Shown: positions 1-64,000, counted from the first letter of the stretch. The stretch: 64,000 bases of DNA from IMGVR_UViG_3300019458_000020:186001-250000, one strand, 5' to 3'. Notes: generated by a model not told the origin, from the letters alone. Numbers and translations: made by a program.

Positions 1-498
1 AAAATGCCATACACCGTTCCACAATACAGTAACTTTTATATCATCGACAATTATATATGCATCCCATCCATCAAACATTCTTTCATTTGTTTTTACGGAT
101 TGAAATCGATTTAGACATAAATTTGCAAATTGTATTTCGTTTAGGCTTCTTTTTATATTCTTTTGTTTTTCTACAGAAATTCTTCCTCCTAAACTCACTC
201 TATGAATCTTACACGATTTACTACAACACCGCCTTCTTTTTTTGGAATGAAATATTTTTGAACAATGATTACAAATTTTTTTCGAAGAACTTCTTTTAAA
301 TATTCCATCCGCCCATTGTTTTCGTGTTCTATCCGAACAGTTCTTTCGGTTGGATGAAGACTTATTATCATTTACAGAACATTGAATTTTACAATAAAAT
401 TTTTTCTATAATTTCTTTTTTAGATAATTGTATCTCTTTAATGAAGATAAAAAATTAGCTTTACAAAATGAACATTTTAAAGTTACAAGTGTTATCAC
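1..498 (-). CDS. Zn-finger + PD-(D/E)XK/Vsr-like putative homing endonuclease (runs off window end)
   Basis: Manual translation from GTG at 498: CxxC pairs, then RSLNEIQFANLC...MFDGWDAYIIVDDIKVTVLWNGVWHF; not in ORF track. Confidence 0.6.
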
Positions 499-502
499 AC
501 AT

Positions 503-715
503 TTATACTCTATCAACTTCTGGAGTCTCGTCTTTGAATTCTACAATACTCTGACATTCTTGAATATATCTTCTTCTAATACGATTATTTGAACAATCAC
601 AATGGTCTTCTGGACTCCAAAAATTATTCATATTACATCCATCGGCGTGAGGATTTTTATTCATAAATTCTCTAGCTAAACTTAATAGTTCTTCTGTAAC
701 AATATATTTTTTCAT
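503..715 (-). CDS. hypothetical protein
   Basis: ORF track (likely start MKKYIV at 715), packed with neighbours. Confidence 0.55.
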   Translation of the reverse strand: MKKYIVTEELLSLAREFMNKNPHADGCNMNNFWSPEDHCDCSNNRIRRRYIQECQSIVEFKDETPEVDRV

Positions 716-825
716 AATTCTTCGAGATAAAATCCAGCCGAAGGCCAAGTTTTAAAATTAACTATAGCATTTTGACGGTCCGTTTCACTCATAATCATTG
801 TAGGGAAAATGGATACACATATTCC

Positions 826-1284
826 TTACCTAATAGATACCATTTTGACCACTCCATTTTTCATTCTCATGAATACAGGCAAAGCCTTATATCCTTCCAA
901 TACACTAGAATTTTTATCCACTCTTGCTAAAGAATTCACCAATTCTTTTAAATCATTTAGACGCATTTGTGATTCCATATATTTGTTCATTTTTTCGGAT
1001 ACGAGAAATATTTTCTCCATGTGAGTCAATTGTTTAATCTGATGTTCTCTTTTCATGGCTTCCGACTTTGTAGGAAATTCTTCTTGATACAATAATACAA
1101 CAGGCAACCTTCCTCGTGTATATTTTGCCCCTTTGCCAGCATTATGTTTCAAAACTCTGGCATCAACGTCATTTGTGTATCCGGTATATAATGTATTATC
1201 CGAACAAATGACTATATAAACGTAAAATTTCGTTCTTATCTGAATACGATTTTTACGATTTTGGTTGCGTCGTCGGTTGTCCAT
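826..1284 (-). CDS. GIY-YIG nuclease, YazA/YhbQ (UPF0213) family
   Basis: [20 protein letters not shown]...[16 protein letters not shown]...[10 protein letters not shown]. Confidence 0.9.
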
Positions 1285-1430
1285 GTATTACTTTCTGGAA
1301 TGTAATTAGAAAACTTTAATAAATATGGTTCCATTGTTCGGCTTAATTCACACGTACCTTCATGGGGAGTAATAGAAACCATACCATCTATTATGGTCTT
1401 CATGTGATTTAATTTTTCTGTTTCATTCAT
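1236..1430 (-). CDS. hypothetical protein
   Basis: ORF track, operon packing. Confidence 0.5.
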
Positions 1431-1693
1431 AATTTTCTTACTTTATTCAACCATTTATTGAAATTATCGTCGTATTCTCCCAATTTACAATTAGGTTCTG
1501 GCTTCAAATTCTCACCGTTCAATAAATACTTATAAACTTCGTGAAAAAATTCCGCACCAAATCTTGTAGAAAAAATAAAAGGAGACTGAAATCTAATATA
1601 AAATTCTCTCTTTAATTTTACGTAATCGACTGCATATTGTTGTGATTGTGACAACAATTTCATGGCATCAGAACAAAATATTATATCATTCAT
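1427..1693 (-). CDS. hypothetical protein
   Basis: ORF track, ATGA overlap. Confidence 0.65.
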   Translation of the reverse strand: MNDIIFCSDAMKLLSQSQQYAVDYVKLKREFYIRFQSPFIFSTRFGAEFFHEVYKYLLNGENLKPEPNCKLGEYDDNFNKWLNKVRKL

Positions 1694-2003
1694 TGGAATT
1701 TTTATTTAATGAATCTACCATGAATTTTAAAAATGGTAAAGTATTCATATCTACTGCACCATCTCTTTCTAATACTACTCCTTCTCCTAAATTCCAAGGA
1801 TGTCCTTCACGACTCATTAAATTTGACCAAATTCCCATCCTTTTAACCGATTCTTGCCATTCTTCTTTTGAATAAATAAAATTTCTTTTGAATAGTTGCC
1901 ACGTTAATGGGTCTTTTTCTTCCCACCTACTCAATTCTATAAAGTATAGTGGTTTATCATCACTATCTTTATATTCCGGATAAATTTCAAATGTATGTCT
2001 CAT
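1686..2003 (-). CDS. hypothetical protein
   Basis: ORF track, overlapping starts/stops. Confidence 0.7.
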   Translation of the reverse strand: MRHTFEIYPEYKDSDDKPLYFIELSRWEEKDPLTWQLFKRNFIYSKEEWQESVKRMGIWSNLMSREGHPWNLGEGVVLERDGAVDMNTLPFLKFMVDSLNKNSNE

Positions 2004-2239
2004 TATTCTCCTCTTTCTATTACAATTTTATCCGGAGTCACATACCTTAACCAAGATTCTGGAATACACCCTCTATTAATAAATCTTCCGTCTGTTGATT
2101 GAAAAATAATTTTCATAAATAAATTAGCTACGGCTTCTGTTTCCGTTTCTCCTTGACCAACAGGCGGCGAACCTGGCAAATCTAACATGTCAGCTCGAAA
2201 CGTTTTTCCATCATTATATTTTTCTATTTTAATTTTCAT
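2003..2239 (-). CDS. HicB-like antitoxin N-terminal domain protein
   Basis: FRADMLDLPGSPPVGQGETETEAVANL resembles HicB xPDLPGxxxxGxTxxEA motif. Confidence 0.5.
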   Translation of the reverse strand: MKIKIEKYNDGKTFRADMLDLPGSPPVGQGETETEAVANLFMKIIFQSTDGRFINRGCIPESWLRYVTPDKIVIERGE

Positions 2240-2242
2240 ATA

Positions 2243-2509
2243 TCATTGTCTTTCTCCTTCTTCAAATGCAGACTTTGTAGCATTTTTCATAACAATCAAT
2301 TCATTCAAAGTAATATTATGTCTCATTTCAACGTATGCCTCAATAGCACCAATTAAATCACACAATTCAACCAACTTCATTACCGGATTACCTTGTTCGA
2401 TAGCATCCAAAAATTCTTCGTATTCCTCTCTTATTTTGGAAGTCTCTCCCAATACACCTTTTTGAATTTTTCTTTTATGGTATCCCATATCATTTAATAA
2501 GTTGTTCAA
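2243..2509 (-). CDS. MazG-like NTP pyrophosphohydrolase
   Basis: KIREEYEEFLDA...VELCDLIGAIE (EExxE...ExxD pattern). Confidence 0.65.
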   Translation of the reverse strand: MNNLLNDMGYHKRKIQKGVLGETSKIREEYEEFLDAIEQGNPVMKLVELCDLIGAIEAYVEMRHNITLNELIVMKNATKSAFEEGERQ

Positions 2510-2720
2510 TTACACCAAATAATTCTTCTTTTTCTCTCTTAACAGAGAATGGACATGTGGGTTGATAGTTTTTTGGGTAAACTATTTCGGATTGATTTAA
2601 TTTCAATTGAATAAATCCTAAACCAAAATAATGAATAAGTTCATGATTTTTTACCAACCAATCAATATCTAAAAATTGTTTCAGATGTTCTACTCTTGAC
2701 ATATTATAATCCTTTTGCAC
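2490..2720 (-). CDS. hypothetical protein, possibly internally deleted
   Basis: ORF track; lies between aaRS-like and MazG-like genes. Confidence 0.5.
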   Translation of the reverse strand: MQKDYNMSRVEHLKQFLDIDWLVKNHELIHYFGLGFIQLKLNQSEIVYPKNYQPTCPFSVKREKEELFGVIEQLIK

Positions 2721-3267
2721 GACTTAATCTTGGTTCTGCAACACCGGTTCCATATACCCAAGAAATAAAGGAACATGACCGAATTCCATAACTTCCTAGT
2801 TCAATATTCTTATAGACTATATCGAAGGTTCCGTTTTTTAAATCAACCACATCTACATCCACCCACTGACGGAAAAAAGATAATGCATCATCAATTACCG
2901 ATGATAATGTGCCGACATTAACAAAATCTGTAATCATTAGTTCATTCTTCATAAAATATTTATGATTCCATTGAGTAATGGATTCTTCACGAAAACAGGG
3001 AGTGATTGTTTGAAATTTTCCTTTTGGTAAATGTCCTAAATTATATAAAGAAAGTAGTGATTGTTCTCCGGATGCTACTAACACTTCATCTTTTTCTTTA
3101 ATAGTAAAAAATGGATATCCTGGTGGTGTAGTAATCTCAGAAATTTTTCTAGGAATATACCAAGGAGATTCAATTTGTTTATATCCCCTCGCTTCATAAT
3201 ATTCTACCGACTTAGCAAGTATTGAATAATCAATCATATTACTTTTGTTTCTTTTTCTTTTCGTCAC
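2704..3267 (-). CDS. minimal class II aminoacyl-tRNA synthetase-like protein (catalytic core only)
   Basis: motif 1-like GYKQIESP, LVASGEQS, motif 2 TPCFREE...FMKNEL, IELGSYG, motif 3 YGTGVAEPRL; 187 aa. Confidence 0.75.
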   Translation of the reverse strand: MTKRKRNKSNMIDYSILAKSVEYYEARGYKQIESPWYIPRKISEITTPPGYPFFTIKEKDEVLVASGEQSLLSLYNLGHLPKGKFQTITPCFREESITQWNHKYFMKNELMITDFVNVGTLSSVIDDALSFFRQWVDVDVVDLKNGTFDIVYKNIELGSYGIRSCSFISWVYGTGVAEPRLSRAKGL

Positions 3268-3565
3268 GTTTTCTTACACACGGTTCACAGACAAAAGAAT
3301 TTTCGTCTTCTGCTGCTAAGAACGGAAGTTGAGCCATGCAGTCTTCGCATTTAAGTATTTTAAGTTCAAAGTTAAAAACCTGTTGGGGAGGAAAGGGCCT
3401 TATCATCGCCACCAATTTGGGAGAATATTCCACATGAACACACATACTATTTGTGCCCACATAAGTATGTTGTCCAAAGACCCCTTTAAGGACATCTTCG
3501 ACGCCCCTAAATCGGTCAAATGAATTGGGTTTAAAGGTAACTTCCATCATCGAAAGATACCACAC
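3239..3565 (-). CDS. hypothetical protein with CxxC...CxxC
   Basis: ORF track; CEDC and CEPC. Confidence 0.55.
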   Translation of the reverse strand: MWYLSMMEVTFKPNSFDRFRGVEDVLKGVFGQHTYVGTNSMCVHVEYSPKLVAMIRPFPPQQVFNFELKILKCEDCMAQLPFLAAEDENSFVCEPCVRKRDEKKKKQK

Positions 3566-3577
3566 TATTTTTATATG

Positions 3578-3835
3578 TCAATCTTCTATTTGAAGGTCTT
3601 TGGGGATAAGACCTGCCCTGACTGCCACTCTATAACTTCCTTTAGAATGTGATTTAAGAACAATCTGTTCCATATCCTCTTTGGGAATATTCGGATATAC
3701 ACGAAGTAATTCGTCTATGAGTTTTCTCATTTCCTCAAATGACTCACTTACATCTTTACGTATTCATTCTAATTTATCATCATCCAATTGATTCTTTTGT
3801 TGTAAAAAATTATTTATCAACCCTGAAAATTTCAT
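3578..3835 (-). pseudogene. small ORF interrupted by in-frame TGA
   Basis: MKFSG...DKLE-TGA(3766-3764)-IRKDVSES...LQIED*; fills the gap between neighbours. Confidence 0.5.
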
Positions 3836-3837
3836 AA

Positions 3838-4134
3838 TTAACTATACTTTCTTTTATTTCTGTCATTTCCTCGGTCCGACTTATAAACAACATCTACAGG
3901 TTGTTTTAGTCGCCACTTTAAGAACTTTTGAAATTTTTCAGTAGATAGTATGGTTTCTACTGTATTATATACATCTCTCAATTCATTATGTGACCACGTT
4001 TTGTGAATGAAATCCTCACAAGTTTCGCATGTAGAAACAATAATCACTCCGTCTTTTGACCGAGGAATAAGATGATGTCCTCTTGTATAAGTTACAAGTT
4101 TACAAAATACACATTCATTAACTTGTCCGGCCAT
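3838..4134 (-). CDS. HNH endonuclease-like protein
   Basis: CVFC...HHLIPRSKDG...TCETCEDFIH. Confidence 0.7.
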   Translation of the reverse strand: MAGQVNECVFCKLVTYTRGHHLIPRSKDGVIIVSTCETCEDFIHKTWSHNELRDVYNTVETILSTEKFQKFLKWRLKQPVDVVYKSDRGNDRNKRKYS

Positions 4135-4422
4135 ATTAGTCTTCTACCAACCAACCGTCTCTCGTTTTGAGAATATAAGTCAAATCGATATCATTTAATA
4201 GAATTGCTAATTGTCCACTATTCATATCTTTGGGGCGACTATCATAACTCGAAAAAACAACCTTTGTATTGTCTTCTAAAATTAAATCAACAATCATTCC
4301 ATGCTATAATCATCTTGAATAGAAACTATCTCCGTTTCGAGAACGATTCTGTTTTTCAATAACTGATTAATGGATTCTTCTATACTCACGGTAGAATACA
4401 CTACCATGAATTATAATATTTG

Positions 4423-4806
4423 TCAACGACCCAAGACTTTATTTACCCTCTTCCATTTTTCATGAAGAGATTCTGCTGCTATCGGTAATTCTTGGGTTTT
4501 TTGTAACTGTTCCGGAGTAAAAATTCCGTTTTTATAGTGTTGAACCAATTCTGGTTTATTAGATAAATCCAATTTCGCAGCATCTTGATCTTTCTTGGCA
4601 TTTTCAATCTTTTGTTGAATGTCTGCGTCGGTAATAGAGGGTATGTCTTTTTGTGTGGCCTTCCAAAATTCTCCAATATGTCTTGGACACATTCCATGAG
4701 AAAACTTGATGCCTTGTTCCTTATTAGCCTTTTCAACGGCTGGAGTCAAGCCAAATTCTCGTTGACACTGAGCACAGATTCTTACCAAAGTAGGTTCCAT
4801 ATTCAA
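4423..4806 (-). CDS. hypothetical Zn-binding protein
   Basis: CAQC...SHGMCPRH. Confidence 0.65.
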   Translation of the reverse strand: MNMEPTLVRICAQCQREFGLTPAVEKANKEQGIKFSHGMCPRHIGEFWKATQKDIPSITDADIQQKIENAKKDQDAAKLDLSNKPELVQHYKNGIFTPEQLQKTQELPIAAESLHEKWKRVNKVLGR

Positions 4807-4854
4807 TAAATATAGGTTATAACTACTTCACCTTTAAATAAATGTACAAAACAA

Positions 4855-4884
4855 ATGGCCACGACGTTTATTCCGTGGCCATTG
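4855..4884 (-). terminator. intrinsic terminator
   Basis: AATGGCCACG-N10-CGTGGCCATT hairpin followed by TTGTTTT on minus strand. Confidence 0.7.
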
Positions 4885-4902
4885 TTGGTTGATTGTTAAT
4901 TA

Positions 4903-5034
4903 TTAGCGTTTCTTGTCGATTTTATCAACATGAGAATCCACCTTGGCTTTGATTTTTGGGTTGTTTCTCAATACGAGATACAAACCAATTCCGCCACCAA
5001 TTACACCGAGTACTACTAATACGAACGTTAACAT
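4903..5034 (-). CDS. small membrane protein (43 aa)
   Basis: MLTFVLVVLGVIGGGIGLYLVLRNNPK...; AGGAGG SD upstream. Confidence 0.7.
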   Translation of the reverse strand: MLTFVLVVLGVIGGGIGLYLVLRNNPKIKAKVDSHVDKIDKKR

Positions 5035-5160
5035 AATTTACCTCCTATGTTTGGTAGTTTTCGTTACCTACATGCAACGATTTCACTACTATATAAATAT
5101 TAAAAATTAAGGTCAATATTGAAAAAATTTCATCAATCTAACCTGATGAATATAACCAAT

Positions 5161-5853
5161 TTAAGAAGTTACAGAAAGTTGCCAGGATAACTCTTTGAAT
5201 GACTCCCACCCGTTAGGCAATTCTATTAATTTATCGAATCCAAAGAAACCCGTTTTAGTGGTATTTTCGGCAATCATAATAAGATTCTCGTCACAATATG
5301 TTTGTAATACTTCCGGAGATGCTATACCTAACAACCAAACGTTTTTTGTGTCGGTAACTCCGATTACATTTGGACATTTATATCGTTTACCTACATGATT
5401 ACCTACACCACAAATATAATATCTCGATTCTTTAAATATCAGAGGAACGTTATTCACTGAAGACCCTTTTATATCACAACAAACTCCAACCGGAAGAAGG
5501 TCCGGATGATTTTTTAAAGAAGACTTTTTTACAATAGAATCATCAAATTGCCACTCCCTTTTATATTTTTTCAGTAATGCGTATTCGATGGTGGCTCCGG
5601 TCATCTCTCTTTTAATCCGCCTGTTGGCATCTATACCATTCCACTCAATATCTTTTGCTTTTGCTTTGTTCTTAGCAAATTCCTCAATCTTTTTCCAATC
5701 TGATTGAGTCAATAATACTTGATTGGATTTTATGAGTTTTGGTTGAATGAGTTGTTCGGTAACAAAATTGTTAAAGATAATACGATTGGTTTTGGAGAGT
5801 TTCTCTCCCGGAGTCTTTTGAATATACTCGTAAAATTCTTTGTAATAACTCAT
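5161..5853 (-). CDS. hypothetical protein, possible PD-(D/E)XK nuclease
   Basis: E...PD...DIKG spacing; immediately downstream of tRNA-Ala. Confidence 0.45.
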   Translation of the reverse strand: MSYYKEFYEYIQKTPGEKLSKTNRIIFNNFVTEQLIQPKLIKSNQVLLTQSDWKKIEEFAKNKAKAKDIEWNGIDANRRIKREMTGATIEYALLKKYKREWQFDDSIVKKSSLKNHPDLLPVGVCCDIKGSSVNNVPLIFKESRYYICGVGNHVGKRYKCPNVIGVTDTKNVWLLGIASPEVLQTYCDENLIMIAENTTKTGFFGFDKLIELPNGWESFKELSWQLSVTS

Positions 5854-5858
5854 TTAAA

Positions 5859-5934
5859 TGGTGGAGCCACGGGGATTCGAACCCCGGACCTATAGCTTGC
5901 AAAGCTACCGCTCTACCAACTGAGCTATGGCCCC
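5859..5934 (-). tRNA. tRNA-Ala(UGC)
   Basis: GGGGCCA/TGGCTCC acceptor with G3:U70, loop TT-TGC-AA, CCA. Confidence 0.97.
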
Positions 5935-5944
5935 ATTATAAAAC

Positions 5945-6030
5945 TTCGTTCGTGGGCACTCGATTCAACTGTTTTCCTTTACTTCCAGTGTGCCCACTGT
6001 GGGATAACTTGCGGTCGATCGACACGAACT
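5945..6030 (-). ncRNA. unassigned structured RNA between tRNAs
   Basis: GTGGGCAC/GTGCCCAC and GTTCGTG/CACGAAC stems; no ORF. Confidence 0.35.
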
Positions 6031-6037
6031 ACTAATC

Positions 6038-6121
6038 TGGTGGTCATGAAGGGAATTGCACCCCTACGGATTACTCCATTAGTTCCTAAGACTAACGCGG
6101 CTGCTATTACGCCACATGACC
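6038..6121 (-). tRNA. tRNA-Leu(UAG)
   Basis: GGTCATG/CATGACC, loop CT-TAG-GA, long variable arm, atypical T loop, CCA. Confidence 0.9.
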
Positions 6122-6174
6122 AAAATCAAAACGACTGGAATCGCTACGAGTAATATTCCTCGCCGGGGCTAACG

Positions 6175-6370
6175 GCCATCCAATCACACCCTACGTTGTT
6201 ATCCCAAGTTCAACGCTTTACATCGCTTGGGCGAAATTTGTGTGAGGCATTTCACCCCACGGATCGGTTCTTCACCAATTCTTTCGGAATACTTTCAAGG
6301 TTGTGCTGAACTACTTGAACATATCCGACTTTTCATTAGTCACCATTCACGTTACAGCACCGATGATGGC
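6175..6370 (-). ncRNA. unassigned structured RNA (~195 nt) between tRNAs
   Basis: GCCATC/GATGGC closing stem, internal hairpins, GC-richer than flanks. Confidence 0.4.
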
Positions 6371-6382
6371 GAACTTAAAATC

Positions 6383-6456
6383 TGGTAGGGTCTAACGGTT
6401 ACGCTCCGTTGTCTCAATCGTGTCAGGATTGGATTTTACTATTAAAATAAGACCCT
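6383..6456 (-). tRNA. tRNA-Val(GAC), atypical
   Basis: AGGGTCT/AGACCCT, loop CT-GAC-AC, T loop AGCGTAA, CCA. Confidence 0.8.
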
Positions 6457-6510
6457 AATCTATCAATAACTATATATCATACTTGAAAAAGTCAAGTAAA
6501 ATATATTAAC

Positions 6511-7128
6511 TTACACAAACATTACCAACCATACAGCTAGAAAAAACACCAAATAACACGCTCCATACGCTGCTAACCAATCTTCGTGTGGAGGATCTTC
6601 TACGCTTCCATAAGTTACTTTCCTTCTAAAAAATCCCAATTTTTCACAAGAAGTTATTTTTCCCATTTTCTTCCTAACACAATTTCTATAAACGGTAAGA
6701 ATATAAAAAGGAGTAATGACTAACCAAACAAGAAAACCTACCAATACTCTTACAGTCGATTTCACAAGGCCTTGAACATCGTTGGCCATAATTTTCCATG
6801 ATACCAAGAACATTGCTAATTTTCCAGCAGGAGATTGTGCAAACTTTTCAGCATCACTACTAACCGTTCCCCAACATTCCTTAAAAGCGGAACCAAAAGC
6901 CTTACCGATATCGGCATACTTTTCGATTTTTTCGGGCGTCACTTCAACGGATTTAGCCTGAGTCATTTTTTCTTTGATGGACCGATATACACGCAATTCA
7001 TTGTCATCCAATTTAGTAATATCAACATCTAAAGCATCCTTTTGTTGAGCAAAAGACGATAAACACGAAATTATAAGGAGTATAGCAAATAACATTTTTT
7101 TCATAGTTAACTTACTATACCCCATCAC
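6511..7128 (-). CDS. membrane protein with signal peptide
   Basis: MKKMLFAILLIISCLSSFA; several hydrophobic segments. Confidence 0.75.
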   Translation of the reverse strand: MMGYSKLTMKKMLFAILLIISCLSSFAQQKDALDVDITKLDDNELRVYRSIKEKMTQAKSVEVTPEKIEKYADIGKAFGSAFKECWGTVSSDAEKFAQSPAGKLAMFLVSWKIMANDVQGLVKSTVRVLVGFLVWLVITPFYILTVYRNCVRKKMGKITSCEKLGFFRRKVTYGSVEDPPHEDWLAAYGACYLVFFLAVWLVMFV

Positions 7129-7137
7129 AACATATTG

Positions 7138-7617
7138 TCAAACTTTAATTTTCTTGAAGGCATCTTCCAGTCGTTGTTTTACTTCCGTTTTGATTCTCTC
7201 TTCTGCATAGTATTCCATTCGTTTTTCTACACGTTTTTCGATTTCAGCATCATTAGCCCAAAATTTTATAGCATCATCAACCGATTTACGAATCAATTCA
7301 TCGACGTGATTACGAACGAGGCTATCTATCTCCGTTTTAATAGCCGGATGAAGAGTGACCTTTTCTACCTGTCCGGCCCAATTTGTTTTAATTATACCTA
7401 CCTGAGAATTTGTTTCAGATATCATATCTTTTTCAATAGATGATTTCAAGCTGTTACAGAATTCTCTTATAGTTTCCGAATTTGCTACCGACTTTAAATG
7501 CTTTTCTGAAAACTTTTGGACAACAGAATTACGAATATCGACATCAACTTTTTCATCCCCACCAATAAGACGTTCCAACGCCTCTTTACTATTAATTTGT
7601 AATGTTAATTGACTCAT
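7138..7617 (-). CDS. hypothetical helical protein
   Basis: ORF track 159 aa. Confidence 0.75.
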   Translation of the reverse strand: MSQLTLQINSKEALERLIGGDEKVDVDIRNSVVQKFSEKHLKSVANSETIREFCNSLKSSIEKDMISETNSQVGIIKTNWAGQVEKVTLHPAIKTEIDSLVRNHVDELIRKSVDDAIKFWANDAEIEKRVEKRMEYYAEERIKTEVKQRLEDAFKKIKV

Positions 7618-7633
7618 ATTATAACCTTTCTTT

Positions 7634-8038
7634 TTAATTGTTTACTGTTTCTTTACTTACCAAATACTGACGATTGGCTTCTATTTTCGCCAACTTTAAT
7701 TCCTCTAACATTTGTGTAACAGTCTTTCTGTATTCATTGATAAGAGAATACCATCTTATAATTCCGTTAACATCTTTGTATTTGTTAAATACTAAAGAAT
7801 ATCTTTCATTTGTCTCTCGCAACTCTTTCTGGAATCCTTCTTGTAAATCCCACAACTCACGGTAATAATTGGATTTAGCTCCCCTTTTATTCATAATTTT
7901 TTCGGATTTGGAGAAAATTTGTGCGTGAATCTTACGAACAAATTTCATATCTCGAATAGATTCACTCAATTCGTTGTATTTTTTCTTCCAATCGCAACGA
8001 TAGGTTAAATATTCTTGTTTAGTCGTAAATGTTATCAT
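7634..8038 (-). CDS. hypothetical coiled-coil protein
   Basis: ORF track; ATGA overlap with pth2 stop. Confidence 0.75.
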   Translation of the reverse strand: MITFTTKQEYLTYRCDWKKKYNELSESIRDMKFVRKIHAQIFSKSEKIMNKRGAKSNYYRELWDLQEGFQKELRETNERYSLVFNKYKDVNGIIRWYSLINEYRKTVTQMLEELKLAKIEANRQYLVSKETVNN

Positions 8039-8427
8039 AGTAATTTTAGTTTATTTGTTATATGTTGAATTTGTTCTTTGGTAGCCGGTCCAATACCTAA
8101 AGCTGTGACTGTTGATTCACCACCAAAAAAGTTTGGACAACCAGAATCGACCACAACATAAGTGGATAATCCGGCTGCCTTGGCTTCATAAGCAATTCTA
8201 TGAAGTTCAGAGAGACTGGAAACTTTTAAACAAATTTTAGTTCCCGGAGATTGAGGAAAATCTTTATGATATTCGGATAAAGCATGTTGATTTTTACAAT
8301 TTAAAAAGGCACCCAAAAAGGCATGACCAGCTTGTGCGGCAATTTTACCAGGCTCCATACCCAAATCTGTTCGGATTAAGGCGTAAAGTCTGTATGTATT
8401 ACCTTGAGTCTAGTATTCGTTATTCAT
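8035..8427 (-). CDS. pth2: peptidyl-tRNA hydrolase Pth2 with in-frame UAG at codon 6
   Basis: ATG AAT AAC GAA TAC TAG ACT CAA GGT...; LYALIRTDLGMEPGKIAAQAGHA, VVVDSG, VTALGIGP motifs; ORF track starts only at TTG 8364. Confidence 0.9.
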
Positions 8428-8454
8428 AGTTTTATTGGTTGATGTTTGTGAAAT

Positions 8455-8509
8455 TGGCGGTTGGGCATTGACTTGAACAATGAGAGACAGCTAAACTGTC
8501 ATCCCAACC
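8455..8509 (-). ncRNA. D-armless mini tRNA-like RNA 3 (55 nt)
   Basis: GGTTGGG AT GACAG TTTAG CTGTC TCT CATTG TTCAAGT CAATG CCCAACC GCCA. Confidence 0.85.
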
Positions 8510-8510
8510 T

Positions 8511-8563
8511 TGGTGGTCAAGAGAAGTCCTACTTCTTGGATTTGATAAACAAATACCTTGACC
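8511..8563 (-). ncRNA. D-armless mini tRNA-like RNA 2 (53 nt)
   Basis: GGTCAAG GT ATTTG TTTAT CAAAT CCA AGAAG TAGGA CTTCT CTTGACC ACCA. Confidence 0.8.
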
Positions 8564-8568
8564 GAAAT

Positions 8569-8754
8569 TGGTGCTCGGGGAAGGACTCGAACCTTCAACA
8601 TCAGAACTTTCGTTCCAATCCATTCGTCTCTCGACGGGAAGACAATAGGGATATACTTCCACCATACACTCCTTCACGGTTCCTTCAAAACGCCCTACGT
8701 ATGACGTATGAATCCTACTAAATGAACTTGTGCCCTTTATTCTGGTACCCAAGC
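8569..8754 (-). ncRNA. long tRNA-like RNA B (186 nt): acceptor + T arm, no D arm, large insert
   Basis: GCTTGGG/CCCGAGC-ACCA, CAGAA/TTCTG stem around ~133 nt insert, GAAGG TTCGAGT CCTTC T arm. Confidence 0.75.
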
Positions 8755-8757
8755 AAA

Positions 8758-8812
8758 TGGTGGTCAAGGAAGGAATTGAACCTTCATATATTCCTAAAGA
8801 ATAATCTTGACC
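8758..8812 (-). ncRNA. D-armless mini tRNA-like RNA 1 (55 nt)
   Basis: GGTCAAG AT TATTC TTTAG GAATA TAT GAAGG TTCAATT CCTTC CTTGACC ACCA. Confidence 0.85.
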
Positions 8813-8817
8813 GTAAA

Positions 8818-8939
8818 TGGTGGTTGATGTGGAATTGAACCACACCTTCGTAATATTTTGCAACCTTTTCACGAAGTCCTGACCTTTACTCAAACGATTA
8901 CTTACGCGTTTCATCGTTTTTTCGCTTTCAGTTTCAACC
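8818..8939 (-). ncRNA. long tRNA-like RNA A (122 nt): acceptor + T arm, no canonical D arm
   Basis: GGTTGA/TCAACC-ACCA, TGTGG TTCAATT CCACA, inner stems AAACGAT/ATCGTTT and CTTCGTGA/TTACGAAG. Confidence 0.75.
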
Positions 8940-8948
8940 ATAAAAAAA

Positions 8949-9024
8949 TGGCGCCCCATGTGGGAGTTGAACCCACACGAAATTGTTTTAGAGACAACTG
9001 CTCTACCAATTGAGCTAATGAGGC
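8949..9024 (-). tRNA. amber suppressor tRNA (anticodon CUA)
   Basis: GCCTCAT TA GCTC AATTGGTA GAGC A GTTGT CT-CTA-AA ACAAT TTCGT GTGGG TTCAACT CCCAC ATGGGGC G CCA. Confidence 0.92.
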
Positions 9025-9107
9025 GTAATGAGGATAGAATGTTGGCTTCGGTGTTTTCACCGTTGCCTTTAGAAACCTATGTTGGTTTAATATTCATTCT
9101 ATTAATA

Positions 9108-9135
9108 ACTATATACCAATTTCGTGTTTTGTCAA
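9108..9135 (-). promoter_or_regulatory. sigma70-type promoter of the suppressor/mini-tRNA/pth2 operon
   Basis: TTGACA-N16-TATAGT. Confidence 0.75.
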
Positions 9136-9144
9136 GAAAAAAAT

Positions 9145-9172
9145 AAACCCCCAAGTTTTAACTTGAGGGTTT
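9145..9172. terminator. intrinsic terminator hairpin
   Basis: AAACCCCCAAG-N6-CTTGAGGGTTT flanked by A and T runs, downstream of OMP gene. Confidence 0.65.
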
Positions 9173-9210
9173 TGTTTATAACCTATTTAATTGTAATCAG
9201 ATACCGTTAA

Positions 9211-9828
9211 TTAAAACGGAAATCTAAGGCCCGCTTGGACTGCTCGGCTTCCTTGGCTCCAATGAAAATCAACATTACGATATTGAAATTCTCCGAAGGC
9301 TCGGACGTGTTTAACAACTTGAACTTCCAGACCCGCCTTTGCAACGTATGACCAAGTATTTCCTTCTTGCCAGTTCAAAACCGTTCCCAATCCACCATAA
9401 GGTGCAACGTGTCTTAACACGGGGCACTTCTCAAAGAGAGGAGCACGGAGTAAAAGCCCAGCATGAACTTCATCAACTTGCAATCGGTCATCGGTACTCT
9501 TGTAAATCGGAACATTAGCTTCCAATCCAACCAACTTGGTTGGGAACCAAAAGGCGCCGACAGTCAAATTAACCGTGCGATCTCCTTCACTACGAAGTGT
9601 ACGGGTTTCGTTTTGTGGATGACAATATTTATAGGAACGTTCCACTTCATTCGGAACTTCCACTGTTCGAACTGAATCAGGAGGATTCACCAAACAACCA
9701 GAACTCAAAGTGAGTCCAACTTCTCCAGCGTTAAAAAGAGAAGGCACTACAGGACTTGGTGCGGCCTTAACATTAACAACTGAAAACACCGACAAACATG
9801 CGATCAATGCGATTAATAACTTTTTCAT
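9211..9828 (-). CDS. outer membrane beta-barrel protein
   Basis: signal peptide, alternating beta-strand pattern, C-terminal AGLRFPF. Confidence 0.75.
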   Translation of the reverse strand: MKKLLIALIACLSVFSVVNVKAAPSPVVPSLFNAGEVGLTLSSGCLVNPPDSVRTVEVPNEVERSYKYCHPQNETRTLRSEGDRTVNLTVGAFWFPTKLVGLEANVPIYKSTDDRLQVDEVHAGLLLRAPLFEKCPVLRHVAPYGGLGTVLNWQEGNTWSYVAKAGLEVQVVKHVRAFGEFQYRNVDFHWSQGSRAVQAGLRFPF

Positions 9829-9927
9829 TTCTTTCCTTTTGTTTTCTTGTTTTTGTTTATACGGACACTAGTCGTCCGCGTTTCACTAGGGGATTAATAT
9901 ACAACCGAACAAAAGACAATCAACTTT

Positions 9928-10188
9928 TTATATTTGTTTGTTTTCAATGAATTTATAAAACTCTCTGGCTGTCTTTAAAATTTCATCAGCAGCGAATAAT
10001 TGACAGGAGTTATAATTTGGAGAAGCAATGGCGTGTCTAAGACTGACTGCTAATTCCAATACATGCAATCGAATCTCGTATGCATTTTTATTGACCGTAC
10101 TAATATATTTTAGTTCTTTAACTACATTCGGTGTAAGTTGAGTGAATTGCGACTCGTTTTTATCGGAGTCTTTAATAACTTTTTTCAT
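9928..10188 (-). CDS. hypothetical protein
   Basis: ORF track. Confidence 0.65.
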   Translation of the reverse strand: MKKVIKDSDKNESQFTQLTPNVVKELKYISTVNKNAYEIRLHVLELAVSLRHAIASPNYNSCQLFAADEILKTAREFYKFIENKQI

Positions 10189-10267
10189 AATATTTCTTTC
10201 TGTATATGTGTGTTGATTCCAATATAGAATCCACGATACATATTATGAAATTATTCGAAGAAAATAA

Positions 10268-10582
10268 TTATAATTCGCTTCGTTGAATTTGATGAATTTG
10301 TTGGATAGTGGGTGCAATCTCTTCCAACAATCTTATAACTTGGTCCAACTTTTGCTTAGCTATATCTGTGGTAGGTTTATTCGGATGGGTTCGATATAAT
10401 TCATGAAAACCCGAAACTTCATCATAAATCGTTTCTAATTGAGATATCATTTTATTCCACGGCTGACCAATCATTGTACTTGGTGCGACATTGGCTTTTA
10501 ATCTCTCCAAATCCGTCAATTCTTCCTTAATGACTTCGTTGACGGTTTCTCGAATTAAAGTTTGTAATTCTTCACGTTTCAT
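10268..10582 (-). CDS. hypothetical helical protein
   Basis: ORF track; ATGA overlap. Confidence 0.75.
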   Translation of the reverse strand: MKREELQTLIRETVNEVIKEELTDLERLKANVAPSTMIGQPWNKMISQLETIYDEVSGFHELYRTHPNKPTTDIAKQKLDQVIRLLEEIAPTIQQIHQIQRSEL

Positions 10583-11184
10583 AGTTTATACATTTTGGAG
10601 TATTTATCTCTCGAATTATGAATACTATCAACGAATTGAACGGCCCATTCTTGTTTATCTCTTGGGAAATTCTTTTTGATAATTAATTTTGCACCTTCGG
10701 GGTCAACCAAAGCAGCCAATTCTAAATTCTTTTTGATGACTCTCTTTTTTTGTTCTCCGGCGGACCAAACACGATGGTCATCGGAATAATCATGATACCA
10801 ATCTACATGTTGAGAAGAAACATCTAATTGTTTTAAAACTTCTTCTGGATTTAATTCGGTTGGAGGGAAGGATTTGGCATAATTGGCATTCTGTTTCTCT
10901 TGCCACAATCTTTTTGCAACACCGTATAAATCTCTCTTAAATTTGTAAGGAGTTTTGTAAACAATTTGTCCAGTTGAACCACTATAGTCTCCGACTTTAT
11001 TAAAAGAAATGTGTGCTTCATCTTTGGCCGAATCTGAACCATACGATATTGTATATCCGGACGGGTTTTGAGTTAAGAAATCAGAAATGGCGGCTTCTGC
11101 CTTCTTTATTTCTTCTTCAGGCATAGTCTCTTGAGAAGCACCCATCAAACCCTCGAATATTCTATTTCTTTGTTCTTGATTCAT
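10579..11184 (-). CDS. hypothetical protein
   Basis: 201 aa ORF, TATTTATA motif upstream. Confidence 0.8.
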   Translation of the reverse strand: MNQEQRNRIFEGLMGASQETMPEEEIKKAEAAISDFLTQNPSGYTISYGSDSAKDEAHISFNKVGDYSGSTGQIVYKTPYKFKRDLYGVAKRLWQEKQNANYAKSFPPTELNPEEVLKQLDVSSQHVDWYHDYSDDHRVWSAGEQKKRVIKKNLELAALVDPEGAKLIIKKNFPRDKQEWAVQFVDSIHNSRDKYSKMYKL

Positions 11185-11241
11185 ATTTTATAAAAGCCTA
11201 TGTCTATAAATATAAATTGGCAAGAGGAATGGACAAAAAAA

Positions 11242-11649
11242 TGGTGGACCTAGTTGGAGTTGAACCAACGTGTTGAAAACCAAAGATATCCAGCAACTAC
11301 ATGTTTAGTTCGTTTGTGTATTCGCCTGTATGATAAACGAACAAACTGTCAGGCATAGATTGGCATACTGGCCTTTCGAATCAGTCTTGTAATTAAAACC
11401 ACAAGCAGTTCTCCCTCTGTTTTACGCCGTTTTTGACCTAGAGGAGTCAGTCAATACGACGGAACGGATATTAGGCCGCTACTGCGTTGAATTCGATTTC
11501 AACATTATTCATATTGAAAGAAAAATCAACATTTTGCAAACGAGTAAGTTTAGCATTTATTTTTCCGTCATCTTTTTTAAGAGGCCAGACGACCAACCTC
11601 TACATGCTCTGTGTATCCTATAATCTTCAGTCGATACCATTATAGGCCC
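11242..11649 (-). ncRNA. ssrA: tmRNA; tag (A)AKLTRLQNVDFSFNMNNVEIEFNAVAA*
   Basis: GGGCCTA/TAGGTCC-ACCA with G3:U70, T arm, ATAAAT-GCT resume context, tag ending AVAA-TAA. Confidence 0.92.
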
Positions 11650-11678
11650 ACAAGTATCAATAAATATACTACGAAATG

Positions 11679-12173
11679 TTAAACTGTCAACTCTTTTTCA
11701 AGAAATTGAACCCAACCATCGAAATTGTAAGCTATTCCACTGTATCCAATTTTATCAAATGCCAAGGCACCTAGCTGTTTATAATAATCCGGTGAAGGTG
11801 AGGCATGAACTTTATAGGTATATTCAAATCGTTCTTTAAATATACTTAATCCAACGATACAAGAATCCGCCACGTCAGACATGTTTCTTGATTTTATTTT
11901 TTCATCCAACAATCCAAACGTTATTGGTTGATGAATGTATCTAACAATAGATTGAAATATTCTAACTGTGTCTTCTTCATTTTTCTGATATTGACAAAGT
12001 GTACACAGAATCCAATCGGTTCCATGTAAGGGGATAAATTTTGGTATGTCCTTTAATTGTTCGGCAATGTAACCACGAAGACGAAACTGTTGATCCGAAT
12101 CCGATTCGATATATAAATCTTTGAATGATTCGGCTTTTTTGCCATCATACATTAATTCTAGTAATCCATACAT
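11679..12173 (-). CDS. hypothetical protein
   Basis: 164 aa ORF. Confidence 0.75.
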   Translation of the reverse strand: MYGLLELMYDGKKAESFKDLYIESDSDQQFRLRGYIAEQLKDIPKFIPLHGTDWILCTLCQYQKNEEDTVRIFQSIVRYIHQPITFGLLDEKIKSRNMSDVADSCIVGLSIFKERFEYTYKVHASPSPDYYKQLGALAFDKIGYSGIAYNFDGWVQFLEKELTV

Positions 12174-12205
12174 ACCAATAAATATTGGTATAATATCTCA
12201 TTGCG

Positions 12206-12826
12206 TCAAAGAATTTCAAAGTCGCCAGTAAATTCTATGATTTCATCCCGATCATACTTTTCATCGTGTTTATGGAATGGAAATTTTTTGTTTTTAAATC
12301 TTTCTCGCATCTCATGAGACGCATAAGGCAACAAAGATTTATTGAAAATTTTATTCATCTCAGGAGCATAGGATTCTAATTTTGAACACAATGCAGTAAC
12401 TTCATTGAAAGTAATGGAGTCTATTTCACCATATTCGGTTATATCTATTGACCCTCTTAAAAAGAAATCCATTCGTTCGGGACCACCGGACATCATCATA
12501 CATTCTCTAAGTAACATTCCTTTTTTAGAATCCAGTAATTTTATACCTAATTCTGCAAATAAAACACAACCAGAGGTTTTCTTGGTGGTGTGATGAAGCC
12601 TGTGGCCGGCTTCAACAATCACAAACGCTGCGCCTTCCTTGGTATTCCATAATTCATTAACACTTCCTACCAATCCTTTACTTATATTTTTACTGTATTC
12701 CGTCCATGCATCTTGAAATTTTCGTTCTAAAAAATATTCACTACTATTTCCGACGCACATCATACTCAATGGTATTTCAGCATCGACTTTAAAGAGAGTA
12801 TCTTCTAATAAGTTTACAGGTATCAT
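12206..12826 (-). CDS. hypothetical protein
   Basis: 206 aa ORF. Confidence 0.75.
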   Translation of the reverse strand: MIPVNLLEDTLFKVDAEIPLSMMCVGNSSEYFLERKFQDAWTEYSKNISKGLVGSVNELWNTKEGAAFVIVEAGHRLHHTTKKTSGCVLFAELGIKLLDSKKGMLLRECMMMSGGPERMDFFLRGSIDITEYGEIDSITFNEVTALCSKLESYAPEMNKIFNKSLLPYASHEMRERFKNKKFPFHKHDEKYDRDEIIEFTGDFEIL

Positions 12827-13254
12827 AAACTAAACAATGTCTTCTTGAAAAGTTTTTCCCTAGAAAAACATACAGAGTTAAAAGTAATAGAATTCATGTG
12901 TAAACTCCTAATGTATGCCGGGTCTTTATCACCAACCGGAAACTCTTCCCAATCAGATTCTCCGGTTAAATAAAATCTTCCTGACTTAATAATCGTATCA
13001 ATATCCGTGTCATCATTTTCTATTAGATGAATATCCATAAGAATGTTTCTTCGGTCATCTATATAGATTGCCGTCGCATACATCGAATCGCCCTCCAAAC
13101 TAAAATACTGTTTACCGCTGGAAAACACTCCACGAGAAAATTGATATATAGCCTCTTGAATCAACGATTCATTTTCATTTAATACCATCAACCGTGAGTC
13201 TTCTATACCAATGTGTAGGTGAATAGTTCGGTGTGTTAAATCTTTATTAGTCAT
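12823..13254 (-). CDS. hypothetical protein
   Basis: 143 aa ORF, ATGA overlap. Confidence 0.75.
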   Translation of the reverse strand: MTNKDLTHRTIHLHIGIEDSRLMVLNENESLIQEAIYQFSRGVFSSGKQYFSLEGDSMYATAIYIDDRRNILMDIHLIENDDTDIDTIIKSGRFYLTGESDWEEFPVGDKDPAYIRSLHMNSITFNSVCFSREKLFKKTLFSL

Positions 13255-13554
13255 AGGTCATTTATTATTTAACATTTCTCCATTTAACCGCAGTTTTAAT
13301 GAATACACATATCCATTTATAGTTTTTCATACTAAAACCCAATTTTGCAAAATCTTATTTCCACTAAACTTGTGAAGAAAGATATTCTTAAAAATAATAC
13401 ATTATCATAAGACATATACCATAAAACGACAACTTATTATAAAAAGTCTTCCCAAGAAAAAATTTTGCCCTGTGGCATTTTTGAAAATCGACCAAGAAGG
13501 ACAAAAACTCATATAGGGAAAACGCTAGAATGACGATTGAAGATATTAAAACCG

Positions 13555-14426
13555 CTAATACAAACGATTTAACTTTGGTTCTGTTACTAACCGTTTTTTA
13601 TATTTCACCCAATCACTCTCCCAGATATAAAAAACCTCATAACCAATCGACCTCAAACGATTTAATCGTTCCATAGTTTTATTGTATAAAAATCCATAAG
13701 TCACTCCTTTGGCTTTGTTCATGTCTCCGAGGTTATATCGTTCCGGATTACCATGCCAATAATCGCCTAAAAATTCATATATGGTATTATCTATGATTCC
13801 ATCCACAACCATAGAGTCTATTGATTGTTGTCTTTTAATAATTCCATAGTGGTCAAGAAATTCTTTTTCAATTGGGGATTCATATCGATTCCAAGAACAC
13901 TCGATACACGGAGCAGACTTTTTTTCATATAAAATAGCTTGATACCTACAAGTATATTCTACTTCTTTTTTACAAAACGAACATATTCTACACCATTTTT
14001 TTATATGTTCTTTAAAGAAAATACCATCCACTTGTTTTTTTCTATGTTTTCTTGTAATTAATTTTATATTTGATTTTTTTGTTAAATAATTTGTATGACA
14101 TATCATACAATTTCTATTTTTTATTTCGGATTGAACCGCGTTGTCTTTTCGACTGTATTCTGTTTCTTTTTTACATTTTGGACAAATTCTACACCAAAAC
14201 CCGTTTTTATTTAAAAATACATTATTATATATTTTTGGAGATTTCATAGAATCTCTCATTTTTTGTTTTGTTTCTTCTGAAACTTTGTGATTTTTATTCC
14301 TACAAGCACCACATAATTTATTATTATTAAACGAAACTTTGGCGTTCCATTTGTGTGAAAAAACAATCTCCTTGTTACAATCAGGACATTTTTACACCAT
14401 TTAGATTGTGGATTTTTATAAATCAT
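13555..14426 (-). pseudogene. Zn-ribbon repeat + DUF559/Vsr-like endonuclease, frameshifted near 14390
   Basis: repeated WCRICxxCxKE, then VDG...IYEFLGDYWHGNP...FYIWESDW; a further WCKKCPDC repeat upstream needs one more A in an A5 run. Confidence 0.7.
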
Positions 14427-14571
14427 TGACGTTGTTAAATTTAAAGTGGATATATTGTTCCTTTTTCTTTTGATTAATCTTATCCTTGTTTCTCAAGTAA
14501 TACTCCATCTGTCTTTTACGACGGGCAATTAGTTGTTCCTCTTCAGTGATATACTTTTTATGTCTTCCCAT
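14416..14571 (-). CDS. small basic protein (51 aa) upstream of endonuclease
   Basis: MGRHKKYITEEEQLIARRKRQMEYYLRNKDKIN... Confidence 0.6.
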   Translation of the reverse strand: MGRHKKYITEEEQLIARRKRQMEYYLRNKDKINQKKKEQYIHFKFNNVNDL

Positions 14572-14594
14572 ATTTAATACATAGATTTGAGTAG

Positions 14595-14709
14595 AATAAA
14601 AGTAGAGTAATTTATGTTATAAAAATTTCTTCCCTGTGGTTTTTTGGAAAATGAGTATGATTAACCGAAAAGATGAGTAATAAAATTGACTCTTCACTCT
14701 ACTTTTATT
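14595..14709. repeat. 14-bp inverted repeat
   Basis: AATAAAAGTAGAGT (14595-14608) / ACTCTACTTTTATT (14696-14709). Confidence 0.75.
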
Positions 14710-14753
14710 TTAGACCAAATTTTTGTCTGTGATCAGCGAATGGACAAGGGGCG

Positions 14754-14810
14754 GCTGGGGGACCCCCCAAAACGGCTATCACGAAGGCCACCAAGCCCCT
14801 ATATAGGGGG
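14754..14810 (+). repeat. G/C palindrome repeat family copy (variant)
   Basis: GCTGGGGGACCCCCC...CCCCTATATAGGGG. Confidence 0.6.
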
Positions 14811-15037
14811 GGCTAAAATGGGGCTTTTTTAGGGTTTTTATACCCCTTGCCCGTAGGGGCTGGAGGGAGGGTAAATGGTGGCTATTAAGCTGGCTCCGTA
14901 GGGGAGGGTTTGTTCTTTTAGAAGAGGGCAGTCATTCGGTAGTAACTTAACCGTAGTGACTGCTCCGGTGATTTATCTCTCACCGATTGAGATTGTTATT
15001 ATTATACAACAATCTCAGAAGATGTCAAATCCTTTTC

Positions 15038-15259
15038 TTAAGCAACCTTGGTGAAATTACCAAAGGGATTCATTCCACTTTCCAGCATGGTGACTTGCCA
15101 TTGGTTCGTGCATTGGTCGAGCAACTTCTCATATTCGTCCTGTTCCGGTTCAGGTTGAGGAAACAAATCAAGTTGTTCAGTTGGAGTGATAGTCATAAGG
15201 TCTTTCAGGTCAGACTCGGCAGAGATATTGGAGAAATCGTTCATGTAATTATTATACAT
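15038..15259 (-). CDS. small acidic hypothetical protein
   Basis: ORF track. Confidence 0.6.
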   Translation of the reverse strand: MYNNYMNDFSNISAESDLKDLMTITPTEQLDLFPQPEPEQDEYEKLLDQCTNQWQVTMLESGMNPFGNFTKVA

Positions 15260-15475
15260 TATCCCTTGTTGATGGCAAGAGAATCTTTTAACTTAATCCA
15301 TCAAAGGAAGCGACCTGTAGTAAGAGTCAAGGCTCTCCTTTGTCCGATGGGCCTTGAAGGTTCTCGTATCAGGACTACCATAGTTGCCGAATATGATAGG
15401 TTTCTCCTATCTTTAGGTCTTTGATTTTCATAGGTATTAGTGCCGTTCTCCACTGGCAACGATTTCACCAAGTTG

Positions 15476-15679
15476 TCATTCGTCAAGAGATTTGATACGT
15501 TTCTTTGCCGTTTGTTCGTCATCCTTCCGACCAGCTTTGTATGACTCCAACTGAATTTTACGAATCTGTTTGGCGAAGTTCTTATTGCCAATGCAGTGGT
15601 GAAGCTTAAATTCCCTTGCCCAATCGTCTGGAGTGTTCATATTCAATCCATTGATTCCTGAGACGTAATACGATACCAT
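15476..15679 (-). CDS. hypothetical protein
   Basis: ORF track. Confidence 0.5.
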   Translation of the reverse strand: MVSYYVSGINGLNMNTPDDWAREFKLHHCIGNKNFAKQIRKIQLESYKAGRKDDEQTAKKRIKSLDE

Positions 15680-15849
15680 TTACGGCCGCGGTTTAAGCCA
15701 CGGTCTTTAGGCGTCATACCAACGGTGTCTTCATTGAAGATTGGCCAAAGGGCGGATCCTTCGAGTGAATGCATATCGCCTTTCTCAATTTTTTCATCTG
15801 GCCCAAGTTCTCGAAAATGGAATAGAATTTTCATCTTAGAATCCTCCAA
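15643..15849 (-). CDS. hypothetical protein
   Basis: ORF track. Confidence 0.55.
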   Translation of the reverse strand: MEDSKMKILFHFRELGPDEKIEKGDMHSLEGSALWPIFNEDTVGMTPKDRGLNRGRKWYRITSQESMD

Positions 15850-16166
15850 GGAATGTTAGTACCCACTGTGAACCACGTTTCTGAACTTTAAAGGTGGCCG
15901 TTGACCCGGTGAAATACCGAAGGAAATCGGTCAAGTCTTGAAGATCATCGAAGAAAATTTTACCGTTCATGATGGTATATTATCCTTTTTATGTTTATTT
16001 GTCAAGCACGATTTTAATTTCTTTCAAAGTTTCTCTAATGGGTTTAAGGTCAACGAATACCGCACGAATGGCAACCATTTATGATACCTGCCAAGGTGGA
16101 TTCAATCCTTTTCAATAAGGCTAGTTCATGAAAAGGAGAACGGGGATTCCTTTCCCCGTGATTGAC

Positions 16167-16463
16167 TTAGGCAGCGATGAGCTGCTTGACGTGTTCGGGC
16201 ATAGGACCATCGGATTCGCTCCAAACCCTTCGAGCAATGGCCTTGATTTCTGCCACGTAGTTATCGCCCATTTCAAACGTGCCGTAAGTGGCATCGGACT
16301 TAGCAGCCACGAACCATCTGGAATAAGGATTTCCATTTTCCTTTTCAGGTGTTTGATATTTTTTCAACACCAAATATGTAATAGTTCCCAGATCTCCAGC
16401 ATAGCCATGCCAAATCTCGTAGGGATTTGAAATTGGCCGAGTTTTTCCACACAGATTTTTCAT
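16167..16463 (-). CDS. hypothetical protein
   Basis: ORF with TTGACA promoter upstream. Confidence 0.75.
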   Translation of the reverse strand: MKNLCGKTRPISNPYEIWHGYAGDLGTITYLVLKKYQTPEKENGNPYSRWFVAAKSDATYGTFEMGDNYVAEIKAIARRVWSESDGPMPEHVKQLIAA

Positions 16464-16569
16464 ATAAAGATACTAATTCATTTTCATATTTATGTCAAAT
16501 GATTTTTGGCTGTTTTGTGGCATTACTTACAAATTTTTAATTGATTTGGTGATTTCCATGTCATCATAG

Positions 16570-16830
16570 TTATTCCTCAATAATATTCTGAGGAAGCTTG
16601 ATAAGTGCCGACTTTCGGATGCCACAGAACTTGGCTACTTTCTTCTCGCTAATGGCATGAACTGTGAGATATTGCTTGTCGTAATGACTTCCAACAGGCT
16701 TACCAGCTAAGTATTCCTTTTGACGAATAATCAAACGAACAACGGCACCCCGTTTATATTCGCTTGTAACGACATACAAATCGTCACTTAGAAGACAGTT
16801 TTCGCCGTCAAAGGCCTTGATGAATTTCAT
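16570..16830 (-). CDS. hypothetical protein
   Basis: ORF track. Confidence 0.7.
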   Translation of the reverse strand: MKFIKAFDGENCLLSDDLYVVTSEYKRGAVVRLIIRQKEYLAGKPVGSHYDKQYLTVHAISEKKVAKFCGIRKSALIKLPQNIIEE

Positions 16831-16867
16831 GGAATGTTGAGAGAATCTATCCTATTTAACTGGCTTG

Positions 16868-17239
16868 TCAAGCGGTCAGTTTGAATTCTGTTTGGGTATG
16901 TTCAACCAGATGGGCAAAGTCTTCATTATTGACATCGACGTGAACGTTTTGTGCTTCAGTGGCCGTGAACCGAAAACCAGGCGAACAACCACAAAAACAA
17001 CCGGAATACTGACTCCATGTAAAATCCTTGGCGACAATCCCTTTCTTCTTGAATTCATCAATGACTTGAGGAATGACAACCTTACGATACAGGTTGTAAG
17101 GGCGAGAATGCCGATTCATCAGGTTTTCAAGGATTGTCTCACCTTTGGACCGGATATACAGACGGCAGTTGAGGGTGGAGAACCTCTGTTTTCGGGCAGA
17201 ACGGGATGTCGGATTTAGCGGACGAAATTTAATGTTCAT
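16868..17239 (-). CDS. hypothetical protein
   Basis: WSQYSGCFCGCSPGF; promoter upstream. Confidence 0.75.
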   Translation of the reverse strand: MNIKFRPLNPTSRSARKQRFSTLNCRLYIRSKGETILENLMNRHSRPYNLYRKVVIPQVIDEFKKKGIVAKDFTWSQYSGCFCGCSPGFRFTATEAQNVHVDVNNEDFAHLVEHTQTEFKLTA

Positions 17240-17309
17240 GGTTGGAATATATCAAACAATTGTGTGTTGTCAAGTCTTGACATTACAAAAAGATACGGTA
17301 ATCTACCAC

Positions 17310-17780
17310 ATGACGAAATCGCGGAAAGTTGTCATCGGTTTGGTAGTCTTCACGGTGTTAGTGTTCATCGTTGAAAAGACATCAGTGAACCGTGTTAGGG
17401 TGTCAGGTGAGAGTATGCTTCCGACTCTTTCACATGGACAAAAGGGATTGTGTAACAAGTTCAGTCTTTACTTTCGGACATCATCGAGGGGCGACATCAT
17501 CATCTATAATGACCCTACTTCCGAAAACACACTAGTAGTCAAACGAGTTATAGGCATCCCCGGTGATTCAATTTTGATTGTCAATGGAAAGGTTTTTCTG
17601 AACGGAAGATTTCTTTCTGAACCATATCTGCCACGTTATACCTATACCTATGGTGATGGTGAATGGTTTTTAGGAAAAAATGAATACTTTGCCCTTGGTG
17701 ACAATCGCAACAACAGTATGGATTGCAGGGATTACGGACCAATTAACATCAAACGGATAAAAGGTTTCTTTGTTCCTTGA
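17310..17780 (+). CDS. lepB: signal peptidase I
   Basis: TM helix, VSGESMLPTL (Ser), VVKRVIG (Lys), GDNRNNSMDCR. Confidence 0.92.
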   Translation: MTKSRKVVIGLVVFTVLVFIVEKTSVNRVRVSGESMLPTLSHGQKGLCNKFSLYFRTSSRGDIIIYNDPTSENTLVVKRVIGIPGDSILIVNGKVFLNGRFLSEPYLPRYTYTYGDGEWFLGKNEYFALGDNRNNSMDCRDYGPINIKRIKGFFVP

Positions 17781-17949
17781 CAATTTTTCAAACAACAGTA
17801 ATTTCCAACTATGTCTAAATACAAATGTATCTATCGTCGGACAGACTTGGACTCGTGACATGATTGGATATAATTTACGATCACGGTCAAATGGAATACT
17901 TTTGGTGAATTTGATTTGACAAACAAAAGAAAACGAATATCATACAAAT

Positions 17950-18189
17950 ATGAATACTACATGGGAAACTACAATTGAAGACGTTGAAAGAGTGTTAGAA
18001 GCTCATGGTCTTGACCAGCTTGATGTTGTCGAAGTTCATGATGAATTGGACAAGGATGCGATTGAAGACGCTGCTCTTTACGGTGATGAGATGGAAGAAC
18101 AGACTTATTACGCCCTTCAGGAAATTGAATTTCAGCTCCGGCAGCAGGGTCACATCACCACCGAAACAACCAAGTTTCCCATCCCATGA
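17950..18189 (+). CDS. small highly acidic protein
   Basis: 79 aa, D/E-rich; promoter upstream. Confidence 0.75.
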   Translation: MNTTWETTIEDVERVLEAHGLDQLDVVEVHDELDKDAIEDAALYGDEMEEQTYYALQEIEFQLRQQGHITTETTKFPIP

Positions 18190-18484
18190 ATCTGAAAACC
18201 AAACTCACGCTGATTTTCGTGGCCTGTGTGTTGATTGCTTACGTAATCGTGGCCAAGTATCTTCCGAAAGGCAAACCGAACTGGATTGGAATATGAATCA
18301 TCCTTTTATCATTGCTCTGGCAATCATCTGGGGATGTGCCACCATTGGTGCCTGTGTAACCAAAAAGCACGAATGTTATCACTCCGCATTTTGGATCAGC
18401 TTTTTGATGGGATTTGGTTACTTCTTGTTCAAGGTTTAAAAAATTAATCCTTGACATTTCTACAAAAAATTGTAGAGTGTGGAC

Positions 18485-18733
18485 ATGAATAACACAATTG
18501 TTAAAGGTTCGGTTGTAAAACACACTGCCAAGTCGGACTTCTCTCGTGCCGGAATCAAAACGGGCGACACGAGATATTACCGAGTGACAGCAACGTTCAA
18601 AAACACCGCCAATATCGGTGGAATCTTCAACGGCATCATCTACTTCAAGAGTGTGCCGTTGACGGAACTCGTTGAGGCCCACGATGAATGGTATGACAAG
18701 TGGCAGCAAAGTGAGACGTATCAATCAATGTAA
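18485..18733 (+). CDS. hypothetical protein
   Basis: ORF after TTGACA promoter, hairpin terminator downstream. Confidence 0.75.
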   Translation: MNNTIVKGSVVKHTAKSDFSRAGIKTGDTRYYRVTATFKNTANIGGIFNGIIYFKSVPLTELVEAHDEWYDKWQQSETYQSM

Positions 18734-18791
18734 AACGAACAGGGGCAAGGATGCCCCTTGACTTCTTTCTAAAACAAAGTGATCTTTTATC

Positions 18792-18866
18792 TGGCCCTTA
18801 ACTTAAAGGTGAAGTAGTGTGCTCATAACACAACGAGTGTAGGTTCGAGTCCTACAGGGCCAACCA
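18792..18866 (+). tRNA. tRNA with CAU anticodon (Ile2 or elongator Met)
   Basis: TGGCCCT/AGGGCCA, loop CT-CAT-AA, GTAGG TTCGAGT CCTAC, CCA. Confidence 0.9.
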
Positions 18867-19575
18867 TTTCATGTAAACCTGCATGCGTTTCAGCATGACA
18901 ATTTTTACATACACAAATACACTTATCCAACTCAACCTTTAACATTTCCCACGAATAGGTTCTAAGATTGGATATGTTGAATTCTTTCTTGGTTGGGTCA
19001 ATATGATGAAAATCCAATGCACCGATGTATTTGTTATATCCACAAATCATACATTTGCCACCTTTGTAATCTACACACTTTTGTTTCCGTTCGGTTTGCT
19101 TTTTTAATGAAATTCTGTTATTACACCGTTTACACCAATAATGAAATTTTCCATTTTTCTTTAGATAGAAATTTTCATTTGTCAATGTCTTTTTTTGATT
19201 ACACTGAGAACAAGTTTTATATCCTTCTTCTATCTCTTTCTTAATTTTTGTTCTTAATATTGTCCATTGTGGATTGGTTTTCAAACCATAAATGTTTAAC
19301 CAATAACGGATAACACATTGGCTACAATTTAGTTCACGGGCCATTTTATGAGTAGAATAATTTTGTCCAATGTATGTTTCTAATTGACATTTTTGAATCT
19401 TTAATGGTTCTCTTTTGTGTATAGTTTTTAACCCTAACTTTCTAAAATGACCCTTTATTGTTGACCAAGGCACCATCATTTCGTTGGCTACTTGTTTTGT
19501 AGTATATCCATTATTGATGAAAGATTGATACTTGTCTTTTAACTCATTAGTTATATTTATGGTAATAACTATCAA
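18823..19575 (-). CDS. HTH + HNH homing endonuclease
   Basis: CMICGY...LDFHHIDP...KCICVCKNCHAETH; 3' end overlaps tRNA antisense. Confidence 0.9.
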   Translation of the reverse strand: MIVITINITNELKDKYQSFINNGYTTKQVANEMMVPWSTIKGHFRKLGLKTIHKREPLKIQKCQLETYIGQNYSTHKMARELNCSQCVIRYWLNIYGLKTNPQWTILRTKIKKEIEEGYKTCSQCNQKKTLTNENFYLKKNGKFHYWCKRCNNRISLKKQTERKQKCVDYKGGKCMICGYNKYIGALDFHHIDPTKKEFNISNLRTYSWEMLKVELDKCICVCKNCHAETHAGLHEMVGPVGLEPTLVVL

Positions 19576-19671
19576 ATTAATGGTTCAAACATCATGATTT
19601 CTGTTGACAACCATATAAAAAAGTGTTAAGATTCGTTTCGTGAAAATTAAATTTATCATAACGGAATACCC

Positions 19672-19860
19672 ATGATGCCGTCAAGTGTTATCAAACGTAA
19701 GCAGAAAATCGCCCAAATGGACCGTGAGACTGCGATGGAATATTTCCGTCCATTGGAACTTGACCAAATCAAATCAATGGAAAGGCGTCATTGTGTGAAG
19801 CCTGGAACCTATACCCGATTTTATCGGATGGTGACTTGCCAAACCGAAGATTCGCAGTAA
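19672..19860 (+). CDS. hypothetical protein
   Basis: ORF track. Confidence 0.6.
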   Translation: MMPSSVIKRKQKIAQMDRETAMEYFRPLELDQIKSMERRHCVKPGTYTRFYRMVTCQTEDSQ

Positions 19861-19869
19861 AGTTTTTAT

Positions 19870-20229
19870 ATGAACATGTCATCATTTTTAACACCGGCGG
19901 GGCCAAAGGCTCCGGTTAATAAATTCTGGTTTACACTTGGCGTTTTACTTGCCATTGTAGTCGTCGTTGGTTCGTTATATCTCGGACTTTGGCTCTGCCT
20001 GATTGGTGGAATCGTTCAAGTCGTTGAAGCTTGTAAGTCGAATCCTGTTTCTTCGATGGGTATTGCCTTGGGATTTCTTCGATTCATCGCAACGGGAATC
20101 GTCAGTTGGGGCAGCTTTTTCATTGGTTGTGGATTAACCAGTTGGTGTTTCGGACGTGCGTATGCTGCCAGAAACAAGCAGAAGCTAGACCATCTGAATA
20201 AAGTTCAAAATGAATTTTTCGGAAAGTGA
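19870..20229 (+). CDS. two-TM membrane protein
   Basis: hydrophobic segments. Confidence 0.75.
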   Translation: MNMSSFLTPAGPKAPVNKFWFTLGVLLAIVVVVGSLYLGLWLCLIGGIVQVVEACKSNPVSSMGIALGFLRFIATGIVSWGSFFIGCGLTSWCFGRAYAARNKQKLDHLNKVQNEFFGK

Positions 20230-20419
20230 CGATTTGCGTAGGCTGTTCGCCGAAGGCAAACCAGTGGTGACATACGAAGAGGTTGAACAATGCGGCCTGG
20301 CCTATATTAAAGACGTTGACGTAGGGCCAGAATATGCCTTTGAACTGGCTTCCAACGACTACGCTCCTGATTATGGTTATGTGGATAATGGTTGTGAACA
20401 ATTTGTGAAAGTCGCTTGA
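20210..20419 (+). CDS. hypothetical protein
   Basis: ORF track. Confidence 0.6.
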   Translation: MNFSESDDLRRLFAEGKPVVTYEEVEQCGLAYIKDVDVGPEYAFELASNDYAPDYGYVDNGCEQFVKVA

Positions 20420-20449
20420 CAATCTAAATTGTTTTGATATATTCTCGCC

Positions 20450-20674
20450 ATGATTAGTTTCAAAAATGATACCGAACTGACGCTCGTTACTTCTTTTGAC
20501 GAGAAAACCGACACCATTACCGGCGAAGAGACGGAAACGTTTAAGGCCGGCGAACCTGTTGACGCTGATATTATCGACGAAAACGAAACTAAAGGTGAAA
20601 TGTTCGTTGACTTGCAGTTTGGTGACGGATCTGTTGCCTTTGGTGTTCAACGCGAATGCTTTGATGTCCTATGA
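20450..20674 (+). CDS. small acidic protein
   Basis: leaderless promoter TTGACA..TATATT-N6-ATG. Confidence 0.75.
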   Translation: MISFKNDTELTLVTSFDEKTDTITGEETETFKAGEPVDADIIDENETKGEMFVDLQFGDGSVAFGVQRECFDVL

Positions 20675-21183
20675 TTCAACTAGAAGCACAATTCACGTCT
20701 GGCGTTGACGGGTTCTCCGCTAACCCTCTTACCTATACACAACTCGCCAGAACGCAACGGGCCGCAATCTATGAACGTTCCCGTGATGGTAAGCCAAAGG
20801 ATTACGAAGTCTTTATCATCAAAGTTGACCTGAAGGGAAAACAAATCTTTCAGCAAGTTCTGGAGGATGACCGGGAACGATATCCAACGGCAAGCCAGTT
20901 CGGATTCATTGCATGGTCTTTCAACAACAAAGACGTTGCCTTTGAACGGTTTAAGGAGTTAAACGAAGAATTGAATGCTCCTGAAGAATCCAAAGTCGAA
21001 AAAATCATTGTCATTCCTTCTGGTGAGTTTAGTGTGGCTCAACTTGCTGACCATAACAAGGTTTCCTATATAGAAGCCTCTGCTTTTGTCAAGGAAAATC
21101 TTGATAAAACCATCAAGTTCGTTCGCCAATTCAAGAAAGAGGGACAACGTGGAAAGCCGGCGAACTTCTACACGAAAATATAA
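20671..21183 (+). CDS. hypothetical protein with C-terminal winged-HTH-like domain
   Basis: IPSGEFSVAQLA...GQRGKPANFY. Confidence 0.7.
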   Translation: MIQLEAQFTSGVDGFSANPLTYTQLARTQRAAIYERSRDGKPKDYEVFIIKVDLKGKQIFQQVLEDDRERYPTASQFGFIAWSFNNKDVAFERFKELNEELNAPEESKVEKIIVIPSGEFSVAQLADHNKVSYIEASAFVKENLDKTIKFVRQFKKEGQRGKPANFYTKI

Positions 21184-21279
21184 AAACGATTTGACATTCT
21201 GAAAAGAATGTTGTAACTTGAATCTCGGTCGAAAGACTGTTGACAAAATCTCTTAATAAGAGATCACATAGACAGTGAA

Positions 21280-21350
21280 GATTCTGATAGTTTAGTTAGA
21301 AGAACACTGCCGTTGAGGCGGGGGCACGGGTGCAATTCCCGTTCAGATCA
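21280..21350 (+). tRNA. degenerate tRNA-like element (possible Gln UUG pseudo-tRNA)
   Basis: GATTCTGA/TCAGATC, CTGCC GTTGA GGCGG, ACGGG TGCAATT CCCGT; no CCA. Confidence 0.5.
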
Positions 21351-21404
21351 AGTAACTGGAACCACTTGAGCGTAGGCTCCGTGAAATCGTGTTCATTCAA
21401 AGAA

Positions 21405-21505
21405 GCCGGGAGCAGAGATGGTCAAATGGTTCGGACAGCCAGTGCCGAACCAATTTGGGCGAACCTCTCACCTTTAGTTTCGCCGCTAAGGGAAAAGCTC
21501 CCGGC
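21405..21505 (+). ncRNA. unassigned structured RNA (~100 nt)
   Basis: GCCGGGAGC/GCTCCCGGC closing stem; TGGTTCGG/CCGAACCA and CCTTTAG/CTAAGG inner hairpins. Confidence 0.55.
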
Positions 21506-21702
21506 ACATTTTTCTTGACAATCTGTTTTGATTTGGTATAATTATATCAAATGAAGAACGTGATGAAAACTCAGATGGAAGTCTATAAATCCATCCGTAA
21601 GCCCTTCGCTCCCTCTGTTAAGGTTGAGCGTCCGAACAAGGGTGCTGGTTATCGTCGTCACCGTGGAAACTGGCAGAAATGGGTTGACAACGAGTAAATC
21701 GG

Positions 21703-21903
21703 TTGTATAATAACCACCAAATGAAACTTCGAGCAACGGTAATGTATAACGAAGGCAGAGGCCACTGGCAGGCAGTTTTGCGTGGTGGAACGGCTTTCAA
21801 CATTCCAGATGGTCAAGCTGATTTTCTCCGTCATGGTGACGAGATTTATATTAGCATTCATGCCAATTATACCGATTGTGACGTAGTAAAGAAGGCAGCA
21901 TGA
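21703..21903 (+). CDS. hypothetical protein
   Basis: ORF track. Confidence 0.6.
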   Translation: MYNNHQMKLRATVMYNEGRGHWQAVLRGGTAFNIPDGQADFLRHGDEIYISIHANYTDCDVVKKAA

Positions 21904-22220
21904 ACTGGACTAAAGAACAAATTTTGGAAATCTTTGAAAAGGATGAACTTCTGCATCCTTCTCCGGAAATAGATCCGGATGACCTTATGAATTTGCACCT
22001 TGACCTTGCTGAATTGATTCTAAAAGGTTATGCGGAACTTTTCTTCGATGACAACAATAGGCCAATGGTTAGAGCAACGGCCAAAGCATATCAAAAGGAT
22101 ATGATTTCGATTCCGCTTAGACGGGATCATTCTGCTGCTTTCTTTTTCACGGAGATAGTAAAGAAAACCATTCCTATTCAAATTCCTCTCTTGACATTCA
22201 CTCCTGAAATGTTAAATTAA
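21900..22220 (+). CDS. hypothetical protein
   Basis: ATGA overlap. Confidence 0.7.
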   Translation: MNWTKEQILEIFEKDELLHPSPEIDPDDLMNLHLDLAELILKGYAELFFDDNNRPMVRATAKAYQKDMISIPLRRDHSAAFFFTEIVKKTIPIQIPLLTFTPEMLN

Positions 22221-22225
22221 TTTAA

Positions 22226-22756
22226 ATGTTATCGACAAACGTTCAGACGGAAGAAGAGAGAATTTACCATGTTGTTTATGGATTCGCATACCATGCTCAT
22301 CAAAGCCGGGCATTGACTCCTGAAAAACGTTTCCGTAAAAATGGCCGAGGACAGAATTCTGAAATTCTTTACATTACCCATCCAGTTGCTGTCAAGGATG
22401 ATGCCATTCATCGGGCAAATGACTACTATCCTGCTGGTTCTCGAAACGTGTTCCTGATCAGTTTGGTTGCGATTCTCCATGATGTGCTAGAAGACACCGC
22501 CGTAACCAAGAATGAATTACAAACATTTTTGATGGAGTTGCTTCCTTTCGCTGATGCAGTCAAGGTGATGGATGCTGTTTTACTTCTCACCAAAGACGGA
22601 AATAACTTCAATATCATCACTTATCTTCATGGGATTCGATTGAATCCCTTCGCTACTATCGTCAAGTTGTCTGATCTTGACCATAACATGAGTGATTTGA
22701 AACCTGGTAATTTGCTTGACAAATACAAGCTCTGCCACTATTTTCTCACTCAATGA
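22226..22756 (+). CDS. HD-domain (p)ppGpp hydrolase-like protein (small alarmone hydrolase type)
   Basis: AH...R...YITHPVAV, AILHDVLEDT, VKLSDLDHN. Confidence 0.8.
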   Translation: MLSTNVQTEEERIYHVVYGFAYHAHQSRALTPEKRFRKNGRGQNSEILYITHPVAVKDDAIHRANDYYPAGSRNVFLISLVAILHDVLEDTAVTKNELQTFLMELLPFADAVKVMDAVLLLTKDGNNFNIITYLHGIRLNPFATIVKLSDLDHNMSDLKPGNLLDKYKLCHYFLTQ

Positions 22757-23028
22757 AATTCGTGTTTAGATACCGAAGTGGTCCAGATTGGATGACTCAA
22801 AAGGCGGCTAGCCGGGATTTTGCCGATAAATCCAGTGCCGAAGCTTTTGCTGATGGATTACGACTCGGGGGTGCTGGTAATGTGTCTTACGAAGAAGACG
22901 CGGGGGGTACCCCCACTCCATTACCTCGTAAGGGTAGAGGCCAATATTTTTGTGTTGTGTGTAATGAAAATCCAGTAAACCCACACGAAGGATTTGACAC
23001 CTGTTCAAACTGTGTCAATAAAACGTAA
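22753..23028 (+). CDS. hypothetical Zn-finger protein containing a palindrome repeat copy
   Basis: CVVC...CSNC; GGGGGGTACCCCC at 22902-22914. Confidence 0.65.
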   Translation: MKFVFRYRSGPDWMTQKAASRDFADKSSAEAFADGLRLGGAGNVSYEEDAGGTPTPLPRKGRGQYFCVVCNENPVNPHEGFDTCSNCVNKT

Positions 23029-23031
23029 GTT

Positions 23032-23325
23032 TTAATCGTTTGTCTGTATAGTGTATATTAGAAGGAATGTTCTTTTCTTTTTTATACTCTCTAATAAATC
23101 TACTTCAAATTCAAAATTTTCTTCTCCGTATTTGTTCCATGATTTTTGTAAATAATCATTATCATGTCTATTGGCTTTCAAATCGTTTTTATGTTCGGAC
23201 CATCTTCCTTTTATATCATTAGAACTACCAATGTAGTATTTTCCATTAACTTTGTTAATGATTTTATAGATTCCAGATTTTTTTATTGACAGTGTATCAT
23301 TCATGTAGTACATGTATAATGACAA
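23032..23325 (-). pseudogene. truncated GIY-YIG homing endonuclease
   Basis: SGIYKIINKVNGKYYIGSS...HDNDYLQKSWNKYGEENFEFE then abrupt end. Confidence 0.75.
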
Positions 23326-23527
23326 AGTAGAAACATGTATAAATAACGAGAAAATATGGGAAAAAGCTGGCGAGAAAATCCGTCAAAGTGGAAACACAAA
23401 ATCAAACACAACAAGCCGGGTAAGTTCAAGGGCGGAAAACCCCGTCATGATGACAATGGTAACGGAGATAAAAAGTATTCTCCATTTGATGACTCACAAG
23501 GTTATCATTCATCGGTTAATTTTTAAA

Positions 23528-23616
23528 GGGCGTGTGGCGAAGCTGGTTGAACCGCGGCAGACTTAAAATCTGCTACTTAGGAAACATCGGGGGTTCGATT
23601 CCCTCCACGCCTACCA
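23528..23616 (+). tRNA. tRNA-Leu(UAA)
   Basis: GGGCGTG/CACGCCT, loop CT-TAA-AA, long variable arm, CCA. Confidence 0.95.
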
Positions 23617-24358
23617 TTTTAGGGTCATGTCTTCGGGACCAAATATTTATCTTCTTGACATCAATACCATTTCTAAGTGCGTGTTTTTTAACACTACTAG
23701 CAGATACTTTTAATTTTCTAGCAACTTCTGATATGGGATTGTTGGATAATAGAGAAATCATTTCTTCATTTGAAGGCCATTTGATTTTTATCTTGAAAAC
23801 ATTTCCAACAGATGAATAACGGCTTCTTATGGTTTCTATTCTTTTTTGTTGTTCTTCATAAATTTTCGATTGTAGGAAATGAATTCCACGTTTTTCAATC
23901 AAATCATTGATTCGGTAGTAGTTTCCCCCATAACCAACAAGTCCACATTTTAATAATGCTTCTCTTCGTGTATAAGATGATTCTATGGATATTATCAATT
24001 CTTCATCCGTGACGTAATGGCCTTTCTTTTGTTTTTTTCTAGCTCTATAATTTGGAGTCAATGCATGACAATTACAACAAAAAAGTTTAAGATTTTCCAA
24101 TTCATTATTTTTTCTATTGCCATCGACATGATGTAATTCTAACGGAATTGATTCATTTTTCCATTTTGTCAACTGGCAACCTTCACATCGATGTTCTTTT
24201 ACACCATCTTTTATTAGTTTAAGTTTTAATCTAAAAGTTGTCATGGTTATACATATACAACAAGTGTGAGTTCTAGTTAATTTAATTCTTGACTCTCTTT
24301 GAAAATCTGATACTCTCATCCTATGATTGAAGTTCCACGACTTCCACGGATTACTCAT
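23573..24358 (-). CDS. HNH homing endonuclease
   Basis: CEGC...LELHHVDGNRKNNELENLKLFCCNCH; 3' end overlaps tRNA-Leu antisense. Confidence 0.9.
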   Translation of the reverse strand: MSNPWKSWNFNHRMRVSDFQRESRIKLTRTHTCCICITMTTFRLKLKLIKDGVKEHRCEGCQLTKWKNESIPLELHHVDGNRKNNELENLKLFCCNCHALTPNYRARKKQKKGHYVTDEELIISIESSYTRREALLKCGLVGYGGNYYRINDLIEKRGIHFLQSKIYEEQQKRIETIRSRYSSVGNVFKIKIKWPSNEEMISLLSNNPISEVARKLKVSASSVKKHALRNGIDVKKINIWSRRHDPKMVGVEGIEPPMFPK

Positions 24359-24841
24359 GTAACCAACAAGATTGAAAAATATTTGTTGGATTTATTTGAA
24401 GCCGAACCGGATACAGCTTACCATCAAAAAGAATTATTGACGATGGTTAGAATGGAATACTCCGATGAATTCGGATGGGAATTGGAAGCACACGTTTCTC
24501 GTGCCTTGGATAAACACCACTGTAACAACGATATCAAACGTGTAGCACCTGCGACATTTGAATCTGTATATGGTCCTGATGACGTGTATAGTGAAAGGGA
24601 AACGGGCCACATGCCTCTCGGAGAAACCGCCCAACGTCCCTTCAACGTTCATTTGAGGGAACAACAGAACAAGTTTCGGAGTCAGAAAGAATTCAACGAG
24701 GCCGTTCGCAAGACAGAAAGTTCGGTTAGTATCCTTCGAGACAACAAGATGACCGATCAACAAATATCCGATTCTTTGATTCAAGCCGGTTTCAATCATT
24801 TGATTGTGAAAAAGGTTCTCCGTAACAAGAAAAACGGTTGA
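24323..24841 (+). CDS. hypothetical protein
   Basis: 172 aa ORF. Confidence 0.75.
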   Translation: MIEVPRLPRITHVTNKIEKYLLDLFEAEPDTAYHQKELLTMVRMEYSDEFGWELEAHVSRALDKHHCNNDIKRVAPATFESVYGPDDVYSERETGHMPLGETAQRPFNVHLREQQNKFRSQKEFNEAVRKTESSVSILRDNKMTDQQISDSLIQAGFNHLIVKKVLRNKKNG

Positions 24842-25049
24842 CAATCTATAAAAACATTGACCAGTCAAGACACAACAAAAACATTCCGATTCAATGTTGG
24901 TCTTAACATAAATTCGTGAAACAACTTCTTTCAGACATGGAAAAGTTCATTGCCTACAAAGGGTTAGGCAATCTTCTTTCCACAGACGAGGGTAGGGAAT
25001 TTCTCATAAATTACTTGACTATCAAAGAAATAAGTGATACGGTTTCGAC

Positions 25050-26144
25050 ATGAAAATTGATTTGGCTTCGATTGACCGTGAACAATTCATGGTTCACGAA
25101 CACATTCTTTTTGGGGAAGTCGTGTATCTCGTCCAACCACAACATATTGGTTGTAAGTGGACACAGGCCAATAAACATCTCCGGTCTGCTGTCTTCAATT
25201 CTGAAGGTGAACTGATTTCAATGGGTTTTCCCAAATTCACAAACTGGAGCGAAAACCCGGACAACTTCCCTGTTCCTACTTCTCTGAATGGTTGTAAGGT
25301 TATGGAGAAGCTTGATGGTTCTCTTTTGATTGTTTCCAAATACAAGGGTCAATTCATCCTTCGTACTCGTGGCACCATTAATGCCGAAAACCTTGACAAC
25401 GGCCATGAACTGGCTTTGTTGAAACAGAAGTATCCAGAAATCTTTAAGTTTCAATCTTGTGGAATGGAAACTTGGCCGTTTTCTCTTTTGTTTGAATGGG
25501 TTTCTCCTATTAATCGAATTGTTTTGAGTTACGGCGATGAAGCGGATTTCATTTTGGTTGGTGGTATCTACCATGACAAATGCATTCTTTGGGACCAAGA
25601 GTGGTTAGACGCAATGGCCAAGGGTTTTGGTTGTAAACGTCCGATTACATATAACTTTCCTTCTGTAGATGACTTAATTGCCAATGTTGACCAGTGGAAA
25701 GGCAAAGAGGGAGTTGTTATCTATTCCAAAGACGGTCAAGCTCTCCATAAAGTTAAATCGGCTTGGTATCTCGTTTTACATAGAATGAAGGAATCCTTAT
25801 CATCCATTGATAAAGTTGTGGATGTTTGGTTTGTTCAGGGGAAATTACCATATCAAGAATTTGAAGAATATATTACATCGACTTTTGATTGGGAATTGTG
25901 GAATCAAATTCGGGGAGAAGTTAGCCAAATTTGTGATGGTTGGAAAGAAGTTCAACGAATAGTTCAAGGTATGAAATCGTTCGTTGAACCGCTAAATACC
26001 TGGTCAAGAAAAGATGCAGCAAAAAAGATTATTGATTCATACGGAATCACTAATCGAAGTTCCTTTTGTTTTCAATTGTTAGATGGAAAAGAATTATGTG
26101 ACGATGCTCTAAAAAAACTTTTGTGGCAAGTTCTCAAAAAGTAA
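25050..26144 (+). CDS. RNA ligase, T4 Rnl1-like
   Basis: GFPKFTNW, motif I EKLDGSL, LLFEWV, KEGVVI, KVKSAWY. Confidence 0.85.
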   Translation: MKIDLASIDREQFMVHEHILFGEVVYLVQPQHIGCKWTQANKHLRSAVFNSEGELISMGFPKFTNWSENPDNFPVPTSLNGCKVMEKLDGSLLIVSKYKGQFILRTRGTINAENLDNGHELALLKQKYPEIFKFQSCGMETWPFSLLFEWVSPINRIVLSYGDEADFILVGGIYHDKCILWDQEWLDAMAKGFGCKRPITYNFPSVDDLIANVDQWKGKEGVVIYSKDGQALHKVKSAWYLVLHRMKESLSSIDKVVDVWFVQGKLPYQEFEEYITSTFDWELWNQIRGEVSQICDGWKEVQRIVQGMKSFVEPLNTWSRKDAAKKIIDSYGITNRSSFCFQLLDGKELCDDALKKLLWQVLKK

Positions 26145-26524
26145 TTTGAGTTGGTTCATTTTTTAGTATTTGAAACAAAACACAAAGCATCGGATGGAAC
26201 GGCATCATTTGATAGAATTGACTCAAGTGAAGGTTATGTAAAGGGGTAAGTATTGGTCTTCCAGCCGTGGACATTGTGACAAGTATGGATGTCCCGAAGA
26301 ACCTGATACTTCAGCCGAAATCGAAATCCAATCTTCTAAGAACAAGGAAACGGGTGAAGATGTGGAATTGACCGAATCCGAACAAGATGAAGTCATTCAA
26401 AAGGGATTTGAACAAATTTGGTGATATGGAAGCCGATTATCCCGAACCTGACTTTTGTTCTCCTAAAGGGGAAACATGGAAATAATTTGTTGACAGTCTT
26501 GACCTTTAAGATTAAAATAACATC

Positions 26525-26740
26525 ATGAACCGAATTAAGATTCTCGTCTTAAACAAGAAAGCGGAAGTGTTCAATTCTTTTGTTGACATTGATGCTGCCG
26601 TTGGTTTTCTTCTCCGAACAGGATACCTCAATAACAAAACCGTCATTCTTCAACGTGGCGACAAAGCCCGTGTGTTTGAAACCATTACGGATGTCTTGGA
26701 CCTTCAAAAGCAGTTAAGGGAACTTTCTACTACTCTGTGA
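26525..26740 (+). CDS. hypothetical protein
   Basis: ORF after promoter. Confidence 0.7.
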   Translation: MNRIKILVLNKKAEVFNSFVDIDAAVGFLLRTGYLNNKTVILQRGDKARVFETITDVLDLQKQLRELSTTL

Positions 26741-26959
26741 AAGGTTTATTGATACTTCTGTCATTGATTATTGTCCCAATAGGCATTATCTTTTCATTGA
26801 ATGAACTTTTTGCAGAAAGTCTTTTCACTGACCCAATTCCATACAATTTTTACACATGATTTGCAATCATGTTTATTGGTGTAGTTGTTAGATTGTTAAT
26901 AACACCGGTTGTTATTAATAGTCAACTCATTATTCCACCATATCCAGAAGAAAAGAAAG

Positions 26960-27382
26960 ATGAGTTACCGAAAACAGAAACTTAGACTTTTTAATCTAAA
27001 CCCGAATTGTTATTGGTGTGGATGCCTCACGATAAATACCAACGAACAATCAATAAAGGGAAGGCCAAATCCAAAGATGGCCACGATTGATCATCTTATC
27101 TCAAGATATGACCCCAGACGTTGGCTTCGCACACCAACTAATGAACAAAAAAAAGTCTTGGCATGTTTTGAGTGCAACCAACGGCGTCAAAGAGAAGAAA
27201 CAGCAAATTTATCTAAAACAGAAAAATTGGCCCGTTCTCTTGGTATTGTCTTCAAACCAAAAAATAATCTTCCAACAACATTAGAAAAACTCAAAGAGCT
27301 TTATGCCGAACAAGGGTTTGAACTGGATATAAATAATGGACAACCAAAAGCCATTATAGTAATGTCTATTGATGAAATGTAA
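26960..27382 (+). CDS. HNH endonuclease
   Basis: CYWCG...ATIDHLISR...LACFECNQRR. Confidence 0.8.
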   Translation: MSYRKQKLRLFNLNPNCYWCGCLTINTNEQSIKGRPNPKMATIDHLISRYDPRRWLRTPTNEQKKVLACFECNQRRQREETANLSKTEKLARSLGIVFKPKNNLPTTLEKLKELYAEQGFELDINNGQPKAIIVMSIDEM

Positions 27383-27948
27383 AGAAGGTCAGAGATTTGG
27401 AAAATTAATTGTTATTAAATACGATTGTAAGAAAAAATCGTATCAAAGAAAATTTCCAAAAGAAGGTTGGAAACCTGTTTGGTGTTATAGTCATTACTGG
27501 CAATGTAGATGTGATTGCGGAAAAGAAAAGTCTATTAGACAAAATCATCTTACTCAAAAAATAGTAAAATCTTGTGGTTGTATAAAAAGAGGCAAAAATA
27601 GTATTCACTGGCAAGGATGTGGAGATATTTCAGGATATACATTTTGTCAAATCAAATCCAAAGCAAAAGAATATAAAAATGAAATTATCTCTACAACAAT
27701 TGTGGAGATTATTTCTAAAACAAGAAAGAAAATGTGCATTAACTGATTTATTACTAACTTTTGAAAAACAAAAACGGGGAGAAAAAACTGCCTCACTAGA
27801 TAGAATAGATTCATCCAAAGGGTATGTTAATGGAAATGTTCAATGGGTTCATAAGGATATAAACTGGATGAAAAATCGTTTTTCCCAAGAAAGATTTATA
27901 GAAATGTGCAAACTCGTAGCTAAAAAATATGGAAAATCATTATCTTAA
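27369..27948 (+). pseudogene. frameshifted His-Me/HNH-type homing endonuclease
   Basis: GQRFGKLIV..CRCDCG..SCGC in one frame; CALT..ASLDRIDSSKGYVNGNVQWVH in another; shift near 27660. Confidence 0.75.
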
Positions 27949-28288
27949 TTCAGGAGACTTAGTTAAACAAGACCCCGCCGTTATACCTATTCAAGTCGAT
28001 ATGATGAATATGAACGGTTTTGCAGCAGTGAAACGTGATGGTTCTTGGACACTTTATGAAATGGAAAAATGGCCGGAGGTAAAAGTTTGGCTCCAAAACT
28101 TTCAATCCGATTTCAGTCAACAATATATTCTAATGTTGGTTTTCAAAGCCGGCATATTGAGTGGCCGTGTTACTCAATGTAATGAACAAAGGATTGCTAT
28201 GGGATTAGATGTCATGGTTGATGAAGATGTTGAAAGGTTGGCATCGTTTCAAGATCCTTGGATGGCCGTTAATCATCCTCGTCATTAA
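27929..28288 (+). CDS. hypothetical protein
   Basis: ORF track. Confidence 0.65.
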   Translation: MENHYLNSGDLVKQDPAVIPIQVDMMNMNGFAAVKRDGSWTLYEMEKWPEVKVWLQNFQSDFSQQYILMLVFKAGILSGRVTQCNEQRIAMGLDVMVDEDVERLASFQDPWMAVNHPRH

Positions 28289-28419
28289 ATATGATTATCG
28301 ACATAATAAATACCCTTTCTGTCAATAAGTCGAACTTGACATAGAATTCGTTCTTGACTTTTCTTGGTGAATTTGTTATAGTATTGGAGTGGATGAGGCC
28401 GACCGAAAGGCGCCAAGAG

Positions 28420-28455
28420 TAGGGTACCTGGGAGACGATAAAAACTTTAACGATA
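28420..28455 (+). repeat. TAGGGGACC-N17-TTTAACGTTAA family copy (variant)
   Basis: TAGGGTACC...TTTAACGATA after TTGACT/TATAGT promoter. Confidence 0.6.
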
Positions 28456-28523
28456 CCGTAAATACTTTCAAAAAATCTCCGTAATTTGTTTGACAAATAG
28501 GTTGAACTGGGTTAATATTCCCC

Positions 28524-28850
28524 ATGAAGAAAAAAGACATCAAAGCGTTGTTCAAAATGAAACTTGGAACGGATGCTAATTGGGCCGTCAAAGGAATGTT
28601 GAAGATTTACGAATTCCAAACCACATCGGAAAAGGCCGTTCAAACCACAACGGACCACAATGACGTTGGTTTTTCTGGTTGTGATGCTGAAATTCTCAGT
28701 TCTTTCAGCGAACAGGTTTTGAAGGGCCGTAATCTGAGTGAAAAACAAATGGCCATTGTGTTCAAGAAAATGCCGAAGTATTGGCAACAGCTTGTCAAAC
28801 TGTCGGATATGGCGAAAGTTGAAGCTGCCGGTGCTAAGATGGCGGCATGA
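28524..28850 (+). CDS. hypothetical protein
   Basis: leaderless promoter; 108 aa. Confidence 0.8.
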   Translation: MKKKDIKALFKMKLGTDANWAVKGMLKIYEFQTTSEKAVQTTTDHNDVGFSGCDAEILSSFSEQVLKGRNLSEKQMAIVFKKMPKYWQQLVKLSDMAKVEAAGAKMAA

Positions 28851-29116
28851 ATCGGTTCACTTACAAAAATAACGGGGGAAAGTCATTGGATGGCTTCCCC
28901 TATGTCATTGAGTCTGATAACATTCTGAAGTCAGACACAATATTTAAGGAGAAAAGTGGATTCGATGTTGTAAAGTGTCCCTGGATAGGATGTTCCATAG
29001 AATTTAACATCTCAAATGATTATTTGACAAAATTGCTGAGTGTGATATTTTATATCCGAATTTACCAATCGGTAGCCGATGATATACGGAACCTGTTGGT
29101 GGCAAAGAAAAAGTAA
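28847..29116 (+). CDS. hypothetical protein
   Basis: ATGA overlap. Confidence 0.6.
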   Translation: MNRFTYKNNGGKSLDGFPYVIESDNILKSDTIFKEKSGFDVVKCPWIGCSIEFNISNDYLTKLLSVIFYIRIYQSVADDIRNLLVAKKK

Positions 29117-29354
29117 ACATCAAAAATAAAAAACATGAACACAAAACAAGCACTCCGTTGGCTCCACCGCAACTGCGGCCTCAAGTTGAATGGCACGTAT
29201 CATGTCACCCGTATGGGTGAAACCGTCAGTAATCGTAATTGGAACACGTTCCGCAAGGAATTTCTGGCACTGGTTGCTCGTGTGGGCTAAATCCCACAAA
29301 AAGGACAAGTATGTCCCTTGACATCTCCTTTTTTTCAAGTAAACTCTCGTCAAC

Positions 29355-29546
29355 ATGAAACTTATTGATTCTGTAAGTCCCGGTGACAGAGTAACAATCA
29401 TCACCCGTCATGGTTCAAAGTTGTCAGGTAGGGCAGTGATGCCATCTTCTCATGGTGGCTGGGTTTTGAATGGAGGCGGACGACATGGGACACCAATGTT
29501 GGCCGATGACACAAACACCATCAAAGTAAGCAAGAAAAGAAAGTAA
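29355..29546 (+). CDS. small SH3/KOW-like protein
   Basis: PGDRVTIITRHG...GRAV. Confidence 0.6.
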   Translation: MKLIDSVSPGDRVTIITRHGSKLSGRAVMPSSHGGWVLNGGGRHGTPMLADDTNTIKVSKKRK

Positions 29547-29547
29547 T

Positions 29548-29895
29548 ATGACACTCAAAGACAAGCCAGTTCCGTTCAAAGAAATCAACCTAAAGGATTT
29601 GGAAGGCGAATGGGTAGGATCTTACCGGGGCCACTTCGAACAAGTCATTAAGTTCCACATTCAGCCGGATGGGTGGCTGATAGCCACCAAGATTACGGGA
29701 GATGAACACGTTCCGGGTGGGGAAATTACTTTCAAAGCAGATTTGAATCGCAATGGCATGGGCGTAGGCCAAGTTGCTGAAAAAGAATTTCGCAATAACA
29801 CTTGGGTAATCGGTCAACTCATTGTTGAAGACAAGGAACATGTCATTTTTACATGGGCCGGATGTGGTTCGGTTAGATTCCGAAAAGATGGCTGA
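29548..29895 (+). CDS. DUF3506/cyclin-D1-binding-like beta domain protein
   Basis: LEGEWVGSY..H...IATKITGDEHVPGGEITF. Confidence 0.55.
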   Translation: MTLKDKPVPFKEINLKDLEGEWVGSYRGHFEQVIKFHIQPDGWLIATKITGDEHVPGGEITFKADLNRNGMGVGQVAEKEFRNNTWVIGQLIVEDKEHVIFTWAGCGSVRFRKDG

Positions 29896-29939
29896 TTTCC
29901 CTTGACATAAACAAAAAAACTGATTACTTTCACCAAAAT

Positions 29940-30170
29940 ATGAATTTAACTCCTACAATCAATCTGTATATCTCGCCTCGGGATATTGAAGCCATTTCCT
30001 CGGGCCAACCGGTCCAAGCTCGTAATAGCCGAATGGATAATATGGGCAATGACATTGCCCATTTGGTTCAGGTTTCGTTTCCAATCACGGCATACGAAAT
30101 CATTCCGAGCGTCCAGAACCTCGGTCTGTTCACCGTCACTCGTATTCGTGAATCCGGCCAATTTTCTTAA
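29940..30170 (+). CDS. hypothetical protein
   Basis: ORF after promoter. Confidence 0.7.
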   Translation: MNLTPTINLYISPRDIEAISSGQPVQARNSRMDNMGNDIAHLVQVSFPITAYEIIPSVQNLGLFTVTRIRESGQFS

Positions 30171-30174
30171 TAAA

Positions 30175-30756
30175 ATGATTATCGTTGGCGACATTCACGG
30201 CCGATACAGAAAGCTTAATGATATCGCCCGTAAGCACAAAGACCAAACCATTGTCCAGATTGGTGACTTTGGTTTCGGCTTTGGAGAAATGTTTGATCTT
30301 GACGGAAGCTTAATCGAAAAAAACATTCGATTCTTTCGTGGTAATCATGACAATCCAGAACTGTGTAACAAGCATCCTCAATCACTCGGCGACTATGGAG
30401 TGTTTGAAGGAATGTTCTTTGTTGCAGGAGCAGATTCAATCGACAAGGATTTGAGAATTGAAGGATTGACATGGTGGCGTAATGAAGAATTGACGATGCA
30501 GCAATTCAATGACGCCATCGACCAGTATAGTCATGTGAAACCAGAAATCGTTTTATCACATGATTGCCCACAACAAATTTGTACAGACTTCTTCGGTATT
30601 CCCGAATCAAGTAGAACGCGGCAGGGATTACAAGCCATGTTGGAGATCCATCGTCCCAGAGTTTGGATTTTTGGACATCATCATCGGCATTTTGCAAAAA
30701 ATGTAGATGGATGTACATTCCGTTGTCTTCCAGAACTACAAGCATATCAATTATGA
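30175..30756 (+). CDS. calcineurin-like metallophosphoesterase
   Basis: GDIHG, QIGDFG, RGNHD, LSHDCP, FGHHH. Confidence 0.92.
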   Translation: MIIVGDIHGRYRKLNDIARKHKDQTIVQIGDFGFGFGEMFDLDGSLIEKNIRFFRGNHDNPELCNKHPQSLGDYGVFEGMFFVAGADSIDKDLRIEGLTWWRNEELTMQQFNDAIDQYSHVKPEIVLSHDCPQQICTDFFGIPESSRTRQGLQAMLEIHRPRVWIFGHHHRHFAKNVDGCTFRCLPELQAYQL

Positions 30757-31022
30757 TTAAAATCCACATTCATCTAACAATCAGGGAAGGGCACATTCGA
30801 GGCGATGAAATTCGCAAGGATGGAACCAAGGGCAAAAATGTTTACTACTACATTGAAGATGGATTCCCGACTGTCTTGGCGGGATTCTCGGCTGCTGTGG
30901 ATAGAATCATGTTTGATGAAGCGGAATGTGAAATCACATTCACAACAGACCAATCATATCAGAATGAGCTTAATACTGTCTTGGATGCAGTCAGAAGCGG
31001 AAAGGTTTTGATTACACTATGA
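30753..31022 (+). CDS. hypothetical protein
   Basis: ATGA overlap. Confidence 0.7.
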   Translation: MIKIHIHLTIREGHIRGDEIRKDGTKGKNVYYYIEDGFPTVLAGFSAAVDRIMFDEAECEITFTTDQSYQNELNTVLDAVRSGKVLITL

Positions 31023-31202
31023 TAAGACTGATACAATTCGTCTCGGCCGTTACAGGCTGCATATTCATTGGCGTAGCCATGAACAGCTGGTTAATTGGTA
31101 TTGGCATCGGATTGGTTTGGCTCACACTGCCGCCTTTCAATCCTGACCAAGACTAAGATTATCACTTGACAATTCTTTTAAGTATTGTATTCTATCGTCA
31201 CC

Positions 31203-31739
31203 ATGACGATACCGAACGACATTGTTAAGAGAGTGGAAGACAAGATTCTTGACACTCTTTTACTTCTTCAAAAGCGATACCCGAACGCCAATTTGGAAAT
31301 CCCGAAGTGGCAATGGACAAAGATGGGAAGAACAGCCGGACGTGCTCACTACGGCCTTGGTTTGGTTGAATTGAATCCCGACTTCATCACTAATCATTTG
31401 GAAGAACTTATCAATCAAACCCTTCCACACGAAATTGCCCACCTAGCATCATTCAAAATCTACGGCATTCTTGGAAAAGGACACGGCAGATTTTGGAAAT
31501 CTGTGATGTATGCTCTTGCCCCTCTTGGTGTTCAAGTGAAACGGTGCCATGATTACAGTTTGGATGGTGTAACTACTCGGGTTCGCCCTCGGCCTTACGA
31601 ATACGTCTGTGGTTGTAAAGATAAGACTATCAAGGTAACATCTAACATTCACAACAAGATCCAACGTGGCCAAAAACGTTTCTGTATTCGTTGTAAAGTC
31701 ACCATTAAGTTAAAGTCTCTTGTTCAACAGGCCGCTTAA
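31203..31739 (+). CDS. SprT-like metalloprotease
   Basis: TAGRA, TLPHEIAHL, GHGRFWKSVM, C-terminal CGC...CIRC. Confidence 0.88.
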   Translation: MTIPNDIVKRVEDKILDTLLLLQKRYPNANLEIPKWQWTKMGRTAGRAHYGLGLVELNPDFITNHLEELINQTLPHEIAHLASFKIYGILGKGHGRFWKSVMYALAPLGVQVKRCHDYSLDGVTTRVRPRPYEYVCGCKDKTIKVTSNIHNKIQRGQKRFCIRCKVTIKLKSLVQQAA

Positions 31740-31791
31740 ATTTTCGCAGTAGGCATCTTGACAACCAAAACAAAAACAGTATAATATCACC

Positions 31792-32028
31792 ATGAAATAC
31801 AATAATAACACTACGGCCACAGCTACCGGTAACAGTTCCAAACGAAAGATTGGTGGTTACAACAGCTCGATTCTTCGGGCCAAACGTAATCAGAAGCGAC
31901 ATGAAGCCGAGGCACGAAACCAAGCGTGGTCCGATTTGACTCCAAAGCAACAACTGGCCAGTCTCGCCGGCCGCAGGGGTGAATCCAAACGTCAAGTGGC
32001 ACGCATTCAAGCAGCCAACAAGAGTTAA
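31792..32028 (+). CDS. small basic protein
   Basis: leaderless promoter TTGACA..TATAAT-N6-ATG. Confidence 0.75.
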   Translation: MKYNNNTTATATGNSSKRKIGGYNSSILRAKRNQKRHEAEARNQAWSDLTPKQQLASLAGRRGESKRQVARIQAANKS

Positions 32029-32176
32029 GTTTTCCGGCATGGATGGATACGATGGATAAAGGAGAACCCGGTTCTTCCCCACGTTCAAAGGCCACCAAAC
32101 AAAGTCAAGTGTCGAAAGATGCTTGACTTTTTTATTTTATGTCGTAAGTTCACGTCAACAGGTGTCAAACCGAGGA

Positions 32177-32214
32177 TAGGGGACCGGAGGATCTCAAAAT
32201 CACTTTAACGTTAA
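32177..32214 (+). repeat. TAGGGGACC-N18-TTTAACGTTAA family copy
   Basis: TAGGGGACCGGAGGATCTCAAAATCACTTTAACGTTAA. Confidence 0.8.
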
Positions 32215-32279
32215 TCCCTAACCACAACAATTCTATAAAAAAGATTTGACAGACTGATTTACTTTGATATATTCCTACC

Positions 32280-32912
32280 ATGAATAAAAAGTCAACTACA
32301 GTTACAATTCAAGACAGAAACGAAATGGTTGGATTCATCCGTTCACTCGGGACTGAATGCCGGTTTGTTTCTATGGTGACGGAAACTCCTGTGAAGATGC
32401 GCAAGACTGGCAATCCTTTTGCCTCCGGCGTTATCAAGGTGAGCCGCCGAAACGGTCTGATTAACGTCAACTATGTCGCTGCCGTTGAACGGAATCTGAA
32501 AGAAGCGAATGGTGGCACGCCGGTTGAATACACTGCCGGCGAAACGTGGTATGTTCATGCTACCACCGATGACGGCCGGGCGATTCCCTTGTGTGTTCAC
32601 AAAAAGGATTCAAAGAAACACTATCTCCAATACTTTCCTCACCGCACCCTTGGCCGCAACGAATACTTTTTCAATGGTCAGAAAATGACCACTGAACAAG
32701 TCGCCACCATGAAGAAATTTGTTCAGGAAGACAATCGGGCTGAGTTTAAGCCTACCGTGATTACCCTTGGAATCGACTCCATTCGGGTTCTGAAAGCTCG
32801 TCGAGTGGAGATGAAGAATAAGCTCGTCAGCCGCATCACAAGTCGTCTGGCGCAGTTTAAGAACATTCTGGCGAACATTGACGGACCAACGAAACCGGCA
32901 GTTGTCGCTTGA
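32280..32912 (+). CDS. hypothetical protein
   Basis: 210 aa; leaderless promoter. Confidence 0.85.
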   Translation: MNKKSTTVTIQDRNEMVGFIRSLGTECRFVSMVTETPVKMRKTGNPFASGVIKVSRRNGLINVNYVAAVERNLKEANGGTPVEYTAGETWYVHATTDDGRAIPLCVHKKDSKKHYLQYFPHRTLGRNEYFFNGQKMTTEQVATMKKFVQEDNRAEFKPTVITLGIDSIRVLKARRVEMKNKLVSRITSRLAQFKNILANIDGPTKPAVVA

Positions 32913-32945
32913 CAATAACCACAACATCCAGTAAAGTAAAAAACT

Positions 32946-33314
32946 ATGAAATACATGAAAAACATTGTACCTATTAATATGGGTGCCCGTGTCGAAGTTA
33001 GATTTGAATTTGACCGAATTCTGTCCACCCGGCGGCTCTTCGCCAGTTGGGTCGGCGACCGTACGTTTAGTACGTTAAGTAACATTCCGGACAACGTGGC
33101 TGAACTTTTGACCGCCGTGGCCACTGTTCCTGGCGTCAATAACCATCGTGACGGGCAGACTCACGTCAGCGGCAACGAGCTTTCCGTTGAAGTGATTGCT
33201 ATTGCCAATCGTCCCGTTCGGGAAATCGTCAAGACCATTCTGAAACGTGTTCAACGCCGGGTGGCAAAGGGTGAACGTCTTCAAATGGTTCGGCTACTAC
33301 CTCGCAGCAAGTAA
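32946..33314 (+). CDS. hypothetical protein
   Basis: 122 aa; promoter upstream. Confidence 0.75.
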   Translation: MKYMKNIVPINMGARVEVRFEFDRILSTRRLFASWVGDRTFSTLSNIPDNVAELLTAVATVPGVNNHRDGQTHVSGNELSVEVIAIANRPVREIVKTILKRVQRRVAKGERLQMVRLLPRSK

Positions 33315-33357
33315 ACTTTTCCTTCCAATTGGAAACGAAATGGGGATACCGTCCCAG

Positions 33358-33390
33358 CCCGTTGGAGAAATCCAACGGGTTTTTGTTTTT
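33358..33390 (+). terminator. intrinsic terminator
   Basis: CCCGTTGGA-GAAA-TCCAACGGG-TTTTTGTTTTTT. Confidence 0.85.
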
Positions 33391-33448
33391 TCCATTTGAC
33401 TTTTTTTAATTAAATGTTAAACTTAATTAACAGCCGACGAGGCGAGGG

Positions 33449-33485
33449 TAGGGGACCAGTGGATCGACAAAAATTTTAACGTTAA
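33449..33485 (+). repeat. TAGGGGACC-N17-TTTAACGTTAA family copy
   Basis: TAGGGGACCAGTGGATCGACAAAAATTTTAACGTTAA. Confidence 0.8.
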
Positions 33486-33541
33486 AGTAAATAGTTAAAA
33501 AACTCTTTGACAACTGATTTCTTTATGTTATTCTTTATGGC

Positions 33542-33700
33542 ATGAATGAATTTGAAGCTAACTTAGCCGCTGAGTCTGCCGCCGAATGGGCCGCAGAGGA
33601 AGCAATGGAAAGGGAAATGCTTGAACAGGGTGATTGTTGTTTGGACAACGAGCCGCCTGATTATCCCGACGGTTTCGATGATGGATACGGTGGCGAATAA
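33542..33700 (+). CDS. acidic peptide (52 aa)
   Basis: MNEFEANLAAESAAEWAAEEAMEREM...DDGYGGE*. Confidence 0.55.
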   Translation: MNEFEANLAAESAAEWAAEEAMEREMLEQGDCCLDNEPPDYPDGFDDGYGGE

Positions 33701-33748
33701 CTTCAAAAAACTCTTGACAATCAAACCCTAATACATTAAGGTTGTCGC

Positions 33749-34600
33749 ATGAATAAACTTATCTTTGGAAAAGGTAATGCCAAACTGGCCGAAAACATTC
33801 TAACCTTTTCCCTTCCGTCTGGTTATAGTTGTCCGGGTGCAAAGGATTGCCTTTCAAAGGCCAATAGAGAAACCGGAAAGATTACAGACGGTGCCGGTTG
33901 TCAATTCCGTTGTTTCTCAGCGAGTCAGGAGTGCATTTTCCGTAACGTTCGGGAATCCCGATGGAACAATTTTGAACTGCTTCGGAACGCAAAAACGGTG
34001 AACGGCATGAAAGCTATTATTCTTGAATCACTTCCGAAAACTCCCTTTCAGGTTGTCGTTCGGATTCATGTCGCTGGTGATTTTTTCAGCCAGACATACT
34101 TTGACGCATGGTTGGCAGTCGCTAAGGAAAACCCTAACTTTCTCCTTTACGCTTACACTAAATCCCTTCCCTACTGGGTGGCTCGTTTGAATGATATCCC
34201 TTCTAACTTCATTCTAACTTCTTCTTTTGGTGGTAAGTATGACGATATGATAACGCAACACAATTTGCGTTACGCAAAGGTTGTTTACTCTGAGGAGCAG
34301 GCACAAGCCTTGAATCTGGAAATTGACCATGACGATAGCCACGCCTATAAGAATGGACCTTCTTTCGCTCTGTTACTTCATGGAACACAACCTAAAGGAA
34401 CAGAGGCAAACGTTGCTCTTCGGGTGTTACGGAAGGCAGGCAAAGGTGGTTATTATTCTCCCTATAACATCGGAAAGAACAAAGCCAAAAAGGGATATGG
34501 CCGTCTGGCCAAGTCAAAAAAGAAAACCGCTGGGGGGAGTACCCCCGAAGCCGGCTCCATAGGGGGGAAGAGTGTTTCTGCTGAACAAATTGCTGCTTGA
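33749..34600 (+). CDS. phage Gp88-like protein
   Basis: TFSLPSGYSCPGA..C...CFSA, RIHVAGDFFSQTYFDAW, YAYTKS. Confidence 0.75.
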   Translation: MNKLIFGKGNAKLAENILTFSLPSGYSCPGAKDCLSKANRETGKITDGAGCQFRCFSASQECIFRNVRESRWNNFELLRNAKTVNGMKAIILESLPKTPFQVVVRIHVAGDFFSQTYFDAWLAVAKENPNFLLYAYTKSLPYWVARLNDIPSNFILTSSFGGKYDDMITQHNLRYAKVVYSEEQAQALNLEIDHDDSHAYKNGPSFALLLHGTQPKGTEANVALRVLRKAGKGGYYSPYNIGKNKAKKGYGRLAKSKKKTAGGSTPEAGSIGGKSVSAEQIAA

Positions 34601-34603
34601 TTT

Positions 34604-34822
34604 ATGAAATGGACACGAAAGAAACCAACGAAACCCGGCCGCTACTGGTTCCGTGGCTGGGGCAAAACAAAGGTGGTTGTCATAGCCCATCATACCGATG
34701 CGGAGATTGACGCCTGGCGAGTTTGTGCCGTCGAATTCAATGAATACGGAACAGCGTTGAGCCTCTTTCCGGAAAATGAATGTGAGTGGTCCGACCGGGC
34801 CATTCCTGAACCAACGGAGTAA
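34604..34822 (+). CDS. hypothetical protein (KPtkPGxyW family)
   Basis: MKWTRKKPTKPGRYWF; similar start to 44142..44405. Confidence 0.7.
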   Translation: MKWTRKKPTKPGRYWFRGWGKTKVVVIAHHTDAEIDAWRVCAVEFNEYGTALSLFPENECEWSDRAIPEPTE

Positions 34823-34823
34823 C

Positions 34824-34864
34824 GCTGGGGGGTACCCCCCGAATAATCCATCCATACGGTAGGG
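34824..34864 (+). repeat. GGGGGTACCCCC...TAGGG family copy
   Basis: GCTGGGGGGTACCCCCC-N-ACGGTAGGG. Confidence 0.75.
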
Positions 34865-34915
34865 ATAGGACTTGACAGTAGAATCAATGTCTGTTACATT
34901 GTAAGTTGAAAAATT

Positions 34916-35626
34916 ATGAATACAAAAAACAAAACAATTGCTATCGTCTTTGATAACTCCATATCGGCAGTGTCAAAAAATACGAAACCACTTCAATTGG
35001 CCCTGTTTGGGCTTGGTTACAAGTGGAATCGTTTCGACACTCAACCGGTTGTTATCAACTTCCCGGCAAAGCAGTGTGTGATTTACTTGAACACCAAAAC
35101 CAAGAGCCTCTCTTGGGATAACGTTGTTCAAAGCAACGTCAAAGTTGTCGGCAACTACTCTTATACGAGCATCCGATTGACCGGCAACAATCTTTCGGAA
35201 GTCCTTAATTTCGTGGAACATCCGGTAAAACCCAAAATCGACGTGACAATTGAGGAATTGCATGATGATCGGTCAATTAAATTCATCGTCAACGCCGATG
35301 AAAAAACCGTAAAGGTCAATCTCACAAAACGTAACACCCTCAATCGGGAATCGGTTCATGACTTTCCTATTGCTGTTGAATTGTTAGACAAAGTTCAATC
35401 AGCTTTGGGCCGCAATTCTGTTTTGCCTGTTGTGAACTTCATTTATCCTTCCAGTTCAACGGGAAGGCCAGTGAATCGCCGGGTTCGTGTTACATTCTTC
35501 AATGACGCATACATTCGTGGTTATGAACTTGAAGATGAAAATGATGACAAGGGCACATTCAAAGCCTTCCAAACAAAGAAAATAAACGGATCTGTTCTGT
35601 TGGTTTCCTTCCATTCTGGTAAGTAA
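34916..35626 (+). CDS. hypothetical protein, C-terminal WYL/SH3-like domain
   Basis: VNFIYP...RRVRV...YIRGYE...FKAF..KKI. Confidence 0.7.
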   Translation: MNTKNKTIAIVFDNSISAVSKNTKPLQLALFGLGYKWNRFDTQPVVINFPAKQCVIYLNTKTKSLSWDNVVQSNVKVVGNYSYTSIRLTGNNLSEVLNFVEHPVKPKIDVTIEELHDDRSIKFIVNADEKTVKVNLTKRNTLNRESVHDFPIAVELLDKVQSALGRNSVLPVVNFIYPSSSTGRPVNRRVRVTFFNDAYIRGYELEDENDDKGTFKAFQTKKINGSVLLVSFHSGK

Positions 35627-35746
35627 TTTCGGTGTAGGTTCATGTTTCTCTAGCCCCTCCTGAGTGGGACGGGTGGTACTAAATTAATAGGGTGGGGGGT
35701 ACCCTCCCCATAGGGGGCATTTAAAATAAAGGGAAAAGGAGAAATT

Positions 35747-35823
35747 TGGTAGTCCTAGTGGGAATCGAACCCGACATCTATAGGTTGAAAGCCTATTATC
35801 CTAAGCCATTGGACGACAGGACC
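35747..35823 (-). tRNA. tRNA-Glu(UUC)
   Basis: GGTCCTG/TAGGACT, loop CT-TTC-AA, CCA. Confidence 0.95.
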
Positions 35824-35834
35824 ATAAAAATTGT

Positions 35835-35909
35835 TGGAGCGGGTTGCAGGCAACGCTCACTGCACCTGACACTGGAAAGTGCCCATGATTCTCCTTTCAC
35901 CAAACCCGC
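35835..35909 (-). tRNA. aberrant tRNA-Gly(UCC)-like
   Basis: GCGGGTT/AACCCGC-TCCA; GGCAC TTTCCA GTGTC (non-7-nt loop); non-canonical T loop. Confidence 0.6.
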
Positions 35910-35952
35910 ACACATAACTATAGGACGGATCTATGAAAGTGTCAAAATAATT

Positions 35953-36170
35953 AAAACAGGCGGAAACTCTTTAGCGGGGTTTCTCTTATCCGTTTCCGTT
36001 AGGCGCCCACAGGCGCACAGTTATGACACTGCCTGTTTTGAAAAACCGAATCTTAGCCGGAGGGTGCCCTCTCCATTGGTGATTACGATTCACCGGCCTC
36101 TGCAGAAGCCCTCAGGTATCCCCGAGCCGGACGTTTTACGCCGGACCTACGTTCTTTCTAATCGCTAAGA
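35953..36170 (-). ncRNA. unassigned two-domain structured RNA upstream of tRNAs
   Basis: TCTTAGC/GCTAAGA multibranch domain and AAAACAGGC/GCCTGTTTT domain; promoter at 36250-36223. Confidence 0.55.
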
Positions 36171-36287
36171 CGTGTTAATAGTCATTCGACTCAATTACTG
36201 TCCAACTTCCATCAACAATGATACTATATCACACAGTATAAAAATGTCAAATCCAATTCTTTTAATTGAATTGATATATGTATCTCC

Positions 36288-36686
36288 ATGAAAGATAAAA
36301 TCTTAGAACTTCACAATTCAGGAAAATCATATAGAGAAATAAGACAAATTTTAGGATGTTCACATTCTCTCATTTCTTACTATGTTAACCCGGATGGCAA
36401 AACAAAACAACTCCAAAGACAAAATAAAAATCGTTTTATAAAAAGAGAAAAATACAAGTTATCTATGGGAGGAAAATGTTGTAAATGTGGATATGACCGT
36501 TGTCTTGCAGCCTTGCATTTTCATCATAAAAACCCAGAAGAAAAAAAGTTTTTGTTAAGTTCTGCTATGTGGGGAGTAAATTCAATAACCGAAGAAGATA
36601 TCTTAAATGAAATTAAGAAATGTGACTTGATTTGTGCAAATTGTCACGCAGAGTATCATTATCCAAATACTCTCAAGAAATGGTAG
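36288..36686 (+). CDS. HTH + HNH homing endonuclease
   Basis: CCKCGY...LHFHHKNP...KCDLICANCHAEYH; stop lies in tRNA-iMet antisense. Confidence 0.88.
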   Translation: MKDKILELHNSGKSYREIRQILGCSHSLISYYVNPDGKTKQLQRQNKNRFIKREKYKLSMGGKCCKCGYDRCLAALHFHHKNPEEKKFLLSSAMWGVNSITEEDILNEIKKCDLICANCHAEYHYPNTLKKW

Positions 36687-36755
36687 CAGGGACAGGAATC
36701 GAACCTGTGACCTTCGGGTTATGAGCCAGACGAGCTGCCACTGCTCTACCCTGCA
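36681..36755 (-). tRNA. initiator tRNA-Met(CAU)
   Basis: unpaired 1:72 (T:T), loop CT-CAT-AA, CAGG TTCGATT CCTG, CCA. Confidence 0.9.
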
Positions 36756-36915
36756 ATCTGTTGTCGGAGCTAAAAGCTTCTACGACGAAAATCAGCAGGC
36801 GGTTTTTATTCTCGGCTTCTTAGACCGAACCGGCTTCCTATTCGGGCCGGTGGTTCATCCGCGAACCATCTTCATACTCATTATTATATCACCGATTGTT
36901 CTGTTGTCAACTTGA

Positions 36916-37386
36916 AACGGCGATGATACGTCAACATTTTTTACCGTCTCGTGACTGTGGCTTTCATCTTCTTTCAACCAAGATGCCCACCGCTCAGGTT
37001 TAAATTCAGCCTTTTTGGTCTGCTGTAGGCCGAGGGAGCGACCCTCAACAGCGGATGGATCTCTTATTTTAAGTCGAACCCACCCTCGACGAAAGTACCG
37101 TGTCACTGTTCATGCCGTCATCGTTTCAACTGGCTACGTTAAACCACAAGCTTCGTTTCTATTGTTTCGGCTACATGGTCCGCCATCCACTCAGGCAATT
37201 CCTAATTGATCGGAGTCGATTAACCAATTTCTAATTCTATAAACCGACCAATCTGCTCAGACACGCTAACAGGTTCGTATTTTAACTTTCCCTTTTTTGA
37301 TTCACCGTCATAGGTTACACACGACGTTTTTCCGGTGACTCGACCTTCCATCTTAGCTCTCAACTTCCGAATCAACATTCACCGTT
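36916..37386 (-). ncRNA. ROOL-like large structured RNA (~470 nt)
   Basis: AACGGTGA/TCGCCGTT closing stem; segments recalled from ROOL (AACGTCGTG..TATGACGGTG, GGGAAAGTTAAAATA, TTGCCTGAGT, ATGTAGCC..AACAATAGAAACGAAG, GGTCGCTCC, AAAAAGGCTGAATTTAAA); own promoter 37419-37392. Confidence 0.72.
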
Positions 37387-37660
37387 AAATAACTATACGA
37401 CAGAATATAAAAACGTCAAGTCTTTACAGCAATCTTTTTCTCTGGTCGCCCTTACCAACAATGTTGCCATTTCTATCACGGGTTATGTTCTCTCGTTCAT
37501 TGTATTTGGCAATAATCTTGCCAGTTCTATCACGGATAATGTCTCTATCAATTTTTCCGATGATTTTTCCCTCACGATTTCTAAGATATGCATCATTCAT
37601 ATAACGAACATATCACAAATAAAATAATTGTCAATCGCATTCTTGTTATACATATCAGAT

Positions 37661-38494
37661 ATGACAAATACATTAAAGACCGAAAAGATAAGTGGAATAT
37701 ACAAAATTATCAATAATATCAATGATAAATACTACGTTGGTAGTTCAAATAACATTTACAAACGATGGAAATATCACAAGCAAGATTTAAATCGAGGCAA
37801 TCACAGGTCACAATATTTGCAACGTGCGTGGAACAAATACGGTGAAGATAATTTTACTTTTGTAGTCACCGAATTAATTATATTGGATGAATTACTTTTA
37901 CAAATAGAACAAGAATATCTTAATATTGCTTGTCAAGAAAAGGAAAAATGTTATAATTCATCTTTTGTTGCTGGAAAAATTGAAATGAATGAGATTACGA
38001 GAAACAAAATAAGTCAATCTCACAAAGGAAAGAAATTATCCAAGGAAACAAAAGAAAAGTTACGGCAATGTAATTTAGGAAAAAGATTATCAGAAGAAAC
38101 TAAAAAGAAAATTAGTGATGCACACAAAGGAAAAGTTTTAAGTCAACCCAAAGGATGGCATCATACCGAAGAATCAAAGAAAAAAATTAGCCAGAAATTA
38201 AAAGGAAAATATGTTGGAATATTGAGTCATAAATTTGGTACTAAACATACTGAAGAATGGAAAAAACAATGGAGAGAAAGACTGAAAAATCATCATCCGA
38301 GGTTAGACAAAACTGTATATCGATTTCAAAACGAAGTTACCAACGAAGTTTTTGACGGGTTGCAGTTTGATTTTAGAGTAAAATATAACATTCCTCCAGG
38401 AAATTTATGTCATATAATTCGAGGAAGGAGAAAATCTATACAAGGATGGAAATTGGTGGTCCGACCGGGATTCGAACCCGGAACAAAGCTTTAG
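37661..38494 (+). CDS. GIY-YIG homing endonuclease with NUMOD3 repeats
   Basis: SGIYKIINNINDKYYVGSS; repeated GKKLSxETKxKIS and HTEExKKKIS; 3' end overlaps tRNA-Arg antisense. Confidence 0.92.
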   Translation: MTNTLKTEKISGIYKIINNINDKYYVGSSNNIYKRWKYHKQDLNRGNHRSQYLQRAWNKYGEDNFTFVVTELIILDELLLQIEQEYLNIACQEKEKCYNSSFVAGKIEMNEITRNKISQSHKGKKLSKETKEKLRQCNLGKRLSEETKKKISDAHKGKVLSQPKGWHHTEESKKKISQKLKGKYVGILSHKFGTKHTEEWKKQWRERLKNHHPRLDKTVYRFQNEVTNEVFDGLQFDFRVKYNIPPGNLCHIIRGRRKSIQGWKLVVRPGFEPGTKL

Positions 38495-38528
38495 AAGAGC
38501 CCTATGATATCCATTTCACCATCAGACC
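38454..38528 (-). tRNA. tRNA-Arg(UCU)
   Basis: GGTCTGA/TCGGACC, loop CT-TCT-AA, CCA. Confidence 0.93.
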
Positions 38529-38529
38529 A

Positions 38530-38811
38530 TTAAATCGTAAATTGTGATTGATGAGGATGATAGGAAACTTCATGATGAACATATTCAATCAATGAGTTGT
38601 TGCTATCACGTTCAGCAAGGAAAAGCTTACCCTTATACTTGACAAGCACATGACCACCATTAACCGTAAGCTTCACAGCCGCCGCTATGGCTTCTCTTAG
38701 CTTCGTTTCCTCCATCACATCCTGTAGTTGAAACAGGTTTCTCTGGGCTGTCGGCCCTGAGTTCTTTAGGCTGTTCTGAAACACTATCACCAATTGAGCT
38801 ACTGGCGTCAT
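38530..38811 (-). CDS. hypothetical protein (true start uncertain)
   Basis: ORF track; likely start MEETKL. Confidence 0.45.
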   Translation of the reverse strand: MTPVAQLVIVFQNSLKNSGPTAQRNLFQLQDVMEETKLREAIAAAVKLTVNGGHVLVKYKGKLFLAERDSNNSLIEYVHHEVSYHPHQSQFTI

Positions 38812-39622
38812 TTGATGGAGAAGATAACAGACTTTTTTTAGTTGTCAAGACGAATTTAGGTTCACCAATAGTAATTCTTGTAAACCTAAAGTTCTCATTA
38901 TTAAGAGTATCAATCAAATAATATTTGTCTTCATCAACAATGACAATGCCATCAAAAGATTTTAGAATATTTGTCTTGATTTTTTCGGCAAATGAGTCAT
39001 AAGTAAAGTTCTCAAAATCTATGGCATCAGAAAACCATTTGTCAAACTTAAATTCGTGTGAATGCTGTTTTAATTTGACAAGAAAATTACCTAATGCTCT
39101 TAATTTAGATTCATTTAATTCATTTGGTTTATCCATGATGCCAATTGCATTCCATTCGATTGTTAACTCATGAGAATAATAATGCGTCAATGCTCTGTCG
39201 ATAATATATAAGTTTTTTCTCAGACAAGTGATTTCGTTCATCGTGGCCGCATTATTATAAAAACGTATATCCTTTTTCTGTTCTTTGAATTCATATCGTT
39301 TGTTATCTATGATAGAATCACAGCCTGTTATTCTTTTGGCCTTTATAGATTGCGGTATAGTGAGCAAACACCAAGCTTCTCCACGTCCCATTTGATTACG
39401 TTTTATATGCTTGTGAATTAATTTCTCCAATTCAGAATGATTCTCATTGGTTTCTTTTACAAGTTCTTCTATGGAGTTAAATTGAGGGATTTCAGTTATG
39501 TTATATAACTGAAGTTCAGCAACAAGGTTGGATATTAAATCAGTACGTGAGAAACCCATCTTGGTTTCTAAACGGTCCTTGATGAAAGTATATAATTCTT
39601 CCGGCCCCATCACTGGGGACAA
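38660..39622 (-). CDS. hypothetical protein, possible PD-(D/E)XK nuclease
   Basis: GRGEAW...CD..IDNKRYEFKE. Confidence 0.5.
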   Translation of the reverse strand: MSPVMGPEELYTFIKDRLETKMGFSRTDLISNLVAELQLYNITEIPQFNSIEELVKETNENHSELEKLIHKHIKRNQMGRGEAWCLLTIPQSIKAKRITGCDSIIDNKRYEFKEQKKDIRFYNNAATMNEITCLRKNLYIIDRALTHYYSHELTIEWNAIGIMDKPNELNESKLRALGNFLVKLKQHSHEFKFDKWFSDAIDFENFTYDSFAEKIKTNILKSFDGIVIVDEDKYYLIDTLNNENFRFTRITIGEPKFVLTTKKSLLSSPSNDASSSIGDSVSEQPKELRADSPEKPVSTTGCDGGNEAKRSHSGGCEAYG

Positions 39623-39672
39623 ATAGATTACAAAATGCTCAATCTCAATTTATTTTAACAATTTGAGCTTTC

Positions 39673-41097
39673 TTATATACTTCTGCCCATCAGGAATCTG
39701 AAAAACTTCATTCCTTCAACCATGTCACCATCATTTAAAATACTCAGGTTGGTGATTTTAGAATTAAGACGATGACAAATTTGCTCTTCACGGGTTCCAG
39801 CAGCGAAGAGAATTCGTTGGTAACACTTTGTTAATCCACCTTGACGATGAATTCTGCCGAGAACTTGAAGTAATTGGATAGCGGAGTAATTTGGATTGAT
39901 GATTGTAGCACGGGGATGTTTACCGGTTAAATCATGAAGATTAATCGATTGCCCACCAGCAGCATTGTTAGCAATGATGATTCTTTTCCTGTCTGCATTG
40001 AAATCGGCAACGTCCTGAATTCTATCATTCACACTCTGCCCACCATAAATCAATCCAATCTTATCACGAAACTTTTTCTTGGAAGACAGACGGCGATTAA
40101 TCAATTCAATGGTATTTGTGAAGTTTACAAACACGCCAACAGACTTTCCTTCATCAAACAAGTCTTCAATCATTTCCAAAATTGTAGGCACCTTGAGCAA
40201 TTCAATTTCACGACGAGCTTTGATGATTACTGCCAAGATATGTTCGGCATACTTGGCTGTTTGTTCTTGAAGTCGAGCAATCTCATTTTCCATCCAGTCA
40301 TATCTGGCTTGAATCTTATCGGCGTTATCCATAGCGTATGCCTTGACAACGATTTGATTCTCTGGAAACAACGTACCCATTCCTTCACGGGTCAAACGAG
40401 ACGATATCTTTTGAGTATCAAACAGATTTGTGTGACACAACTTCATTTTGGCTTGTGCCTCTTTATCATCATTATCGAAATACTGTGCTCCCCATTTACC
40501 TACCCATTGAGCACCGTAATCAATACAAAAGTCATTGAAATCCGAAAGCTTATGGAGATTGACAGTATAACCAAACGCCTTCATCTCAAGAGGATTTGTG
40601 GCTTGAGTGGCAGACAACAGAAGACAACGATATCCTTGACGTTTCAAGGCAATCATCAATCCTGCATTAAGACTTGATGGACCTTTACACTTATGAGATT
40701 CATCCAAGATAACCAAACATCCTGGCGGCAGCTTCAATTCAGCAGTAAGAAACCTTTCCACCTTGTGCGTTTTCTTTGTGGAACGTATCAACACATCGTC
40801 GGCCTTTGGCTTCTTATACTTCAAATATTTGGTATTACCACGACAAAGCTTTTCGTAATTGATGATAATGGTTGGCTTCAATCCATACAAAGCCAATGTA
40901 GCAACCCAGTCAGGCATTACCATCTTCGGGCAAATAACAACGATTGGACAATTCATTCCCCTTGCGATACAAGAGGCGACGTGAGTTTTTCCACAACCTG
41001 TTTCCGACAAGTCAGCAGCCACACCATTAAGGTAAAGGCTGTCAATGAGAGTCATTGCATGGGCCTTTTGAGGGTCAAGAAGTCCGGTAAGATTCAT
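39673..41097 (-). CDS. superfamily 2 helicase
   Basis: ETGCGKT, ILDESHK, LSAT, GGQSINL, QVLGRIHRQG. Confidence 0.92.
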   Translation of the reverse strand: MNLTGLLDPQKAHAMTLIDSLYLNGVAADLSETGCGKTHVASCIARGMNCPIVVICPKMVMPDWVATLALYGLKPTIIINYEKLCRGNTKYLKYKKPKADDVLIRSTKKTHKVERFLTAELKLPPGCLVILDESHKCKGPSSLNAGLMIALKRQGYRCLLLSATQATNPLEMKAFGYTVNLHKLSDFNDFCIDYGAQWVGKWGAQYFDNDDKEAQAKMKLCHTNLFDTQKISSRLTREGMGTLFPENQIVVKAYAMDNADKIQARYDWMENEIARLQEQTAKYAEHILAVIIKARREIELLKVPTILEMIEDLFDEGKSVGVFVNFTNTIELINRRLSSKKKFRDKIGLIYGGQSVNDRIQDVADFNADRKRIIIANNAAGGQSINLHDLTGKHPRATIINPNYSAIQLLQVLGRIHRQGGLTKCYQRILFAAGTREEQICHRLNSKITNLSILNDGDMVEGMKFFRFLMGRSI

Positions 41098-41136
41098 GTT
41101 CGGAGATTATACTATCAATTAAGAGAATGTCAAGCG

Positions 41137-41391
41137 TTAGTCATTGAAGACCACACACTCCACGAAAACACCTTGAACCGAAGTAACATATACCCACATT
41201 TGAAGTTCATTGTCTTCATCATCCGAACGAATTTCGAGGCCTTTGCCTGGCGGAAATTGACGATTCCACGGGTCAAGAAAACCATTCGCCATCAAGTCAG
41301 AATCCTCAGCAACGTATCGGCCAGTTGTCTCTGTAAAGGACCAGAGTTTATTCTTAATGGGATACTTCTTATTGATTTCAGTTGGTTTCAT
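41137..41391 (-). CDS. hypothetical protein
   Basis: ORF track. Confidence 0.7.
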   Translation of the reverse strand: MKPTEINKKYPIKNKLWSFTETTGRYVAEDSDLMANGFLDPWNRQFPPGKGLEIRSDDEDNELQMWVYVTSVQGVFVECVVFND

Positions 41392-41576
41392 TTTGAATCG
41401 GTGACTTCAACCGTTTCGATGGTTAAATCTTGAATGTCTGCCTTGTCTTTCAATTTTTTATCCAAACAATTCATATCCAACCGAACATTGTCCATGTATT
41501 CATCTAGATTCAAATCAGAATCGGCGGACAGAATCACGTTCACCGTCAGGGTAGCATAGATTTTTCTCATAATCAA
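41388..41576 (-). CDS. hypothetical protein
   Basis: ORF track. Confidence 0.65.
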   Translation of the reverse strand: MIMRKIYATLTVNVILSADSDLNLDEYMDNVRLDMNCLDKKLKDKADIQDLTIETVEVTDSK

Positions 41577-41601
41577 AATATATCACTTATTATCCATTTG
41601 G

Positions 41602-41640
41602 CAAAAAGAAAAGGGGAGGTTTTTAGCCTCCCCTTTTTGC
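41602..41640. terminator. bidirectional intrinsic terminator
   Basis: AAAAGGGGAGG-TTTTTAG-CCTCCCCTTTTT. Confidence 0.85.
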
Positions 41641-41659
41641 TTCCCAAGCCTGATTTCAA

Positions 41660-42091
41660 TTAGGCAGTCGCTTCAACAGCAATGCCTTCGGGAGCGGTGA
41701 CGATGACAGCCGGGGCGGGTGTCGGCTCAGCGGCGATAATCTCACCAGCGGGCAACGTCACAGCGGGCCTGACGGTAGCCGGAGCCAGAACAGCGGCCTT
41801 CTTGGCCGGCTTCGTGGTACGCTTGGCCTTGACCGGAGCGTTGGTCTTCAGCATGTAACGGAACGACGGGCGACCGACTTCTTTGGTCTTCAGGTCTTCC
41901 GAAAGACGGATGAGCGTCTTGGAAGCCACACCGGCCTCAATCTTGTTGCGAACGGTCAACTCACACACGTGCGGGTTGAGACTCACGACAGCGGCGATGG
42001 TGAAGGCGCCACGGGGGAACTTGATGACTTTGGCGGGAGCGCCAGGACCACGCTTGATTTCGGACTTCGTATTACGATTCTTGTTCTTCAT
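41660..42091 (-). CDS. basic DNA-binding-like protein with Ala/Pro-rich tail
   Basis: KFPRGAFTIAAVV...VGRPSFRY; markedly GC-rich codon usage. Confidence 0.75.
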   Translation of the reverse strand: MKNKNRNTKSEIKRGPGAPAKVIKFPRGAFTIAAVVSLNPHVCELTVRNKIEAGVASKTLIRLSEDLKTKEVGRPSFRYMLKTNAPVKAKRTTKPAKKAAVLAPATVRPAVTLPAGEIIAAEPTPAPAVIVTAPEGIAVEATA

Positions 42092-42341
42092 ATCAGTTTT
42101 CTTTCTACTAACGTTCTTTTTTTTGTTTGTTAATTCATTGATTCAACTATTGAATCAACTTTCGATATACCATCATAATTCATTTCTATAAGAAGTCAAA
42201 CAGAATTTTCAAAATTTTCTACTTTTCTTTTCTGAAAGAATCTTTCGTACAAATAACGTTTTCGACTTGACTTTTATAAAAAGTATGTTATAGTATTCAC
42301 GTTGATGAGGTCGTCCCGAGGAACGCCGGGGGCACCAAGAG

Positions 42342-42378
42342 TAGGGGACCAGGGGATCGTTATAAACTTTAACGTTAA
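42342..42378 (+). repeat. TAGGGGACC-N17-TTTAACGTTAA family copy
   Basis: TAGGGGACCAGGGGATCGTTATAAACTTTAACGTTAA. Confidence 0.8.
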
Positions 42379-42438
42379 CCTATTTAATACAAAAAATCGC
42401 CAACCTTTCGATTGGCGATTGGAATGACAGCCTCCGAA

Positions 42439-42801
42439 TCAATCCCACCAGATTCTATAAACAGGAATGTTTTGTCCACCGAAGTCAATCGTTCTCAAAT
42501 GACATTCATTCGCTTTGAGTGTATCCTTTAGAACACACGTATCCACTGTGATTGGAGAAATAACATACACACAAACCGATCCTTCCCTTGCCAAGATAAC
42601 CTTGGAACCATTCGGCAACCGATTGAGAAGTTCTGGCCGAAATGCGTTATATCTGACAACAGTTCGTTCCAAAATCTCAACAGCTACCGACACCGAACAA
42701 TATTCATTGGCACGAAAGTTAAGATTCCGTTCATGCTTAGTTCCATTACAATCGGAGTAAGCATTCCGAACATCACGAAGCAAAGTTTGATTTAATTTCA
42801 T
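42439..42801 (-). CDS. hypothetical protein
   Basis: ORF after minus-strand promoter. Confidence 0.75.
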   Translation of the reverse strand: MKLNQTLLRDVRNAYSDCNGTKHERNLNFRANEYCSVSVAVEILERTVVRYNAFRPELLNRLPNGSKVILAREGSVCVYVISPITVDTCVLKDTLKANECHLRTIDFGGQNIPVYRIWWD

Positions 42802-42831
42802 GGTGAGAGTTTACTGTTTTTTATACAAATG

Positions 42832-43209
42832 TCAAGCAGGTTTCTTAAAGAAAGCTGCAGTTCGATCTTCAAACTCAGCCATTCTCTGTGCAACTTGTGT
42901 GGGAACCATTAACTTGTTTCCCTCTTGGAAAACACCAGGAAATGAATATCCATCCATGTAATCGATGAAAGCAACTTCCGTAAATCGCTTGTTGACTTTC
43001 AGAACGATATAATGGGCATAACCATCACAAACATTCCACTTCAGATGTTTTCCTGGCTTCAAACCCTTTCCAGCAATCTTCTGAAGGGTTTCAACCAATT
43101 GCCAAAGTTGTTCGTCGTATTCACGCCATTTACCATCGTGGAGATTGTCACGAGCAACACCAGCAAGACGATTGATTTCTGTAATTGTATCAGTAATGAG
43201 ATTTTTCAT
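42832..43209 (-). CDS. hypothetical protein
   Basis: ORF track. Confidence 0.75.
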   Translation of the reverse strand: MKNLITDTITEINRLAGVARDNLHDGKWREYDEQLWQLVETLQKIAGKGLKPGKHLKWNVCDGYAHYIVLKVNKRFTEVAFIDYMDGYSFPGVFQEGNKLMVPTQVAQRMAEFEDRTAAFFKKPA

Positions 43210-43391
43210 AGAAAGGAGTTTACTATATTAAGGGTCAATGGCAAGTCAGACTTTCCATTTTCTATAACATTTTGTGCATTCGCAACGCCCACGTAAGATT
43301 GCTCTTCCAAAGATATTCCAATGACCACCATCACGAGAGAAATGATGTCCACGATGGAACAAAGTGCATTTGATTGTTTGCCAAATCTTTT

Positions 43392-43703
43392 TCATGCAAT
43401 CGGCTTCGGGTCACCACCAAAACAATCGTCAATCCAAGAATTGGCTTCTTCCCTCGGCGTTACTCCGTTATGGTCTGCCATCTCGTAAATGAATCCACGG
43501 TCATCCTGAGCAAAAAGATACTTTACCATATCCTTACGAGTCATCTTCTTTTTCGTAAAAATATATGTAGAGTCGTCACTTCCTTCCGTTGCTGGATTCA
43601 CATAAACAAAGATACCAGCAGACCGAAGAATCGGTGCAATCTCTTCAATTACCGAATCGGCAGATTCTTTCCAATCAAAGTTAAGTTCAATGGGGAATTT
43701 CAT
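43392..43703 (-). CDS. hypothetical protein
   Basis: ATGA overlap. Confidence 0.7.
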   Translation of the reverse strand: MKFPIELNFDWKESADSVIEEIAPILRSAGIFVYVNPATEGSDDSTYIFTKKKMTRKDMVKYLFAQDDRGFIYEMADHNGVTPREEANSWIDDCFGGDPKPIA

Positions 43704-44092
43704 AGGTCATCAAGTGTGTGTTGTGGAGGAATCGTCACGTTATATTTTTCTTTCACGAATGACCGAACCACTTCACAATAACGTTGAACGTCTTTTTCAA
43801 GGTCCATCGTCAAGTCACTCATAAGAAACGGAATCAATTCACCACCAACATAATCGCCAGCCTCGTTTGTCAATTGAACAGGAATTGAATCTTCACATTC
43901 CCAAAATGGAGTTGCCCAAATGTAATCGAAATGGCCCTCTTTGGATTCTCCGACGGCGTTCCAACAAAGGCAACCGGTCATATCTTCCACCCAACAATGT
44001 TTGCTTTCCATGAAAGCAATTCGATGAATGAGAACATTGATGTAATCGTAAACCAAATCTTTGTAGTCAACAGCGTTTTCAGTAACGTTCAT
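43700..44092 (-). CDS. hypothetical protein
   Basis: ORF after promoter. Confidence 0.75.
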   Translation of the reverse strand: MNVTENAVDYKDLVYDYINVLIHRIAFMESKHCWVEDMTGCLCWNAVGESKEGHFDYIWATPFWECEDSIPVQLTNEAGDYVGGELIPFLMSDLTMDLEKDVQRYCEVVRSFVKEKYNVTIPPQHTLDDL

Positions 44093-44141
44093 GGTGTGAG
44101 TTTACCGTTTTTTATAAAATTGTCAAGTGAATTTTATCGTT

Positions 44142-44405
44142 TCAAGGAAACAAGTAAAGTTCAGAATCAGGCACGGAACCTGTTGGACCTACGTAGTTTC
44201 CCCAACGGTCAGGCCACTCGGATTTATTAAATTCTGCTTCATCCGTTCCAACCATTTCATCATTGACATTGTAGTAACCACCAAACCAGAAGACTCTGAG
44301 ATATGGGGGATACGATGCATCTGGTTCAACATTAACCACTACGACCAATCTTTTGTGGCCTGTTTCGTCGAACCATTCCCAAATGCCTGGCTTGTCGGGC
44401 TTCAT
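44142..44405 (-). CDS. hypothetical protein (KPxKPGxW family)
   Basis: MKPDKPGIWEWF. Confidence 0.7.
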   Translation of the reverse strand: MKPDKPGIWEWFDETGHKRLVVVVNVEPDASYPPYLRVFWFGGYYNVNDEMVGTDEAEFNKSEWPDRWGNYVGPTGSVPDSELYLFP

Positions 44406-44449
44406 TTGTCAAGAAAAGCGTTTATATGATTTATTTATGCGCAATGGCA

Positions 44450-44764
44450 TTACTTTATCAAACCCAAGGCCCTCTTCTCTTCAGCCGTCAACTTCTTGAG
44501 AGCTTGAGTTCGGAGTTCAGCACGTTCGTTAATCTTTCGACGTTCATCACGTTCCTTGTGTTCTTTCCACCACGGTTGAAGGCCGGAAATCTGGTCGATG
44601 TTCAAAGGAACAATAACATTATTTTTCTCCAGAACCGTCATTACTTCACAAAGCAAATGAGTCACCAAATCCAATTCCTTTTTATATGGTTGAGTCAGTT
44701 TCTTGTTTGCAGCTTTCTTTGCAGCTGCAATTTCTTCAGGAGATTCGTAGTATTGACATGGCAT
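44450..44764 (-). CDS. hypothetical protein
   Basis: MPC start, WWKEHKERD..RK..ALKKLTAEEKRALGL. Confidence 0.75.
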   Translation of the reverse strand: MPCQYYESPEEIAAAKKAANKKLTQPYKKELDLVTHLLCEVMTVLEKNNVIVPLNIDQISGLQPWWKEHKERDERRKINERAELRTQALKKLTAEEKRALGLIK

Positions 44765-44801
44765 AGATTTTATTTGTTAAATCAGTTGTGTGGATTATAC
44801 T

Positions 44802-45026
44802 TCAACTTTTTATATTTGTCAAACGAATAAGCGCTGCTTTCCTCTTATTATTCCAGCAACCCATACAAAGAATCGTAACACCGTCAGAATCAAGAAAAGA
44901 CATGTTCCCGATGCAATCCCAGTTATGAATAAGAGAATTGCAAACGTCACAACTCTCAACAAGGCCGCTGCCATTTGGAGCCACCTGCATGTCTTCTTCG
45001 AGAATCTTTGCATTGAATGCGTTCAC
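44802..45026 (-). CDS. hypothetical Zn-binding protein
   Basis: CDVC...CMGC. Confidence 0.6.
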   Translation of the reverse strand: MNAFNAKILEEDMQVAPNGSGLVESCDVCNSLIHNWDCIGNMSFLDSDGVTILCMGCWNNKRKAALIRLTNIKS

Positions 45027-45244
45027 TCCATAATATTACGAATAATATTAAGAATGTCAAACAGAATCATCCGACAAACCCTCATTTCCACTCTTTTCTT
45101 TCCGTGGTCAATCGATGCCAGAGCTTCATCCTCCGTCTCATATCTCATGGAATAGATTGTGCCTGTATTCAGATTCAAAACTCGCCATTCCTTCAGCCTG
45201 CCACAATAAACGGCTGTTTCGTATATCATTCTGTTCTTAGGCAT
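45023..45244 (-). CDS. hypothetical protein
   Basis: ORF track. Confidence 0.6.
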   Translation of the reverse strand: MPKNRMIYETAVYCGRLKEWRVLNLNTGTIYSMRYETEDEALASIDHGKKRVEMRVCRMILFDILNIIRNIME

Positions 45245-45247
45245 AAT

Positions 45248-45439
45248 TCACATTTGTTCCCGTGGAGTCAACCCAACACGTTGCCGACTGCGATGATCCA
45301 CGATTTTCATACCAGAAAAACCGGCGTCAACAATTTCATTGGTCAATAATCCATGACCAACCTTGTTGTTAGCAAACCGGTTTCCACGCCAAGAGAAGTG
45401 GTTTTTGTATCTGTGAACAATGGTCTGTTTCTTATTCAT
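45248..45439 (-). CDS. hypothetical protein
   Basis: ORF track. Confidence 0.55.
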   Translation of the reverse strand: MNKKQTIVHRYKNHFSWRGNRFANNKVGHGLLTNEIVDAGFSGMKIVDHRSRQRVGLTPREQM

Positions 45440-45575
45440 GGCCTCAACCCTATCATTGAAATATATAAAGTCAAATAGTGCGACACTTTTTTATACTTCT
45501 TACTTGACAACATCAAACGAAAGTGTTATCGTGTTGCACACCGAAGATCCCCAAATTCCTGAATCCTATTGGCGT

Positions 45576-46121
45576 TTATGGAATACTGTGGCAGGCGATG
45601 AATGTATCACTCGGCATCCATTGCCGATGTTCCATGCTTAGGACATTCTTAAATCCTCGTATAACAATGGGATTGTGAACGGCAGCAATGATTTGGCATC
45701 CATTCTTCTCTGCCTTCCGAAAACAATCAACCAGAAAATGACATGACCGAATTGACAGTGCCATATCAGGCTCGTCCATGATAATCGTTTCATGCTTCCA
45801 CGTCTGAATTTCATCAATAATCTTCTTAACCATTTGACCATGAGACATCATTATACAAGCCAGTTGCGTCATTGTCTCAATTTTATGGCCAAGCCGAGGA
45901 TTATCCTTCTCAAAGTCAAACTCTCGAATGGCGTTGTTTCCATCGGTATCAAACTTGACAACATTCTTTCCCGCTGCGTGTCTTCCCATTATTAACTTCA
46001 ACAGACTGCTTTTACCTGTTCCTTGTTCTCCAACCAGAAGATTGACGCCAACATTAAAGTCAAAGGTTTCCCCTGCCTTCAATACTCGAAAGTCTTTCAG
46101 TATTTCCATTCGTTTCAACAT
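45576..46121 (-). CDS. stand-alone ABC-type/AAA ATPase
   Basis: GEQGTGKSS, SHGQ, IIMDEPDMALS, VHNP. Confidence 0.85.
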   Translation of the reverse strand: MLKRMEILKDFRVLKAGETFDFNVGVNLLVGEQGTGKSSLLKLIMGRHAAGKNVVKFDTDGNNAIREFDFEKDNPRLGHKIETMTQLACIMMSHGQMVKKIIDEIQTWKHETIIMDEPDMALSIRSCHFLVDCFRKAEKNGCQIIAAVHNPIVIRGFKNVLSMEHRQWMPSDTFIACHSIP

Positions 46122-46268
46122 ATACGTGCGTCAACAATACTCCATAAAAATTCTTTGTCAAGTCGCTTGACATTTATATAAAAAATGGTAATTTCTTTCA
46201 CAATTTAAGAACGGATTCAAAAAGTGGCGGCGACACTAAAAGCCAGACTAACGGTAAAACGTGAAGGG

Positions 46269-46285
46269 TAGGGGACCGGCAGATC
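46269..46285 (+). repeat. TAGGGGACC family copy (no palindrome box)
   Basis: GGGTAGGGGACCGGCAGATCG after TTGACA promoter. Confidence 0.65.
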
Positions 46286-46947
46286 GATGCAGCTTGGCAC
46301 TGTATTGGCGTATATGGCGTTTCCTATTATTATTAGGTATTTCCCCTATCTCTTACAGGCGTCTTACATAACTTGTTGAAACACAACGCCATTTCTATAA
46401 CTTATTATCAAGGGTTTATACAATATTTATAATTATCACGAAATCAACGCTTTAGGCGTCTTTATCGTTAACTTTATCAATAACATCAAGATCCTCTTCA
46501 AGTTGCTCAGGACCCTCCACTTTTCCAGACATACCTACTCCCCGTGCAAGTAGCCAAGCAATTACATTGAGTAAAACGACAATAATAGCACCTAAGACTT
46601 TTAAGGACATATATTAATTTATTGATCAATTACTCCAGGGTACTTTTCCCTGGGTACTTTTTTCTTTTTAGTACTTTTAAGCAATTAGCAGCAACAGCGT
46701 TCTGGGGAGGTACATAGGAGGGGAGCAATTCCAAAGCGCCAAAATATTTTCATATAAATAATTCTGATACGGAGATACGTATTTACATTATTAAGTAAAA
46801 TTTTTACCGTGCCAGGAATTTCTGAAAGTAAAGAACGCACGGAGAGTCAGCATTTTTACTTAATACTTTTTATACAATTAGCTCTGTAGGGGACAAAATG
46901 GGGTGAAGTGGGTCATTGTGGTGCTTATGGGTCAGTCTTCAAAAGTT

Positions 46948-46987
46948 GGGGGGTACCCCCGCGTTGAAACCCTCTCTGTATATAGGG
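46948..46987 (+). repeat. GGGGGTACCCCC...TAGGG family copy
   Basis: GGGGGGTACCCCC...TATAGGG. Confidence 0.75.
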
Positions 46988-47012
46988 TGAGGGCTTTATT
47001 CCGTTGGACAAA

Positions 47013-47333
47013 TCACCGTTTTATAGCTTTTTCATCGAGGTAATCTTTGGCAGACTTCCACTCTTTTATTTTGATTGCGTAATAATGTCTTCCGAAGAAA
47101 GGTTCCCAAATAATTATAACATAACTCTTTTTGACTGGTGCGTCCAAGCCCGTATTTCCGGAATACTGTTCAAGCATAGGTCCGACCAAGATACTTATCT
47201 TTAATCTTTCATTTCTATAATTGAAATGTCTATCAATTAATTTATCTTTATTAGAAGAGACGGCGAGGATAATGAAACTTATTATAAAACCAAAAAATAG
47301 AATAGTCAGTAACGTGGCCCTTTTTACTTTCAT
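47013..47333 (-). CDS. N-terminal TM hypothetical protein (paralog of 50246..50620)
   Basis: TM helix; KKSYVIIIWEPFFG. Confidence 0.7.
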   Translation of the reverse strand: MKVKRATLLTILFFGFIISFIILAVSSNKDKLIDRHFNYRNERLKISILVGPMLEQYSGNTGLDAPVKKSYVIIIWEPFFGRHYYAIKIKEWKSAKDYLDEKAIKR

Positions 47334-47424
47334 AAATATGTAATTGTAACCGGCTTGGCTTTTCTTCCGTCTATGTGTGACCTGTATCCTTTCTTACTTA
47401 TATTCAAGATTCATTATTCTTATT

Positions 47425-47640
47425 TTAGTTTAAGGAACAGAACAATGGTATATCTATTATTTGTTCGTTGAGTATAATAATTCCATTAAAACGTATTAGT
47501 TTTGTTCCTCTATATTGGGTGGAATATCCTAATTGAATTGGTTTCTTTCCGTTTGTAAGTTTATTAACTACGTGAATTACACCAACAATGATAGGAGTCA
47601 GAGCCAACATCCATATTATTATCTTTTTGGAAATTTTCAT
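47425..47640 (-). CDS. small membrane protein
   Basis: N-terminal hydrophobic helix. Confidence 0.55.
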   Translation of the reverse strand: MKISKKIIIWMLALTPIIVGVIHVVNKLTNGKKPIQLGYSTQYRGTKLIRFNGIIILNEQIIDIPLFCSLN

Positions 47641-48013
47641 GATTTATTCTTATTTAAGAATACATTAATTATCCAAATGAGATACATGCAAAGTGGTAAT
47701 AGAAGAAAGATTAGAGATGACCACATGGTTCCCTTTGACAGTAAGACGATGCTCGATGCGAACGCGAGGAAGATGACAATAAATGTCAATAGGGTTTTGA
47801 TTATCACACGTATCATAAATGTGTATTGAGTTTTTTATCCAATTCAATGATTCGTTGTTTTATTTGACGCAGTTTCACTTCAGCATAAATGTTGTATCCT
47901 ATCAATGGAATAAGCAACGTCAACATGGTTATGAGTAGTATCTTTTTCTTTTTATATTTTGTCATACGGTTGAATTCTACACTTATTACCTCTCTACATC
48001 TTTCATTTTCATA

Positions 48014-48328
48014 TTATATACACTCCAATACTTCAGCGAACGCTCGATTCAAATCTCCTTGGTCACAGGCAAGGGGATAACCTTCTGGACCATACTTTGA
48101 AATAATATCCTTGATTCGTTGACGTGCAGGAGACTTCAAGAATGTTTCACGTTTGATTCTTTGTTCATTAGCTTTTCTTGTGGCTTCTTCTTCCGTCAAA
48201 CCCGTTCCACAAACTACTCTTCCATCTGAACAGAATAGAAATTGTCTCCAATAACTTTCATGGAAACCCATACAATTTTCTCCGTTTACTAAATGTGGTG
48301 GTTCATCTTTATTAATGATAGTATTCAT
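48014..48328 (-). CDS. hypothetical protein
   Basis: ATGA overlap. Confidence 0.7.
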   Translation of the reverse strand: MNTIINKDEPPHLVNGENCMGFHESYWRQFLFCSDGRVVCGTGLTEEEATRKANEQRIKRETFLKSPARQRIKDIISKYGPEGYPLACDQGDLNRAFAEVLECI

Positions 48329-49170
48329 TGGATTTTAGAACGGAGATAATTCTTATACATTTCAACGGTCTTTTTGCCGACGGATTTCTTTACGGCTTCG
48401 GATTCCACAATTTCTCCCTTACCTTCTCTCAAAACATCTTCTGTCATGGCAGAGATAATATCTCTCATTTTTTCCATACAATGTCCTGGCAATTTATCCA
48501 AGACATGTTCTAGTCGCATCAAAGTCACCCACTCGTCCGCAACGGCGTTGGCATCATCCAACACTTTAAGTTGTGAAGGGTCAACAACAGGTCTTGGTGT
48601 GGATGTTTCTTTGAAAGAATCTCCCTTATGTTTACAAATAAGTCTCTCACCATTGCTTAGAGTAATTTCAATCAAAGGCCGGAGGACGACACCTTCCCGC
48701 TTTTTTGGTTCTGTGATTCCATTTCTTACTGACTGAACACTTGGTTTGTCTCGTTCGGCATCCAAAGCCACAAGGTCAGTAGAAACTTTTGTATAATCGA
48801 CAAATTCGAGGCCCAATTTCTTTGCTATATCCGCAGCGTCCGGAACTGATAACCAACAATCACCAATTTGAACATCGAAGACAACGAATTTTAGTTCCTT
48901 TCCGTAAGTTGCCGACATTCCTTGTTGACTTCCGCCGTAAGCTTCACCAAAAACTGTTACATCTTTGTCAATAGGCGAACCAAGGTCTTTGAATTGTTGA
49001 ATTAAATTTGTTTCATCAAACAAAGCTACGAAACGTACGTGACTTTCTCCACCAGAGAAGTAACGAATACTTCCATCTGACGGACGAAACGTGACGTGTG
49101 CATAGGTTCCATGAATTTTCTCCAAGGCATAACATTCCTTAAACAAAAGGATTGTCTGTTCTTTATACAA
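48325..49170 (-). CDS. RNA ligase, Rnl2-like
   Basis: motif I EKIHGT, VFGEAYG, FVVFDV, REGVVLRP, LICKHK. Confidence 0.85.
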   Translation of the reverse strand: MYKEQTILLFKECYALEKIHGTYAHVTFRPSDGSIRYFSGGESHVRFVALFDETNLIQQFKDLGSPIDKDVTVFGEAYGGSQQGMSATYGKELKFVVFDVQIGDCWLSVPDAADIAKKLGLEFVDYTKVSTDLVALDAERDKPSVQSVRNGITEPKKREGVVLRPLIEITLSNGERLICKHKGDSFKETSTPRPVVDPSQLKVLDDANAVADEWVTLMRLEHVLDKLPGHCMEKMRDIISAMTEDVLREGKGEIVESEAVKKSVGKKTVEMYKNYLRSKIQ

Positions 49171-49319
49171 GTTACTAATGTGTAAATACCCGATATGTCC
49201 TTTCCGCCCAACAATTTACGTTGGTGCTTGGTTAATTTTGTGTCTCGTCAGATACCATTTTCTTCTGGACTTCTACCACATATTATACACTTGGTTTCTT
49301 GATTGTCAAGCATCACTTA

Positions 49320-49505
49320 TTATTCTTGTTGTCTATTTTGTATCCATCTGCAATCTATTGCCAATCCGTATGGTGCAATCAAATTTTTATCACACTTTAT
49401 ACATTTACATGATACCATACCAGAATCATTACGTGCAGTCAATTCTGAGAGAAGACACACATGATTACAGAATTTTTGTTTTATTAATGTAAAAAATGAT
49501 TTCAT
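49320..49505 (-). CDS. small Cys-rich hypothetical protein
   Basis: FCNH...CKCIKC. Confidence 0.55.
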   Translation of the reverse strand: MKSFFTLIKQKFCNHVCLLSELTARNDSGMVSCKCIKCDKNLIAPYGLAIDCRWIQNRQQE

Positions 49506-49933
49506 TTATTCAAATGAGTCAAACAGTTTTCAAACCCATCAGATAATTCTCTTAATGAAGCAATATGAACGGCATCTCCGTGATTGCGGAGAGATAATCT
49601 CCACACGTCATCAACGAGAATTGAGACGGAACTGGCTACTTCAATTATACCAATTCTGAGAAATTTTGATAAAATTCTCACGTTTGCGTATGGCATTGAA
49701 AATAAGACATAGAAATTGGAAGGGTGTCCTTCACACGAAAAGTATGTGATTCCACCCATTCTTTCGATTGCTTCAACGAAATATGTTACTCCTCGTTCTA
49801 ATGTTGCTGGCCGGTTAAAAATCAAATCATACCGAACAAGAGGCGGTTTCCTATAAGAAATATCCCACGGAGTTTCTAATTCTCCGGGCAATCTTTCTCT
49901 GTATGATTTTTTCATATAACTGGAAAACTCCAT
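49502..49933 (-). CDS. hypothetical protein
   Basis: ITYFSCEGHP. Confidence 0.65.
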   Translation of the reverse strand: MEFSSYMKKSYRERLPGELETPWDISYRKPPLVRYDLIFNRPATLERGVTYFVEAIERMGGITYFSCEGHPSNFYVLFSMPYANVRILSKFLRIGIIEVASSVSILVDDVWRLSLRNHGDAVHIASLRELSDGFENCLTHLNK

Positions 49934-50145
49934 CCCTTTCCGGGATTCTCATTCCATCCTACTCTTTTACCATTTTCAAGCGTCCACCATGAATGAACGT
50001 TACGATGCACTCCCGGCCAAGATTCGATATAACTTTCGTGTTCCGAAACAACTGACAGATGAAGAAACTTAGCAGCCCGAGTATCCATAAATGACCGAAA
50101 GAATTCTTGTGGTAATACATCTCTGAGTGTTTTCATGATTGACAA
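49912..50145 (-). CDS. hypothetical protein
   Basis: leaderless promoter on minus strand. Confidence 0.7.
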   Translation of the reverse strand: MSIMKTLRDVLPQEFFRSFMDTRAAKFLHLSVVSEHESYIESWPGVHRNVHSWWTLENGKRVGWNENPGKGWSFPVI

Positions 50146-50192
50146 TTATAACACCGATGTATAAAAAGTCAAGGGTGGTTTATTTCACTGGT

Positions 50193-50234
50193 GGGGGTAC
50201 CCCCCAAAAAAAAGAATCCACCAACGGTATAGGG
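50193..50234 (+). repeat. GGGGGTACCCCC...TAGGG family copy
   Basis: GGGGGTACCCCCC...GGTATAGGG. Confidence 0.75.
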
Positions 50235-50245
50235 AGAGGATATAT

Positions 50246-50620
50246 TTACAAATCCCCACGTTGGCGATGATACTCTATTAAATCTTCAGACATTTGAATT
50301 GCTATTTCTTCTTTGTAATATTCTTCCATCGTCCACGATTTTGATTGGAATCGAAAATCGTGTGAACCAAATAAAGGTTGGAAGAAAAATACTATATAGC
50401 TTTGTTTAACTATTCCATTCTTTATCTCTATATAAGTTCCACCTGAAACACGAACCTTGAAGACATCGTTCGTATAATCCCAAAATTTATTACGACGTTC
50501 GTTAAAAAAAGAATTAAGACTAGAATGTAGAAATAAACCCAAAACAAGAATGAACGTTGATATACACAGATGTTTCATTCTAAATTTTTTCATATCAAAA
50601 TTTTTCCGTAAAAGATTCAT
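50246..50620 (-). CDS. N-terminal TM hypothetical protein (paralog of 47013..47333)
   Basis: TM helix; KQSYIVFFFQPLFG. Confidence 0.7.
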   Translation of the reverse strand: MNLLRKNFDMKKFRMKHLCISTFILVLGLFLHSSLNSFFNERRNKFWDYTNDVFKVRVSGGTYIEIKNGIVKQSYIVFFFQPLFGSHDFRFQSKSWTMEEYYKEEIAIQMSEDLIEYHRQRGDL

Positions 50621-50783
50621 CAGAATCGGCTTCCTCCTGTTTTATCATCGCCTGATGTATATACGCCCTATCTCCAAACGGATACCCCCATAGTTCCCAT
50701 CCCTGTTCTAAGTATTTATTAACGGCATTAGTTAAACATGATGGAGTTTCGCTGAGAATTTTGTATTTAATGATAGTATTCAT
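50595..50783 (-). CDS. DUF1737-like protein
   Basis: YKIL...VNKYLEQGWELWGYP...QAMIK. Confidence 0.7.
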   Translation of the reverse strand: MNTIIKYKILSETPSCLTNAVNKYLEQGWELWGYPFGDRAYIHQAMIKQEEADSDESFTEKF

Positions 50784-50837
50784 AATTAATGGTAAAGTAA
50801 TTTGTCATGATTTATTTCCTACATTCTTTTTATCTTA

Positions 50838-51149
50838 TCACTCGTAGAATATTTTCCATAAAAATTGATAAATTTCTTTTTGTCTTTGAAGTTCGTCTTT
50901 GCAAGATTGAACCGACTCTATACAATATCTAACAGATTCATTAGCCGCATCAGATTTTGGACAAACACCTAAATTATCTGCATCTAATTGATGAGCCCAT
51001 TCTTTTCTAACTTCTGCTGAAGCTAATTCAGACTGAGATTGGATAAGATTTTCTGTACATCTATCGACTTCACATTGAATGAGTCTTAGAACGTATTTCG
51101 CTTTGTCAGCATCGGTCATTGTTTTCATAATGGAATGGCTGGACACCAA
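50838..51149 (-). CDS. hypothetical coiled-coil protein
   Basis: ORF track. Confidence 0.6.
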   Translation of the reverse strand: MVSSHSIMKTMTDADKAKYVLRLIQCEVDRCTENLIQSQSELASAEVRKEWAHQLDADNLGVCPKSDAANESVRYCIESVQSCKDELQRQKEIYQFLWKIFYE

Positions 51150-51388
51150 GCACCATGTCTATTTTCAGAGGAGTGTCCGTCTTTATCTTTAATTTCTTGT
51201 AGATATCTTTCCCAAGCAGAAATTGTCTGATCAAGAAATCCGGCTTCCCATTGAAGCAAACAATCTCTTGCACAAACAACTCCACGTTCATGACCCAAAG
51301 CACCATCAACTAATTCAACAATTTGAACGATACGTCTTTGTTCATTCATTGGTAAAATCCTGTGATTGATAGTCTTCTTCAAGTTCAC
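51125..51388 (-). CDS. hypothetical protein
   Basis: ORF track. Confidence 0.55.
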   Translation of the reverse strand: MNLKKTINHRILPMNEQRRIVQIVELVDGALGHERGVVCARDCLLQWEAGFLDQTISAWERYLQEIKDKDGHSSENRHGAWCPAIPL

Positions 51389-51617
51389 TCAAATCGCTAA
51401 ATACTTCTAATATCATTGTATCTTCATCCGTCAACCATCCTTCGGAATTTAAGTATTCATAGGCAGTTCTTCCGTCTCTCCATTGAAGCTCTAATTGGTC
51501 TTCGGCACTCAATCCTTCATATTCTCCATAAATAGAAATAACTTTGTGCCATTGTTGCCAGTTAGATTCAAGAATGACCACCAACTGTTCATTTAAAACG
51601 TGTTTAGTTTTTGACAT
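51342..51617 (-). CDS. acidic hypothetical protein
   Basis: ORF track. Confidence 0.65.
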   Translation of the reverse strand: MSKTKHVLNEQLVVILESNWQQWHKVISIYGEYEGLSAEDQLELQWRDGRTAYEYLNSEGWLTDEDTMILEVFSDLSELEEDYQSQDFTNE

Positions 51618-51618
51618 A

Positions 51619-51981
51619 TTATGATAATTCTACAGTAAGTTTAGTTTTTACCGATTTGGGAAGGGCCTCAATAATTCGGTAATCCTCTTTTTGATTATTT
51701 TCCACCCATTTACGAAGTTCCTCCATCCCCTCGGGAGTATTATTAAATGCAATATATGTCACTATCGACTTATAATGTGCTGGATATCCGTGACCGGGAC
51801 ATTGAATACTTCGTTCGTCGCCGGGAACATAAACAGAATCAAGATGAAGAACGGCTGTATGTGGAACGGCGGGAAAGTCGGAACTTTGGGAACAGTATTT
51901 CATATTATTTCTTTCTATTTCTCTTTTTTGTAAAAGTGAATGTGGCCGGATAATAATTTTCATTGTATCCGGGTTTATCAT
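51619..51981 (-). CDS. hypothetical protein (start uncertain)
   Basis: IQCPGHGYPAH. Confidence 0.6.
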   Translation of the reverse strand: MINPDTMKIIIRPHSLLQKREIERNNMKYCSQSSDFPAVPHTAVLHLDSVYVPGDERSIQCPGHGYPAHYKSIVTYIAFNNTPEGMEELRKWVENNQKEDYRIIEALPKSVKTKLTVELS

Positions 51982-52252
51982 ATTCTACCTTCCATCCATT
52001 TTTCTCAAAAATGGGCTCAATATCAAGATAACCGGCATTAAATATTTCATCTCCGTTAATCTTTCCGTTATATTTAGTAATAATTTCATCAACTAATTCA
52101 TTTTGAGTGAACTCGGCGTTTTGTTTTTGGTCACTCCAATTATTTACTATGCATTCATTGACAGCCTTAATAACCAAAGGAGGAATTTTTTTCGATTTAA
52201 CTTTGCCTACATCTTCTGGTCTAATTGGTTTCATATTAGTATAAATCTTCAC
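51905..52252 (-). CDS. hypothetical phage protein
   Basis: YLDIEPIFEKNGWKVEYDKPGYNE. Confidence 0.75.
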   Translation of the reverse strand: MKIYTNMKPIRPEDVGKVKSKKIPPLVIKAVNECIVNNWSDQKQNAEFTQNELVDEIITKYNGKINGDEIFNAGYLDIEPIFEKNGWKVEYDKPGYNENYYPATFTFTKKRNRKK

Positions 52253-52538
52253 TAAATAATTCTTTTGAATTAAATTTTAGTTTTTTTATTTGTCCACGTT
52301 GTAAAGCAATTTTTGCTGCCTCTTCTCTATCAACAAATTTTCCATCATCCGTTACGAATCCTTGTGTATGTTCTCCACCAACTTTTTTGACTCCGGTTTC
52401 AGCAATAATTTTACTAATTACATCATGGTGTCTTCTTCCAGTAAAAACTACTCCGTTGAATAGTATTGCTGACTCCTTTATCATATTATGCCACTTTACG
52501 TTCCTTTCTTTCAAGAATAGGCAACTCCCTACCGTCAA
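52236..52538 (-). CDS. hypothetical phage protein
   Basis: GRRHHD...[16 protein letters not shown]...LFSEDLY. Confidence 0.75.
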
Positions 52539-53739
52539 CCACGTCTTCTGTAATCTTACAAGAAACTACATCACTATTAGGAATATCAAACATGACATTC
52601 AACATGAGTTTTTCGACCAATCCACGAAGAGCACGGGCACCTGTTCCTTTTTTAATGGCGATGTTGGCCAAACGTTTCAAGGCTTCATCCGTAAAATTCA
52701 AGGAAACACCTTCCAATTCAAATAACTTTGTATATTGACGAATCAAGGCATTCCTTGGTTTGGTCAAAATATCAATCAACTGAGATTCAGTCAATGGTTT
52801 AAGAGAAGTAATCATAGGCAACCGACCAATGAATTCAGGAATGAATCCGAATTCAGCCAAATCCTCCGGTTCCACATGTTCTAAAATTTCAGACGAAGAA
52901 ATTTCTTCTTCTGGAATAAATGTATCTCTGAATCCCATTGTTCTACCAGAAGCACCATCCATACGTTTCCGAACAATATTTTCCAATCCATTAAAAGCAC
53001 CACCACAGATAAAAAGAATCGAACTGGTATCAACTTTAATATATTCTTGTCCGGGATGTTTTCTTCCACCTTGAGGCGGCACATTACAAATAGTTCCTTC
53101 GATAATTTTTAATAGTGCCTGTTGAACACCTTCACCAGAAACGTCTCTCGTAATTGAAGGTCCATTACTTTTCTTGGTAATTTTATCAATTTCATCAATG
53201 TAAACAATTCCCTGTTGTGCCTTTTGAACATCGAAGTCGGCATTTTGTAAAAGACGAAGAATCACATTCTCCACGTCTTCACCGACATAACCGGCTTCAG
53301 TAAGTGTAGTGGCATCAGAAATAGAAAAAGGAACACCCAATGATTTTGCCAAAGAACGTGCCAGAAGAGTTTTTCCTGAACCTGTATTTCCGATAAGAAG
53401 AATGTTACTCTTTTCTAATTCCACTTCACCGGCTTTATTTTCATGTAACAGTCTTTTATAATGATTGTGAACAGCTACGGAAAGAGTCCTCTTTGTATGT
53501 TCTTGTCCAATACAATATTCATCAAGACCTTCTTTGACTTCGATTGGTAGGGGAATTTTGGAAATGGTCTTTGGTGCCTTTCCGGCGAGCTTGAGAGATT
53601 CTTTATCCATCACACTTTGACATAGAGTGACGCAATTATTACAAATATATACCCCCGGCCCCTGAATCAATTTTTGAACTTCGGCATGGGATTTACCACA
53701 GAAACTACACATTGTTGTTGGGGTTTTCTTTGAACTCAT
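52486..53739 (-). CDS. clpX: ATP-dependent Clp protease ATP-binding subunit ClpX
   Basis: CSFCGKS Zn finger, [44 protein letters not shown] loop. Confidence 0.98.
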
Positions 53740-53975
53740 ATTATTTCTTTTATTATTCCGTGTTTTAGTTTTGGGTTTACACCCACAGAATCGAAGATTT
53801 TTTCATCCTTGTGAAACAAAACGTAGTTTCCGTTGACTAATCTTACGAGTCTTGTATCATTAACATTAAACGGATTGTATCTAATTGTCAAGGAGTTTGT
53901 TAGAGTTTTTTTAACGTCTATCCACGTCTTGAACCGAAGTTCCACCAGCATCCTTGACACCGGAAAGGATCTCAA
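53736..53975 (-). CDS. hypothetical protein
   Basis: ORF track. Confidence 0.55.
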
Positions 53976-54047
53976 TGAGAATTTGATTGAGGTTTGTTGT
54001 TACAGTGGGAGTAACACTATCTAAGATGGTTGTCGATACCGAATTTG

Positions 54048-54254
54048 TCATGGTGGCAATCTACCACCATTAGTCATGTTGTCAACACTTTTTTTATTTT
54101 GTTCCTCTTCTTCTTTCTCCTTGGCAATCAATATCTTGTAATGTTTTATTCCAGTGATTAAATGATATAGTAACCAGATTAATAAACAGAATAAAAGACT
54201 GAGGACAAAAATCCACACCTTATCATCAAATGAAAGATACGACAAAAATACCAT
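54048..54254 (-). CDS. small membrane protein
   Basis: TM helix; TATTTATA upstream. Confidence 0.65.
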   Translation of the reverse strand: MVFLSYLSFDDKVWIFVLSLLFCLLIWLLYHLITGIKHYKILIAKEKEEEEQNKKSVDNMTNGGRLPP

Positions 54255-54391
54255 GCTCTATAAATAGAACCAATAGAATATGATATTAAGGAAATTGAAA
54301 ATCACTTCACCGACAACTAATGATAAATAAAAAGCCAGAAAACAAAGTATAATTATCTCTAATGCACAAAAGAAATTTTCTATGTATTTTT

Positions 54392-54799
54392 TCATATCCC
54401 ATCCATTTCATTCATTATTTGATCCATTTCGGTGTGCGAATCAGGAACAACAGGCATCGATCTTTCTGGTATATTAGAAGAAATTTCTTCTGGAAATAAA
54501 GTGGCTTTATAGGCAGACACCAATTCATCATCCAATTTCCCTTGATAATCTACAGCCTCACGATAAAGGGATTGAAATTTTTCTTTTTTATCAGGTATTT
54601 CATTGATGTGAAGTAAATATATTGCCACACAAGAACGAAGGGAGGTCATATATTTAATTTCCAAACCTTCTTCTAATTGAATGTATTCAAAATTTGATAA
54701 ACCTAATTGGTATGCAGCTGATTTTATTGAATACCCTGTAGATTCTCTAGTGTATCTGAGATATTCACCAAATATAACGATTGGATTTTTTACTTCCAT
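54392..54799 (-). CDS. XRE-like HTH protein
   Basis: FGEYLRYTRESTGYSIKSAAYQLGLS..EYIQLEEG. Confidence 0.7.
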   Translation of the reverse strand: MEVKNPIVIFGEYLRYTRESTGYSIKSAAYQLGLSNFEYIQLEEGLEIKYMTSLRSCVAIYLLHINEIPDKKEKFQSLYREAVDYQGKLDDELVSAYKATLFPEEISSNIPERSMPVVPDSHTEMDQIMNEMDGI

Positions 54800-54876
54800 A
54801 ATCGGTTTATAGTTTTTTGCTGGCCTTCAAATATATCAGTAATAACAACACAATCAAACATAACCAATGGATTGTA

Positions 54877-55065
54877 TCAATAACTCCAATTGTTATCATA
54901 CGTTGTTTTGGGTTTATTTTTGTAATACCGTCTGATATCTTTTATCATGAGAGAAATATCTCGAATTATCATCACAAATCCGAAGAGGATGAATCCGTAA
55001 TAAAGAATCTTAAAAATTCCTTTAAGAATATCGCCCATAATCAACCCCTTTGATTCCACAAACAA
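54877..55065 (-). CDS. small membrane protein
   Basis: TM helix. Confidence 0.55.
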   Translation of the reverse strand: MFVESKGLIMGDILKGIFKILYYGFILFGFVMIIRDISLMIKDIRRYYKNKPKTTYDNNWSY

Positions 55066-55288
55066 ATCTTCGCCATAACCAAACTATTGAATAGATGGTC
55101 ATTAGTACTAAATAAGTAAATGCTAATGGAACGATAATCATTTGTTTTTGGTGTAATAATAACAAAGAAATCCAAAAAATAGAATAGAACCAATCAATCC
55201 TGATTTAGATTCTGTAGTTGGATTGACCGAGCAGGCGAGTATCGATAATATGACGGCCAATGTTGTCAATCCTATTACTATGAGTTTT

Positions 55289-55603
55289 TTATTCATTTGA
55301 TATAATTATTCGGAATGGTTTAGAGATGTAAATTTCCTGTTGATTACTTAATTGAAAGTAAACGAATCCGTTGTTAACAATTGGTTTATTAAATGTTTTC
55401 CAATTTGTTACGACGTGGCCCCTTTCATTTAATTGTTCTATGATACAAATTTGTTTTGTAGATATTTTTTTCTTTTGGAAATTTATTGGTGGAGAAAAAT
55501 AAAAAGTTCCGCTTAGTATTGTCAGCCAAATCATTATTAGACCAATCAAAATCATTAATATATTTGTGTAATTTTTTTTCATATAATGAATTAATTTATT
55601 CAT
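55289..55603 (-). CDS. membrane-anchored hypothetical protein
   Basis: N-terminal TM. Confidence 0.65.
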   Translation of the reverse strand: MNKLIHYMKKNYTNILMILIGLIMIWLTILSGTFYFSPPINFQKKKISTKQICIIEQLNERGHVVTNWKTFNKPIVNNGFVYFQLSNQQEIYISKPFRIIISNE

Positions 55604-56426
55604 AAGATGGTATCATTCTTTGTAATTCTTGTGGTTGTTCTGTAAATTTCCAACAAGGTTTGACTATCCAACGTGTTCTTTCCACGTAATCACCGGAAGA
55701 CAATATGGCATTTCTTAACACCGCGTTGTGTTTATAATCCGGGTCAATGTAAGTTTCCTTAACAATTAATCGTCCATGACGAAATCCCTTTGGATAATCC
55801 ACTGCCCAACTTTTCTCTTTTTCAAAAATCATATCAATCATCTCTGATTGACTTTTACCATTTAATTGTTTGTGAGAAAATAATGATTGTGCAACCATTG
55901 ACACACTGTTTCGGATACAATCTTGTTGTCTCCAAACAAAATAATTATAAACTTCCGTTGGGTCAGGAATGGTGAAAACACGAGCATCAAAGAAAGCCAA
56001 TTTCATTGCTTCGACGATGACTTTATCTGTACTCACTTTCTTTTGGTCGGATAAATTCATCCATCTAGCTCGTCGGAGCATATTGAATTCGGCAGTCATG
56101 ATACTCGAAGAAACACTCACCATTTTTTGAATATTTCCATCAAACCAAGCACAAGTTTGTGGCGTGGCAAAATCAGTCAATAATAGAGAAATTTCATCGG
56201 ATTGAGTGTAAGCAAATACAACTCCTTGAACTTCTTTACATAAAGAAATAATGGAATTATCCATGTCGTCAAACAACCCTTGGTCGAATGGTTTTGTTAA
56301 ACCTTTGGTGTAAGTGTGGAAACTTTTACCGTCAAGTCTAAGTATAGAATACGTTCGTCGGGGAAGAAACGTTCTAGTTCTATCCTCATAATTTAATTTC
56401 ATTCTGTCGCCTAACGTATCTTTCAT
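55596..56426 (-). CDS. thg1: tRNA-His guanylyltransferase Thg1-like
   Basis: DRMK.NYE, ILRLDGKSFHTYT, YTQSDEISLLL, FDARVF, WRQQDCIRNS. Confidence 0.95.
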   Translation of the reverse strand: MKDTLGDRMKLNYEDRTRTFLPRRTYSILRLDGKSFHTYTKGLTKPFDQGLFDDMDNSIISLCKEVQGVVFAYTQSDEISLLLTDFATPQTCAWFDGNIQKMVSVSSSIMTAEFNMLRRARWMNLSDQKKVSTDKVIVEAMKLAFFDARVFTIPDPTEVYNYFVWRQQDCIRNSVSMVAQSLFSHKQLNGKSQSEMIDMIFEKEKSWAVDYPKGFRHGRLIVKETYIDPDYKHNAVLRNAILSSGDYVERTRWIVKPCWKFTEQPQELQRMIPSYE

Positions 56427-57201
56427 ACTTGTATTCTTTAAAATGCCATTTATGTTTGTAACATATCATAACACAATCTCCTATGTAGTCAAGGAATTTT
56501 TTTATTTGTATTCGTGGAATGTATATCACATATTGTTTCTTGCCGTATTTTTTAGGTTGATATTCGGAGAGCTTATCCATAAGAATGTTTATATCTTTGG
56601 AACTAAAAGAATAAGTGGATAATTTTATATATTGTGACCTTGGGCCGTTTATTAATCCACCATCTCCAACATACCAAAACAACATTGTTGTAGGAGTTAA
56701 CACCACATCCGGAGGAACTATCTTTATGCCTCGCGGATACCATTTATTTCTTAAATGATAAAATGATAAATTACTAATAGTTCTAATTGTATATCTTGTA
56801 TAGTATTTATTAGTTCTTTCATCGAAGGAAACATATTTAATGGGTCCAAATTGGCACTCTTTTACCATCATTCTTTTAAGTTTTCTATAAACAAATTTTA
56901 CATGTTCATATTTGCTGGAACAATAGGTAAATTGAGAACTATTCCCTCACGGGAGAGTTATGTGACCATCACCTAATAAACATCCATTTATTACTTCTAA
57001 TTCTTTATTACTAAATTTCAATTCATCGTTATGATGTTTTCTTTCCGAATCAATTTTTATATCGTTTTGTAACATCCAATTAGAAAGTGTTTTTCGAGTC
57101 GTATTTAAAATTTCACTACAATCTTCGAGACTCAATTTCCGATTGTGATATAGATTTAAGACTTCTTCTTTTTTAAATAATTTCTTTTTACTCATATACA
57201 A
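56386..57201 (-). pseudogene. LAGLIDADG homing endonuclease, frameshifted near 56950
   Basis: EVINGCLLGDGHI in one frame, LLFWYVGDGG-like (MLFWYVGDGG) second motif in another. Confidence 0.8.
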
Positions 57202-57222
57202 TAATACGTATGGGGAAAGAAA

Positions 57223-57444
57223 TCATTTGTCAACTCTTTTGTGAGAAGGTTTGTAAGGAATGAATCGTTGTTTGAAATCTCCATACAAAACGAATAATAC
57301 AATAAGTGGAGAAAATAATAAATCCAGAATAATACAAACAATATCAAACCAATAGAATCCTTTAATTGTATAAATGTTAGTTTTAAATCCACGTATCATT
57401 AGATACAACCAACAAATAAACCAAAGATAAAGAATCATGTTCAT
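57223..57444 (-). CDS. small membrane protein
   Basis: two hydrophobic helices. Confidence 0.6.
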   Translation of the reverse strand: MNMILYLWFICWLYLMIRGFKTNIYTIKGFYWFDIVCIILDLLFSPLIVLFVLYGDFKQRFIPYKPSHKRVDK

Positions 57445-57507
57445 TTATAATATGAATTATTTGATATATAGGACACTATACCAAGATAATAACCGATATA
57501 TAGGACG

Positions 57508-57720
57508 TTAGTCTTTCAAGAAAATCACGGATTCTATAGGAAACATAACTTCACCACCTACAATGGTTTTATATTTTACAACCGCATAGGTCGCCGGATT
57601 TTCATCAAAATCACCGACAGGAGGGAAAGTTGTTTCTCTTAATAATGGAAGTTTTACAATTTCATTATTGAATATAACGAGAACGTTTTTACAACGAGCT
57701 TTACGATTTTTAGGTTTCAT
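57508..57720 (-). CDS. hypothetical protein
   Basis: ORF track. Confidence 0.55.
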   Translation of the reverse strand: MKPKNRKARCKNVLVIFNNEIVKLPLLRETTFPPVGDFDENPATYAVVKYKTIVGGEVMFPIESVIFLKD

Positions 57721-57721
57721 A

Positions 57722-58726
57722 TCACTTTAAAACAATGAGTGTCGTTCCTGGGTCGGTGTCTCGGTTATACGAATTACTCTGAACAAAGATATCGAAATTT
57801 TTCAAATTACCAGGAGTAACCTTTGCATTTGTATTCGGCAGTTCGAGCAAATCTCTTGCAGCATCGCCTGTATAAACTTTGCCGGTGTTTTTATCCTTAA
57901 TACAAATCTTCTTGTTTGCCTGAATTAATTCAGGCTGAGTCAATTGATAGTAAGCAGAACCTTTAACATATTTCTTACCTGTGAAGTTCTCCACACAATC
58001 ACGAATTTCTTCGGTTTTAGTGATACGAATAACAACGTATGAAGAACGAGGAAGTTCATCAAGATTGTTACGAACGGTAGAAGACGAAACATTAACATCC
58101 ATCTTGAAAAGAGAACGAGAACCACGGATACCCTTGGAACGGTTTGTCATGAATCCGTCTGTAGATTTTTGAATAATCTTATCAACCTCTTCAAATCCTT
58201 CATTAGAACACGCATTCCAAATAGAACAATTATCTGCTGGAAAGCCGGCTTTCTTTGCTTCATACATACCATCCTGATTAGGAACCAATGCGGCCAGTGT
58301 CCAATTTTCACGTAGAGAATTAATTTTTCTAGCTAATTGCCATGCGGCATTCTTACTGCGATTTTCAAATCCATCGGTCAGGCTGTAAATTAAAAATGCG
58401 TGATCGCCGTATAATTCCGGAGTTTTCTCAAGGTCTTCAATAGCCTTCAATGTTCCATCAATAAGAGCGGTCATTCCGTTAGTTTCATAGTAACCAGCAA
58501 GGGATGGCATTCTCATAACATCCATATCATAAACGAGACATTCCACGGCGTTCGCAAACAAATAAACGGACACACGCGTTTCTTGTTTTAATTCCTTTGA
58601 CCTTCGGACCAAGTGTTTGATTTGATTGTCAAACACTTTAACAACTTGTTCTTCGTAATGTTCCATTGAATCGCTGGCGTCAACGACGAAAACAATATGA
58701 TTGACTAAATTTTGTATTCTTTTCAT
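57722..58726 (-). CDS. von Willebrand factor A domain protein
   Basis: VFVVDASDSM, GMTALIDG, LTDGFEN. Confidence 0.88.
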   Translation of the reverse strand: MKRIQNLVNHIVFVVDASDSMEHYEEQVVKVFDNQIKHLVRRSKELKQETRVSVYLFANAVECLVYDMDVMRMPSLAGYYETNGMTALIDGTLKAIEDLEKTPELYGDHAFLIYSLTDGFENRSKNAAWQLARKINSLRENWTLAALVPNQDGMYEAKKAGFPADNCSIWNACSNEGFEEVDKIIQKSTDGFMTNRSKGIRGSRSLFKMDVNVSSSTVRNNLDELPRSSYVVIRITKTEEIRDCVENFTGKKYVKGSAYYQLTQPELIQANKKICIKDKNTGKVYTGDAARDLLELPNTNAKVTPGNLKNFDIFVQSNSYNRDTDPGTTLIVLK

Positions 58727-58729
58727 AAA

Positions 58730-59092
58730 TTAGGATAATAGTTTTTTGATTTTCTTTTTCATTAAATCTTCTGCTTCTATTTCAGTTCGGTATAACATTC
58801 TTTTCATCATTTCCGAAATGATAAATTGTTCCGTTTCTCCACGGTTATAAGAAATTCGAGTAATAATCCGATGGGTTTTTTCATCGGTAATAAACAGATT
58901 CCAATATTTGACTTGATTTTCATGAAACCCACGAATAAAAGTCATTTTTATGACCAAATTAGGTCCAAACTCCATTAGGTATTCATCTCTGTCACCGTTA
59001 TTAAATTCGGTTTCAATGGAATTGAATCCCATCAACAAAAGAGTTTGTTTAATGACTTCATCATTTCTATTTATAGAAAGGGTCGATTCCAT
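58730..59092 (-). CDS. hypothetical protein
   Basis: ORF track. Confidence 0.7.
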   Translation of the reverse strand: MESTLSINRNDEVIKQTLLLMGFNSIETEFNNGDRDEYLMEFGPNLVIKMTFIRGFHENQVKYWNLFITDEKTHRIITRISYNRGETEQFIISEMMKRMLYRTEIEAEDLMKKKIKKLLS

Positions 59093-59115
59093 TATCTGTT
59101 AATATAAATCGAAGG

Positions 59116-59499
59116 ATGGATGTTGTCAATCGATTTTGTCGATTGATAAAACCCTTATATCTGTATGTAAGTGTTAATGATATGAAACGGAGTGAATTCA
59201 ACAAACGTATCAAAAATCTTCTCCAAGAATCCATCAATCTCGAATGTGGTTCCAACACAATGTTTCTAACGTCAATCTTTTTAGCCAATGAATCCGATAG
59301 AATTGAATCACAATTATCGTCTCCTACCATTACAGAAAAAGAAAAGAAATCATTAGAAAAACAGATGGCCAATATTCTTAAAAAGATGGAATGGGAATTA
59401 AAATTCAATAAGCAGATGGAGAATAAGGCCAAGGAAATTACCGAAGAAATGGATAAATTGAATAAATTAAAAGAAGAAGGGAAAATAGAAGATGAATGA
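59116..59499 (+). CDS. helical hypothetical protein
   Basis: ORF track; paralog of next genes. Confidence 0.7.
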   Translation: MDVVNRFCRLIKPLYLYVSVNDMKRSEFNKRIKNLLQESINLECGSNTMFLTSIFLANESDRIESQLSSPTITEKEKKSLEKQMANILKKMEWELKFNKQMENKAKEITEEMDKLNKLKEEGKIEDE

Positions 59500-59695
59500 C
59501 CGACCTGATTTTGATGGGATTGCTTTGACGATAAAAAGTAGTCAATTCATTCAAGAAGAAGCAAAAAAACTTCTCGATAAGTATTATAATTCTTCCAACG
59601 AGTTCGAAAAAAAGGAAATTATTGGTAAATTGGAAAAGATTCAAGTAAAGATGCAACGAGAATTGGAAAGTCTTAATGTTCTGATGGAACGGTGA
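59492..59695 (+). CDS. helical hypothetical protein
   Basis: overlap with previous. Confidence 0.7.
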   Translation: MNDRPDFDGIALTIKSSQFIQEEAKKLLDKYYNSSNEFEKKEIIGKLEKIQVKMQRELESLNVLMER

Positions 59696-59737
59696 AATAA
59701 TAATTAAGATAGAATTAATGAAATATATTTATACTTA

Positions 59738-59947
59738 ATGAAACAGAATAGTGGAAAGAATCCGAATATCCACATCAATCTATGGAAACATTCTGTAGAA
59801 ATTGATAATGAGAATGCAGTGTATATAAGCCATGTACACTGTAAAAAACCATGTCCTGATACCGAAAAAATTATTGATTATTTACAAGCCGAAGCTTTTA
59901 TTGGCAAAGCTTATCTTCTCACCGAGACATACGAAGATAAAAAATAA
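59738..59947 (+). CDS. hypothetical protein
   Basis: TATTTATA upstream. Confidence 0.65.
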   Translation: MKQNSGKNPNIHINLWKHSVEIDNENAVYISHVHCKKPCPDTEKIIDYLQAEAFIGKAYLLTETYEDKK

Positions 59948-59948
59948 A

Positions 59949-60140
59949 TCACTCTCCCAATAATTTACAGATTTCTCTTTTTTGAGATTGAAGTTTACCG
60001 GCCATTGCTCTAAGAAGTGGTTCCATCTTCTTTCTTGATTCTTCAGTTTTTAACGAATAATACCGTTTTAACATTCTGTCAGCTTCATTACAAACCCATT
60101 CACCGGATTCTAATTGTAAATCAGTAAATTGGTCTTCCAT
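59949..60140 (-). CDS. helical hypothetical protein
   Basis: start MEDQ; paralog of 59492..59695. Confidence 0.65.
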   Translation of the reverse strand: MEDQFTDLQLESGEWVCNEADRMLKRYYSLKTEESRKKMEPLLRAMAGKLQSQKREICKLLGE

Positions 60141-60141
60141 A

Positions 60142-60493
60142 TTATTGTGTTCCTTCGTATTTAGTCCCATCGAAAATATGACTAACAATTCCTATATGTC
60201 GATACTTGGCAATTAATTCGGAGTCACTGTAACAACAACTACACCATCCACCGAAGTTCTTGGTCCCAAAAAACTCTATAGGGGCCATATCTATCTCCTT
60301 TAATTAAATCCCCGTCATAAATCTCTTTACCATTTACATCTTTCAAGCCGGTTGCCATTTGAACTACAAAAGATTTTATAAAATTTGCGTGTGCCACCCA
60401 AATTCACCGTTCCTTTTTATAGTCAACTGTTCCGTCTTCAAAATCATACCAACGGTCGTTAACTGTATCTCTGACTCTGAATTTAACTTTCAT
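60142..60493 (-). pseudogene. YopX-family gene with nonsense and frameshift lesions
   Basis: MKVKFRVRD...TGA(60406-60404)...QMATGLKDVNGKEIYDGDLI, then frameshift. Confidence 0.7.
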
Positions 60494-60494
60494 A

Positions 60495-60692
60495 TTAAAA
60501 ATTTCCGCAAACTTCGTTCCAGAATAATTCTTTTATTGCCTCTCTTAAATCTTCTCTTGATTGATGATATTCTTCTTTAAAGAACATAGGTTCGTCAACA
60601 TGATATTTTTCTTTAATTAGCGTCATTATTTCGACGAAAGCTTTTTCGGCTTGTTGATCGGAGAATTCTTTGTTTGCTCCCATACATGGCAT
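60495..60692 (-). CDS. hypothetical protein
   Basis: ORF track. Confidence 0.6.
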   Translation of the reverse strand: MPCMGANKEFSDQQAEKAFVEIMTLIKEKYHVDEPMFFKEEYHQSREDLREAIKELFWNEVCGNF

Positions 60693-60937
60693 AAATTCAC
60701 CTTTACTTTCTTTGGTTTTTTTATAATTTTTACCCTACTTGTAGTTTCAATCCAAACTCTGGCTCCACACTGAAGCGGTTTATCCGGACTGTAAATGATT
60801 TTAGCTGGTCCTTGAATATCTACGCCATAACCATATTCATTGGTTTTGTATGTTTTAACGGTTAATACCGGTAGATTTGTTCCATTCTTTTTATTAGAAC
60901 GAATATGATGTTGATTTACATGGATGATCGTCTTCAT
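60626..60937 (-). CDS. conserved phage hypothetical protein
   Basis: MKTIIHVNQHHIR.N...PLQCGARVWIET. Confidence 0.75.
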   Translation of the reverse strand: MKTIIHVNQHHIRSNKKNGTNLPVLTVKTYKTNEYGYGVDIQGPAKIIYSPDKPLQCGARVWIETTSRVKIIKKPKKVKVNLCHVWEQTKNSPINKPKKLSSK

Positions 60938-60939
60938 GT

Positions 60940-61179
60940 TTATTCCGAGTATTTTCCTATAAAATAACACACCAATAGAATTATATCAGCAAATACTCCG
61001 AAAAACAAACACGCATGTAAATCTTTACTCCATCCCGGTGTAAAAAATTCTATCACATTGATAATACAAAAACCAAGAACAACCGTTACGAGGAATCCAA
61101 GGATAATCATCATTAATCCTCTTAATACGGTTTTTAACGTATCCATAAGTTGTATTAGTTTACAAATTTGACCATCCAT
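60940..61179 (-). CDS. small two-TM membrane protein
   Basis: hydrophobic helices. Confidence 0.65.
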   Translation of the reverse strand: MDGQICKLIQLMDTLKTVLRGLMMIILGFLVTVVLGFCIINVIEFFTPGWSKDLHACLFFGVFADIILLVCYFIGKYSE

Positions 61180-61331
61180 GATTTAAGTAAAGAATGGCAC
61201 AGATGACCATATTCATCCTCCCAAATTAATGTTAATTGATTATCTACAGAAACTACACCAAGGTAATATCCTCCTATAGTACATTTCGAGTCGGTTTTGC
61301 TGGTTAATTTTATTTTTAATTTTTTCATAAA

Positions 61332-61763
61332 TCATTTTCTCAATTCTTCATTTAATTCATTCAAGAATTTTGGTAATTGAGATACAGGAATGAAATCGTC
61401 GGATTGTTTACCATATCTATTCTTAACTACAATAAATTCTTGTTCTACCGTATCCACTTGTATCACCAAATCTGCCATAGCAACCACTCTTAAATGATTG
61501 ACGATTCTATCAGAAATATCAAGAATAACTAAGTTTCTGAAACGTGGGTCATTTTCGGAAACTCTCTTTTCCAACTCTTCATTTTTTCGACGTAAAATGT
61601 ATATCTGTAATTGAGATGCCTCGTTCTCCATCTTCAATACTTCACGTCGGAGATAGCCACCTGGGTCGTCCGAACAATAACCACTATCATGAGAGATACG
61701 GTCATTCATTTCCTTCAACTTTTTTTCGAGTTGAGGAATGGTTTGTTCTGACCAAGGTTTCAT
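61332..61763 (-). CDS. hypothetical protein
   Basis: coiled coil + VVKNRYG. Confidence 0.7.
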   Translation of the reverse strand: MKPWSEQTIPQLEKKLKEMNDRISHDSGYCSDDPGGYLRREVLKMENEASQLQIYILRRKNEELEKRVSENDPRFRNLVILDISDRIVNHLRVVAMADLVIQVDTVEQEFIVVKNRYGKQSDDFIPVSQLPKFLNELNEELRK

Positions 61764-61969
61764 GTTTCAGAAGTGACTCTGACATCATTTTCACATAGAG
61801 CGACCAAACCTTTATTTAATCCATGTGGTAGAACATCGTATCCATAACAATTAAGAAACTCTCTGTTTCCAATGATATCCAATGTTTGACCATAGTGTAG
61901 AACGTCACCGGATGAAAGTGTTACGCCTTTGGGATTGATAATAACTCCGTATCTTTTATTTTTATTCAT
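61760..61969 (-). CDS. hypothetical protein
   Basis: ATGA overlap. Confidence 0.6.
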   Translation of the reverse strand: MNKNKRYGVIINPKGVTLSSGDVLHYGQTLDIIGNREFLNCYGYDVLPHGLNKGLVALCENDVRVTSET

Positions 61970-62001
61970 AGAATGCTATTCTACTCTATTTGTTATTTTT
62001 G

Positions 62002-62436
62002 TCAACTCCATTCACCTAATCGAATAAATTCATTTTTGACCGCCAACCAATCAGTTTCAGGTTCAAATCCGGCCCGGTCATCCAAAAGGATATTGAAATA
62101 AAATTTACTCTCGAAACAACTTCGATTTGTACTTTTCGCTTCTGGATTTTCGTTGAAATATTTGAAATTAATCCCGTTTTGTCTCAACCATTCCAATACT
62201 TTCACAACACGTTCTTTGGGAATACTACTCCACAAAATAAGAACTATGTCCTTCCGGCCACTGAGTTTCTGAAGAACTTCTTTTGCATAAGGATAAAATT
62301 CGGTGTGTTCTTCAATATCGTTTAGGGTCTTTCCACTCGGAATGATGGTTCCGTGTAAATCCACAGAAACATACAATGTATCCCAACCACGAACCTTTTT
62401 TAAATTAAATTGTGTCTCAATGTTAAATACATTCAT
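62002..62436 (-). CDS. HAD-superfamily hydrolase-like protein
   Basis: VSVDLHGTI, ILWSS, LLDDRAGF. Confidence 0.7.
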   Translation of the reverse strand: MNVFNIETQFNLKKVRGWDTLYVSVDLHGTIIPSGKTLNDIEEHTEFYPYAKEVLQKLSGRKDIVLILWSSIPKERVVKVLEWLRQNGINFKYFNENPEAKSTNRSCFESKFYFNILLDDRAGFEPETDWLAVKNEFIRLGEWS

Positions 62437-63293
62437 GATACCACTTCCATTTCTTCGAGAGAAAATCCTTCATACTCAGCACCATTTCTTTCTTTTAATA
62501 AAAGATAAGCTCTCTTTCCACCTAAAAGGTCGTCATTCTTTTTAATAAATTCAATGTCTTCAATCTGAGCCAGTTTAGATTTTTTGTATTTAAGATAGTG
62601 TTCGTAATGTGACCACTCTTCTAGCGCCGCTTTCTTTACAGGTCCATCTTTTAATTTTTCAATATCCTCCTTCGTCATTGAAGGTTTTTGGTAGTCTGTA
62701 TCCTTTTCTATATCTTTCTTTGTTGGATACCAATATCCATCTTTAATTCGTTCCATGACAATATTACGACAGGTCTTGAATAATGATGGTAAGTTGGAAA
62801 CGTAAAACATTCTATTGCCGTGTTTTTCTTTTAAGATAAGAACATTATTGTAATTGAATGAAGTATCCAAAATAACTGCTTCACATCGACCTAATTGTTT
62901 TAAATTTTTAAGTGTCGATTCAGCGACTTTTAAATCGTGATGATTGAATACAAGCCTTCTTTTGCCTTCCTTGGAATCCTCATAAATAGTATAACCAAAG
63001 CCGCCATGATTATCACTGATTAAGTAATAAAAACATTTTCCTTCGGCATAAGCGTCTTGTTCCTCTTGAACATTCCAAGCAGAATTTGGGTCCAAATAAC
63101 CACCCCTTTCGGCAGGAGCCCATTTAGGATGTATCCACAATGTATATTCTCGTCCACTACTTGTCTTGTCGGAATGTTCAGACCATCCCTTTGAACGGAG
63201 ATATTCAAGTTGTTTCTCAGTTAATTCTTTTCTTTGTTTCATAGGTCCCGTGTATTCATCGTTACAATATACACACAGATTATAGATTGTCAA
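62433..63293 (-). CDS. hypothetical protein
   Basis: 286 aa ORF. Confidence 0.8.
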   Translation of the reverse strand: MTIYNLCVYCNDEYTGPMKQRKELTEKQLEYLRSKGWSEHSDKTSSGREYTLWIHPKWAPAERGGYLDPNSAWNVQEEQDAYAEGKCFYYLISDNHGGFGYTIYEDSKEGKRRLVFNHHDLKVAESTLKNLKQLGRCEAVILDTSFNYNNVLILKEKHGNRMFYVSNLPSLFKTCRNIVMERIKDGYWYPTKKDIEKDTDYQKPSMTKEDIEKLKDGPVKKAALEEWSHYEHYLKYKKSKLAQIEDIEFIKKNDDLLGGKRAYLLLKERNGAEYEGFSLEEMEVVS

Positions 63294-63373
63294 TAGACTT
63301 TTTATACTGACTTTCTAAAGAAACGTAAATATGTATATACTGATAGTTTAACACATAACACACAGAATATAAA

Positions 63374-64000
63374 ATGAATGATGAACCTCTTTATGAAGAA
63401 TCGGAGTCGAAATATACTCGTCGTGATTACTCTCTAGTTTCCATAATCAGCAACAATCCAAATTTATTAAAAGTATTGACTAAGAAAGTTGAAGAAGTCA
63501 AGAAGGATAAACAAAATATTATCGATGCTGCAGAGAAGTTTTATGAACAGAATCGTGAAGAAATAATGGAAGGAACCAAAAAGAAACAACTTCTTCTTAC
63601 AGACGGCGCTAGAAGAGGATTAGAGGAAAAAGATGTAATGAAAGATTACGGTAAGTTTATCCCTACCGTTCATACCCCAATTTTAAATCTATTATATTTC
63701 ATATTACGTGAATCAAAGGAAGATATGGTTAGAGTTCAAAAGTTTTGTCATGAATTGAATAGGCAGTCTGGCCACATGGATATCAAACTGTCCGACATCG
63801 ACGATGTATCGTTATTGATGGATAATTATAATAAACAATATGGCCATTTGGCGGACAACGAGAGTTTGTCCGACAATATCAAAAGTATTCCGGAAATGGA
63901 AAAATATCTGTTTGAAAATTGTACCTATGAGGTTTTTTGTAAAATCAAAAAGTTAAAGAAAATGATGCAATCTCCATACGAAGACGAAGCAAATGCTGCC
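63374..64000 (+). CDS. hypothetical protein (runs off window end)
   Basis: open frame from ATG 63374 (MNDEPLYEESE...) to end of window. Confidence 0.7.
   Translation, partial: MNDEPLYEESESKYTRRDYSLVSIISNNPNLLKVLTKKVEEVKKDKQNIIDAAEKFYEQNREEIMEGTKKKQLLLTDGARRGLEEKDVMKDYGKFIPTVHTPILNLLYFILRESKEDMVRVQKFCHELNRQSGHMDIKLSDIDDVSLLMDNYNKQYGHLADNESLSDNIKSIPEMEKYLFENCTYEVFCKIKKLKKMMQSPYEDEANAA

Follow-up and report, generated by a model that had tools for sequence, protein, structure and literature searches.

An early in-frame UAG in a phage peptidyl-tRNA hydrolase gene as a probable suppressor-dependent gate linked to a phage tRNA(CUA)

The pth2 gene and its surroundings

The window, by which we mean the whole 64,000-nucleotide stretch of phage DNA analysed here, encodes a helicase, two RNA ligases, a Thg1-like tRNA-His guanylyltransferase, homing endonucleases, nine tRNAs and a tmRNA, with no structural or late genes among them (Table 1). 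On its minus strand, a frame read directly from the window opens with ATG (8427-8425) AAT AAC GAA TAC and then meets a TAG (8412-8410), after which come ACT CAA GGT AAT ACA TAC AGA CTT TAC GCC TTA ATC CGA ACA GAT and, following that GAT, TTG (8364-8362), GGT and ATG (8358-8356). The translation of this frame, the pth2 gene, is MNNEY*TQGNTYRLYALIRTDLGMEPGK..., and it ends at a TGA (8037-8035). A previous reading of the sequence alone (the sequence-only reading) had described an ATG followed by an in-frame TAG at codon 6 of pth2 and had held that no ATG, GTG or TTG lies between this TAG and TTG 8364. Our re-reading agrees on both points: there are zero such codons in the interval, and the sole alternative start of translation table 11 is an ATC within the first strand of the predicted protein, beta-1.

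The Pfam profile PTH2 (PF01981, curated threshold 23 bits) matches residues 6-124 of the post-TAG piece over profile positions 1-115 (E 1.3e-26, 93.5 bits). The piece also aligns over its whole length with 2zv3, 1xty and 1wn2, residues 3-7 of these archaeal Pth2 structures pairing with query residues 6-8 at the start of the alignment. Pfam position 1 and the structures thus place beta-1 between the TAG and TTG 8364, where the sequence-only reading had located the conserved first strand. An AlphaFold2 model built from a 33-sequence input (mean pLDDT 92.8) has strands at residues 6-13, 57-63, 83-88 and 100-110. Since beta-1 is one of the four strands of the sheet, the piece absent from a shorter form would be a core element, and in the model a product started at the TTG or the ATG would be without one of the four core strands. 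K22 and D88 are invariant in the 33 sequences, and K22 pairs with residue 18 of 1xty; we take Lys18 and Asp86 of Sulfolobus Pth2 to be the conserved active-site residues. By domain, fold and active-site columns, the post-TAG piece appears to be a member of the Pth2 family and is a predicted enzyme, whose full fold including beta-1 is, according to the model, obtained only when the UAG is read through.

The ORF that follows pth2 is probably coupled to it translationally, since its ATG overlaps the pth2 stop (ATGA). Because of this overlap at 8035-8038, control exerted at the early UAG may extend to the 134-aa ORF (7634-8038) and to a 159-aa ORF (7138-7617), neither of which has a family match. 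A Pfam search with ten ORFs neighbouring pth2 gave no match. RNA ligase and Thg1 genes also surround pth2 in two cultured phages, Atu_ph07 and Phosso, and in one metagenomic relative (L017) a tmRNA lies immediately upstream of pth2. One further tRNA called by ARAGORN in the window, tRNA-Gln(UUG) at 21281-21350, is atypical, being 70 nt long, AT-rich and ending in ATCA, and is unlike the tRNA(CUA).

Table 1. Positions of the pth2 unit and of other features in the window
Feature	Position	Strand	Basis or remark
Terminator-like hairpin of the preceding gene, just 5' of the promoter	9145-9172		
Sigma-70-type promoter TTGACA-16-TATAGT, predicted to drive the whole unit	9108-9135	-	11/12 consensus matches
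Leader mini-ORF ATG AAT ATT AAA CCA ACA (MNIKPT)	9080-9097	-	ATG 10 nt past the -10 box
UAG no. 1, context ACA TAG GTT TC	9077-9079	-	52 nt 5' of the tRNA
tRNA, anticodon CUA, encoded CCA	8949-9024	-	ARAGORN; Rfam tRNA, 66.3 bits
Leader-frame continuation across the tRNA and the tRNA-like array	8432-9076	-	TAA 8434-8432, 4 nt 5' of pth2 ATG
Array of CCA-ending tRNA-like elements	8455-8865	-	Direct reading and folds
Members of the array	8818-8865, 8758-8812, 8569-8754, 8511-8563, 8455-8509	-	
pth2 head ATG AAT AAC GAA TAC (MNNEY)	8413-8427	-	Direct reading
UAG no. 2, candidate pth2 gate, next base A	8410-8412	-	Direct reading and relatives
Beta-1 codons (YRLYALIR), 3' of the TAG and 5' of all starts	8371-8394	-	AlphaFold2, Pfam position 1
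Earliest usable starts, TTG 8364-8362 and ATG 8358-8356 (M18)	8356-8364	-	Clade alignment
Pth2 domain, 124 codons after the TAG, TGA 8037-8035	8035-8409	-	Pfam, structures, model
ORF 3' of pth2, 134 aa, without family	7634-8038	-	ATG overlaps pth2 stop (ATGA)
tmRNA, tag peptide ...NAVAA	11242-11649	-	2.2 kb from the suppressor tRNA
TAG-ending ORFs	13555-14259, 23573-24358, 31823-32098, 36288-36686, 37628-38494		Backup stop 2-18 codons on
Two RNA ligases and Thg1-like tRNA-His guanylyltransferase	25050-26144, 48325-49170, 55596-56426		

The early stop in related pth2 genes

A first scan of IMG/VR returned three relatives with 58-63% identity, all of which carry a TAG directly 5' of 'TLRLYA(L/I)VRTDLGM' and a tRNA(CUA) upstream. 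An alignment-based scan led to 36 viral loci and a metagenome scan to a further 80, from which a deduplicated informative set of 104 phage-type loci was obtained. These span 33-100% identity, their bodies are intact and the columns of the catalytic site are invariant. The nearest in-frame stop 5' of strand 1 is TAG in 100 of the 104, TGA in two and TAA in two; no ATG follows the TAG in 99 loci and no ATG, GTG or TTG in 96. In the control set of 76 archaeal Pth2 genes from GTDB genomes, by comparison, a start codon stands a few codons 5' of strand 1 in every case (ATG in 72, GTG or TTG in 4, start-less 0/76), and the 13 controls in which TAG is the nearest in-frame stop all have a start codon after it. 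Given 100/104 relatives with a TAG against 13/76 archaeal controls, a chance TAG is excluded. The early TAG is accordingly conserved in the 5' regions of related pth2 genes, and the caveat of the sequence-only reading, that a nonsense lesion might be involved, is contradicted by the recurrence of the same stop at the same place. One relative (L178) has a plain ATG start and no TAG.

Homologues with a sense codon at this position would speak against a conserved stop, and some database entries seem at first to provide them. Most clade proteins in databases are 107 aa long and start at the internal Met, which is a truncation artefact of gene callers. As for the apparently full-length entries, two that seemed to have a sense codon (P0002 and P0032) are code-15 translations of DNA that reads TAG, and a third (P0020) was called from a GTG directly 3' of the TAG. 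Since all three carry TAG in their DNA, the sense codons are spurious and the objection fails.

The strand-1 stretch, the 15-17 codons that separate the TAG from the internal ATG, is conserved as protein while varying synonymously (CTC/CTT, CGT/CGG/AGA, TTG/CTT/TTA). Beyond strand 1, TAG is nearly absent: from strand 1 to the stop of 97 complete genes (11,376 codons), TAG occurs twice, against 559 CAA/CAG codons, and the terminal stops are TGA in 55 genes, TAA in 42 and TAG in none. In most loci the early TAG lies 6-10 codons 5' of strand 1, preceded, where an ATG is present, by a head of variable sequence and of 1-25 codons from ATG to TAG. Its context is biased as well. Among 101 distinct contexts the base 3' of the TAG is G in 84, A in 13, C in 2 and T in 2, hence a purine in 97; the codon 5' of it encodes Thr in 68, and the codon 3' of it is GTT or GTA in 61 (GTG in L127). 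In E. coli genetics, efficient amber suppression is classically associated with a purine 3' of the stop. It might be supposed that the TAG is a DNA signal, part of a repeated promoter-like motif such as TAGGTTTC or ACRTAGGT, and this was rejected since the window shows no enrichment of either.

The gated pth2 genes form the 'LRLYA(L/I)VR' clade, while an archaeal-like 'KQVIVVR' Pth2 found in the cultured phages phiM12, Myrna, Sandalphon, RsoM2USA, Xoo-sp13 and SCTP-2 has ordinary ATG starts. When 25 kb of the window was compared with GenBank phages by megablast, no close relatives were returned. The only matches in bacterial metagenome-assembled genomes are three Verrucomicrobiota contigs (L037-L039), all with a tRNA(CUA) and a TAG-headed pth2; one (L039) lies on a 1.83-Mb contig, and the three, which may be prophages or mis-binned phages, may hint at hosts. 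In two IMG/VR loci (L016 and L030) the nearest stop is a TGA, with no start in the 26 and 43 codons that follow, respectively, and no tRNA within 3 kb of pth2; from their sequence it is possible that these are further TGA-gated pth2 genes.

The suppressor tRNA, the leader and the frame between them

The tRNA(CUA), called by both ARAGORN and Rfam, is encoded on the same strand as pth2, 536 nt 5' of the TAG; the sequence-only reading had put the distance at about 520 nt. Its cloverleaf is that of an ordinary elongator, with G1:C72 and discriminator G. We considered whether it could be an initiator that starts at UAG, which the G1:C72 pair and an anticodon stem without a run of three G:C pairs argue against, or a pyrrolysine tRNA, an ARAGORN label ('Pyl') that derives merely from the anticodon of an otherwise ordinary cloverleaf. 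As to the residue inserted at the UAG, neither similarity to the other tRNAs of the phage nor the aligned residue of homologues was informative. A permissive Rfam search for a theta- or HDV-like ribozyme beside the tRNA found none. In most loci with enough flanking sequence a tRNA(CUA) likewise lies upstream on the same strand, often within 10-600 nt. Tandem tRNA(CUA) pairs occur upstream of or near pth2 in a few relatives (L007/L008, 2742-2977; L018, 4091-4256; L154, 933-1100), and in L018 one of the two has a long variable arm, so that UAG may receive different amino acids.

Cultured phages allow the stop to be compared with the anticodon. Atu_ph07, an Agrobacterium phage of 490 kb, has a single suppressor tRNA with anticodon UCA and 267 genes that end in UGA (PMC6102473). 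We located this tRNA at 430,713-430,787, and the pth2 of the phage begins 'MIGEHF-TGA-INYEEL...KLRIYSIVRDDLEM', with an early TGA. Its metagenomic relatives (L019-L026) read 'MLTNSFL-TAG-EA...' at the equivalent head position, and the related Sinorhizobium phage Phosso reads 'MKY-TAG-VEEK...' with a tRNA(CUA) 4.5 kb upstream. Given TGA with UCA in Atu_ph07 and TAG with CUA in Phosso, the type of stop changes with the anticodon. The stop thus appears to covary with the suppressor, with Atu_ph07 as the one clear TGA case and L016 and L030 as possible others. The sequence-only reading had proposed that a complete Pth2 needs decoding of the UAG by the neighbouring tRNA(CUA), and the retention of the TAG by relatives together with the joint change of stop and anticodon favours this proposal.

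Between the tRNA and pth2 lies an array of tRNA-like elements, whose T-arm and CCA parts are conserved in the relative L011. Three of them (8455-8509, 8511-8563 and 8758-8812), 53-55 nt long, have a 7-bp acceptor, a T-arm and CCA, no D-arm, and a middle hairpin tipped by UUA; two of the three fold identically (z about -3.5). As an anticodon, UUA would read UAA, and the 5-nt loop, UUUAG, is complementary to positions 34-38 of the tRNA(CUA) loop. ARAGORN makes no call on these three elements, and Rfam gives a weak, sub-threshold tRNA match at 8761-8812. A fourth element (8569-8754, minus strand, 186 nt), with a 7-bp acceptor GCTTGGG...CCCGAGC, a T-arm and CCA, is possibly a tRNA with a large insertion, and the last (8818-8865, minus strand) is a weaker T-arm/acceptor minihelix of 48 nt. 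The 186-nt and the 48-nt elements both lie inside the open leader frame described below.

The unit opens with a leader module that recurs in about 25 distinct loci and is conserved together with the promoter, which is itself shared with L011 and about 25 related loci. Its parts are the promoter, an ATG 7-12 nt past the -10 box, a peptide with (S)PT at its end, a TAG with G as the next base, and the tRNA(CUA) 12-58 nt on. Since the leader ATG lies only 7-12 nt past the -10 box, the sequence implies that the mRNA is leaderless or nearly so. The context ACA TAG GTT TC recurs at the leader TAGs and at the pth2 head TAGs of relatives. The sequence-only reading missed this second UAG-containing ORF as well as the frame that continues from it through the tRNA gene. 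In the window that frame, 216 codons long, contains no TAG and a single TAA/TGA, the terminal one, while the other two frames contain 7 and 13 TAA/TGA; an open frame was obtained in none of 5000 shuffles. The continuation is alike in L011, L130, L003 and L137, and in L011 (76% identity) the frame is open too, with no conservation of the encoded 'protein'.

The leader frame meets neither TAA nor TGA across the tRNA gene and continues into the Pth2 body in 16 of 24 loci; in 14 of these 16 there is no ATG after the tRNA, leaving that of the leader as the only one. In four of the 24, the window included, the frame closes at the pth2 head ATG or overlaps it (gaps of +4, -8, -4 and -4 nt), and in the other four it ends 48-603 nt 5' of pth2. 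In loci without an ATG of their own the spacers that separate the tRNA's 3' end from the second TAG measure 8, 11, 17, 23, 32, 50, 74, 83, 212 and 269 nt. All ten are 2 mod 3, and indels are therefore kept to multiples of three, which is a signature of translation. The phase statistic of short spacers alone, grouped by lineage, is modest (9/15 groups in one phase) and is convincing only for the loci without their own ATG. Two loci (L159 and L173) have only the first TAG, 5' of the tRNA. The Atu_ph07/Phosso clade has no UAG or UGA leader ORF upstream of the suppressor tRNA, and the leader module is, judging from these genomes, specific to one clade. In the window phage, the 3' half of the tRNA(CUA) and a following TTTTTTT (8942-8982, minus strand) score like an intrinsic terminator, and relatives have no such T-run; in the window phage, folding of the tRNA could end transcription before pth2.

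A suppressor-dependent gate, its alternatives and a possible circuit

The early UAG of pth2 is most probably a conserved suppressor-dependent translational gate, which possibly serves as an autoregulatory switch. Ribosomes would begin at ATG 8427, add five residues and reach the UAG, where release factor 1 of the host would terminate, as at every UAG, unless charged tRNA(CUA) competes. Lying 0.5 kb upstream of pth2, this tRNA would share its promoter, and only suppression would yield beta-1 and hence a complete Pth2. Since the gate lies in a variable N-terminal tail, the inserted residue would be immaterial and a failed attempt would cost only a pentapeptide. That suppression actually occurs at the UAG is what we infer, on comparative grounds, from the anatomy of the locus, the conservation of the stop, the biases of its position and context, the constraints on the frame and the covariation of stop and anticodon.

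It is possible that the TAG truly ends a tiny upstream ORF or bar-like minigene and that Pth2 is made from ATG 8358 or TTG 8364 as a protein of 107-109 aa without strand 1. We regard such an internal start as unlikely. It would account for the invariance of M18 (ATG 8358) in the clade and for the choice of gene callers in most database entries, and the TTG-started ORF, in which the PF01981 match begins only at profile position 12, still lies above the Pfam threshold with 80.2 bits. However, it leaves unexplained why the 15-17 codons separating the ATG from the TAG change synonymously while keeping their protein sequence, why they encode a strand that is core both in the model and in solved structures, and why, where a locus lacks an ATG near its TAG, the spacer lengths keep the frame. 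Moreover, on direct reading, a Shine-Dalgarno-like sequence is missing 5' of ATG 8358, and a Met or Leu at the position of M18 is usual in archaeal Pth2, where it is internal. A restart after the UAG at a non-canonical codon, or a bypass of the stop, would produce strand 1 without a suppressor tRNA. The prevalence of GTT and GTA (and of GTG in L127) directly after the TAG, one base from a start codon, could be taken to point this way, but the window has ACT in this place, GTT is, to our knowledge, not a bacterial start, and the linked tRNA(CUA), the covariation with TGA and UCA and the purine rule would all lack an explanation. We therefore deem this scenario highly improbable. That the stop is a nonsense lesion in a pth2 decaying into a pseudogene is scarcely credible: the sequence-only reading did note other apparent lesions in the window, but the same stop stands at the same place in 100/104 divergent loci whose bodies are intact and whose catalytic columns do not vary.

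Recoding of the whole genome is the remaining alternative. In crAss-like, Lak and jumbo phages that use code 15, a phage tRNA(CUA) reads TAG, and a role in the timing of expression has been proposed (10.1101/2021.08.26.457843; PMC10879173; PMC9523058). If the window phage used code 15 throughout, its pth2 would simply have one recoded codon and nothing specific to the gene. This is a very unlikely reading of the data, even though code-15 phages bearing a tRNA(CUA) are well described (10.1101/2021.08.26.457843; PMC9523058), TAG is rare as a terminator in the window (5/104 greedy ORFs) and some related contigs have split genes that are joined by a TAG. Random, Gln-like use of TAG predicts scatter, whereas the TAG of pth2 is confined to the head (2/11,376 body codons), no other gene in the 64 kb has a supported in-frame TAG, the leader ORF apart, and the gate of Atu_ph07 is a TGA although UGA is the commonest stop of that phage. 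A scan of the 64 kb for early TAGs (an ATG, at most 12 codons, a TAG, at least 80 open codons and no start nearby) found pth2 and the leader as the only convincing cases. No TAG interrupts any of the 57 ORFs that reach 120 aa; four end in one, with a backup stop at most 18 codons on. The five TAG-ending greedy ORFs each have a further stop within 18 codons, as expected if the suppressor reads terminal TAGs. The many in-frame TAGs that characterize code 15 are thus not found in the window, which covers early/RNA-repair-type genes only, and the late genes of the phage could be recoded. Since possible mid-gene TAGs are seen in genes neighbouring pth2 in four relatives (L004, L012, L016 and L029), part of the clade may have reassigned TAG across the genome. 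The Atu_ph07 case indicates that a gate exists without such reassignment.

The suppressor-dependent gate resembles code-15 recoding in that a phage suppressor tRNA would be needed to translate an in-frame TAG where the host treats TAG as a stop. It differs in that code-15 phages have their TAGs scattered over many late structural and lysis genes, whereas here a single stop lies in the first codons of one gene family; the gated pth2 is, moreover, physically linked to the tRNA, and Atu_ph07 still ends more genes with the matching stop than with any other. A second likeness is to prfB, the gene of release factor 2, which has an early in-frame UGA, is autoregulated by +1 frameshifting and senses its own product. 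In both cases a translation-factor gene has an early in-frame stop whose outcome reports the activity of the decoding or termination machinery, but the escape in pth2 would be a suppressor tRNA and the stop would be decoded by a factor other than Pth2. The bar minigenes of lambda, with 2-3 codons, sequester tRNA when host Pth is limiting, and share with pth2 a very short phage ORF with a stop and a tie to peptidyl-tRNA hydrolase biology. The sequence-only reading had suggested that an unsuppressed MNNEY minigene might, by promoting drop-off, feed back on the substrate of Pth2. Unlike bar, the pth2 heads (5 codons in the window) are followed by a conserved coding frame past the stop, and since their length varies from 1 to 25 codons the head does not look like a bar-type minigene.

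Why should Pth2 be tied to a suppressor? A plausible reason is that at suppressed natural UAG terminators ribosomes would enter 3' regions and reach mRNA ends, and amber suppression would lead to more stalled ribosomes and dropped-off peptidyl-tRNA, for Pth2 and the phage tmRNA to clear; suppression would set the amount or the timing of Pth2. Iyer et al. 2021 listed PTH2 among the RNA-repair genes of jumbo phages and proposed that it helps to rescue ribosomes after tRNA damage (PMC7824862). The gated genes are similar in belonging to the same family, in large phages, beside RNA ligases and tRNA-repair genes, and an early pth2 stop is not mentioned in that survey (PMC7824862). Nor did we find a published description of a suppressor-gated phage Pth2, subscription-only papers aside, and the recoding papers and the theta-ribozyme paper mention neither Pth nor a leader ORF. 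Phage suppressor tRNAs are usually explained as readers of a recoded genome. The best-conserved client of the suppressor here is one translation-maintenance gene, gated early and wired to the tRNA, and the same gate stands in a cultured phage that otherwise uses the stop codon normally (Atu_ph07). This suggests that phages sense and manage their own suppressor activity, with Pth2 as part of the cost control of suppression. The gate hypothesis is directly testable in the cultured Atu_ph07 and Phosso, a compact natural amber- or opal-dependent switch is at hand for testing, and gene callers truncate the Pth2 of this clade in most database entries.

In the window, the pth2 gate would be the second of two, as the transcript would open with the leaderless MNIKPT mini-ORF bearing a UAG of its own. 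Ribosomes that read through would go on across the tRNA gene and then the array, would terminate 4 nt 5' of the pth2 ATG and could restart at it. With two UAGs to pass, Pth2 output would track suppressor activity at about its square. A more far-reaching proposal, which we put forward tentatively and as possible rather than probable, is that the suppressor tRNA is nested in frame in the 5' part of the very ORF that needs it, making a self-limiting circuit with a two-UAG threshold. Its order would be a leaderless AUG, a short peptide, UAG, tRNA(CUA), an optional further UAG, and Pth2. When the suppressor is scarce, ribosomes would stop at the first UAG, the tRNA would fold and be excised, and the start-less remainder of pth2 would stay silent; when it is plentiful, ribosomes would traverse the tRNA sequence, prevent the tRNA from maturing and produce Pth2. 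Since the tRNA lies between two UAGs on one transcript, ribosomes that read through would have to unfold it, which suggests that maturation of the tRNA and translation of Pth2 exclude each other, a negative feedback on the suppressor.

As far as we could find, such a self-limiting suppressor-tRNA circuit is a form of regulation not described before. In attenuation by the leader peptides of trp and his, as in the pth2 unit, a short 5' ORF holds the sensed codon, here conserved together with a promoter (about 25 loci; 9135-9077 in the window). The thrU-tyrU-glyT-thrT-tufB operon is a tRNA-mRNA co-transcript and so, like the present unit, combines a tRNA and a translation-related protein gene on one transcript. 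What sets the pth2 unit apart from trp, his and tufB is that the reading frame itself crosses the tRNA gene and enters the protein gene, for which we know of no precedent and found none in the literature searched. In one relative (L003) an HNH endonuclease-like ORF (2560-2978) lies between the tRNA(CUA) and pth2 in the leader frame, its stop overlapping the pth2 ATG. In the same locus the head (ATG AAT AAT AC., then ACA TAG GTT TC) stands in duplicate, once on either side, as though the tRNA cassette had been inserted into the head of pth2.
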